Positions 1-64,000 of a stretch of DNA of 64,000 bases are shown here, in pieces; positions within the stretch are counted from its first letter, which is position 1, and each line of letters begins with the position of its first letter. Source of the stretch: Octopus vulgaris (lineage: Eukaryota). The stretch is from positions 25,110,001 to 25,174,000 of the forward strand of contig OX597821.1 of NCBI GenBank assembly GCA_951406725.2. Direction: 5' to 3'. Both the position numbers and the translations under genes were made by a program. The notes under the pieces are model-generated. The model was given only the letters and a program-made list of their open reading frames with translations, was not told the DNA's origin and did not search any database.

Positions 1-125
1 ACTCCGAAAGGAGAAAAGGCAAAGTTGATCTCGGCAGAATTTGAACTCAGAGCGTAAAGACAGACAAAATGCCGCTAAGCATTTTGCCCAGCATGCTAAC
101 AATTCTGCCAGCTCATCACCTTATT
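1..125 (-). mobile_element. tRNA-derived SINE family A (Nin/Deu-domain-like), 5' part
   Basis: Reverse complement matches the copies at 28746 and 60970 (GGTGATGAGCTGGCAGAATTGTTAGCA...GAGTTCAAATTC...ACTTTGCCTTT); followed by (TAA)n. Confidence 0.8.
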
Positions 126-241
126 TTTAATAATAATAATAATGATTTCTAACAGTGGGCTGACCAAAGCTTATGAGTGGATTTGGTAGATGGAAACTGA
201 AAGAAGCCCACTGTGTGTGTGCATGTGTGCATGTATGTATG

Positions 242-286
<45 letters not shown>

Positions 287-444
287 GACTACCCATGACC
301 CGTTAGGTCACCAGAGAAGTTTGAGTTTCCTACCAATGGAGTTTTGTTTCATGGGTTTTTTTTTCCTTTTCCATGTTATTTTGCATGCTTTCAATGAATA
401 TAACAACAAAATCATGCTTCAGCAGCTCCTTTCCCCAGAAAAGG

Positions 445-566
445 AAAGATTTGGCTGCTATTTCTTGCATGCACTGCTACCATGTAACACAGAAACTTCG
501 GGTCCTTTAATAACAAATAGCTGTTACGTAGTAGCAGGGCGTGATAGAAATAGCAGCCAAATCTTT
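445..566. repeat. Imperfect inverted repeat, about 45-bp arms with a perfect 21-bp outer stem
   Basis: AAAGATTTGGCTGCTATTTCT (445-465) is the reverse complement of 546-566; arms extend imperfectly to 489 and 522. Confidence 0.85.
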
Positions 567-1774
567 GGAAGTGACATACAGTGGATGCCCTCAAAAGAAA
601 CCTATGGAAAAAAAACTATTTCACATCAAGGTTACAAATGGGCCTTTTATGAAATATTTACTGTGTTTTTAAAGTTATTTTCACTTGAAAATATTTTGCC
701 CATCATAATGTGTCTAACGGAAAGGTTAGAGTTTCTTCCCTTTCAGGGTTAAGTCATTTTCAGAGTATTTTCCTTTATGCACCCAAATATCTCAATAACC
801 ACTGGTCCAATTTATGTGAAACTTGTTTTATTCCATTTGTATTCACATTTCAGGGGCACTTTACTTTCAAAGTATTTTCCCATTATGCGCCTGTTTGGCT
901 GTGTAACATTGCAAGCAAGCAAGATTGAAGTTCATTTTTAATGTATTATAGATAGATATTTATACTGATGTGTGTGTCTGTGTTTGTCCCACATCACACC
1001 TTCACAACCAGTGTTGATGTGTTTACATCCCTGTAATTTAGTGGTTCAGTAAAAGAGACTGACTTAATAAATACCAGGCTTAAAAACAATAAGTTCTGGA
1101 GTTAATTTGATTAAAATTCAAGGCGGTATCCCAACATGGTCACAGCCATGTTGTTTTACTGAAACAAGTAAAAGATAAAAGATAAATAAAAGTAAAATAA
1201 CATAGTATCAAGTTCCTTTGATTCATCAACATTTTACATACAAGACACCGTCCTTAGATCCCATGAAGCCACTACTGTATTCAGATTATCAAAACAAAAT
1301 CTTTTACTGTATATACACACAGACACACATTAGTGCATACACACAAATGAGCTAAAGAAAGGGCCCCTACATGGCAACATGACTTGCTAAAAATAGCAGT
1401 TAAATCCCCTTCAAATTACACCTTACTATCTTACAAGAGGGAAGGAGACATGAATTAAGGATACATTATACCTGAGACAATGACAAGATGATCCTGGTTT
1501 AAATACAATCTGCTCAATCAGGTTTGACCTAAGGCGAAACAATGAAACAAGACCCATAACTCTTGGGTCACCCCTAAAGACAATGTCTATGTAGTGAAGC
1601 TTGTGCGCACAGTGGTTTATCAGCCAATCACCATTTAGGCAAACATCATGAAAGAGAATTTTCAACTTAATTGGTCCTTTTATTTTCCAGGGGTCTTTTT
1701 TTTTTTTTTTAATAACACAACTATAAGATCGTAATTTCAATTCCAAGACTGAGCAGTGTGTTGATTATGATGAG

Positions 1775-2310
1775 GCAAAAAGCTGGCAGAATCATTAGCA
1801 TATTGGACAAAATGCATAGTAGCATTTCTTCTATTTCCATTCTGAGCTCAAATTCTACTGATGTTGGCTTTGCCTTATCATCCTTTCAAGGTCAATAAAA
1901 TACGTAGCAGCTGAAATTGGAGGGGAAGTCACAGTAACTGACCTAATCACTCCACTAAAATTGTTAGCCTTGTACCAAATTTTGAAACCACTATTATTAT
2001 TTCCATCACTTTACAGTCTGAGTTCAAATCCTGCTGAGGTCAACTTTACCTTTCACCTTTGAAAGTACCACTGAAGGATTGGGGTCGATAGAATTGGCTA
2101 CTACCTCTCCTCTCAAAATCTACTGGTCCATTCGCCTATCTTTTACATTCAGAGTTCAAATTCCACCAAGGCCAACTTTAGGGTTAAGATCAATAAATTT
2201 TCAGAGTTAATAAATTTAAGTACCAAACAAGTACTGGGGTCGATGTGATCGACTTTCCCCATCCCTCAAAATTTCAGGGCTTGTGACTCTAGTAGAAAGG
2301 ATTATTACTA
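1775..2310 (+). mobile_element. Cluster of three degenerate family A SINE copies
   Basis: Repeated GAGYTCAAAT...YYTT(T)RCCTT, AAGTACC and GGGGTCGAT motifs. Confidence 0.7.
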
Positions 2311-5210
2311 TTAATTATTATTATTATTATAAGTACCGTTGCTGAAAACTTGGCCTTTGAATTCACTTTTGCAATATTTCAGGAAAATAACTTATTTCTA
2401 GCTTTTCCTATAGTAAACAGAGTTCATAAGCTAAATATATTTCTTCCAAAACATAAAGAAGTCTCTGCAAGTGAAAGGAACCAACTATCTCAACCAATTT
2501 ACACCAATTCTAGAAGTACATTACAATTGACAGAGATAATTAGCCAGACACACTCTAAGTACTCAAAATTAAAAATACACTAAGATACACACTTACAATG
2601 CCCTAAAAGTGAACAGGAAAACAACACACACACACACACATACACCATCATCATCATCATTTTTATGTCAGCTTATTCCATGCTGGCATACGTTGGATGA
2701 TAACTTCTTGAGGCAGTATTCAAAGGTTAGATGTCTTTCTTAATACCAACTTTTACTTGTTTTCAAGTAAGGGACCTTATCCGAATGGTTTTTCACCTGT
2801 CAAAGCAAGAGACTTAAATGAACATCACTTTTTGCAAAGACATGCAGAAACAAACACATGTGCATATATGAATGCATGCACACAAACCTCTACACACACA
2901 CACACACACACATTCACTAGGCTTCTGTGCAGGGTCCATCAACCAAATTTCACTCACAAGACATTGTTCAATGCAAATCTAGAGTGAAGGATTGATTCGG
3001 TGACACTAGACTTCCATCATACAGATATAACAGCAGTTAGTTGTTATTGTTTAACGAGAGGTCAGCTATGAGTGAACAAATTTCCATTCAAAGGCATTAC
3101 AGCTGAATATCATCATATCTTTTTTTAGCTGAATTGTATCTAAGATTGTATCCAATGTATCTGTTCTTTTTCCATTTTCTGTTGCAAGACAACTAGGTGC
3201 AACAAAGAGCTTCGACTGCTATTTTAAGCCAGTTGAGTGGTCACATAAGGGCTCCCATAATGGGTCATCAGCAGTTGGTACTTGCAAGATCTCATGCAAT
3301 ATTTGAATCCTGCAAGGATTCCTAACAGCCCACTATTATATATAAAGGTGGCTAGCTGATAGAATAGCTACCGTGATGGACAAAATGCTCAGCAGTATTT
3401 CTTCTGACTTGTTATGTTGTGAGTCTAGATACCATTGAGGTTGACTTAACCTTTCATCTTTTCGAGAATGATAAAATAAAGTTCCAATTAAGTACTGGGG
3501 TCAATGTAATCAACCAGACCCCTACCAAAAAGTTTCAGGCCTTGCGCTCAAGGTAGAAGAAAGGGATTATGTTACTATGTAGCTCAGCTTAAACACACTG
3601 ATGTTCATGGACCAAATGAAGCTTTCTATCAAAGTCACCATCCACAGCCATCTTGTCTATATTATAAAAATGTTGCTTGACAGTTTTTGAATAAAGATAT
3701 GTGACTACTATTTTAGAGATTCTAACACATTTATTGTGAGACACTTGGTTGCTATGGTGAACTGGTCAGGTGATTGCATGGAATGTTGGCTTCTAGGTTC
3801 ATTCATTAGTTTATGACAAGCATGCTTATATATTATATATAGTCTATTATATAGATAATATAGGTTATATCTTTTGTATATAAACCACATATACATACAT
3901 ACATACATACACACACAAATACACACAGAGAGACACACACATATGTAAGCACTATCACTCCAGTAGAGTTTGCCACTTGCAAATTATCTTTATATTTCTA
4001 AAAATAAGCTAAATCTGTCCAAACTTTTCTTTGTTTCATTGAGCTGACAGAATTGTTAGAGCATGGGATGAAGTACTTTGTGGTATATCTCCTGGCTCTT
4101 AACATTCTAAATTCAAATCCTACCAGGGTCAACTTTGCTGTTCATCCTTTCAGGGTCGATAAAATAAAGGATCAGTCAAGAACTGGGATTGGCATATTTA
4201 ATAAGTCCCCTCGACTTGAAATGGATGGCCTTGTGCTTATGTTAGAAAATTATTTTTCCAAGTTTCTCCAGGTCCTATATGCTTAGTTCCAGGTCAACTT
4301 TGATTAGAGGTATTCTAGCCATAACCATTTTGGGGATTTACAAGACAACATCATCCAGTGAATCCTCTCTTTTTCTTTAAGATGACACGGTGTAGAATTT
4401 CTGAAGCTCAACTGTCCTGAAATAATCCATCAAGATAGTCATGACTACTGTGGCTATACTGTCCATTCTATGGATTTATGTTGGACAGACACTATTAAAG
4501 CTTCACAATGTAAGGCTATTTTGTCTTAGTTATTCACTGTCAACAAGGAGATATTTGCTGTATATGAATCCTGCTTGGGTGTTCCTTGTCATTCCACACC
4601 TACCTACATCAACTGTACAGTTACTGGAAATACTGGTTAGCAACTTTAAGTAGTCACTAACCTAACACAGATTATCAGAGATGAGTCAATAAAGTATTGG
4701 ACAACAACAAAAGGGTTTAATAGTTTGTCTTGCCACTAGGACTTTGCAGAACTAAATGTAATCTATACAGTTTGAAGGGAATAAGTTGAAAGTAGCAGCA
4801 ATGGAGTAGAAATAACCCTAAATAACCAGTCTTCAGCATCACACGATGAGTATAGATAAAACGATAACATATTTGTAGAAGAGGTATAGCTAATTAAACC
4901 AAACCCACTAACGAGTTGAAGTCATTTCATATGAACTGACAATGCAGAAACGAGTGAGAGGAATACAACAGAGAGTGAGAGAGAAGAACAGTAGCCATGA
5001 AAGAGAGAGAGAGAATTGGAAGACCAGAGAAGATATTGTGGTGTTGATGGTGGCAATGTTTCAACACCATCAATTTAACCTAAGCAAATATGAAGAGAAC
5101 TAGTTGATGTGAAAGTGATAGATACAAGAAACACCTGAACAAAGGAATTCTAAAAGACAACATGAAACTAACCTGCTAATCTTTCTATGGACAGATGGTT
5201 ATTCTTTCTC

Positions 5211-5631
5211 TAACCCTTTAGCATTTAAATCTGCCATATCCAGCCCAAATATTCTACCTGTTTTATGTTCAAACTGGCTACAACTGGCCTCCCACATCTA
5301 CCCAACGATGTCATTCCCAAAATATATTATCTTCTTCTAACTGCTCAGTCGAAGTCGACTCCGGTCACTCGTTGGATCAGTGTCCTCCAGTCAGTTCTAT
5401 CCTGGGCCGCTTCTTTCAGACTGGCTATGTCCATTCTGGTATCACTCTTGATGGTGTCAAGCCAGCGGGTTCTTGGTCGGCCTCTTCCTCTCTTGCCAAT
5501 GACCATTCCGAGCATGATATATTATCACATCACTGAAATCTTGAAGCCACAAAATAATGCAGGATTAATTCAAAATAATGTGAATAATTCAACATTATAT
5601 TTGAAAGAGTAATTTGAATACTAAAGAGTTC
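5211..5631 (+). mobile_element. piggyBac-like MITE interrupted by an RTE insertion
   Basis: Starts TAACCCTTTAGCATTTAAA and ends ...AATACTAAAGAGTT; the same family terminus appears in reverse at about 44640-44676 (TTTAAATGCTAAAGTGTTAA). CCC termini beside TTAA-like sites are typical of piggyBac. Confidence 0.6.
5332..5516 (-). mobile_element. 5'-truncated RTE (BovB-like) LINE 3' end with 10-bp TSD
   Basis: Minus-strand translation MLGMVIGKRGRGRPRTRWLDTIK...LKEAAQDRTDWRTLI; short (GAA)n tail; flanking direct repeat ATATATTATC at 5322-5331 and 5517-5526. Confidence 0.85.
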
Positions 5632-6865
5632 ATAAAAGACTTAAAGCTAGTCAAATCTAGTCACTGTTTTCCACTCATGGAGAAACTTCCTACAGGGAGG
5701 TTAAAAATGTATATCTTACTCTCAAATTATCCAAAAGTAATATGTAGTGCACTATAAATGAATTAATTAACCCACATTGTCAGCACGTGCACTATTATGC
5801 AAATCAGAGGGACAAGTTTAGCTGATTCTATATACTATAAATAGATAATAAGAAATTAATCTTACCAAGTGGAGAAGATGAGTTTTCTTTCCCTGGTGAA
5901 GGCCTAAGTGGACATTTCAAACAACACACAAATATAACGCCCTCTTTATACTTCAGACACAGATGTGTACTGAGTACGGAATTTCACACAAACAAATTCT
6001 ATATATATATATGTCATCACCATCATTTAATGTCCATATTCCATGCTGGCATGTTTTGGATGGTTCAACAAAATCCGAACAGCCTGAGGGCTGTGGTGGT
6101 CTCTAACATCTGTTTTGGCAATGTTTCTATGGCTTGATGCCTTTCCTGATTCTAACCACTTTACAGAGTGTACTGGGTGCTTTTTTCATGAACCCAACAC
6201 TAATGAGGTCACCAAGTAACTCACATATAATTATAGAGAGAGAGGGGGAGGGAGGGAGAGAGAGGTGTGTGTGTGCGTGTAATTGAGAAATCCACATACA
6301 TACATTTATGCATGTATGGAATTACATGTATATAGGATGTTATATGCTATGTGATAACATTATAAAAAAAACTATTGGGTGGAATTCTATATACAGAATT
6401 TCATTTCAGAAAATGTAGCACTGCAGAACAATGTCAAACAGCCAATGTTATGAACAACAAACATTTTCATACATCTCTTATGCATGGTTCATCTCAATTG
6501 AACATCAGCCAAATACCATTTGCATTGCATTCTGAAGGTTTATAATGCATCACTTTAGTATTTAGTATTGCCTACAATGTCAGGATGCCATTTAGAGTTC
6601 TATTTTATTCCTTTAAGTTACATTTGCTTTGGCATCTTTTCCTTATATTTTATTAATTTCTTTGTTAAATCCCAAATCAATTATTGTAAATGAAGTGCTG
6701 GCATGATTGTGCAATAAAAAAGTTCACTTTCAAACTGCATACTTTTGAGTTCGGTCCTACTGCATGGCACCTTAGTAAAATGTCTTGTAGCATGGCTTCA
6801 AGCCAACCAAAGCCTTGAGATTAGATTTGGCAGACATACTGAAAGGAGCTTGCCATATATGGGTA

Positions 6866-7745
6866 TGAGGTGCATGCAAAAAGTATCCAACTATTTCTTC
6901 CCGCAAAAACTAATGTCCCATGGGCAAAATCCTTTGGGTGGGAGGTTGCACCACCCTTCCTGCACATGCATGGAAATTTTTGCATCAGTAGGCAGCACCA
7001 GTTCCCAGCTGTTATACCTAGAGTACAAACATGTGGTGCATGCTTGTTGGATTTTCATGTAAGGTCAGTGAATGCAATGAGCAGAGACCATAAACCCATG
7101 TCTCATCCCCAGTGATAATAGTCTTCATGGAGTCTGAGTCATGGTTTGTACAGTTCAGCATGTCCTGAGTAATTTCCATGCAGGGTTGCTTCTGCTGATC
7201 CACCAACACCTTACGGAGGAATTTTGCTGAAACTCTCTACATGTACAAATCCTGCATTAAAATGGAATACACTGATTCTGTCCTTATTTCTACTTTGCTT
7301 CACAACAGTCTTCCATGACTATTCACCAAACTTTCTCAACTGGCTCTTTGTTTCGGCTTGTGGATGGCCTACCTGAGCATGCCTAACTCTCCACCAAGGT
7401 GCAGCCATGTTTGAAGTGGTTGTACCATTCATTGATCTGAGCTTTGCTCATGGCATCACCATCAAAGGCCTGTTGAGTCTTTTGGAAGGTTTGAGCTTCA
7501 GTGTCACCAAGTTTTTAGCAAAACTTAATACAATATCTTTGCTCAATGTGTTTGGTGAAAACAAAAATCTGATGAGCACGTGCTACACATCCATACTCTA
7601 GGCATAACAGCTTAGTGGTGTGAAAATTTTCATGCATACATAGGAAAGAATGATGTCACTTCCCACCCAAAGGATTCCTACTTCACACACAGCATTAGTT
7701 TTAGCAGGAAAAAAGAAAGTCTGATACTTTTTTGAATGTACCTCA
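6866..7745 (-). mobile_element. Internally deleted mariner with long TIRs, inserted in a family B SINE
   Basis: TA-flanked TIRs (TGAGGTGCATGCAAAAAGTATC / GATACTTTTTTGAATGTACCTCA); degenerate transposase with CIKFC, SGRPSTS and IITGDETWVYG motifs (ORF 7018..7209). Confidence 0.9.
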
Positions 7746-8505
7746 TATGTGAGTGCGTTTGTCTCCTTCCTTGGCAGCACACAAAGTTGTAAATGAATGT
7801 CATAGAAGTGTAGTTTGTTTTCAATCTTCTCTGAAAAATATGTCCGGTCACTGGGAAATATTACCTTGCTTGGAAACAGGAAAGGCATCTGGTCATATAA
7901 AATTCATTTCAATGAATTCTGCCTAAGCCACGCAGACATGTTAATCTAGATGTTAAAATGATGATGATTATTTCTCGAGTCATACAAACATTTAATGCTG
8001 ACAATTTAGCCATTCTAGAAGAATATATTAGAATGTTTTGGTAATGATATCACAAAATCTGGTTAGATGAAACATTTCATGCGGAAGTGACCATTAATCA
8101 ACACAACTGTGCTTTATGATGCAATAACGCACAAAAATTTGTAATGTAAGGTGTGGCTAGTGCTAGATATAGGGTGTTTCAGCTAGGCTAGTCATCGTTG
8201 CCATACAGTGATGTATATATTTTCAGTAGGATGGGATTTCACCATATTTTCTTGACAACACAAAAACATGGTAAAACAAACATAGGACTAAGCAGCAGAC
8301 AAGTTGCTGAGTAATATTCTTTGCAAATGTTGTCAAACAGTTTCTGACTTGACCATTTCCGATGCTTTCTTCAGGAATAATGACTACTAATGCAACCATA
8401 CCAATATCCAGGAAAAGCAAAGAGAATCAAATTTATCAATGATCACAGCATATTTTTTTTATAACTTATAGCTGATTAAGGCTCAAAGCTTGCTAATCAA
8501 TAAAC

Positions 8506-8903
8506 TAATATATATATATAAGTGAGGTTGTGTGCTGTCTGTCTCCTACGATTTAGATTCCTAACTACTCCCACATTTTGCGGTGCAGTTTAACCAAAAC
8601 TGGGTATCTTATAGTCGTGATTCATATCGAGCCCTTCTGGGTATTAGCACGTGTCTACGGTGAGTCTACGATTTAAAAGAAAATTTACCATCAATTTTTC
8701 CCATTTTTAATGCATTTTTGGCATATATAAGGGAAGTAACTCTCTAAAAATTTATTATTAAATCTCAGAACGTAAAAAGCTACAGTAACACCCCCCCCTT
8801 TGTGGTTAGCCATATTGAGATGGCTATTATACTTTACATCTCTAAAAATGCTTATATAGTTATTTCCCTTACAAACCCGAGCAACGCCGGGCGATACTGC
8901 TAG
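8506..8903 (+). mobile_element. Non-autonomous Helitron
   Basis: 3' hairpin CCCGAGCAACGCCGGG (8876-8891) followed by CTAG|T at 8900-8904; 5' (TA)n plus TGTCTGTC; retains CpG, so probably young. Confidence 0.75.
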
Positions 8904-8924
8904 TATATATATATATATATACAT

Positions 8925-9322
8925 TTATTCTTTTACTTGCTTCAATCATGACTGTAGCCATGCTGAACCACCACCTTGAAAGGTTTTGGTCAAGCAAATC
9001 AACCCAAGACATTTTTTCTTTAAAGCCTAGTACTTATTCTATCAGTCTCTTTTACTGATCCGCTAAGTTACAAGGACATAAACACACCAACTCTGGTTGT
9101 CAAGTGGTGATGGGGGACAAACAGACTTACATGCACATGTATGTGTGTGTGTGTGTGTGACAGATTTCTTTCAGTCTCCATCTACCAAATCCAATCACAA
9201 GGCTTTGGTTGACATGAGGCTATAGAAGAAGGCACTTGCCCAAGGGGCCATGCAATGGGACTGAATCCAGAACTATGTGGTTGGGAAGCAAGCTTCTTAC
9301 CACACAGCCACACCTGCACCTA
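8925..9322 (-). mobile_element. SINE family B (CORE-like), degenerate
   Basis: Matches the 19839-20203 copy in reverse. Confidence 0.8.
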
Positions 9323-10159
9323 TGTATACAGAATATAAACCATATATATACTTTACATAACACTGATCTCTTATCTTGCATTCATTTGACATGCTTTAAT
9401 GATTATATATGATGATGATGAGTGTGTGTGTGTGTTACTCTCTCTCTTTGTCTTGGCATGGTAGTTGTAAAACAAACATAGCCTTCATACAAGCAGTGTC
9501 CTTTGTCTCCAAACTTGCACAAAAATGTGCCTGGCCCTGGGCAAATATTACTTTACTTGGTAACAGAGCACAGAATTATCAGAATCTTAGAGGATCAAGC
9601 AAGATGCATTGTGCTATCTGTTTTGGTTCTTTGCATTCTAACAGAAATAAGCTGGCAGGCATTACCTTGGATAAATATTATTGGTGTTAAGAGGAGAGAT
9701 TTACTTCCATGGACAAATCCTTGTCATCTTTATAAATAATTTTGCCCAGGCTTACACATGCACAAAAACATGGTCATCCTGGATCAACAGAGGCCCTGTA
9801 GGATGCTTTAGTGCCTTTGCTGAATACACTGTAGCCAGTTCTTGGGCTAAGTCTCCATTCTGAGAATAACTTCCTACTATCAATCACAAAGCCCTGAAAG
9901 AGCAGGGGATGGTATCTTTTCTCCACTGACAAAGGAAGAATTACAAATATCAAGTAAAAAAAAAATGCAGTTGGAAAAACTCATTATCAAAAATGTCACA
10001 ATGATCTCGCCAAATGTGAAGATGATATGATAATTTGGTCATTGGCAACATGCAGATGATAACAGATGCCCAAACAAAGGTATTCAGTTTAAGAGGTTGG
10101 TGGCAGCTGACCTCACCCAATGGGAACATTAGAGAGGCTAGACATATTAACATTAACAC

Positions 10160-10600
10160 TGGTGCATGTTTGGCTATGTGGTTACGAAGCTTGTCCCCAA
10201 CCATATAGTCTGGGGTTCAGTCTTACTTGACAGCACTTTGGGGAAGCATCCAATCATAGCCCTGGGCCTTTCAAGAGGAGCTAGGAGATGGAAACTGAAA
10301 AGAAGCCTATCGTATATACATAAACACACACATGTATGTATGTATGCATGCATCTCTGAATATGTATGTGTGCTTGTATACTTTTGTCTAGGTCTACTGT
10401 ATCACTATTATATAAGTGAGATTGCTTATTTCAAGTCTTTCATGAAAAACATGTCTAGTTATGGGAAAATATTACCTTGTTTGGAAATGGGTGAGACTTA
10501 GTAACAGGAAGGGCATCTAGCTGTAGAAAAATCTGTCCCAACAAATTCAGTTGGTCCCATGAAAGCATGGAAAAGTGGATGTTAAATGATGATGATGATG
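10160..10600 (+). mobile_element. SINE family B variant with RTE-type 3' tail
   Basis: tRNA-like head, GGAAACTGAAA body, tail GGAAGGGCATCTAGCTGTAGAAA...GGATGTTAAAT(GAT)n. Confidence 0.75.
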
Positions 10601-11300
10601 AATAACAATGATGACTTGACTGAAACAAGAGTGATGATGGAGATATAACCTCAAAGACGTGAGCTGAATGGTGTACAGATGACAAGCAGAAGACTGCAGA
10701 GCACTGGAAGTAGCATTATATCCTTGTAATTGACAGAGCATGAGCGGGCTTCAATACATTAATAAAAACCTTATAATTAATTCATTAGCCAACATAAAAA
10801 TTTAACATCAAAAAAGCAGCAATGTTTAGGTAGGTAAATGTTGTTGTTGTTGTTAACATTTGACTGTTGGCCTTAAGCCCAACCAAACAGCATTTCATTA
10901 ATCACAATTTCTGATTCACCGGATCAATATTATACTATGTTGATAAAAGGCAGATTAGTTACTATAGCAATTGAATCACTCGATGTAAGACATTTTCAGC
11001 AATTTGAACAGAACAAAACAACAATAGTTATACAAGACAGGAAAAATTTGTAGAGTATCTTTTACAGATATATGGCAGTGGAGATGGGGAGGAAAATTGA
11101 TCTACACCTTTGGCAGCTAGCCACTTCTTTCATGAAGTTCTGCTGGTTATTCTAATAACCCTTTAATCATTTCTAGCTTTGGCTCACTGCAATTATCTAT
11201 TTTGCATAAGTTTTTTCTTTTTCTTTTTTTTTTTTTCGGATTCTTTTACTCACTTCATTTTATACAGATGTGTGTAATGTTTTTATATTAGCTTTGTTCA

Positions 11301-11339
11301 AACAACTTGATGAAAGTTCAGCATCGAAGTGCTGTTGTT
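11301..11339 (+). ncRNA. Degenerate minimal hammerhead-like motif (Penelope pLTR relic)
   Basis: Stem I AACAAC/GTTGTT enclosing TTGATGA...GAAG-TGCT; followed by GTTTGTACACCTG, similar to the other pLTR relics. Confidence 0.35.
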
Positions 11340-11974
11340 TCTAATGGTGTTTGTACACCTGATCTTGGTTAAAGTTTATAGAGATAACAGCAGCATAAAA
11401 GTAAAGTATGCCTTTAAATGTACATGTTAATTAGAAGAAACAAAAACATGCCAATTAAACTGTGCATGTGTTTGTTTGTATTTAATAACTATACCACCGA
11501 ATTCACACATAGCCCAGATTACATTCTTCTTAAAGTGCATATGAAATGCTATCGATGTGTCAATTTGTGTCTGTGTATGCTCATGGATATGTGTATGTGT
11601 CTGTGTGTGTGTGCATGGTATATATATATTGTTCACCAGTTCTTTTATTTTTATGAACATATTTCCCACGCTGGCAGAGATGAGATGAATATATTATCAA
11701 AGCATTGTTTAACAACCAGGTGCCCTTCCTGTCGATAATGCTTACCTGTTTTGCAAAGTAAGGAATGTCTTATACTACAATGAGTGATTTTCAGTGAAGT
11801 GCAAATGAAAACACGCATGCACACACACACACACACACACAGTGAACTTTAGTAGAAGACATTTGCCCAAAGTGCCACACACTGGAATTGAACATGAAAC
11901 CACTGAAAAGTGAACTGCTTAACAGCACAGCCATGCCTGCACTTATACATACACGTGTGTGTGCGGATTTATGG

Positions 11975-12910
11975 CTTGAAATTTTGAAGGTGAGAGCTAG
12001 TCAATCACATCAACCTCAAGTCTCGACTGGTACTTATTTCACCAAACCCAAGAGGATGAAAAGCAAACTCAACCTCATCAGAATTTGAACTCAGAATGTA
12101 AAGACAGGCATTTTTGCCCAGTGTGCTAACTATTCTGCCAGCTAGTTGCCATAATAATAATCCTTTCTACTATAGGCACAAGGCCTGAAATTTGAGGGCA
12201 GAAGGCAAGTCAATTACAATAACCCCAGTGCTCAACTGGTACTTACTTCACTGAGTCCAAAAGGATGAAAGGCAAAGTCAACCTCGACATTCTTTTCTAA
12301 TATAGGCACAAGACCTGAAATTTTGGTGGAGGGGGTAATCAATTACAGCAACCATAGTAATTGACTGGTAACTTATTTTATCAATCTTTTAAGGATAAAA
12401 GTTAAAGTCAATCTCAACAGAAAATGAACACATTTCCTACGCTGGCAGAAACGGGATGAATATATAGCCAAAAGAAATGCTAAGCATTTTGCCTAGCATG
12501 CTAACAATTACACCAGCTTGCTACCTTAATAATAATAATAATAATAATAATAATATTCCTTTTTACTATAGGCACAAGGCCTGAAATTTAGGGGAAGGGG
12601 ATAAGTCGATTACATCAACCCCTGTGTAGTGTACAACTGGTACTTATTTCATTGACCCTGATAGGATAAAAGGCAAAGTTGATCTCGGTGGAATGTGAAC
12701 TCAGAATGTGCAGACAGACAAAATACCGCTAAGCATTTAACCCAGCATGCTAACGATTCTGCCAACTCACCACCTTAATAATAACCAGTTCAATTACAGG
12801 CACAAGGCCTAGAATTTTGGAAGAGGGGCTAGTCAATTGACCCAGGACTTCATGGGACTAATTTCATCAATCCCAAAAGGATAAAAGGCAAAGCTGACCT
12901 CACCAGAATT
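11975..12910 (-). mobile_element. Head-to-tail array of about 5-6 family A SINEs, partly separated by (TAA)n
   Basis: Repeating unit TATAGGCACAAGGCCTGAAAT...GGTACTTATTT...AAAGGCAAAGT...GCTAAC. Confidence 0.85.
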
Positions 12911-13767
12911 TGCTTGATAATGATAATTTGATGTTTTCTCTTACACAAATTTGTGTGTTGTAACCACAAAGACAGTATGTAGGTATAACAAGCAAACTAT
13001 CACACTTTCCAACTCAGTTGAGTCTCATTCTGTTTCACAGCAGTTAGAAGCAGAAATAGCTATTCTCTCAAACAGACTGCATTTTAGATTTTTGATTCTA
13101 TTACATTAAATATACCAACACTAGCTTTACTGTTGTTCATACCATTAATGGTGTCCATGAGTAACCAACCGTGGTAATTTAATTCTTAAATAAGCTCATT
13201 TTCCATCTTTAACCTGTGTCTAATAGCTTACATTAATGTTTTGACAAGCACGGTGAAGCCAATGATTTGCTGCAGAGATCTAATAACACCAAAATGTGCC
13301 ATGGGTTATCTCCCATACTTGCTAAAATGATTAGTCATTGAGCTAAAATTGTCCTTAGTTCATTGCCTAATTACTATTTCTAAGTCGGCAGCAAGCTGGC
13401 ATCAAGGCAGCAAGTTGACAGAGCCATAAGCATGCTGGACAAGATGCTTAGAGGCAGTTCTTCCAGCTTTACATTCTGAGCATGAATCCTGCCAAGGTGA
13501 ACTTTGCCTTTCATCATTTCAGGGGTCAATGAAATAAAGTGCCATTTCAGCACTGGAGTTGTTGTAATCAACTGCCTCATCCCCAACAATTTCAGACCTT
13601 GTAACTGTAGCAGAAAGAATTACTTCTAAGTATATCTGTTATTTTGTAATGTAGATGATGTCTCCTCAGTGAATTACATATTAGTCACGGATATAAATCA
13701 TGTGGCAGCGTAGATACAGTAATTAGATGTTTGAGAAAATGATGTAACACCACAGAACATATACGAG

Positions 13768-14154
13768 TTACTCTTTTACTCGTTTCAGTCCTTTGACTGC
13801 GGCCATGCTGGAGCACCGCCTTTAGTCGAGCAAATCGACCCCAGGACTTATTCGTTGTAAGCCCAGTACTTATTCTATCAGTCTCTTTTGCCGAACCGCT
13901 AAGTGATGGGGACGTAAACACACCAGCATCGGTCGTCAAGCAATGCTAGGGGGACAAACACAGACACACACATACATACATATATATACATATATATGAC
14001 AGGCTTCTTTCAGTTTCCGTCTACCAAATCCACTCACAAGGCATTGGTCGGCCCGGGGCTATAGCAGAAGACACTTGCCCAAGATGCCACGCAGTGGGAC
14101 TGAACCCGGAGCCATGTGGTTGTTTAACAAGCTACTTACCACACAGCCACTCCT
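13768..14154 (-). mobile_element. Young full-length family B SINE
   Basis: Near-identical to 62584-63036; tRNA-like head at the 14154 end and AAAAGAGT tail at 13768. Confidence 0.9.
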
Positions 14155-14494
14155 ATAATAATTTTTAAAGAAAATTTCTTTCAGTTTTTGCCCTAAAATA
14201 ATTTAGGGGTGCTTGTTTATCCTCAGGTCAGTCCTGATTATTGAATTGACCTTTAATTAACATACGTGTCACTCAGAAGACAACGTCTTTGGAAAGAAAA
14301 TAGGAAATAAAGTGTTTAAAGCCACCATCACAACTAATTTTTATAGTCAATATTCATAAAAACAAGATATGCTGGTGTGTGGGCTGATGTAGTGCAGGTA
14401 GTAGGGTGTTGGTCTAAAAATATACCTAATATAGTCAGCATAAACAATCTTACGTAAGAAGAAACAAGTTTTTAGTTCCAGTAGGACATGATAC

Positions 14495-14862
14495 AACAAC
14501 AACCATCAGCTGAGGGTAAACATTGAATTGCGTGTGTCCAACAACTGTCAGCTGAGAGTGACAGACATGTATGTCTAACAACTGTCAACTGGGGGTAAAC
14601 ATTTAACTGTGCCTAACAACTGTCATTTGGGGGGTTGATAGGTAACAGTGTGTCCATCCACTGTCAGCTGTGGGTAAACATTTAGTTATGTGTCTAGCAA
14701 CTGTCGCCTTTGGGGATACATTTAGCTGTGTGTCCTACAGCTATCACTTGTAGGTAGATATATCCAACAATTGTTACTTGTGGTTAGTTATGCAGGTGTG
14801 TGTCCAATAACTGTAAACTGTAAACATGAGACATGTGGTGTGTCCAAAAACTGTCAATTGTG
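14495..14862. repeat. Degenerate minisatellite, about 10 units of roughly 30-42 bp
   Basis: Recurring GTGTC-YAACAACTGTCA-(GCTG...GGTAAACATT) unit. Confidence 0.8.
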
Positions 14863-14939
14863 AGAAGGGATCTTTTTTTTTTTGTTTAATTCTTGTTACT
14901 TGGTAACTGTGGAGAAAGAGGCAGTGTCCATGGTGACTA

Positions 14940-15130
14940 ACATTTTATAGAAACACAAGTTGACACCAGCAGGAAAGAGATGAGCAAAGAAGGAGAATTT
15001 CCAGAGGATTGAAGTTCTGGGAAAGAAGGACTGGGTATAATGGGTTAGTGTGGGATCTAGGATGTTGGACATAATATGGATGATAAGGAGAAGAGAGCTG
15101 AGTGAAGAGGGAGTATGTAAATGGAGGTAG
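14940..15130 (-). mobile_element. LINE ORF2 C-terminal relic (Jockey/CR1-group-like)
   Basis: ORF 14896..15138 contains HYTQSFFPRTSILW..HLFP..NL.FYK, resembling the SFFPRT..LWN.L...FP...NL..FK LINE C-terminus. Confidence 0.6.
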
Positions 15131-16957
15131 CAATCCACTATTCAACTCTAAGGAGGATAGTAGAAATAGAAAAGGAAGAGGAAAGAGACAGGATGCATGT
15201 AGGTCAAAGGCTGGAACATGTTCAGGAGTGGTTTTATGCCAATCACTCAAGTGGCCCTTTTATAGAAACACTCTTAAGATATCTGTGTGTACAATAGTGA
15301 CACCATCAAATATGTAGGAGCAATATTCCATTGTGTGCCACACCTAAGTTTTGTAGAGTGTTGGGGTGTGGTTCCTAGTTAGGGACATGCTTTTGCCAGG
15401 AGAGGTCCCCCGGCGATACTCATGCTTAAGATTTGTAGCTTTGTGACCAATAAATGCTAAATGTGGGTAGACATGTAGTGTCCAATGACAACTCAACGTA
15501 TAGAAAGACATAATAAAGAAAAGAAAACTATGCACAAAAATACTTAGAGCAATCGCAGGTACCACAGACTATGAGGTAAAAGGTGTGGCAGTGTGGTAAG
15601 AAGTTTGCAGGCACAGGTGTGGATGTATTGTAAGAAGTTTGCTTCCTAACCACATGGTTCTAGGTTCATTCCCACTGTGTGGTACCTTAGGCATGTGTCT
15701 TCTGCTAGAGTCCAAAACTGATCAAAGTTTTATGAGTGGATTTGATAGATGGAAACTGAAAGAAGCCCATCGAATCTGTATATGTGTGTGTTACTATCTT
15801 CCTTGTCTTAACATCATGTGACAGTTGTAAACAAGTGCCACCATCATGTAAGTGATGTCCTTCATTCTCAATCTTCTGTGAAGATATGTCAGGTAATATG
15901 GAAATATATACCTTACTTGGACACAGATATGGGTTGGTGACAGGAAGGGAATCCAGCTGTAGAAAATCTGCCTCAAATAAATTCTGTCCAAACAATGCAA
16001 GCATAGAAAAGTGGACCTAAAAATGATTATGTTGAGGAAGAATTGAGCCTTGATCTAAATTTCTCGCTAACATATAACTAAGAACACAAAACACTGCTGT
16101 ATGCATCATAATAGGTCATACATAAACAACCTACAAAACAAAAGAAAAATTTACTATAAATGATAAAAATGAAAGACCATTTGATCATGCAAGGAGCACA
16201 GTTTGTTGCAACAAGCTTCAACCTCCACCGGGACAGTGGAGGTTGAAACTTTTTATTACATGAAAAACCACCTCCAAACACCTAGACACATACATCCCCG
16301 AACAATACATCTTTAAACTACTATCCTTTCCACACAAGGGAAGCATAATATACAGGAATACTTACCAAATAATGAGAACAGTGGAACTTGGTTACAGTGC
16401 AACAAACAGCAACTGTCACACCATAACCAAGTCCACTTCACTCACCTCTGCTGTGGCCACCACCAGAATCTATGGGCATACAGAAACAGACTGGACAATG
16501 GAGAGAGTGCAGCATGTCCAAATTGTTATAGGATTCATGACTGTATGTCAGTCTTCAACATTATACATAAATGAGTGTCACCCTCATACAAGCTGTCGTT
16601 CATATTTAATGTTCCAGGAAAACCTGGCTAGCTTTGATGAAATGTTACCTTGCTTGAAAAACAGGTGAGAGTTGGCAACTGAAAGGGCATCTCCCTGCAG
16701 AAAATCTTGGATAAATTCCATCTGACCCATACAAAAATGAAAACAATGGATATTAGTGACTATGATAATGACAGGACAACACTGGTAACAATGTTGCAAC
16801 TGCTTACAATTGTGAATAGGTTTCTGCTCTAACAGCTACATGGATTGGACCATTTTAAAATTCTCAGACCATGGGTACAAAACTTGATCCATCTAACCCT
16901 CCTTCAGCAACCCCACTAATACTTAACTCACATTTTATGATGTTCTAATGTATATGT

Positions 16958-17415
16958 ATCTCGAAAGAGTCCAGAAGCTGGCTACCCGCATGGTTCTTGG
17001 TCTCAAGCATTTGTCTTATGAAGAAAGGCTTAAGACGCTAGACCTTTATTCTCTAGAAAAACGCCGCCGCCGTGGTGATCTCATTCTTGCTCACAACATC
17101 ATAAGCGGAAAGTGTAACCTTTCGAATGAGCTGTTCTTCACTCCTGCTCCAGAGCGTGGGCTGCAGGGTCACTCCGAAAAGCTCTATCTACGACGATTTC
17201 ATCTCAATTGAAGGAGAGGGGCTTTCTCTGTCCGGGTTGCGGATCCATGGAATAAGCTGCCGGACGAGATAGTGAAGATGCCGACGACCACTCGGTTCAA
17301 AGTCTCTCTTGACCAGAAATGGCCTGAACTCTTTGCATAAACACCCTCCCTGTACATAGCTCCATGTCCCCCTACATGGCCTTGCTTTTGCTTTTTGAGC
17401 CAAAAAATTAACTTA
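16958..17415 (+). mobile_element. 5'-truncated CR1 LINE (ORF2 C-terminus plus 3' UTR)
   Basis: LERVQKLATRMV.GLKHLSYEERLKTLDLYSLEKRRRRGDLI...GHSEKL...FSVRVADPWNKLP...FKVSLD; one internal TGA at 17209-17211; terminal stop at 17338-17340. Confidence 0.92.
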
Positions 17416-17876
17416 TATATGATGTTTTACTAACCCTGAAGAAATAGATGTAAGATAAAGTGAATCCAAGTGGGACTTGAATTCAAAGCATAAAGGGATG
17501 AAAATAAAGACAACAAACCTTTTTGTTCTGCATGCCTCTATCTTAAAAGTAATTATGCTGTTATTTAACACCCAAGGTCATCCAAATCCATTAGATCCAT
17601 GATCACTAATGACTAAGCTGTCTTTCATTCATATCTCAGATATCCTTATCTAACATGTCCTTCCTTTTTTTAAGACAGAAAGGAGTGATTTGAGGAGATT
17701 TAGCTGTAATTTCTAACAGACTCAGATACCGCATAGAGATTTTGTTAATGGTTTGCATAACTAGCTGGTAAATAATATAGAATATATCTAGTTCTTACAG
17801 GTCTATATTTAAGAGATTAGGAATTATGAACATTATTTACATTCGATGGATATTTGTCCTCATCTTGTTTGTTCTT

Positions 17877-17922
17877 AACACAACGTTTCGGCTGATATAC
17901 CCTCCAGCCTTATTCAGGTGTC
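17877..17922 (-). ncRNA. Minimal type I hammerhead ribozyme motif (G8 mutated)
   Basis: GACAC-CTGAATA-AGGCTG..CAGCC-GAAACGTT-GTGTT: stem I GACAC/GTGTT, stem II GGCTG/CAGCC, palindromic ACGT stem III. Confidence 0.7.
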
Positions 17923-18063
17923 TTGGGGGAAATTTCGAGCCTGGGTTCTCGTTCCTAAGGTATTTTTCGATGTTATTATTATTATTATTATTATTGTTTA
18001 AGTCAATGCTTAGACTCTTGGGGTTAGTAGCATGTGCTCTTAACAACTACGCCATATGCCCAA

Positions 18064-18109
18064 GACACCTGAAGAAGGCTGGAGGGTATATCAGCCGAAA
18101 TGCTGTGTT
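18064..18109 (+). ncRNA. Minimal type I hammerhead ribozyme motif (stem III mutated)
   Basis: GACAC-CTGAAGA-AGGCTG..CAGCC-GAAA-TGCT-GTGTT; intact CUGANGA and GAAA core. Confidence 0.7.
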
Positions 18110-18389
18110 AACAACAAACAAAATGAGGACAAATATCCGTCAAATGTAAATAATATGAGACCATCATGCAAGTGATGTCCTTCATTCCCAATCTTCTATA
18201 AAAACATGTTTGGTGATATGGAAATATTATCTTACTTGGAAACAGATAAGGGTTGGTGACAGAAAGGGCATCCAGCTGTGTGTGTAAGTATATATATATA
18301 TATAGAAAGAGAGAGGTAGATGTGTGTGTATACATATATATATAGAGAGAGAGAGAGGGAGAGAGAGAAAGAGAGGTAGATGTGTGTGT

Positions 18390-18460
<71 letters not shown>

Positions 18461-19069
18461 AAGAGAAAGAGAGAGGTAGATGTGTGTGTATACACACACA
18501 CACACAATGCAATGCATATCTATATATTTATCTGTCTCATTTGTTTTCCAATCAGCCTACTTTTGACAACATTATCCAAAATGTTCTCTTTATAAACAAT
18601 ATAGTACAATTTGAGCGAGATGATATAGCTGCCATTTCTAGCAGGTCAAGTTACACCATAGGGGGCTCCCTTGTAGTAATTACAAAAACAACAGTTTAAG
18701 AACAGTGGGTGTAACAAGGGTGACTCAACACAAATTATTCAGAAGGAATTCTAACATCTAGTCCTCCCCTCGCTACACAACACAATCAATTATTATAATA
18801 AATAGTAAAGGGCTCTTTTTTTTCTTTTGGTGGTAACAATAATTATAGTAGTGGTGGTTTATTAGACAGAGGGTTAAACTAGCAAGAACATTACAAATAC
18901 ACTAAGGCAGAAATGCATTCGCCGTGATTACTGTACAGAATTCAACAATTTTACGCCTTACTCCAACACACACACATACACACAAACCGTCGTGTACAAA
19001 GAACGAAAACACACACACACACATCAAGTAGTGTGTTCCAAGTTACCATGTAGAAACGGTATCACAAGA

Positions 19070-19077
19070 TGACGTCA
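19070..19077. promoter_or_regulatory. Palindromic CRE (TGACGTCA) in a CpG-retaining, non-repetitive-looking region
   Basis: Exact TGACGTCA where CpG density visibly rises (about 18.9 kb). Confidence 0.4.
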
Positions 19078-19558
19078 TGGCATCTGTGGCAGTGAGTGAA
19101 ACTGACTCCTCCCCTTCCTCTGACTACTACTACAACTACTACTACACTGCTGGAATTACTCATAGTAATTGTGGTGGTGGCGATAGTATCGGCGGCGGTG
19201 TCGGTGTATAGTAGACATTGGTGTATAGTTTATAACAGACAGTGGTGCTCGTGCATAGTTGAGGTGATGGTGGTGATAATGGTGCTGTAGTTTTTTAACA
19301 GACACTGGTGGCGAAGTGAGAGCGCTTCAACATTCGGGTTTAACATGAGCGTGCAATTATCAAGAATATAAAAAAAAAAAAAAAAAAACCCATCACCACC
19401 GCCGCCGCCACTAGCTCTGTACACACCAATGCCTTCACCACCTAACACGCACACAAACATACACACACATCAAAACTAGGTTAAAATATGTTTTGTAAAC
19501 ACAGACAAAATGGTGTGGCCGTGAGTGTATGTGTGCATATCTATATTTAGATAGACAG

Positions 19559-19560
<2 letters not shown>

Positions 19561-19602
<42 letters not shown>

Positions 19603-19606
19603 TTAC

Positions 19607-19686
<80 letters not shown>

Positions 19687-19702
19687 GTGTATATATATAT
19701 AT

Positions 19703-19733
<31 letters not shown>

Positions 19734-19745
19734 GTTACATGTGTG

Positions 19746-19778
<33 letters not shown>

Positions 19779-19785
19779 TTACGTG

Positions 19786-19818
<33 letters not shown>

Positions 19819-20310
19819 GGAGTTACGTGTATATTATAGCAGGAGTGGCTGTGTGGTAAGTAGCTTGCTAACCAACCACACGGTTGCGGGTTCGGTCCCA
19901 CTGCGTGGCATCTTGGGCAAGTGTCTTCTGCTATAGCCCCGGGCCGACCAATGCCTTGTGAGTGGATTTGGTAGACGGAAACTGAAAGAAGCCTGTCGTA
20001 TATATGTATATATATGTATATGTGTTTGTGTGTCTGTGTTTGTCCCCCTAGCATTGCTTGACAACCGATGCTGGTGTGTTTAGGTCCCCGTCACTTAGCG
20101 GTTCGGCAAAAAGAGACCGATAGAATAAGTACTAAAAGGTGGTGCTCCAGCATGGCCGCAGTCAAAATGACTGAAACAAGTAAAAGAGTAAAAGAGTAAA
20201 GAGTATATATATATAGAGAGAGAGAGAGAGTTACGTGTATATATATGTGTGTGTATGTGTGTATTAAAGAGAGAGAGAGTTACGTATATATATATATATG
20301 AGAGAGAGAG
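19561..20310 (+). repeat. Compound (TA)n(GA)n-GTTACGTG microsatellite array split by a SINE
   Basis: GTTACGTG at 19602, 19778, 19822 and 20230; variants at 19684, 19734 and 20279; each follows (GA)n and precedes (TA)n. Confidence 0.85.
19839..20203 (+). mobile_element. Family B SINE (tRNA head, CORE-like CTTGGGCAAGTG body, AAAAGAGT tail)
   Basis: A-box-like TGGCTGTGTGG and B-box-like GGTTCGGTCCC; internal deletion relative to the 13768 copy. Confidence 0.9.
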
Positions 20311-20336
20311 ATGATGATGATGTGTGTATATGTGTG

Positions 20337-20503
20337 TGACGTAATAATAGGTCACTGTCCTATGACGGGTTACATAAGTTTACGTAAGAATCACTGGAAA
20401 CTGAACTGTTGTGTAACCGTCAACAAGTGTGTGGTCAGCGTGATATCGGTCATGATACAAACAACATGCAGGTTCACTTCAACCAACAGTTGGGTTACGT
20501 AAC
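20337..20503. promoter_or_regulatory. Cluster of PAR-bZIP/NFIL3-type D-box-like sites
   Basis: TGACGTAA 20337, TTACATAA 20370, TTACGTAA 20380, GTTACGTAAC 20494. Confidence 0.45.
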
Positions 20504-20639
20504 GAGGAAGCTGAGGAAGTGGGAATAAGGAGGATTGAAAATTTCCAGAGACAGGCAAACAAACTGTATCAACTTGGTGTAGCAATGTTTGTAAACAGTG
20601 ATATTCACATGGCAAAGAGGGAGTGACTTGTTATTTTTA

Positions 20640-20735
20640 TTCCTCTCACAGAAAGGATAGAGTGTATATCAGCAGAGCGGAGCGCGCGGGACAACCTGTG
20701 TAACTTAGCTACCCATCAGCGGTCACCACCCTCAG
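20640..20735 (+). other. Putative non-coding first exon ending at a consensus splice donor (5' limit unknown)
   Basis: GC/CpG-rich stretch (GCGGAGCGCGCGGG) ending CTCAG|GTAAGG at 20735/20736. Confidence 0.3.
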
Positions 20736-21324
20736 GTAAGGAGAGAAAGACAAAGGGAAGTAACTGAAAACCAGCCCAAGCAACATATGACAAAATAACA
20801 AAACACCTGATACAACAGACAGACAGAATATACATACGGTGTATGCATATTCACATGTCCAATGAGCGGATAGATAGTCACAGTGTGTACGTGCATACGG
20901 TTACTGCGTAAGTGGATATACCATAGCCATTGTGTCTGTGCTGTAGAAATAGGTTAGCTAAGATCTTTCTACATCTCACCTCATCATACGCAGGTGTGTA
21001 ATATTCGCTTAGTACGTCCGACCCATATATATATACACACGGTGACAATGGGGGTACATGTGACGACAACGAATGTCACCAATATACTAAAGTGCAGAGG
21101 AAATAAGCTTCAGACTTGTTGTTCTTGTGGTGGTGGTGGTGGTGAGTGGTTTTATAACTTCACGTCATCATCATGATAAAGGAGAGCTGGGGTTTTTTTA
21201 TACATGTTGGTAAATATTACTGTATGATATGCGTGTGTTTATGTATATATGTTTGTGTGAGTATATATAATATATATTCATATATAAGCACATATATATG
21301 AATATATATATACATACTTTTCTT

Positions 21325-21497
21325 TTATTCTTTCACTTGTTTCAGTCATTTGACTGTGGCCATGCTGGAGCACCACTTTTAGTCGAACAAATCGACCCCA
21401 GGGGTTATTCTTTGTAAGCTTAGTACTTATTCTATCGGCTGTCAAGCGACGGTGGTGGGAACAAACACACGTACAAATATACACAATATACACACAC

Positions 21498-21583
<86 letters not shown>

Positions 21584-21765
21584 GGATGGATGGATGGATA
21601 CGGCAGGTTTCTTTCAGTTTCCGTCTGCCAACTCCACTCACAAGGCTTAGGTCGGCCCGAGGATAGAGTAGAAGACACTAGCCCAAGGTGCCACGCAGTG
21701 GGACTGAACCCGGAAACATGTGGTTGGGAAGGAAGCTTCTTACCACACAGCCACGCCTGCGCCTA
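21325..21765 (-). mobile_element. Family B SINE with internal (GATA)n expansion
   Basis: Head and tail match family B; (TAGA)n at about 21499-21582. Confidence 0.85.
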
Positions 21766-21769
21766 TATA

Positions 21770-22490
21770 TAGGCTCATCCCACAAATAATGCGGTTTTTA
21801 TATACTTCTTTTATTTCTTCAAAATTAAGATAAACATAGTTCTTTAATCTAAAATATACTCTCCTTCATTTTCTACAATGCTCTTCCATCTTATCTGGTA
21901 GACTTGCAGGCACCTTTTCCAAAATTCACTTGTCCGTGACGAAAAATACTTTCCCAGTACTGTTCTGACTTCGTCTACAGAATTCATATTTCTTCCGTCC
22001 TAATGATTATAAAGACTGCGAAATAAATGATAATCAGATGGGGGTAATGTCCAGTGAATATGGTGGGTGAGGCATTGTTTCCCATTCAAACTGCTCCAGC
22101 CTTTGGAATGCCATTCCTCGCTGTATGTGGCCGAGCATTATCCTGACGTAAGAACACCTCTCGTCTTGAAACCAAAGATGGTCGTTTTCCTTCTAGCGCT
22201 GACTTTAATGACTGGTTGAGTGACCAAACCCAAGCTTCTCTGCTAGTTCATCAATGGGATTTTGTTCCACCAGGGTTTGCAGGACGCCCTCGTCGAGCTC
22301 TACAGATCTTCCAGGACGAGGCTCATCTTCTAGGCTGTAGTTTCCGGCAGGTAATTTCTGGAATCACCGTTGACACTGGCTTATGCTTATTGTCCGATCT
22401 CCATAAGCTGCATTAATATTCCTCGCACTTACCTTCTTTGTGTTGTTGCTTTTATTGAACTCATAAAGCAAAATATGCATGGACTGCTGA
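21770..22490 (-). mobile_element. Internally deleted mariner
   Basis: Minus strand HILLYEFNK, SLEDEPRPGRS, QDNARPH, PHPPYSLDITPSDYHLFRSL; TIR at about 21770 shared with the MITE at 40021. Confidence 0.88.
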
Positions 22491-22709
22491 GCACGTTTTA
22501 TGAAAATTAGACTACCACGCACATATAAAAAAAATAAAATAATTAAAATATCTTCTTAGTATATAATGGTGGCAAGTTTTACATCATCTGAAAAGTCATT
22601 AATTGAACTATTAGTCCTTTTGCATTTGAGTGACATCAGACCCCAACAAACTCCCATAAATTAAATGCATCTATCTGGGTAACGATCGTGGCCCGTCGCG
22701 CTTTATGTG

Positions 22710-23685
22710 TTAACAGAACACACGTGTTAGAAATGGTTTTAAAAATTCCGTTCTGGAAAATTTTCACTCAAAGATGACCAACGTTCTGGTCGACCTACTG
22801 AAGTTGATGACCGAATCAAAGCCATAATTGAACCTGATTGTTATATAATTGTGCGAGAGATTGCAGATAGACCACATACAACAATTGAAAATCACTTAAA
22901 ATATCTTGGACTCGTTAAGAAGCTCGATAGTTGGGGTCCACATAAATTGAAAGTGATTCACTTAACACAATGAATCAATATTTGCGATATACATCTCAAA
23001 CGCAATGAAATCAACCTTTTTGTTTAAAACGAATCATCACTGGTGATGAAAAACAGATTGTCTACAATAAGATCAATTGAAAACGATCGTGGTCCAAGCG
23101 TAATGAATGAACCAGCACAAACCACTTTGAAAGCTGAATTGCATAAAAAAAAGGTCATGCTGTCAATTTGGTGGGATTACAAAGGTGTTGTCTATTTTGA
23201 ACTGCTTCCAAGGAACCAAACGATGAATTCAGATGTTTACTGTCAAGAACTAATGAAACTGGAGGAAGCAATCAAAGGAAAGCGGTCAGAATTTGCAAAT
23301 CGTAAAGGAATCGTGTTCCACCGTGATAACGCTAGATCACACACGTCTTTGCTAACTCGTGAAAAATTATTGGAGCTTGGTCAGGAAGTGATGTCACCAC
23401 CATATAGCCTTGACCTTGCACCATCAGATTACCATTTATTTCGAAGTTTGCAAAATTCTTTGAATGGTGAGACTTTCAATAATGATAATGAACCTGAAAT
23501 TACAGTTTTTGGCTAAGTATCAGAGGTTCTACGAGCGCGGAATCATGAAGTTGCTAGAAAGATGGCAAAAAGTCATCGAACAAAATGGAAAATATATAAT
23601 TGATTAAAGTTCATTCTTTGTATGAAAAAAAAAAAAGACTCTTATTTCACATTAAAAGACCGAAATTATTTTCTTGTCAACCCAA
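22710..23685 (+). mobile_element. Mariner (SETMAR/Hsmar1-like) transposase pseudogene with 3' TIR
   Basis: RSGRP, IITGDEK, KVMLSIWWDYKG, HRDNARSH, PPYSLDLAPSDYHLFRSL (ORF 23043..23516); 3' TIR ends ...GTCAACCCAA|TA. Confidence 0.93.
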
Positions 23686-23961
23686 TATATTTATATAAGT
23701 TTTGTAGTTTAAATTGGATGCGAAATGAAACAATTGTAGGTGAAGACGTCAATCAATTAATAAATTACACACACATATATATAATTTAAAAACAGAGAGA
23801 TCTAATAGATATAAATTAATTTATTAATTGATTGACATCTTCACCTACAATTGTTTCATTTCGCATCCAATTTAAACTACAAAACTTATATAAATATATT
23901 GGATTGACAAGAAAATAATTTCGGTCTTTTAGTGTGAAATAAGAGTCATTTTTTTTCATAC
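23620..23961. repeat. Inverted duplication, about 147-bp arms with a 49-bp spacer
   Basis: 23620-23767 is nearly the reverse complement of 23817-23961; arms include the mariner 3' TIR and GAAACAATTGTAGGTG (HHR-like 3' half). Confidence 0.92.
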
Positions 23962-24319
23962 ACACACACACACACACATGTATTTACAAGCAGAAGGATA
24001 AAGTACACATAATTTATTCTTTCACTCAAAACTTAGACGTTTCCATGTTGCTCCTTTGAAATAGTGAGAACAATCTTCAGTTTCAAATAAATGAATGACT
24101 ATATATTTGTATGTAAAATCATCATTTTTACATCTGCTCTTCCACACTGGTATGGGTTAGACAAGACTTTTTGGGGCAGTTCATTTAATGGCCTCTTGTA
24201 ACATACTTCGATATAGTGAACCTATTCTAATTGGGATACAAATGAAGTCTAAAATTGGAATATATACAAGATAGATATATATACACACAGTGCCTCCAGT
24301 TTGGCCGCAGTTTAATGGC

Positions 24320-24628
24320 TGATATGAGCCTTACGAAGGAGATGACAAAGGACCGAGATATCTGGCGTCTTGCTGTACTCAAGAAGACCGACCCACCACC
24401 GCAGAATTAATACCGATGTTGGTGTCACATAAAAAGCGCTCGTGCTAGTCCCACGTTAAAAGCACCCAGTACCCCCTATAAAGTGGTTGGCGTTAGGAAC
24501 CGTCATCCAACCGTAGAAATCATGCCAGAACAGACAAGGGAGCCTGGCACTGCCCCTGGCCTTACCAGCTCCTGTCGAACAGTTCAGCCCATGCCTGTAT
24601 GGAAAACGGACGTATGATGATGATGATG
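24320..24628 (+). mobile_element. RTE LINE extreme 3' end plus 3' UTR with (GAT)n tail
   Basis: EMTKDRDIWRLAVLKKT followed by GTGGTTGGCGTTAGGAA...GGAAAACGGACGTA(TGA)n. Confidence 0.75.
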
Positions 24629-24791
24629 GCGTGTTTGTGTGTGTCATATAAATGTGGCATCATTCACCTAGATGAGTTGAGGCGACGCCAACCAGTCAAT
24701 TCACAGCATTGTGAACAGAAGCTAAACATGTTCTTCGATCACAGATGACCTAACATGGAAATTGTTAATCAGTAACGGTTCCAATGGCAGG

Positions 24792-24832
<41 letters not shown>

Positions 24833-25205
24833 AGGACCAGTTACTGATTCAAGCTCTGACACGACTGTACATATCCATGTTTTCAGCCGCTGGACCTCAC
24901 CATTTATGCCATCTTGTACTACTAGAACTTCTCCTGAGATGATTTAAATAAGGTCATCCTGCTGAAAATATTGTTTTCAAGTGCATGATGCCTGACATCA
25001 GAATTACAACTGGTTGACACTCTCCACATTGAATGTAGTGGGTTGCCAAGCATGATCAGCCTCTGTTTATTCTAAATTTTATTTCAACCAATGTTTGAAA
25101 ACACAATATTAATGAAAACAATCACCAGCTAACTTCCTTACTTTATCTTGGATATAATACGATTAGTTATCTAGCTCTTAGCGAGATAGGCACAATATGT
25201 CGAAA

Positions 25206-25237
25206 GAAGGCACAATATGCCGAAACAAGTCGTCTGC
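25206..25237 (+). ncRNA. 3' half of a hammerhead-like motif (Penelope pLTR relic)
   Basis: GAA-GGCA caata TGCC-GAAAC-AA-GTC; the 5' core is replaced by a tandem duplication of stem II (25188-25205). Confidence 0.4.
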
Positions 25238-28200
25238 AGGTTATGGATCATAAAATATATTATGGTAAAGAAAAAAAAACTGCTTTGAATTAATATTTAT
25301 TCCTCACATGCTTCTTTTCCTCTTTGCAAGATAAATAAAGTCCATGTGTGTATGCGTTTGTTTATGTATTAACATAACAGTGTTATTTATATCTTGTTGC
25401 CTCGCAGTTTACCGTATAAATAGAACGATAAAATGAATGCTAGACTGAAATTGATTAACTCTAAACCCTTGAAGGCGGTACCCCCAACATGGCTATAGTC
25501 CAGTGATTAAGAAGAATAAACGAATGTGTGTGTTTTGTGTGTGTGAGGAAGAGAGAGCGTGGGGGGTGGGGTATCAGAGTTGGTATACTGAAAAGCGAAT
25601 CTACTTCACTGAGAAGACAGAAAGAAATGAAATAAAAGAAAGTAGAATTATTGACCGCACAAAGAGAAAGTGTAAGGGTTACAGGGCTGTGGATCACGAG
25701 ACAGCAACAAGCAGTCAAACGACCATACACAGCCGAGACAAATGTTGATTATCAGTCACAAGATGGACGTCTCAATCACGTGATCACGGGTACGACCGGG
25801 TGGAGGAGGAGGAGTGGGAATGGTTACGCGATGGTTACGTCCCTGAGTTCGAATTCCGTCAAGTGGAAATTTACTTTCGATCCTTGCAGAGTTGATGGAA
25901 TAAGTAACAGCAGATATTGGGGTGTATATAATCGACTAAATTACTCCCATCTCACAAAAAAAAAAAAAAAAAAGAAAGAAAAATAGATTTATGGTTGTTA
26001 GAAAATACATCATTAACAATGTTGCATCACCGAAGACTGATTCTTTGGATCCCTGCAATAATGAAATACCCTCCAAGCTTCTTTCTCTGTAACAAGTGCT
26101 CATCATGTCGTGCGAAGCATAAAACAAATTCTTTAGTTGGTGGAGGAGTTGGGGATAGGGGGAGGATTTTATTTATTGTTTTTTTTTTGGGGGGGGGGTG
26201 CTTTTTTTTAGAAATATAAAAATATTGCGAGGGGGTGCCAACTGTCATATTCGAGGGACGACGGGTGCAAAATTTGGAAGCAAAAAATAATTTTATCTTA
26301 GAATAATGAACAGTCAGTTCAAACGGCTCCAGACGACGAGCTATCAGGATGAGTGCTACTTAATTTTTCGACACTACAGAGTTAACGTTGCTGGTCTAAC
26401 ACTGAATACCGAACAAAATGCTTAGCAGAATTTCTTCCGGCTCTTACATTTTTCAGTTAAATTTCCGCCGAAATCAACTTCGTCATCTTTTCAAGGTGGA
26501 CAAAATAAGCACCAGTTGAACATTGAGATCGACGTAAGCGACCAGACCCCGCTCTACCAAAAATTTCAGGCCTTGTGCCTTATAAGTAGAGAGAGTCGTG
26601 AAGACGGCGAGTTGGCAGAATTAATAAAACGTCGGAGAAAATGCTTAGCGGCATTTCTCCCGGCTCTTTATGTTGAGTTCAAATTTCGCTGGAGTTGACT
26701 TGGCTTTTCATCCTTTCCGTATCAGTGTAATCGACTAAACCCCGCCCACTAAAATTACAGGCCTTGCGCTAAAATTTGAAACAGTTATTATTATGAATCT
26801 ATTTGTGCTAGTTTCCATGAATGAAAAAGTTTAACAGAAACAAAACGTTATTCTTAGGAAGACTTAAGTGTTTTTGCGTAATGCGATATTTTAATGTTTG
26901 TTTTTCTAACAAAGACACAAGGCCACATAATTTCTAAAATATTACAAATAACAGTCGATATGTACCAACAGTTTCAACGGTACTTTATTTAATTGATCTA
27001 GGGAAGGCGAAAGGCAAAATCGAACACATTGGGTATCATATACAAAAACAATGGGAACTTCATTTATTTTTCAAAGAATGCATTTTCCTGCGATGTGGCG
27101 ATGTTCACATGGGTAATAACCTAAAACTACCACTATTCTTAATAGGATAGGTCTTGTGTGTGTATGCATACACAGGTAAACAAAACACGAGATTATTTGA
27201 GAAAGTATAGCACTAATGTTGCAGCTACGCAGTAGGCAGGCTACTCGGTACTTGCATATATATATAGATATACGCATCTCTCTCTCTCTATCTATCTATA
27301 TTTATATGTGTGTGGGTGCATGTATGCATGCATGCACGTATGTATGTATATATTTGTGTGTGTATAGTATGATGTCAGTTACCAATCAACAGGAGAAGGG
27401 ATGCTGAAAGTAAAGCTGATTAGTAGTAGCAGAATCGTTAGATCAGTGCTAGCAGTATCATATTAGTTCGGTTTGATTTACGTGTCGATTCCCAGTTTCA
27501 CCATGGTTGAAATTTTGTTCATCATTCCTCCAGGATACATAAAAATGAAAACCAATAGCTTACAGAAATTGATTAAATAAACTGTTCCGTTCCCAATGTA
27601 AACATTATATTACTATATATTATGTTACTGTGGGTAATGGACGGCAGAATTAGCAGAGGGCTAGATAAAAAGATTTCAGGTACCGCAAAGAAACTATGAG
27701 TTCGAATTCCGTTCGGGACAGTTTCGTATTTCACTCATCTGAGGTCGATAAACTAAGCATCCAGTTCAGAAGGTTCAACCACATCCTCCACAAACGTCTG
27801 TGTCTTGGAAACCAGTATATATTAATAATAATGGCGCTGGTTAAACTATTTCGTAATGAGGGAGTCTGGGAGAGTTAAAGTGACTGTTTTATCGACCGGA
27901 GAAGGGTGGGAAGCACAATTGAAAAAAAAAAAAACCGACGAACGAACCCAGGAAATAATGATTAACCACATTTGCACACGTCACAAATTTTAGTGAGGGA
28001 AGAGTGGAGTCGGTTAAATCGCTCCCTGTTTATGACACACTTGCTTTTTAGTTAGCAACTGTTATAACTACGGCTTTTTAGATAGTAAAGTATACATATA
28101 CAGATGTAAACCGCTTGTCCCTGGGTTAAGGTGTCGGGGGTCACGGAAGAAATACTGCACAGTAATTTGCCAGACTCATTATGGATTCCTGAGGGGAGGA

Positions 28201-28745
28201 ACACCAGCGATCGTTATTCTCACCATTATTAGTTAGTGTAGTAAAATGAATGGAGTTAAAAGTGTAACCTTGAAAATAAACAGAAATGGGAAAGATAAAG
28301 ATGAAGCAACGTTGAAACAAAAAGACAGATGGGGAAGGAAGACAGGTGTTTAGATGAAGAGTGAGATTAGATGACCCTGTCAAGTGCCAATCTCCATATA
28401 TACATGTGCATGTACTTGTATAAAAATATATGACGCGGTGCATGGCCTAGGATGTTCTAATCACGATCGCTGGAGCGTGATTTCGATTCCCAGACAAGAC
28501 GATGCGTTGTGTTCTTGAGCAAAACACCTTATTTTACGTTACTTTTCAATCACATCGACATCTAATGCATGGCACACCGTGCACCTGTACAGACAATATT
28601 GATTTCATGGAGAACGTGAATTCATGTGCAGCACAAATATTTGATCACTATAAACAAATCATCTTTGCAGATTACTGAGCAAGAAATTGTGTTATCGTCC
28701 CGAGAGACTACCAATCAACCAACCAACCAAAGGTATATGGGTCCA

Positions 28746-28978
28746 GGCGGCGAGCTGGCAGAAACGTTAGCACGCCGGGCGAAATGCTTAGCGGTATTTC
28801 GTCTGCGTTACGTTGTGAGTTCGAATTCCGCCGAGGTCGACTTTGCCTTTCATCCTTTCGGGGTCGGTAAATTAAGTACCAGTTACGCACTGGGGTCGAT
28901 AAAATCGACTTAATACCTATGCCTGTCCTTGTTTGTCCCCTCTGTGTTTAGCCCTTTGTGGGTAGTAAAGAAATCGGT
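28746..28978 (+). mobile_element. Young family A SINE
   Basis: GGCGGCGAGCTGGCAGAAACGTTAGC...GAGTTCGAATTCC...GACTTTGCCTTTCATCCTTTCGGGGTCG; near-identical to 60979-61215. Confidence 0.9.
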
Positions 28979-29687
28979 ATCGTGCAGTGCGACTGCACCG
29001 AAGATCAAATAGCTTGTAAAGCAAGTTTCCTTACCACACAGACACACCTATAAAGTACATGTAAATGAATTCGTATCCGTATGTATGTGTGTAAGTATGT
29101 AGATATGTATACGTGTGTGAGAGTATGTATGGTTTTGCATTAAAACAATTGCTAAGCGGCAATATAAAGGTGTCAACGCCGAAACAGTTTACAGCAAAAG
29201 TTTACAAGCGTAACACAGCCATATGGTCACAACAGCTGGTCTATATACACAAGTTAACTTACAACTACTACTACTACTACAGTAACAAAACAAGATATCA
29301 ACCTTATTAACAAGTGGTTACTTGACATAATATATAACGAACAATTTAATAACAATTTAAATTATATTTATAGAATAGGTTTTAATTGCATGGATATTTT
29401 CTACATGCCTCGGACAAGCATCGGCTTAAGATGTACAAACTTAGTTTGTCAACATATACATTATCCCACACCAACAAAGAACTTAAATATGTGTTCGTAC
29501 ATACATACATATATCTACATCTATACATCTACATATATATATACATATACACACATACGTATATACATACATACACACACATATACATATACACACATAT
29601 GCATACATATACACACATACATAAAAACACTAATAAATATATATATACACATACATACATGTACACACACATATACATACATATACT

Positions 29688-29726
<39 letters not shown>

Positions 29727-29727
29727 C

Positions 29728-29870
29728 GGGAAGCTTTATGAAAATAGACAAAAGATGAAGGCAGGTTTACGGAAATAAACAAAAGACGAAGGCAGGTGGA
29801 ATACAAACAAACAATTGTATTAGTATGGCGCTCAGGAAATATAAAGAAAACAAGTCTTTAACGTTTCGAG

Positions 29871-29872
<2 letters not shown>
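29728..29872 (-). mobile_element. Solo Penelope-like pLTR fragment within (TA)n
   Basis: Similar to the 3' terminus of the PLE at 36054 (AAAAGACGAAG.CAGGTG...GTATTAGT..GCTCAGGAA...AAGTC); minus strand GCTCGAAACGTT is an HHR-like 3' half. Confidence 0.7.
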
Positions 29873-29909
<37 letters not shown>

Positions 29910-30039
29910 AATAAATAAAATATATGCATATATACATACATATATGTACATACTTACATCTACATGTATATATATATATACATATTCATACACACATATA
30001 TATACATGTAAACATAGACACATATATATGTATATATAC

Positions 30040-30119
<80 letters not shown>

Positions 30120-31099
30120 CACACACACATAAATATACAAACATTCTCTGTGTGTGTGTGTATGATCATGATCTTTTTATCTTTGGTTACAGTGATTGAA
30201 CAGCAGCCATGCCTAGAAGGGTTTAGCTGAACAAACTGACCCCAGTTCTTAAGTTATAGGTCTCATTTGCTGAACAGGTAAGTTACAGGGGCACAAACCA
30301 AACACTAGCTGTCAAACAGTGAGGGCAGGGAACAAAGAACAAAGGCAAAAACACACATACACACACCATGGGCTTCGACAGAGTTTCTGTCCAGCAATTT
30401 ACCCATAAGGCATTGATCAGGTCAAGAAAATATTAGAAGAGAACTTGCCAAAGGCTCTATGCAGCAGGACTGAACATGAAAACATACGGTTGTAAAGCAA
30501 GCTTTTTAAATACCAAGCCATGCCTGCACCTAGCCATATATTCTCTATGTGCACATATGTGTGTGTGTATATATACATATATCAAAAGACACCTGTTGTT
30601 AATGTCCTTATTTGCATTTGTATTTGTGTACCATTTCTCTGTTTTTTTTCCATCCCTGTTTTCATATACATTTGCTGCTTTCTTCCAAGGAACAGTGCTC
30701 TTAGCTCAGTTTTTCCTTGGGGCTGACCAGATTGGAGCAAGTTTGAGTACAACCAGCCGAAATTGCAAAGATAATCTGGAACTCGACTGAAGAAAGAAAA
30801 CTCTGAATGACCCATCCTTGTTTGTTTTGTATCATCTATTTGGGTGTTTTTGCATTCTTGTCCCATTTTTGTTATTCCTTTTTATATAAATATAGTGGCA
30901 TACGTACACTTTGGTCTCATATGTAAGTATATATATACACATACATACATATATATACACACACACACACATATATATATACACACATACCCACATACAT
31001 AAATATATACATACATACATATACACACACATATATACATACATATGTATATACATACATTCTTATGTATATGTATATATACACACACATATACACATA

Positions 31100-32755
<1,656 letters not shown>

Positions 32756-32974
32756 TACATACATATATACATACATACATACATACATACACAAACACAC
32801 ATATATATATAATATACAATATATTGTGAAATATTAGGAAATTGATATTAGAAAAATTCTTCAGAAAGATATATATACATATGCAGAATAATGTTAAATA
32901 TGACAGTTTAAAATTAAGCTTTTAAAGTATCATAAGATTGTTTTGCAAAAGTATTTTAACCTCTAACTCAACTA

Positions 32975-33061
<87 letters not shown>

Positions 33062-33069
33062 ATACAAAA

Positions 33070-33822
33070 CATCATCATCATCGTTGTTTAACGTCCACTT
33101 TCCATGCTGGCATGGGTCGGATGGTTTTACTGAGGGCTGGCAAGCCAGAAGGCCGCAGCAGGCTCCAATCCGATATGGCAAAGTTTCTACAGCTGGATGC
33201 CCTTCCTAACACCAACCACTCTGAGAGTGTAGAGGGTGCTTTTTATGTGCCACCAGTACAAGAGCCAATCAGGGAGTACTGGCATCGACCACACTCGAAT
33301 GGTGCTTTTTACGTGCTACCGGCATGGATGCCAATCAGGCTGTACTGTCATCAGCCATGACAATGATTTCACTTGCCTGAACAGGTCTTTGCAAACACAC
33401 TCTATTGCCCAATGATTTAAGGGTACTCTTAAATGGGCTGCTTATGTGACACTGGCCTAGGCCACGGTTATGTTCTCCCTTGGCTTGCCAGGTCTTCTCA
33501 AGTACAACATATCTCCAAAGGTCTCAGTCACTTGTCATCGCCTCAGGGAAGCCTAACATTCAAAGGTCATACTTCACCATCTCATCCAAGGCCTTCCTGG
33601 GTCTAACTCTTCCACAGGTTAACTCTACTGCTAGGGTGTGACACTTTTGCGCACAGCTGTCCTCGTCCATATGCAACACATGACCATACAAGCGCAGTCG
33701 TCTTCTCTTGCACACAACATCTGATGATTCTTAAGTCCAACTTTTTTCTCAGGGTGCTTACACTCTGTCATGCATGCACACTGACATTACACATCCAGCA
33801 GAGAATACTAGCTTCATTCCTT
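33070..33822 (-). mobile_element. 5'-truncated RTE LINE (C-terminus plus 3' UTR)
   Basis: Minus strand RNEASILCWMCNVS..., RRLRLYGHVLHMDEDSC...CGRVRPRK; ends in GGACGTTAAACAAC(GAT)n. Confidence 0.85.
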
Positions 33823-34076
33823 GCTTCACCATGCACCGAATTTAGAAATAGGAGTTAAAACGCCTTTTCTGCCACCATAAAGATCTCCCTGGGAAATAAG
33901 TAAATATTACTTTACTTTAATCTCGAAACAAGTATGTAGCTAATTTGAGTCATATGGATTCCTTGTTTTTTTTCTTTTTGCCGACGTAAAAGAGTGTGTT
34001 ACTGTCTGGGAGATCTTTATGGTAGCAGAAAAGGCATTCTAACTCCTATTTCTAAATTCAGTGCATGGTGAAGCAA
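33821..34076. mobile_element. MITE-like element with about 69-bp TIRs
   Basis: 33821-33889 is the reverse complement of 34008-34076 with about 4 mismatches. Confidence 0.75.
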
Positions 34077-34121
34077 TTAGCTGACCCCTGATTATAATTG
34101 TGTTTGAAATTATAGAATATT

Positions 34122-34174
<53 letters not shown>

Positions 34175-34304
34175 CTACATACATGCATTTATATAGTATT
34201 AGGAATGACTTAAGTATTAGTAAGTAGGGAAACAGACTGGACCCTGCTTCCATCTGGGAAATGGCCTTGCTGGTAATATAGAAAAGGTGTGGCTAGGAAT
34301 TTTA

Positions 34305-34930
34305 TATAGTGAACCTAACGCATATTATGGACAAACAAGAGGCACAGTGGAATCAAAGGAGGCTAACAGAGAAAACAGACTTTGTATGTGGCAGATCTTC
34401 AGGAGCAATACACATTAAACATGCAAGGGAACCTCTCAAAAGCCCAGGAAGATTTCTAGAGGTAGAAGATAGGTCCAATTGCCTAGATGATATAATTAGC
34501 AGTGGAGGAGGATATTCTGAAGGTATAGTAGCCAGACAAGTTTGAGAAAATTCAAGGAACTTTTATCTGCGTTATACCTACATGGTAGTGAGTCATGGGT
34601 ACTGAATGAACAGGACCTATGAAGGCTGCAAAAAAATGAATCACATATGCTTTGCTGGATGGGCATAAATGACAGAATGAAAATGTGTTGAGAGGAAAAG
34701 CGTGCAAAAGAGAAGGTTGCATTGGTATGGAGGATTGTAAATGGTATTGATGAAGACAGCTGCATAAAGAAATGTTGATCACTTGCAGTGTTTGGAACTT
34801 GTGAATGACAGAGACCCAGGAGGATGTGAGAGGAAATGGTGAAGACTGATCCAAAAGTGTTGAGTCTCTTGGAAGAAACAACAAATGACCAAGATGGCTG
34901 GAAACAAGCACTGCTCAAAAAGACCTGCCT
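34305..34930 (+). mobile_element. Degenerate RTE LINE 3' fragment
   Basis: LEVEDRSNCLDDIISSGGGYSEGIVAR, HGSESW, RRLHWYG, DEDSCIKKC. Confidence 0.75.
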
Positions 34931-36053
34931 ACCTAATGCGAAAAAGACAAAACTGATTTAAAATGGCAGTGATGGTTATGAGAGCTGGAAACAATATATA
35001 TGTACACATCTGGATCCCCAGCCCAATATGTTCCTATCAAAACAACACCTGCTTCTCACTTATCCTCCAATCAATCATCTGTGTACTCTTCTATCCATGC
35101 TATTATGCTGCTGTGGTGATTCAATGAAGCAGAATGCATTACCAAGTATATTGCGTGTGTGTGTAATGACAATAAGAATGGAGTGAGCAAGTTATTTTAT
35201 GACTTCAATATACATGGATATACAGTAAACACCAGGGTTAACTACCCCAATGAAATTATTGATATGTGTGTGTGTGTACTTATATATTTATGTGTATATA
35301 GATCAGTTGCAGGATCCATTAGAATCTAGGTATATCATTATGTAGAGCACCAGAATTGACTAGGTATGTAGTATTGAGCTTACAAGTGAATTTTGAACCC
35401 AACTCGTGTTCTTCTTTATGTGTATATGTGTGTGTGTGTGTCTGTGTAAAGGTAGACGCGTGTTTATGTATAGATGTGTGTGTGTATGAGAGAGAGTGTC
35501 TCCTTGATTCGAGAACGTGTGCTGGTTGTAAACAAATATTGCCGGCAAATAAGTGGTGTCACTCATTTGCAAATATATATCATTGTCATCATTTCAACAT
35601 CTAATTTTCCATGTTTGCATGGGTCAGAGTTTCTTATGGTTGCATCACCTTCCTGTTGCCAACCCTACTTGACTCCAAGTGGGATAATAAGCACTCCATA
35701 CTAATAAATAACAGATTATATGAAGAACTGAAAACACTGAAATGACCCCTTTTGCTTAAGAAGCCAAGGCATGCTCCCATAGAGAACTGCAAGCAAATGA
35801 CACCATTAGTGAAGCTTACAAACCAGCAAACATAACACATGTAGAGGATGACAGGGGTTTTGCAATTTTTGACTACCAAATCCACTCACAATGCTTTGGT
35901 TAGCTCAGGGTTATAGTAAAAGACATTTGCCCAAGGTGCCACGCAGTGGGACTGAACCCAAAACCACATGGCTAGGAAGCAAACATCTAAATCATACACT
36001 CATGCCTACACGCACACATGTATATATATGTGTGTGTGTGTATATATATATAT

Positions 36054-37810
36054 AGTTGAAATTTACAGAAAAACAAAAAACGAAGACAGGTGTATAAACA
36101 AGCAGGTGTATTAGTTTGACACTAAGGAAGGTGAGAAAGTCTCTTACATTTTGATCCTATGTTCTTCAACAGAAAGAAACACAAGGAAATAAATAGAGAG
36201 GGAATTAAAAAACTTGTGGGTTTAGTGGTTAATCATGGCTGCTGGTTGGACAAAGGTAGTTAGACAGGAGAGCTAGGAAGAAATGAGGATAATAAAGTAC
36301 TGGTGATCCTAAAACGAGGGTGTGCATGCATGTGTGTAAGTGTGGATAGGGGCTGGTAATTTTGACGTGTGGATGATGGTGTAGGTGCTGGGAAATGGTC
36401 AGTGCTAGTGTGTGCAGAGTGGTGTGATGTGGTGAGGTGAAGATGTGGGAGTTGGATGTGTGGGGTGGAGTGGGGATGGAGGGAGTTATCAATGAAGGGA
36501 GAAGGTGGGTAGGAGTGAAGAGAGGAGAGGAGGTGAGTCAGATGAAGAGAGGGGAGTTGTGCCCATGTGGCACAAAGGAGCGAAGTGAGAAAATTAGTTC
36601 ATGGTGAAGGCAGGAGTTCAGATGGCCCCTGTGCAAAGACAATCCAAATACAGGCAAGTATTGTAATGAATGCCCAGTAGAGCGGAAATGGCATGGGCAG
36701 GAGCAGGGGAACAAGCCAGGTTGGGAGGTGGAGTTAAGGAAAAAACTGTGGACTAGGAGGTCACATAGGTTGTGGGCTCATTTGAAGGAGGGAAGGAGTA
36801 GGTTGGGGAAGATGTGCGAAGTGGAGGGTGTCGGACTGGAGTCACTGGAAGGCTCAGAGAATGGTGCATTGGAGGAGCAGGGTGGGAGGGTGTAGGTGAG
36901 GGGGAAACAGATGAGCATTGGTGGGGTGGGTGCAAGAAGAGAACAGAGGTATGGTCCACAGAACGTGCTCAGGCAAGGGTAGTGTGGATAGTGGTGAGGG
37001 AATATCTACGAAGGATAAAGAGGCGAACCATGAGTTAAGACTGAGTCTTGAAGTTATGGTTGTCACCGCAGAGCCTGTGCAGATGGAGGAATTGGGAGTA
37101 GGGGATGGAGAATTTGGTGTGGGAAGGGTGGGAGAAAGAGAAGTTGAGGTGTGAGTGTGAGTTGGTGTATTTGTAATGGATAGAGGTAGTGACCGAAATG
37201 TCGAGAAAGGCGACAGAAGTGTTGGAAATGGTGCAGAAAAATTCGAGGTCAGCATAGAAGGATTGGGCAAAAGAGAGGAAGGAGTCTAATTGTTCACGGG
37301 AGAGTGAGGTCGCACCGATACAGTCATCAATATAACAACCATATAGTTCAGGAGTGGGACCAGTGAATCTTGAAAATATTTGGGCTTCAACAAAGCCAAC
37401 AAACAAGTTCGCATAGTTGGGGCCCATTCTCGTTCCCATGGCCACTCCCGAGAACTATTGGTAAAACTCCCCCATGAATGAGAAGCAATTGGGGGAGATT
37501 AAAAGATCAGCCAGATGAAGAAGTGTGGACGTGTCAAGTTGGAGGTTGGGTCGAAGGTCTAGGAAGTGTTTGAGGGCAAGAAGTCCTTCGTTGTGTGGGA
37601 TCACCATATATAGACTCTTGATATCAAGAGAAATTTAGAGGGGCCAGGAGAGAAGGAGAAAGAGTTGAAAAGACGAAGAGCATGGTTAATGTCATGGATT
37701 TATGATGGAAGGTAAGCCACTAGGGAGACAAGGACACGGTTGAGGTATTTGGAGATCAGTTCCTTGAGGCAGTTACAGGCAGAGATGATGGGGCAGCCAG
37801 GATTGTTGGG
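36054..37810 (-). mobile_element. 5'-truncated Penelope-like retroelement (RT, GIY-YIG C-terminal relic, 3' pLTR)
   Basis: NNPGCPIISACNC, DIKSLYMVIPHNEG, AMGTRMGPNYANLFVG, YIDDC, FLDISV, HPSHTKFSIPYSQFLHLHRLC (ORF 37035..37445); HFRSTGHS...LIFSLRSFVPHGHN; pLTR with decayed HHR at about 36140-36175. Confidence 0.92.
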
Positions 37811-38979
37811 CATCCACTTTTCCATGCCATGCATGCTTGGATTGTGAAGAGTTTGAGGCAGATTTTCTAAAGTTGAGTGCCTTTCCTACTGCCAACTTTC
37901 ACCTGTTTCCAAGCAAGGTAATGACACGACATCCTTATACAGAATATTGGAAATGAATGACACTGCTTGTATGACAATACCAGTCATTTACAATTATCTA
38001 GTGATGTTTAGACAAGGAAACACAAATATACAACACTAACACACATACACAAACGCATGCAGTAGGTTTTACATGTCATGCACTGGGTTTGAGCACAAAA
38101 CCAAGAGGTTGGGGAACAAACTTCCTAACCATACACCCACACTTGCACATACTCACACACTTGCACAGGTATTTTTACCTGTGTGTGTGTACATATCACT
38201 AAATCATCCGTAGATTTCTATGGTAAATACGTATACACTGACTGACTGGAACACCAGCCGATCAGGCGGCATTCGCTGTCAAAGCGTACGGAAATACACG
38301 AAACTAGATGTTTCACATGAATGAAACTGCCCCATGACCAAATCGAGAGATTCTCGATTTGGTCATGGGGCAGTTTCATTCCCTGTCAGCATATGTTTAT
38401 ACATTTGCGCTCTTCCTACAGCACCAGGGATATTTTAGTCCTATTTCTAGCAATGTAGGTGTTTTGGCACCCTTAGTCACATTGAGTGGTGATTAAATTT
38501 TTCCTTTCTGGTATTTTATTATGCCTAGCTGTTTATATTAACTTTAGAAATATATCAGTGTAGTTAAAGTTTCAGGGTCAGTTCCACAGAACAGCATCTT
38601 ATACAAGTGAATTTCCTCACTATAGAACAATGCCAATCAAAGTCTAGTAAGCAGAATTGGTAGATAGAAACTCATTGAATGTGCATATATTTATCTATAT
38701 CTGTATCTGTGTGCATACAACTGCAAATATTGACATCCCACAGCATTACTTGTCACTAGCTGATAGAAACAATAATATGATAGTTTCCTCTTTGTAAACA
38801 TTATGATTGGTCCCTTCATGCTTCTGAAAGCCTATCACAAGTAGCAGTTGGCAACGGGAAGAGCATCCAACCATAAAATCCTGCCACAAATAATCAATGT
38901 TCAAACCATGCTAGCATGGAAAAAACATGAATGTTAAATGAATCACTATATATACACAGGCAAATATACCTGTGCAAGC

Positions 38980-39017
<38 letters not shown>

Positions 39018-39455
39018 GTGTGTGTGTGTGTGTGTGCATGTGCAAGTGTGGTTGTATGGTTAGGAAGTTTGCTCTCCAACCACTTGGTTCTGGGCTCAAA
39101 CTCAGTGCATGACACCTAAAGCGAGTGTCTTCTACTATAGCCCCAGGTCAACTAAAGCCTTGAGAGTAGATTTGCTAGACAGAAGCAGTAAGAAGCCTGC
39201 TGCGTGTGTTTGTGTATGTATGTGTATGAGTGTTGTATATTTGTGTTTCCTTGTCTGAACATCACTAGATAGTTGTAAATGACTGTTATTGTCATACAAG
39301 CAGTGTCATTCATTTCCAATATTCTGTGTAAGGATGTCTAGGCATTACCTTGCTTGGAAACGGGTGAAGGCTGGCAATAGGAAAGGCATGCAACCATAGA
39401 AAATCTGCCTCAAACTCTGCCCAATCCAAGCATGCATGGCATGGAAAAGTGGTTG
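37811..39455. repeat. Local inverted duplication (37811-38188 versus about 38950-39455)
   Basis: Both arms share a family B SINE with the same private variants plus its non-SINE flank (TTGCACAGGTAT.TTT.CCTGTG); the left arm lacks about 75 bp. Confidence 0.85.
38319..38381. repeat. Perfect 30-bp palindrome with a 3-nt loop
   Basis: GAATGAAACTGCCCCATGACCAAATCGAGA-GAT-TCTCGATTTGGTCATGGGGCAGTTTCATTC. Confidence 0.95.
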
Positions 39456-40020
39456 TTAAAACGATGATGGCAATAATGATATATATATAACATCATCATT
39501 TAACAACCACTTTCCATAATAGCCTAGATTGGATGGTTTGACAAGCACTTGCACCAGACTTCTGTGTCTGTTTTGGCATGGTTTTCACACCTGGTTTATA
39601 GCTGGATGCTTCCTAACAACAACCACTCCACAGAGTGGACTGGGTGCTTTTTACATATATACATACATATATATATATATAATGTACATGCACATGCAAA
39701 ATTGTGTAATCATGTGAGTACATGTGTCTCCCTATGCCTTCTCTCTAACGCATAGGGAGATATAAATGCACATATGCATTCTAAGTCTTATCTGAAAGAA
39801 AGGGTAATGAGTTGGCAACAGGAAGAACATCAGGGTTTAAAACTTACCACAAATAACCCTAACCCAAACCTATTATGGAAAACAGACATCACTCAAATGA
39901 ACCCTACTGGTCCTTGCATGTTACTTCTTCAATTCCAATTAGCTGTAAACAACAGATGTAAAGTTAGGAAACTTTGATGGTCAGCTTAAAATTTCTCACC
40001 AACCGCAAAGCCACAAATAT

Positions 40021-40285
40021 ATTGGGTCACACGGGATAAACAATGCGGTTTTTCTTTCAATTGCATGAACCAGAAGTCGAAGGGGGACAGGATAAACTAC
40101 TTGCATCAACTTGCTATAAAAGTGAATTTTGGAAGAGGGGCCTTGCAAGTATACCAGATAGATGGAAGAGCATTGTAGAAAATGAAGGAGAGTATATTTT
40201 AAATTAAAAAAGAGATTTGTTCATCTTAATTTTGAAAAAGAAAATGAGTATAAAAAAAAACGCATTATTTATGGGATGACTCGAT
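40021..40285 (+). mobile_element. Mariner-derived MITE of the 21770 family
   Basis: Both termini present (AATGCGGTTTTT / AAAAACGCATTATTTATGGGATGAC); retains the transposase C-terminus WKSIVENEGEYI. Confidence 0.8.
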
Positions 40286-41169
40286 GCGTAACCTTTCTCT
40301 CAGTAAATTAACAATATAATTTAATGCATGTTGATCTTTATTAAATTTGTAGCCATAAGAGCATTGGATAGACAGACCTGCAGAGAGTTGCCAAGATCAA
40401 CTTTGCTTTTTCATACTTATAATTTCAGAGTCAATAATAAAAGTTCCAATAGAAAGCAGTGGGTTGGTAAAATTGTTAGAGGGTTTGGAAACATGCCTTG
40501 TGATATCTGTTTTCATTCATTGCATTATAAGAGTAACAACTACAACACTGGTACCAAGCTTTATCAGTCTAAATCAGTAGCCTTTCCCTTGGATAAGTAT
40601 TACCGGTGTACAGAGGGAAGATTTACATGTATGGGCAATGCATGTAAGACTTCTCTCTCTAGTCTTCTTTTAAAAAAATCTCCCCCAGATCACATACATG
40701 GGCAAGGACACGGTAACCTCGACCAGTAGAGATATTACACAAATGGATGGTCTCTGTTTCTATCACTTTATTCTGATGATACAATAAAGGCAAAACCTAT
40801 ACTACTCGAACATGGTGCTTTCCTACACCACTGCTAATTTCAAGAAACTGTCCTTATGTCCCACCACCACTACCATTAGTAACCTACCTGCTTTTTTTTT
40901 TCTTTTTTGTCTGGTAACAAATAACATACAAGGCAACCATGAATAACATTCTCAATGTTATTAATAGTAATACAATAATGACTATTATATGAGGTGAATT
41001 GAAGTGAGCGGGTGAATAATAGCAAACCAATCATAGATGGAATATCCATCCACAAGTATTCTAATCTTCAAAAGGTAAATTGCCAATTTCTTTTCCTTTT
41101 CAGATGCTGAAGTCAAATGCCAACCAACTAAATCACCAGAATTCTCATCTTCAGAGCTGCTGCTGCTCA

Positions 41170-41450
41170 TCATTGTCAGTATATTGAAAGGTAGGCCAGG
41201 AGATATTGTGTTGATGCTAAAGTGGATGGATTAATGTGTATTGGATACAAGAGGAAAGATGGAGGAGAACCTCAGCCAAACACCACACAAGCAAGGAACA
41301 ACAGTATAAATTCTTATGGCTTGTAGCAGCAACAGAAAAGGCAGAGGAGATACACTATTAGCTGAGAAATGGATGAAGTAATTGTGGTGGTCAGAGTCAA
41401 TGAAAGTTAGTTAAGCTAAAACTAATTATTGACAATAGTGGCACTGCAAA
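41170..41450 (+). mobile_element. Degenerate RTE apurinic endonuclease fragment
   Basis: Across frames: ILKGRPGDIV, QEERWR, QQYKFLW, LLAEKW, VVRVNE...KLKLII. Confidence 0.6.
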
Positions 41451-42708
41451 CAAGCTACTGTAAGGGCAGCAGATAAGCAGAAAGACCACTATGAGCCCCT
41501 TCTCCAGACTACTTCAGCTGCTATTGGCAACTCATTGATGTATTAGGGTTTCTATGGAGTACATGGAGACTATGAGTATGGTACAAGGAATAAGGAGTAA
41601 TTAGGCACCTAGAGTTCTGTAATGCAAACGGCCCAATCATTCCAGGAACCCAGTGAGCTACCAGTCAAATGAACACACAAGCCACACAGACTTCATTCTC
41701 ATCATGAATGCTAAGTGTTTCTCTCATGAAGAACTTACCACAGGTTAGTGGTTAGTGAGTGACATCAGAGTAAGAACTGGACAGTTTGGAGAAGGACATC
41801 GTGAAAGCTGCTAAGGTCAACCATAGTAGGCCTTGAGCTCAGAACATAGAACATCATCATCATCGTTTAACGTCCGCTTTCCATGCTAGCATAGCTAAAT
41901 TACTCAAACAATTCTGCTAATCTACTGCCCATCTAAAAATAATGGCTAGTAGCAGTACTTGGTCTTGTCTGGATTTATTAAGACTTAAAATAAATACAAT
42001 CACATGAATTCATCATAATTTGAATATGTCACTTTTAACCCTTTTGATGCCAACCTACCCAAAGACCACCCTTGGTTTCCATGATAAAAACTTCATGTTT
42101 TAAAATTATTTAAATTAAAACTTTTTGTGTTGATTTATATTTCAAACACCAGCTTAATGAGGAAAAGGCTATTTCACTATATTCTTCATCATAATCATCC
42201 TCATATGTAGCATGTGTTCTCCATGATGGCATGGGTTAGATGGTTTGACTGGAACAGGTAAGCCAGGGAGCTGTACCAAGTTCCAGTCTGTTTTGGTTTA
42301 GTTCCTTTGGCTGGATACCCTTCCTAATGCCAACCACTCCTCAGAGTGTAGTGAGTACCTTCTGCATGTCAATGGCACCTTTTACACATCACCTGCAATT
42401 ATTTTCATTATTTTGAAAATTAATTGAAACAATAGTAATGTATTTCAACAGAAATAATAAAGACTGCTATCACTCTTCAGATTGTCCAAAACTGCAGATT
42501 CAATGGGAGACAGGCCATGGTCGTTCATTTCTAACTAATCTAATGATACATACTGTGAAAGCTTTTGCTTGCTTCTTAAGACCTACTGACACATACGCCT
42601 CTGCCATTAGTACAGAAGCCCACATCTCCAGTTCAGTTATTAAAGGCGCCATTCAAATATTTGCTACTATCACAAACCATTTTCTAAACTGTGACTTAAC
42701 TTAGAACA

Positions 42709-42749
<41 letters not shown>

Positions 42750-44244
42750 GTATGTATGTATCAAGATAAGCTTTTAAATGTACACAAGGTCACAACTTTA
42801 AGGAGATATGTCATTATAGTGACAAGACAGGTACTTACTTTAACAATCTTGCCAGGATATAAACACAGAAAACAATACAACTAAACATCAGTGTTTCTCA
42901 TACACCACTGCCTAAATAATGATAACAATTAAGAAAGATGGATGCGAGCACATTACAAACGCAACATCAAGGGTTACTGAATTTGGTATTAAGGTCATAA
43001 ATATGGCGGATTGGGAATTGTTGATAAATCAGCTTCAGTACTTATTTTATCAACACCAGAGCCATAAAAAGCTAAGAGAACCCTGGACAAATAATTAACT
43101 AAATACTGTCTATTGTTCTTCACAGAAGGTGTAATGTGGTAAAGAGAGAGAGAGAGAGGGACATGATCTGGTGGAGAGTGATTATGTGTGTATTATATAT
43201 ATATATATATATATACCCAGGTGAAAGCTGGGTATGCTCAGTATAGAAAACACAATAGTGCTCAAAAGGATTTAATTTCTTTGTCCAGGGCAAGGCCCAC
43301 ACCATCAAGGGTAACTATAAGAGAAATCCAAATCAAGCTGATACAGAGGTAGTACTAGTTAGGTTTTATATAGATATATTTACATGGAGTACAAAAAATA
43401 CAGAATAAAATATGTGATTTCTTAACAGCTATTTCAGAAAGCTCAGAATTATATAATTATAATAATTCGCAGATGAAATGTGCAAAACATTATGGATACA
43501 CAACTGGTAACCTGTCGCATGAAGATATTACAATAAGTCCAGTTCCCCTAATCAAGAGAAGATTGGCAAATACAATCTGTAGATATATATATCATCATCA
43601 TTTAACGTCCGCTTTCCATTCTGGCATGGGTTGGACGGTTCAACTGGGGTCTGAGAAGCCAGAAGGCTGCACCAGGCCCAGTCTGATCTGGCAGTGTTTC
43701 TACAGCTGGATGCCCTTCCTAACGCCAACCACTCCGTGAGTGTAGTGGGTGCTTTTTACGTGCCACCGGCACGGAGGCCAGTCGATCAAAATCTGCATAT
43801 GTACAAGTGTGTGAATATAATATATGAGTGTATTATTATTAAACACTAGTGTTAATTGAAGGAAAGTTGAGACCCAGACTTGAATAGTACTAATGACTGG
43901 AAATTGCTAGTAGAAAATTTGGAGAAGAAGCTTGTGCTCCCTCACCATACTGAAATAAGAAAGCCATCCTCTGATCTTATTGGCAAATATTTGGTTTAAC
44001 AAAAATGTCTTGACTGTGGAGTCGATGGTGTCTTAGGAAAAGAATACAGAGTGGAATCATCATTACTGTCATTTACCATCCAGTTTCCCTGCTGGCAAGG
44101 GTTGGATGGTCTGTCAGGAGCTGGTAAGGCTGGGGGGGGGGGGGGAACACAGCAGGCTCCATTGTCTGCTCTGGCGTGATTTCTACAGCTGAATGCCCTT
44201 TCTAACACCAACTACTTTACAATGTACCAGGTGCTTATGTGGCC

Positions 44245-44335
44245 CAGTACCAGTGCTCTTTACATGGCACCAGCACCAGTGCTCTTTACATGGCACAAGC
44301 ACCAGTGCTCTTTACATGGCACCATCACCAGTGCT
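44245..44335. repeat. 26-bp tandem repeat x3.5 inside an RTE-tail repeat
   Basis: CAGCACCAGTGCTCTTTACATGGCAC units at 44245, 44271, 44297 and 44323 (partial). Confidence 0.9.
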
Positions 44336-44866
44336 TAGTGAACTGCAGAGAAGAGCAGTGAATATTTCATCATGGATATATTAGAGGTATGAGGAACTAA
44401 AACCTAAGCTAAATACTGAGAATAAAACCTCAAGGAAATGTTAAGTGTATGATTGTCCCTTTAAACTTTTAATTCCTTTTGTCAAATGTTATATATTCAC
44501 ATTTTATAAAATTCATCCTGCATTATCTTGTAGCTTTGAGATTTCAAAGATGTGATTATCTATTTTTAGTATGATATTGCAGTGTAGGAATGGGAGGCTG
44601 GACCTCACCAGCTTGAACATAAAACAGGGAGAATATTCGGGCCAGATATGGCCTGTTTAAATGCTAAAGTGTTAAAGTAGTGTTACAAATGACACTGGTT
44701 GGGGCGGGAGGCATGCTAGTGCAGGCCAAACAAATTCAGACATTCCCAGGTGGCATTATTGCTACTCAGCACCACCAGGATCACTACGGTCTGAAGGGAT
44801 TAAAATCATTGTGATCCCCAAGTCAATAGTTGCTGACTGTAAAACTCCACATTGCAGGCTGTATGT

Positions 44867-45163
44867 CATCATCATCATTTAGCGTCCGTTTTCCATGCTA
44901 GCATGGGTTGGACGGTTTAACTGGGGTCTGTGAAGCCGGAAGGCTTCATCAGGCCCAGTCAGATTTGGCAGTGTTTCTACGGCTGGATGCCCTTCCTAAC
45001 GCCAACCACTCCGTGAGTATAGTGGGTGCTTTTTACGTGCCACCTGCACAGGTGCCAGACAGAGCTGGCAAACGGCCATGAACGGATGGTGTTTTTACGT
45101 GCCACCGGCACAGGGGCCAGGCGAGGCTGGCAACGGACACGAACGGATGGTGCTTTTACGTGC
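44867..45163 (-). mobile_element. RTE 3' UTR-type repeat with about 60-bp internal tandem units
   Basis: (CAT)n-TTTAGCGTCCG...GGATGCCCTTCCTAACGCCAACCAC; close relative at 43590-43782. Confidence 0.8.
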
Positions 45164-45284
45164 TATGTATGCATATATACATACATGTACCTTTTATGTG
45201 GGTGTGTGATCCACAGACTACATAGCTGCCATATATAGTTGATATGTTTGTTTGTTTGTCTATGGATCTACAGTGTACAATGAA

Positions 45285-45600
45285 GACATGTGGTTTAGTG
45301 GTTAGATTATTCAGCTCACAGTTGTAAGGTTGAGAGTTCAATTCCTGGAGGCACACAGGGTTCCTGAGCATAACATTTCAAGTTGCTCCAGTCCACTCAG
45401 CTGGCAAAAACGAATTGTACCTGTAATTAAAAGGGCTAGCATTGTCGAATTCTGTATCGTGCTGAATTTCTCTCAGAACAACATTATGGGTATGCATGTC
45501 TGTGGAGTGCTCAGCCACTTGCACTGTAATTTCATGAGCAGGCTCTTCCATTGATCAGCTCAACTAGAACCCTCTTCGTCATAACTGATGAAGTGCCAGT
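45285..45600 (+). mobile_element. tRNA-derived SINE family C
   Basis: TGGTTTAGTGG A-box, GAGTTCAATTCC B-box, CCAGTCCACTCAGCTGG body; relatives at 28433 and 52172. Confidence 0.7.
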
Positions 45601-45792
45601 TACATGTATTTATATTCTTTTACTTGCTTCAGTCAACTGACTGCAGCCATGCTGGAGCACCACCTTTGAAGAATTTTAGTTGAACAAATCAACCCCACGA
45701 CTTATACTATCAGTCACGTTTGCCGAACTACTAAGTTATGGGGGACCTAAATACACAAACATCAGTTGTCAAGCAGCAATCGGGGGACAAAT

Positions 45793-45831
<39 letters not shown>

Positions 45832-46049
45832 CACACATACACAAAGGGTGGTCCAAAAGTTACACACAAAACAAGTTCAATATGCTCCAGAATTGCTTAA
45901 GTCATGCTTCAATTTTCTAAAATTGATTAAAATAAAATAATGATGAATACACACATATTGTATATGATGAATAACATTAATAATATAAATAAAATGTCAA
46001 ATGTTTTGATGCATGACTTTTGGTACACCTTGTGTGTGTGTGTGTGTAT

Positions 46050-46081
<32 letters not shown>

Positions 46082-46123
46082 GTATATATACTTTATTTAA
46101 AGCAGCAGAAAATTCAACAAAAC

Positions 46124-46161
46124 CTGTTACTCTGAGTTTCCCGTTGCCATTCATCGGACAG
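46124..46161 (-). ncRNA. Variant minimal hammerhead motif in a pLTR-like insert between (TA)n tracts
   Basis: CTGT-CCGATGA-ATGGCAACGG-GAAA-CTC-A-GAG-TA-ACAG: stem I CTGT/ACAG, stem III CTC/GAG, GUA cleavage triplet, U4->C core variant. Confidence 0.55.
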
Positions 46162-46221
46162 TTTTTGCTGGTATTTGAGTACTCTTTTTTCCACCTTGTT
46201 TCACATTTATGTGTTTACTCC

Positions 46222-46269
<48 letters not shown>

Positions 46270-46959
46270 CACACACACATTTATATACAATGGGTTTCTT
46301 TCAGTCTCTGCCTACCAAATCCACTCATGAGGCTTTGGTCGGCCTGGGGTTATAGTTGAGGACATCTGCCAAAGGTGCTGCAGAGTGGGATTGAATCCTA
46401 AACCACATGCATGGGAAGCAAGCTTTTTAACTACACAGCCACACCTGTGGCTACATTCCCTGGTAAGATTGTGGTAATTCAGAACTCCTAGAGAGATCTA
46501 TACTGACTGAAGGTGCCAAAATTAGTGATCCCTAGTCTCTCTCTCTCTCTCTCACACACCCAAGTGTGTATGCAGACATTTATGTGTGACCATGCATGCG
46601 TGTGTATGTGTGTGTGTGTGTGTGTGATCATACTGGAATGGGTTGACTTAGGTCTCCGGCATAACAGTACACCACAACTTGTTGCAGTTATCTCCATCAG
46701 CTTTCACTATTTCATCCCTTGTTTTCTTTCACTGGATCACCTTGTACATCTTTACTCACATGCACATGCCAGCCCAGTCTTCCATTTTACACACCACATC
46801 TGATTTCTCTAATTGCTAATTTATCTCACAGCACACACACACACATTTCATCATTCATACACACTGACATTACACATATTCACCTCATATTCAAATAAGG
46901 TGAACATGTTCACCTCATTTTTTTTTTTTTCCAGCTTTCACACACACCCTCCAAAAATC

Positions 46960-47480
46960 GATGCCCTTGTTCTAATACAATGCAACATTACACTTCGTAC
47001 AGTCATAGCATCTATAATCTGCTTTTCTATCAGAGAAACAAATCCTTTTGTTGCCAGCATAGGTAACAGTTCCCTGAACCGTTCCCACTCTATTCTTACG
47101 CTCAACACTCTCCCCCAATGCTAATTAGGTCACCTAGGTAACAGAAGCTATTGATAGAATTTATTTTATCTTTACTCTTACTCACTAACCGTTACTGCAC
47201 ATCTACATACAAAGACTCTGCCAGCTTGCCTATGATCCTATTGCACCTCCTGTGCACCCATATGGAATTCCTTCCTATTTTTCTGCAAAGTGAACATCTA
47301 TCTCACAGATGGCAGTTAAGTCTTGTTTTCTTTCCTGCTAACGAAAATTACTGTACTCGTTAGGTTTTCATTATAACCTCTTGAATCTAGGCTTTGCTTA
47401 TACCATGGAAAATACGAAATAGTTTAGTGGCACAACAGAGCTAAGATATCCATGCATCATCATAGGGAGTAAGGTTGTGA
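46960..47480 (-). mobile_element. Degenerate RTE LINE RT fragment
   Basis: Minus strand WVHRRC, INSFCYLGDLISIGG, WERFRELLPMLATKG. Confidence 0.8.
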
Positions 47481-48278
47481 AGTATTTGGGTTTCCAGGAC
47501 TGAAATGAACATGGGGTTGTTAGCTGTGATACATATGGCAATATATGAGGTCTAGTTAATGGAAGAGTTTGTATGGGGTGGAGAGACTGAAGACTTGATA
47601 AGGTGAGAGAGGGAGAAAGAGTGAGCGAGTGTGAATCAAAGAAAAACGATGTGTATATCATAGAGGAAGTGAGTGCACCAAGGAGATGCGTGTGTATGTG
47701 TGAGTGTGTGTTTATATTGGAAAGAGAGGATGTGTTTATGTATGTGTAAATCAGAGAGAGAGAGAGAGAATGTGTCTGTGTGCACGATTGGGTGTGTGCA
47801 TCAGTGAGAGAGACTGTGTATTTGTGTGTACGATTGAGTGTGCGTGTGCGCGCGCAAGTGTGTATGTATGCGAGAGAGATCTATGAGCCAGAGAGAAAGA
47901 GAGATTGCTGTGTATGTGTAAGAGAACAGAGAGAGAGAAATGGAGTTGTATGTAGTGAAAATTGTGTGCCAGGGAAAGTGAGAGAAAGACAGAAATGTGT
48001 GGAAGAAGAGGAGGAGAGAATGTGTTTATGTCTCAGAGAGAGGAAGAGAGATACTTTAGAGAGAAGTGTATGAGAGAGAGAGAGAGAGAGTGAACGAGCG
48101 TTAAAAGCAACAAACCAAATTATTTTCCCCCAACTGCTATAATACCAATATTACAAGGGTTAGGGATTATTTCAGCTCCGCCAGGATCCCACTAGATCAT
48201 AAGGGACTTATTAATATTCTATCAAATTAGAAAATAGCACAAGCTTACATTAGTTTAATAGTCACAGTACCCTCTTAC

Positions 48279-48470
48279 ATCGTCATTAAATTTTTCATGG
48301 TGAATCAGTCAAAATTTGTTAACAAAAATTAGTTCAATATTTCAACCCGTACAATTTCTGCACGGTTTGATTATCAAATCTTCAATGTTAGTATTTCGGA
48401 ACGGCATAAATGCTACAACACCACAATCGCTGTCATACTTTTCTCTCCGCCATAGAAATGCGCTAGCGAC
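48279..48470 (-). promoter_or_regulatory. Putative first exon / TSS region of a minus-strand gene
   Basis: CpG-retaining non-repetitive-looking DNA, CCGCCAT motif at about 48447, CACC-ATG at 48298 (MKNLMT) and donor AT|GTAAGA at 48279/48278. Confidence 0.3.
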
Positions 48471-49989
48471 AGCAAAATCTCATTTTAACACCTTTTTCAG
48501 ACATTCCACAGATTCTATCCTCGAATATAGCCTAGATTTATTTCGTTTGTGTTAGCTAAATGCCGTATGAAAATAATGAACACATCATTTCATTGACGTT
48601 TTCTTTTTAAAATGATTAAAATAATGAATGGGTGAGAGACTGCTGCATTCAAAATATGGAAGCCAATATTGTGTTTCGACTGAATCTAAGGAACCAGTTT
48701 TCAGAAATAATTTCTAACAGGTACCGAAGAAGAGGAACAGTTGATTAAACTTAATCCCTCCAGAACTTGGATTTTACATTATTTTATTATCTTCAATAAC
48801 AATTGCTACTTATTTAAGGACAAGGCCAGTAGTTTTGAGAGAAGAGGTTTGTTTAGTCAATGTTGTACTTGATTGATACTTTATTTTATCGACTACAGAA
48901 AAAAAAAAGGGAAAGGCCAAATTGATCTCGTCGTGATCTGAACTCAAAAAGCGATGCAACTAAGTACCAAAAAAGCATTTTATTAGATAATAATACTTTG
49001 CTTCTAACGGAAGGCCAAAAAATTGCGATGAAAACTGTTAGTCGATTAAATCGACTCCAATACTTGACTGGTATTTTATTTCATTGACGCCTGGCAGATA
49101 AAAGGCAAAGTCGACGACCCAGGCGGAATTTGAACTCACGAAGTAGAGTGACACAACTAAGTACCACAGAGTATTTTTCCGATGACGACGCTTCAACAAT
49201 TCTTTAAAATCAAACCATAAACGCCACATATTCCTCTTCATTCCCACCTTCCAAAAGTAAATATATGAATAATCATTAGATGAGAATCTGCGAAAAACCT
49301 CACATCAAGGCAAACAGGTTCCACATTAGAGCAGCAACAGTTAATTATAATAAACAACAGACAGTGGTAATCACCAGTCAATAATAATATTACATAATAT
49401 AATGTAAAACGCCACCAACTGGATTGAGTTCGCTCTGTAAGGTGACACACAAACATTTGAAGGGAGATAATTTTAGGTTAACAGGCAGGCTTTTGTTTGT
49501 CTTTCATAAATTAAAAACACAGAGGAGTCATAAGCAAAATCATTATCATAATTTCAAATATACGAACATAAAGACGTATATAAACATACACACACACATA
49601 CACAAACACACATATATACACATACACACATATATGTGCATATACACACATACATACAATTCTAACACACACACACACAAATATAAATACAGACACACTC
49701 AACACTTCATTTATATACGTATGTGTTTACGTAGCATCATACTGTAATCTGGTTGCTTTGTCCTTGTGGTAAATAAACAATGATCATGATCGTTTCTATT
49801 TTTAAAATCGTTGCCTTTGCCATTTTCTTTCGAGATATTCTTTCCGTTGCGTTATGGAGAGACGGAGAGCAATATTAAGGGGTTCAAAGTCCCAGAAAAA
49901 TAATCAGGAAATTTCTAAACGGGAGAATTTACCTGAAGAATCGTTTATAACCAAGCAATCATTTTCATTCTACAGGTATACTACGTATG

Positions 49990-50042
<53 letters not shown>

Positions 50043-50145
50043 GAATCACCATCTGTATGATAGTCTGTAGTCGTAGATGAGTTTTATAGGGTAAACTCCA
50101 GGGTTAACACCCAAATGAAATATATATGTATATATATATATATAG

Positions 50146-50206
<61 letters not shown>

Positions 50207-50989
50207 CAATCTAAGAAAAAATATATCAAATAGATTTTAAAGAAATAATCGATGCAATAATGCGTGTGTGTTTGTCCACGGCCCAAAGCAATCTTAGGAT
50301 TAGTATTAAAAAAATATTTAGTATAATAGTAACATCAACAGTGGTTTGTGTGATAACAGAGTTTCACTGGTGGATAATGTATTATTATAATATTGGCCTT
50401 TGTTTGTGTCTACGATGACGACATTTAGGTCAAGAAAATACCCATATAAGAAGAGAAACCTTTACCTCTCTCTTGCTACATGCCTGGTAAAAGTTCCTAG
50501 CGCCTTATCAGTCTGCATTAGGGACCATGTAGGGATCTGTTCTAGTAGTTTGGAAGTAGGATCCGACCGAATTGTAAAGTCTCCTCACCTACGTCCATTC
50601 TTATTATACTCTGATAACAGGAGAGTTCGTATGGCCTATTTATACTAACCGAAATCTTACGATTTATCGTACTCAGCTACGGAAGCCTAAAAGTGTAACT
50701 AGCATATTTATAGTTGTATATATATGACAATATAGGCGGTTGAAATTAAAATTTAATTATAATTAAGCATCTTAGTTTTATTTATTCTATTAAAATTATC
50801 GGTACAGTAAATAAACTGAGGAATAAATAAATGAAATAGATGAAAACTAGTGCAATTGCATGCATTGAAATTACTTAAATTACTTCACTTCGCATTTTGC
50901 GTTGCTCCGGCGTAAGCAGATAACCAGACTACATTTCGAACTAAGGACTTCAACCACAATTAGTTATTAGTTACACACACATATGTGCG

Positions 50990-51056
<67 letters not shown>

Positions 51057-52252
51057 ACACACACACACATACGCGCGCGCACACATGCACACACATACAC
51101 ATATGCAGTGTGTGCGTGCGTTCAAATATCAGATGTTTTTCTCTATACGAACCGCCCTACTTTTATTCTAGCATTGGTGTTGGGGGTGGTGTTTTGTTTG
51201 CTTATTCATTCTTCATTTTATTTTTATTTTCCCTTTCATGAAGGATCCGGTGAATTCAATAAATAAACAACCGCTGTCGTCATTTTTCTTAACAATTATG
51301 TCACCTTGCGGCCTTCGTACAATAAGAACATTTGTTGCAATGTTCATTGGATCATCTGTCAGGAAATATTTTAATAAATAAATAAACATGTGCTCTCTCT
51401 CTCACTCTCTGTCTCTCTCTCTTACTCTTTCTTTCTCTCTGTTTTTCTCTCCCACTCTCTCTTTCTTTCACCCTCTCTCCCTTTCATTCTCACTTTCTTT
51501 CTCTTTCTTCCTTACTACTTCACTTCATTCCCTTCCTTTCCCTTTTTCTCTCTCTGTTTTCTTTTCTCTCTTTCACAATGTTTTAAGTTTCTTCTTTCTC
51601 TTTCATGTCTTACGCAACTGTCTGTCAGTGAATAAATAGGTTAAGGGCTGATGTACTAAATGTTATACACACACACACACACACACACACATACACACAC
51701 AAATAAATCCTTAATTAATTGAAATTACTCTCTTCGTTGCAAAAAGAAAACAAAACTCTTGCAACATTTGTTAACGCTTCCCAAAGTAAAGGGAGATAAT
51801 TTTTTTTAAATTAAAATTTATCTCCAACTTACTGTAGATACTTTGAGTAAAGACGTGATCTTTGTATGCGGAGGACGACTATGATGATGTTTCGGACTAT
51901 CTAACTTCGTCAGCAGAGGCATCTTATGGCATGGGCACAATACTCAGTTGCCCAGAGGCCTCACGAGTCTAGGGGACCAAATTCTGATGTATGTACGCTG
52001 TGGTTTGCTATCACTCAATAAAAAAAAAACTATATATGCTGCTAAGATAGTCCTGCTCGTCAGCATATTATAGTTTCCACAAGCCTGCTGGTCAAATTTG
52101 CCAATGATTTTTACATATCGAAGAGCTACAGATAACAAATAATGTTTGATCAGTATAATTTGCATAACTGAATGCGCGTAGCTTAGTGGTTAAGGTGTTG
52201 GACCTGTGATCGTAAGATTGTGGTCTTGATATCTGGACTGGGCGATGTATTG

Positions 52253-52664
52253 GGATCTTTTCGGTTTGAACGGCAGTTTTTTCTAGCGGAGTCATATGAA
52301 ATTGTCACCCATAATTATGACCCTAGAATCGATCTATTGCATTTCAATCTGTTTTAGGGTTAGGGTTAGGGTTAGGGGGGGTATCTTTTTTCTTCACAAA
52401 TGTAAATAAACCCAATCTGTTTCTTAAACGAGGGACATATTCATACGGCACAGAATGCTTTTTAACTCAATAGACGTCACTGATTGGTTGAAAGTGCAGA
52501 AATTGAAGAAAAAAACAACAAATATCTTACAAACTATAGAATTTTCCCAATAAAGCCAAGAGAAAAAGATGTTTTATAAACACATTCTACCAGTAAACGA
52601 AGTTTAAAATTTTTTAGTTACCTAGAAATTATGTTAAAAACTGCCGTTCAAACCGAAAAGATTC
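52253..52664. mobile_element. Merlin-like MITE with 8-bp TSD and internal (TTAGGG)4, inserted in a family C SINE
   Basis: TIR GGATCTTTTCGGTTTGAACGGCAGTTTTT / AAAAACTGCCGTTCAAACCGAAAAGATTC; TSD ATGTATTG (52245-52252) and ATGCATTG (52665-52672). Confidence 0.85.
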
Positions 52665-53194
52665 ATGCATTGTGTTCTTGAGTAAAACACTTCATTTCAT
52701 GTTGTTCCAGTCCACTCAACTGGTAAAAATGAGTAATCCTACGACTGACCAGTATTACGTCCAGGGAGGAATATATTCGCCAGAGGAACCGGGAAACTGG
52801 TCCTATGCACCTCACAGAGTAATGTGAATTAACCATAATTTGCAAACATAATGATGAGTCTTTATTGATCAGGCTATCAGATATCTTTATACATTACTGG
52901 TCATAATACGATTCTATTCTTCCTTTGACTGTACCTTTCTCGACCCGTTTGTTTTTCTTTTTTTTCTTTTTTACTTACTGTGTCGTCTTCTCATCAACTT
53001 GCAGGTCTTCCCAAATGAGAAATAAAGGAGATAACCCAAATGGTTCAATCACATGATTTGGGATAAATAAATTGGTTCTTAACTATTTGAAAAACATTTT
53101 TTTTTTCAGTTTGAGAAAGAAAACAGAAACCTAGCGGTAGTTATTAATGAATACAGGAGAAGGAGGGGGAAGAGGCAAGGGAGATGAAGAATTA

Positions 53195-53320
53195 CCTGTA
53201 TCAGTCGAAGAACAAGAGAAAATAGGTAAATACCAGGATTTGGTTAGGGAAATGCGACTACTCTGGAGGGTTTCTACAAAAGTGATCACAGTTGTTATAG
53301 GTGTACTAAATACTGTCGCC
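53195..53320 (+). mobile_element. R4/Dong restriction-like endonuclease C-terminal relic
   Basis: EQEKIGKYQDLVREMRLLWRVSTKVITVVIGVL (ORF 53147..53344). Confidence 0.7.
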
Positions 53321-53417
53321 AATAGACATAACAAGAAGACATAAAGAATTATCCTCTCAAGCTAATCATATATATATACGCTCTTCTACAGAAAGGGACA
53401 CAGAAAAAACAAGGAGA

Positions 53418-53502
<85 letters not shown>

Positions 53503-53579
53503 TAGCTTGAGAGGATAATTCTTTATGTCTTCTTGTTATGTCTATTGGCGACAGTATTTAGTACACCTATAACAACTGT
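53288..53579. repeat. Perfect 81-bp inverted duplication around (TA)n and a pLTR piece
   Basis: 53288-53368 is the exact reverse complement of 53499-53579. Confidence 0.95.
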
Positions 53580-53585
53580 ATTTAT

Positions 53586-53690
53586 AGGGAGAGTTTACGA
53601 AAAAAACGAAAGACGAAGACAGGTGGTGTACAAAACAAACAGATGTATTAGTATAACGCTCAGGAATAGAAAAAGTCTTTTACGTTTTAT
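53586..53690 (-). mobile_element. Penelope-like pLTR fragment (the other part lies at 53377-53420)
   Basis: Same family as 29728 and 36054: AAAGACGAAGACAGGTG...GTATTAGTATAACGCTCAGGAA...AAGTCTTTTACGTTT. Confidence 0.75.
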
Positions 53691-53695
53691 AAAAG

Positions 53696-53738
<43 letters not shown>

Positions 53739-54470
53739 ATAATGATTGTTTCTTGCATAGGCAGAATGCCCAGAATTTGGATGAGGGTTTAGTCAATGTC
53801 ATCGATTCTAGTATTTGACTAGTACTTTATTCTATCGATCCCGGAAGGTTAAAAGGCGGCATTCACCCCGGTGGGTATTTAAACTCAAAACGTGAAGAGC
53901 CACAATCCCAAGGTATTTTATCTGATGCTCTAAAGAGTTGTGGATTCTGCATATCCACCACCCTTTATAGGCATAGCAATAATCCTTTCTACTATAGATA
54001 CAACACCTGAAATTTTGCAGAAGCTGGAAAGTCGATTACATCGATCCCACTCTTCTGCTAGTATTTATTTTATTGACGAACTCAGAACGCAAAGCCGGAA
54101 AAAATACCGCTAAGCATTTTGTCCGGTATGCCTCTGCCAGATCGCGTGTTTATAGATACGCAGTAACAATCCTTTCTACTATAGGCACGAGGTCTGAATT
54201 TTGGTGGGGAAAGGACTAGCCGATTACAACGATCCAAGGACTCAGTTGGTTTTTATTTGCGTTGCTCCGGCATAAGCAGATAACTAGACTACGTTTCGAT
54301 GGCGAAAGAGGTTGTCTGGTGGACCAGGCTGAAAGGAATGAGAACAGAGACACTTCTCTTCACTTGAAAAGGAAAGTAAGACTCTAGAGGGAGGTGCTGT
54401 CCCATAGTGAATTTACCAAAAGGTGGGTGAAAGTTGCGAAAATGGCAAGAGTAGACCTATGAGTCAGAAA

Positions 54471-54768
54471 AGGGTAAAATATACGCAGCCCAGTATACCC
54501 ATCATTTCTACCCGTCTGATGAGGGTACCCCAGGCACATGCATCACAACCATACGTGTGCGATGACCTTGCAAGTGGGGCTCAGTTAAAATTTTCTTCGG
54601 GTCGAGTAGCTCATCCCGTTCAAAAGGTCCCTGAATAAGGCAAGGACCCGGGAACAGGGAGTGCATGGGGGTACTTGCACTCCTTAGAATTTTTAGGGGT
54701 TGCAAAATCAAAATTTGCATCTCCTACAATATCTTTGTCAGGTTCAGGAAATATGTCTTAAAAACTGT
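54471..54768 (+). repeat. Diverged duplicate of the repeat/hAT junction at 56919-57215
   Basis: Same about 32-bp internal deletion and same AATAAGG|CAA.G.CCCGG.AACA junction. Confidence 0.85.
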
Positions 54769-55073
54769 GACTCAGAAAGGAGTTGGAAAGGGCACTTGCC
54801 CCAGTATTCAAGGTGATCTTGGATGGTGGGGTTCCTCGATTATCCCTAGAGATCCCCTTGTAATCATGAAGACCACGTTATTATAACTTTTTTCTTCTTT
54901 CTTCTTCTTAGTGCCATATACTATGAGTACTTCCCTTCTTTTAATAAATACCGCGTATACTTTTCCTTTAACATTTTATCATTCCATTATATGTAAACCC
55001 CCATACTTTTTTGCCTGTCATTATATTGTCTGCCCCCTTATCATTCGCCCTGGTGGCAAATAAAAGAGAATAT

Positions 55074-55139
<66 letters not shown>

Positions 55140-55175
55140 AACTACTACTACTACCACTACTACTACTATTAGTAT

Positions 55176-56036
55176 TGTCTTTGCACAGCTTTTAACGCTG
55201 GAGCACTACCAGTGAACTGAGGTAACATTCCTTATTTTTCAAATACCATCCGGAGTATTCGAGCAGTTCCAAGCAGTCCTGTTTTCTGCAAATGCTCCAC
55301 CCTTATTGCAGCTCCTGTTTGTTCCATGTACTTCTCAAGATTTTTACTCGCTGTTCCCAGGGCTCCGACAATTATTGGTACTACTACCACCTTTTTCAGC
55401 GACCACAACTGCTTAACCTCCCAAGCTAACCTGTGATATTTATTGACTTTTCTTTCTTCCTTATAGCATACCTTGTTACCAGCTGGGCATGCTATAGCTA
55501 TGATCCAGCATTGTTTGCTTTCTTTCTCAATTAACACTATGTCTGGTTTCCTATTCTCTGTCTCATGGTCGCACTGAATCATAAAATCCCATAGGATATT
55601 TGCATTATCATTTTCGATGATGCCTTTGGGTTTATGTTCGTACCACATTTTTGCTCTGTCAAGTCCATACTAGTTGCAAAGTGTCCACTGGACAATCCTT
55701 GCTATATTGTCATGACGTCTCATATTCTTTCTTGGCTAGTGGCGTACATTGACTGATAATATGCCATACGGTTTCACCATTTTATCCACAAATTCTGCAC
55801 TTATCACTTTCTATTTTGTATTTGATGTAACTGATTCTTAATGCTTGCTCTTGGGCAGCACAGAGTAGAGCCTCCATTTCCGGTTTTAAATCACTATTAA
55901 CATCCATAGCCATCTGTTTTCTCTGTCTGTCTTATCTTCAAAATCCCTATGAAATTGTCTATAACATTTTCTTTATCTACCTATTTCAGTTTCATTCACT
56001 GTCAAGTGCTTGTAAAGTGCTTTATCTTTGCAATCT
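55176..56036 (-). mobile_element. R4/Dong-clade non-LTR retrotransposon 3' fragment
   Basis: CCHC finger (CRIC...ETVWHIISQC), RKPDIVLI, IVGALG, LQKTGLLGTARILR (ORF 55232..55648); flanked by (TAG)n and (TAA)n. Confidence 0.9.
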
Positions 56037-56038
56037 TC

Positions 56039-56101
<63 letters not shown>

Positions 56102-56129
56102 CCTCCTCCTCATCATCATCATCATTCAG

Positions 56130-56539
56130 TAGTTTTATTTTTATAACGTGCTTTCACTTCACTACCGAGCGCAGCTCTGTGTGCCTTGGGTATGTGCTGT
56201 GAGTTGTTGTGATGCTCTGACGGTTACTGTATTGAAAGTGTTCTGCGTAGGATGTGTGCAGTGCCTAGTAGTGCAATTTTCTGTATGTTATATGTGTTTG
56301 TAAGTCCTGGTGTTTTTGTTATGTATTTGTCTGAATATTTTTTTATCATGTCTAATGCACCTACTATGATAGGGTTTCTGTTTTCAGATTCCACTTTCTA
56401 ATTACCTCTATTTCCAGGTCTTTGTATTTTGAAAGTTTCTCCATTTCTTTTAGAGACACGTTGTCATCTGCTGGTATTGATACATCAATTAGAAAGCATT
56501 TTTTTTCTTCATGATCTATGACAACTATATCTGGTCTTA
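56130..56539 (-). mobile_element. Second R4/Dong 3' fragment (different subfamily)
   Basis: RPDIVVID..CFLIDVSIP...EKLSKYKDLEIE, IIVGAL, IQKIALLGTAHILRRTL. Confidence 0.9.
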
Positions 56540-56780
56540 TTATTACTATCATCATCGTCATCATTATTAAGGCGACGAGCTGCCAGAATCGTTAGCACAC
56601 CGAGCGAAATGCTTAGTGGCATCTCGTCTGTCTTCACATTCTGGGTTCAAATTTCGCCGTGGTCGACTTTGCCTTTCATCCTTTCGGGGTCGATAAATTA
56701 AGTATCAGTGAAACACCAGAGTCAATATAATCGACTGGTCCTCTAAAATTTCAGACCTTGTGCTTTTAGTAGAAAGGATT

Positions 56781-56882
<102 letters not shown>

Positions 56883-58385
56883 GAGTGTGAAAGCAGTGCA
56901 TGCCATCAAAGTGACACTGGGGTAAAGTATACGCAGCCCAGTATACCCATCATGACTACCCGTCTGATAAGAGTACCCCAGGCACACGCATCACAACCAT
57001 ACGTGCGCGATGGCCTTACAAGTGGGGCTCAGTTAGAATTTTCTTCAGGTCGAGTAGCTCATACCGCTCAAAAGGTCCCTGAATAAGGCAAAGGCCCGGA
57101 AACAAGGGATGTATGGGGTGTACTTGCACCCCTTAGAATTTTTAGGGGTTGCAAAATCAAAATTTGCACCCCCTATATCCTTTGCCAGGTTCAGAAAATA
57201 TGTCTTAAAAACTGTTCTGTAAAAATTGCTTGAAGTCAGATTTCTTCTCAAAACAAAAACAAAGGAGAAAAAAAATGTAGCTGATCGTAAATTTCCGAAG
57301 GGAATTTCTGACCTGCTTTCTAAGCCAGCGTCGTGGCAACAACAGCAGCAGCAACAACAAGAATAGCAACTCTGTCACTTCTTTGTAATTGGTGTCGCTA
57401 AAGATTGATCACATGGTTGAATGGATTTGACTGTTTCACTTCAGTCTAAAAATAAAAGCATTTTCAAAATTCTTTGTCAGTCAGATGGGGTCTTCCATTC
57501 AAGAACAAGGTTATTTATTTTGTGAACGAAACAAAATTATTTCTTTTCTCTTTGATATTTAATGCTCATTGTTACATTCCTGGGCTTTTCTTTGGATTAT
57601 CATCTGTCCCATGTAAGTTGGAACTTCTCCCTTTTGACCAGGATCTTTCGTTACTGCGTTAATTTATTAAGATTATTTTCCATTTTATTCGCTCTTCTAA
57701 GGATGAATAAGACAAAATTATTGATATTAGTTGACCAATTAAAAACGCGATACTCATCCTTAGAAGAGCTTAAATTCATAGAACTTTTCAATTTTAGCAA
57801 GTGATGAATGTCACAAACAATTCCCAGTCGATGCTTTAAATTCTTTAAAAACCACTTATGGTAGGTTTTTTTTTTTTTTTTACATAATAAGATTTCAGAG
57901 TGAACTAAATGTTTTGTATTCTATGCAAAACTTTAAAAAGCAAAGTGTGAGTAATTTAATGCATTTACATCAATGATCTGATTGAAGCTATGCCAGAACT
58001 TATAAATCTTTGCAATCTTATTTTGACCATTTCATCTACAACTGCCTCTGTAGAGTGGGTCTTTTCTACCTTGAAAAGAATTAGAACTTACCAAAGAAAC
58101 AACAATAAGAGAGAAAAGACTTTCGGGGTTGGTTCTTATGCCAAGTGGAAAATATTTACGTCAACGATTGATTAAAACTGAAGATTTATTTCTATGACAA
58201 TGTAATAAATATATTTTCCCTGAAAAATAGAAGAACTGAATTAATTTATAAATGAGGTATGTAAATAATAATTTTAATACATCTTTTTTAAAAATTGTAA
58301 ACGCATTAAAACAGAGACCCTCAGAGACTAATTTGGTTCTCTTAATTAAACAATTTAAAAAATTAATCAGTTCAACCAATAAGTA

Positions 58386-59616
58386 CGAGGGTGGGTTGAA
58401 AAGTCCATAGACTATCTATGAAAGAGTGATGCTTAGAAATCTTCCATGCATTCATTTCAATTCTACATATTAACCACATTGTTTCGTTTCAGGTAAACTG
58501 ACATCTGACTATTCAAAGAAAACTTCAAATGTAACTAGTAGTAACTTCTCTCGAAAATAGATAAAATTAAGCATCGTGATGTTATCACGTACCTTCAGAA
58601 AAAGGCTTTAGTGCCCCAAGGACGTTCATGCTGGCATGGTTGCTACACCACAGGATAACGCTCCAGCTTTATCAACAGTGCAAAAGCGGACAGCTGAATT
58701 TAGGAGGGGAAGATAGTCTTGAAGATGATCCAAGGTCTGGATGTCCCACAACTGCCACCACCGAGAAAAACATCGATCGTGGTCACCACATGTTGGTGGA
58801 TAACAGGCGATTGACTATAACTCAAATAGCCAATGTTATTAGCATATCCTGGGAGAGAGTTGAGGATATTCTGCACAATGAACTTGGCGTAACGAAGGTT
58901 CATGCACGATGGGTGCCACGTCTTCTGACACCTGATCAAAAGCGCACCAGGTTGATCACATTACGGGAGTATCTGACATTGTTTGAGGCAGATACGGCTA
59001 GTTTCCTTGAACGTTTCCTATGTCTGTTGGCTACATCACTTTGAACAGAAACAGAGGCAAACATGCAGTGGAAACACTCCTCTTCATCCGCTCCAAAGAA
59101 AGCAGATCCTTTCATCTGCAGAGATGGCGATACCCTCAGTTTTTTGGGATGAAAAAGGCATTGTATTTATTGACTATCTTCAAAATGATCACACCATCAA
59201 TGCCAACTTGCCAAGGCAGTTACGACAGGCTATAAAGACCAAACGCACTGAAAAACTAATGAAGAGGGTCTTGTTTCATTAGAACAATGTTTCAATACAC
59301 AAGTCCTTGGTTTCAATGGTTGCTGTGCATAACTGGTTGATCACCCTCCTTATTTTAGTGATTTTGTACCATCTGACTATCGTTTGTTTCCCAACACGAA
59401 AAACGCTTGATTAGGCTCCAGTATCGCGGTGATGATGACGTCTTATCTGATGTTGACGTTTTTGACCAACAGAATTGCTTCTTCACCAATGAGATCCAAG
59501 CACTGCAACACTAATGGAAGTGTATTTAAAATGGACTTTGTTAAAAAATGAACTTCATTTGGTCACATTCCATGGGAGTGTTTTGCCCAACATATGAACT
59601 TTTCAGTCGACCCTCA
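58386..59616 (+). mobile_element. Near full-length mariner (irritans/Hsmar2-like), decayed
   Basis: TA|CGAGGGTGGGTTGAAAAGT...ACTTTTCAGTCGACCCTCA|TA; SLEDDPRSGCP, ARWVPRLLTPDQK, SVFWDEKGIVFIDYL, HPPYFSDFVPSDYRLFP. Confidence 0.93.
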
Positions 59617-59625
59617 TAATAATTA

Positions 59626-59842
59626 AGGTGGCGAGCTGGCAGAATCGTTAGCACACCGGGCAAAATGTTTAGCGACATTTCATCCATCTTTACGTTCTGA
59701 GCTCAAATTCCGCCGAGGCTGACTTTGCCCTTCATCCTTTAGGGGTCAATAAATTAAGTACCACTCAAGTACTGGAGTCGATGGGATCGACTATTTCCCC
59801 ACCCCCACCCACAAATTTTAGACCTTGTGCCTGTAGTAGAAA
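59626..59842 (+). mobile_element. Family A SINE
   Basis: GGTGGCGAGCTGGCAGAATCGTTAGC head and the conserved central domain. Confidence 0.88.
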
Positions 59843-60287
59843 AGAGGAGAAAGGATTATACCTGCATTTGTTTTAATATTAACAAAGAAACAATACACTC
59901 TTTTCGTAAAAAAATTTGGACCTGAGTGTGCACCTCCTAAGCAAATTTTGTTCCCGGGCCACTGAATAAGGGTTGTTTTAGGATGTTGAAGGAAACACCC
60001 ATGTTTCCAAAGGGGAATTATCCAAACCCCAAAGAATCCCTCTCAACACATGGCTATGATGCTCCCCTACTACTTCTGCTCGTGATCAGAGATGCACATA
60101 TCGTCAATCACTAAGAGATATGCTCAACTGGTTAAGGTCAAACAACCGACAAGTAAGTCTATGGTATTGAGCAGAATATTTGCTGTAGCCCATCTTTTAT
60201 ACCAAGACAAAACAATGTACATGATAACACTTCCAATTAGTTAAGATCAGAGGCTATGAGAGCCACTGCCTGGTACTGCATCAGGGA

Positions 60288-60356
<69 letters not shown>

Positions 60357-60896
60357 GAGTGAGAGGGCAGCGCATGCCATCAAAGTGACACTGGAGTAAC
60401 ATACACGAAGCCCAATATACCCATCATTACTACCCGTCTTATATGGGTACACCAGGCACATGCATCACAACCATACGTGTGCGCGACATGGTGATCTCAT
60501 ATCAAGATATACAGCACATGACCTTGCAGGTGGGGCCCAGTTAGAATTTTCTTCAGGTCGAGTAGCCCTTCCCGCTCAAACGGTCCTTGAATAAGGCTTG
60601 TTTAAAGATGTTGAGCGAAACACCCATGTTTCCAGAGATGGATTATTCAAAACTCAAAAAAATTCTTCTCAGTACATGGCTATGATGCTACCCCCACTAC
60701 TTCTGCTCGTGATCAGTGATGCACATATCGTCAGCCACTAAGTGACATGCTCAACTGGTTATGGTCATACAACTGACAAACAAATCTGTGGTACTGAGCA
60801 GAATATTTGCTATAGCCCATCATTTATACTAAGACAGAACATGTATATGATAACACTTCCAATCAGTTAAGATCAGAAACCATGTGAGCCAGTGCC
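60357..60896 (-). mobile_element. About 555-bp (TAA)n-associated non-coding repeat
   Basis: Colinear with 61496-62051; (TTA)n on both sides. Confidence 0.9.
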
Positions 60897-61495
<599 letters not shown>

Positions 61496-62049
61496 GAGTG
61501 AGAGAGCAGTGCATGCCATCAAAGTGACACTGGAGTAACATACACGAAGCCCAATATACCCATCATGACTACCCGTCTGATAAAGGTACACCAGGCACAT
61601 GCATCACAACCATATGTGCGCGACATGGTGATCTCATATCAAGATAAACAGCACATGACCTTGCAGGTGGGGTCCAGTTAGAATTTTCTTCAGGTTGAGT
61701 AGCCCATCCCGCTCAAAAGGTCCCTGAATAAGTGTTGTTTAAAGATGTTGAAAGAACCACCTATGTTTCCAGAGGTGAATTATTCAAACCCCAAAGAATC
61801 CCTCTCAACACATGGCTATGATGCTCCCCCACTACTTCTGCTCGTGATCAGAGATGCACATATCGTCAGCCACTAAGGGACATGCTCAACTGGTTAAGGT
61901 CAAACAACTGACAAGCAAATCTGTGGTATTGAGCAGAATATTTGCTGTAGCCCATCTTTTATACCAAGACAAAACAATGTACATGATAACACTTCCAATC
62001 AGTTAAGATCAGAAGCCATGAGAGCCACTGCCTGGTACTGCATCAGGGC

Positions 62050-62051
<2 letters not shown>
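61496..62051 (-). mobile_element. About 555-bp (TAA)n-associated non-coding repeat, complete copy
   Basis: GAGTGAGAGAGCAGTGCATGCC...GGTACTGCATCAGGGCA between (TTA)n tracts; the strand is inferred only from tract orientation. Confidence 0.9.
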
Positions 62052-62112
<61 letters not shown>

Positions 62113-62129
62113 TTGCTATATTAGTTAGC

Positions 62130-62792
62130 AAGAATGTTATTCTGAGATTTGATGACAAGAAGCTCGCTTTGGATTCTTGTAGGCTACAGGATAGCACTTT
62201 TCTACAGATCGATAATATGAGTCCAGTTCCAATATACTTCAGTATCTTGACGTAACAGATTGGGATGTTGTGCCAAGCGCACTTATTATCACAGGAACAA
62301 TTGTCACCTTGGTCTTTCACACTCTCTTCATCGTTCTGGCTAGGTTTTGATTTTTCTCAGTTTTCACATTTTCTCTGATAGTCACTCGATTGCCAAATGA
62401 TATTGCAATGTGTATGATCTTACACTGTTCGTTTCGTTTGTCTTCTTTGGTTATATCTGGTATTCTCGCTTCAGTAGTACTATCAATCATTATAGAGAAG
62501 TCCCATGAAATCCTGTAATCATTACTCACCATAACAGCCTCTGGTTTGTATTCGCACCACTTTTTTGTCACTTTCAATCTACGTACTCTCTTTTACTCTC
62601 TTTTACTTGTTTCAGTCATTTGACTGCGGCCATGCTGGAGCACCGCATTTAGTCGAGCAATTCGACCCCGGGACTTATTCTTTGTAAGCCCAGTACTTAT
62701 TCTATCGGTCTCTTTTGCCGAACCGCTAAGTGACGGGGACGTAAACACACCAGCATAGGTTGTCAAGCGATGTTGGGGGGACAAACACAGAC

Positions 62793-62884
<92 letters not shown>

Positions 62885-63830
62885 GACAGGCTTCTTTCAG
62901 TTTCCGTCTACCAAATCCACTCACAAGGCTTTGGTCGGCCCGAGGCTATAGCAGAAGACACTTGCCCAAGATGCCACGCAGTGGGACTGAACCCGGAACC
63001 ATGTGGTTGATTAGCAACTACTTACCACACAGCCACAACATCCGAATTTTTTTTACCAAAACAGTCATGCTTGCACTTATATTCTTTCTACTTAGCTTTC
63101 TGCATTCGCTTAAGAAATGGTTAATGTTTCGTCTCCTTTTCCACAGATTATACGATTGCTCTCTGAGTGTTGTCAATCTGTCTTTATCACATTCGTTCCA
63201 ATGGCTGAAAATTAGCGATGCACTTTCTTTATTCTGATACCCATCAATTAGCCACAATGAGCGTTCTTTACTTCTAGCATCCTCGGATTGTTGCATGGAC
63301 TGGCCACGTAATTCTTTCTTTTTCTTACTATATGTGCTGTCGTTCTTCGTTCTGTTCTTGAATTCTCCTACTGCGATTTTATGGATATTTCTAGCCCTCC
63401 GTTTAACAAGCAACTGCCTCCTTCCTTTCTTCGTAGGTGGAGCCAATCGTTTCTTTCTTTTAAAGTGGTGCGCATTTTGCATTGTGAGAAGCTTCTTAGT
63501 TCTTCTAATTCTTGATACTTTGTCTTTGTCCATTTTAGAAAAGAAGCAGAATATACTAGCATGACTCAATGTTTTCATTGCTTAGATAATATTCTCTCCA
63601 TTTAGTTTCAAATAGCTTCCAAATCCATCTCTTGTAGTCTTTGAGATTTTTCTTTCCATCACCCTATTGTCGAGCACTTCTACATGTTTGGATCCATCAT
63701 TATTTCTCAGCAATCTAATGATATCATCTTGTAGTTATTTTATACCATCAGATTTAATCTTTCGGCTTCTCTCCATAATTAAAACTGCACATTGATTTAC
63801 TCCAAACTGTAAACCAATATCTTTTCAGTT
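62130..63830 (-). mobile_element. Old R4/Dong fragment (RT end to endonuclease) interrupted by a SINE
   Basis: KDIGLQFGVNQCAVLIM, RRTKKLLTMQNAHH, RRKEGG, SWDFSIMID..ARIPDI, VPVIISALG. Confidence 0.8.
62584..63036 (-). mobile_element. Young family B SINE
   Basis: Near-identical to 13768-14154; internal (TA)n. Confidence 0.9.
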
Positions 63831-64000
63831 ATTACATTTATCTTCCAAGATTTCTGTTGGATCTTTGTCCTTTGTTTTCCCGTCACTTTTAACCCCAAGA
63901 ATTTCTAGATGTTGTTATGTTTACCACATTTAATTTCGTTAACATCTTGTCCAGCTTCTTTACTTACTGATTTACGTGGTTCTCCTTCAGTTAGTGTTTG

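Follow-up and report, generated by a model that had tools for sequence, protein, structure and literature searches.

The insertion in the window

In the 64,000-nt stretch of Octopus vulgaris DNA analysed here (the window), two inverted arms with hammerhead motifs enclose a tRNA-like head, which raises the question of what kind of element inserted at this place and which RNA polymerase would transcribe it. The original prediction was a SINE-like element driven by Pol III, terminated by hammerheads and mobilised by a Penelope-like element (PLE). Our analysis points to an inverted two-arm insertion of the pseudo-LTR (pLTR) of a PLE, in which a captured tRNA-derived sequence at the pLTR start is probably an internal Pol III promoter.

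Inspection of the sequence located every predicted part in its place, namely the 96-nt inverted arms, two minimal hammerheads with different lesions, the tRNA-like head and the (AAT)n stretch. The arms as first drawn (17832-17927 and 18059-18154, 96 nt each) are 93% complementary and separated by a 131-nt spacer. The limits of the right arm stand; the start of the left arm had to be moved, since this arm runs on for another 34 nt to 17798. The features are as follows (window positions).

17798..18061, minus strand: full pLTR copy (locus L001), unit positions 1-275, with the long 3' end (tail); 89% to the family majority
17990..18061, minus strand: tRNA-derived head, putative Pol III type 2 promoter, broken in the window copy; 3' boundary approximate
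18044..18054, minus strand: A box, TGGCGTAGTTG, from the sequence; the family majority ends in GG
18008..18009, minus strand: site of a 12-nt deletion with loss of the B box, from an alignment of 30 copies
17972..17999, minus strand: (AAT)n linker; boundaries approximate
17798..17952, minus strand: N-terminal coding part of the PLE ORF within the pLTR; the family ATG is at unit position 122
17877..17922, minus strand: minimal type I hammerhead of the left arm, with a G8 lesion, from sequence and fold
17798..17823, minus strand: optional PLE tail, 25-31 nt, on the left arm only, from the bimodal 3' ends of the family
18059..18154, plus strand: second pLTR copy, inverted and 5'-truncated, unit positions 146-241, with the short 3' end; 96% to the family majority
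18064..18109, plus strand: minimal type I hammerhead of the right arm, with a stem III lesion, from sequence and fold

On the minus strand, the left-arm hammerhead has stem I at 17922-17918, the core CUGAAUA with its G8 lesion and an intact GAAACGUU, and its predicted cut falls between 17882 and 17881. The right-arm hammerhead, on the plus strand, combines an intact core (CUGAAGA) with a damaged stem III (GAAAUGCU). The start codon is ACG rather than ATG in 6 of the 30 aligned copies, and the window copy likewise has ACG (17950-17952), together with in-frame stops. The right-arm copy meets the head through a 3-nt microhomology. The window copy has no target duplication, possibly because the repeat adjoining its right end displaced it; this second, common repeat lies at 18145-18279, against the right arm, and again at 15826-15960. 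We read the locus as a full, long-ended pLTR joined to an inverted, short-ended copy of positions 146-241, which would have been damaged afterwards.

The window also holds three further long inverted repeats (23619-23962, 33821-34076 and 53288-53579), possibly MITEs or other pLTR pairs. By eye, translations at 23028-23516, 31423-31995, 58580-59044 and 55232-55669 look like remnants of Tc1/mariner-like transposases and of a restriction-like-endonuclease LINE; 55232-55669 had no Pfam match.

A repeat family with a tRNA-derived head

A 24-mer from the tail has 8,224 exact matches in the 2.8-Gb genome and its reversed control has none, so the element is not a chance arrangement; a 25-mer from the head has 2,049 exact matches, again with no match for the reversed control. 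Alignment of 30 copies gave a family unit of 275 nt with A and B boxes intact in the majority, as the consensus had been expected to show, and 42 of 98 decayed arms still agree with consensus in both boxes. The window copy lost its B box through the 12-nt deletion at 18009/18008. Head and tail were also predicted to travel together, and they co-occur in 28 of the 30 head-sampled loci, two of which represent one insertion.

The family head shares 52 of 74 letters with the genome's own tRNA-Arg(TCT), with a score of 62 against a mean of 20 and a maximum of 43 for shuffled sequences; this comparison covered only about six isotypes of the genome's tRNAs and does not fix the isotype of the source. 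A tRNA-Ile, an isotype absent from the sampled tRNAs, may also be the source. Rfam and ARAGORN called neither a tRNA nor a hammerhead in the window, in five intact loci or in a 301-nt stretch.

Several other repeats and retroelements have often inserted into the (AAT)n linker (L032, L041, L046, L033, L117, L129, L138, L142 and L148). In four loci (L052, L054, L055 and L097), the same 3' end of a restriction-like-endonuclease LINE, which we take to be R4/Dong-like, lies on the linker directly before the pLTR tail. LINE and pLTR tail may have moved as a chimeric RNA unit, because L054 and L055 have no head upstream.

The unit as the pLTR of a coding PLE

Judged by sequence, the 275-nt unit is the pLTR of an autonomous, protein-coding Penelope/Poseidon-like element. 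The finding of such a PLE with the same pLTR bears out the predicted mobilisation by a PLE and the inverted 5' pLTR. Its majority sequence, built from 57 segments at a minimum depth of 3, is a 2,658-nt unit with one ORF of 835 aa, whose ATG lies at pLTR position 122, upstream of the hammerhead, and whose stop lies about 30 nt before the next head. The order is therefore head, (AAT)n, ORF start, hammerhead, tail, remainder of the 835-aa RT ORF, stop, about 30 nt and the next head.

Several samples of loci link the pLTR and the ORF. About 16 of 121 head-bearing arms have in common an upstream flank whose translation is a PLE C-terminus. All 30 loci chosen by the last kb of the ORF run on into the pLTR (the set contains the query itself and about 10 duplicates from contig C31). 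From the other side, the tail continues in frame into the PLE N-terminus in 25 of 30 loci, retrieved with a query that contained part of the tail, and two of them (L255 and L271) start at the head. The pLTRs include the ORF start, and inverted pairs make up 51 of the 85 loci sampled by their tails. Decay in the family amounts to about 6%, and no single copy seen has an intact ORF. One PLE insertion, together with its flanks, is found at about 10 places on contig C31 (L229, L230, L235, L237-L242 and L244) with 95-98% identity over 4 kb, which is a large multi-copy duplication.

The RT domain matches Pfam RVT_1 (E 2e-10). Forty-six homologs of the ORF were found, including an 836-aa Anolis protein, which we infer to be Poseidon_Ac; it matches at 35% in the homolog search and at 37% when aligned over nearly the full length. 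The closest, P0001, reaches 56% over nearly the full length, in an alignment that begins at residue 11, and an 847-aa homolog at 56% aligns across the hammerhead-encoded residues. A Neptune-like ORF reaches 31% over 320 aa. The C-terminal 183 aa have no Pfam match and align with PLE homologs, of which P0043 carries PF01541; a motif recognised by eye in this region may be that of a GIY-YIG endonuclease. The Penelope/Poseidon-type label draws on these protein similarities and on known motifs and should be taken as provisional.

Other candidates for the partner were rejected. Pfam GIY-YIG matches belonged to Neptune-like families, with the tail shared by 0 of 30 loci; a search for tails with non-AAT sequence upstream gave four matches, all rearranged copies; and a decayed Neptune-like element within the window carries an end repeat unlike this one. 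The last of these lies at about 36050-37800 on the minus strand, with an RT remnant at 37035-37454 and its own end repeat bearing a degenerate hammerhead-like motif. A young Neptune-like PLE family (L061-L090) has many identical open frames of 781 aa, and some of its relatives have at their end a hammerhead-like motif whose core is altered.

Hammerhead, element ends and integration

The prediction of a minimal, dimer-type hammerhead is upheld by its core and stems, which fit the minimal PLE type I: an extra base follows A9, the pair G10.1-C11.1 is present and stem III is palindromic. The commonest core is CUGAUGA (113 of 184 arms), and the proposed consensus core CUGAAGA survives as a minority form (33 of 184); the hammerhead is fully intact in 58 of the 184 arms. 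Stems I and II form in the predicted fold (-13 kcal/mol), and the minimum-energy fold of the dimer has no pairing through stem III. Among 1,883 pair cells of the stems there are seven double changes, of which three are still paired; covariation is not expected here because copies decay neutrally. Its cleavage is predicted to be weak and to require a dimer or the help of protein.

The predicted cut triplet is GUU, between unit positions 191 and 192, and it does not mark the ends of the element. In 87 tail-sampled loci (146 arms), 3' ends are bimodal, at about 240-250 and about 272-275, that is, about 50 and 84 nt beyond the cut. Because of this position, the element is not hammerhead-terminated, contrary to what had been proposed. 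Loose ends of RNA reads from an organism of the same or a related label fall at the same two 3' positions. On the 5' side, 9 of 146 arms begin at 191-195, a place that also has a palindrome of 8 nt and shares a microhomology with the head, so this cluster near the cut site is confounded. Of 243 junction matches, the 100 read by eye were for the most part small deletions or joins at microhomologies, and they formed no sharp peak at 192.

The two 3' ends are distributed in a regular manner. Among 137 loci (overlaps and duplicates removed; 30 of them picked with the inverted window copy included), 88 are inverted pairs with the tails pointing outward. One long end is combined with one short end in 81 of these pairs, five have two short ends and two have two long ends (P 2e-17), which suggests that the two target strands are primed at different sites of the RNA. 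Target duplications, defined as flanking direct matches of at least 11 nt with one mismatch allowed, accompany 50 of the 88 pairs and 1.3% of mismatched pairs; they are about 10-16 nt long. An optional tail, one long and one short end and short target duplications are known Penelope traits, and signatures of this kind are described for PLEs in the available parts of PMC8557442, PMC3846280 and PMC11167929. According to the accessible text of PMC11167929, two internal RT start sites delimit the PLE tail, and the protein, predicted to be a dimer, nicks both strands and uses uncleaved RNA as its substrate.

Applied to the octopus family, this model (PMC11167929) and our own inference would have a protein dimer nick both target strands. 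Reverse transcription would begin internally on uncleaved RNA, at about 275 for one strand and about 244-250 for the other, and the two cDNAs would unite head to head at microhomologies. The ends of the element are not set by the hammerhead. The near-strict pairing of long with short ends (81 of 88) adds a quantitative constraint to the two-start-site model of PLE integration.

A putative Pol III promoter in the pLTR

It is fairly likely that Pol III starts at the head of any intact pLTR, around position -2, and gives short RNAs that contain all cis signals. Solo and 3' pLTRs would then yield short SINE-like RNAs; since the unit contains no TTTT, transcription from a 5' pLTR may run through to the full RNA. 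A bolder version, in which the whole coding retrotransposon (~2.9 kb) would be transcribed by Pol III from the captured tRNA promoter, its ORF purged of TTTT and its solo pLTRs serving as its own SINE, seems doubtful to us. Uncapped Pol III RNA makes a poor mRNA.

The alternative to be weighed is an ordinary Poseidon-type PLE that Pol II transcribes from its own or a host promoter. The head would then be a tRNA/SINE remnant carried along as a passenger in the 3' UTR, the 5' ends would pile up only through cDNA stalling and fold-back, and the finding would be reduced to an ordinary PLE insertion. We regard this as possible and on balance unlikely. That both boxes are intact in the majority of the family, and still match consensus in 42 of 98 decayed arms, argues against a mere passenger.

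The 5' ends bear on both readings. Among 75 head-bearing segments (from 85 tail-sampled loci, after 5 of 90 loci had been dropped as overlaps or duplicates), 32 begin at -11 to +5 and three at -13, 12 extend beyond these in the upstream direction, as far as the UTR or ORF, and the remaining 28 are scattered over 6-65. Genome-wide, 2,089 heads extend to -2 and only 368 to -13 in the native UTR context, so that about 80% of heads end right at the head start; the two patterns have 20 and 23 letters, and the ratio of about 18-22% is hence approximate. By eye, many copies break off at the A at -2, where unrelated sequence adjoins (an automated split of the junctions was noisy). The head start is spanned by a 12-nt palindrome, because of which snap-back could account for part of the pile-up, as the passenger reading would have it; head-to-head fold-back junctions do occur and are explained by this palindrome, and the available text on Adineta PLEs reports palindromic pLTR 5' ends as well as TATA/Inr-like motifs (PMC3846280). 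Against fold-back as the sole cause stand about 20 of the 35 ends around -2, which, read by eye, show no fold-back and lie next to unrelated flank or to a remote site in the other arm.

TTTT is absent from the sense strand of the 2,658-nt unit, where 4.7 occurrences are expected from base shuffles (P 0.007), 2.9 from synonymous shuffles (P 0.03) and 2.4 from a first-order Markov model (P 0.08). Pieces of Neptune-like control ORFs contain 7, 3 and 4, the 7 in 1,791 nt at equal T content. GGGG is likewise absent from the unit, and the family protein is low in Phe, equally so in some homologs. The absence of TTTT is a weak signal, suggestive in that it fits Pol III read-through, and it tells against a passenger head. 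In three unstranded RNA-seq runs from an organism of the same label, both strands are covered about equally and 75-80% of the reads continue into unlike sequence; they look like host read-through, a point in favour of the passenger reading. Being unstranded, even across the two strands and for the most part located within host transcripts, these data are silent on the polymerase.

A further reading, an independent non-autonomous SINE or retrozyme that is driven by Pol III, ended by hammerheads and borrows the PLE enzyme, is very improbable and from the sequences largely refuted: most copies are indeed short and lack the ORF, head and tail co-occur and short RNAs would in practice act SINE-like, yet the coding element has the entire unit, with its head, as its pLTR. 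A SINE that is a distinct family sharing only the 3' tail of its partner would look otherwise. Comparison of 73 short with 82 ORF-linked segments revealed no diagnostic site (smallest p 0.03, 20 variable sites) and similar divergence (5.8% and 6.5%); because variants and age are shared, the short form is no separate lineage, and the original prediction of a separate non-autonomous element does not stand. Tandem units with hammerhead-cut borders, which mark retrozymes, were not seen in the sampled loci, where the copies are inverted or solo and end at about 244-250 and 275 instead of the cut site.

We therefore return to the PLE pLTR with a probable Pol III promoter at its start. Its head would open a simple way for a coding PLE to give rise to descendants that resemble SINEs or retrozymes, with no separate fusion event. 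If the full Pol III reading were true, the family would be a snapshot of the birth of PLE-dependent SINEs and retrozymes.

Comparison with known systems

As regards a promoter of this kind, the nearest parallels are the TRIMp3 elements and Sm-alpha of Schistosoma, a short hammerhead-bearing repeat with tRNA-like Pol III boxes. The PLE architecture of the octopus family is already known, and its unusual part is the tRNA-derived head. In the literature searched, judged by titles, the openings of abstracts and accessible passages, no PLE pLTR with a promoter of tRNA or Pol III type was found; an earlier description may exist in Dfam, Repbase, subscription journals or supplements. The same holds for the available parts of the retrozyme literature (PMC7229834; bioRxiv 10.64898/2026.07.22.740005).

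Autonomous retrotransposons are generally assigned to Pol II and SINEs to Pol III, according to the part of PMC10886601 that is available, and a PLE with a tRNA-type promoter in its pLTR would blur this division. The TRIMp3 elements Cassandra, Helenus and Ajax in the same text likewise have a Pol III promoter derived from a small RNA in their terminal repeat. They are non-coding LTR elements below 1.3 kb, and their autonomous partners are argued there to need Pol II, whereas the promoter-like head in octopus lies in the repeat of a protein-coding PLE.

The nearest counterparts are Poseidon_Ac of the green anole (PMC11167929) and Pen2a of Adineta (PMC3846280), as far as these texts could be accessed. 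Like the octopus family, they have a single ORF of about 835-842 aa, which starts inside the pLTR and overlaps the hammerhead; they share with it an inverted 5'-truncated pLTR, an optional tail of about 30 nt from two internal RT start sites, short target duplications, a palindrome at the pLTR 5' end and an uncleaved RNA template. Unlike either of them in the portions available, the octopus pLTR has an A/B-box head of tRNA origin at its start, followed by an (AAT)n linker, about 80% of its heads end at the head start, and its unit lacks TTTT. For Pen2a, the description gives TATA/Inr-like motifs.

With the minimal type I hammerheads of metazoan PLEs, as given in the accessible part of PMC4209133, the octopus motif shares the core, the extra nucleotide between 9 and 10.1, G10.1-C11.1, the palindromic 15.2-16.2 and a stem III that is not stable. 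There is no essential difference from those hammerheads, the octopus cut triplet being predicted as GUU. Metazoan non-LTR retrozymes are likewise short hammerhead-bearing repeats related to pLTRs; in the available text they are tandem, delimited by hammerhead cuts and yield circles (PMC7229834; bioRxiv 10.64898/2026.07.22.740005). The octopus family differs in that its copies are dispersed and inverted, have their ends at RT start sites and are the same sequence as the pLTR of a coding element.
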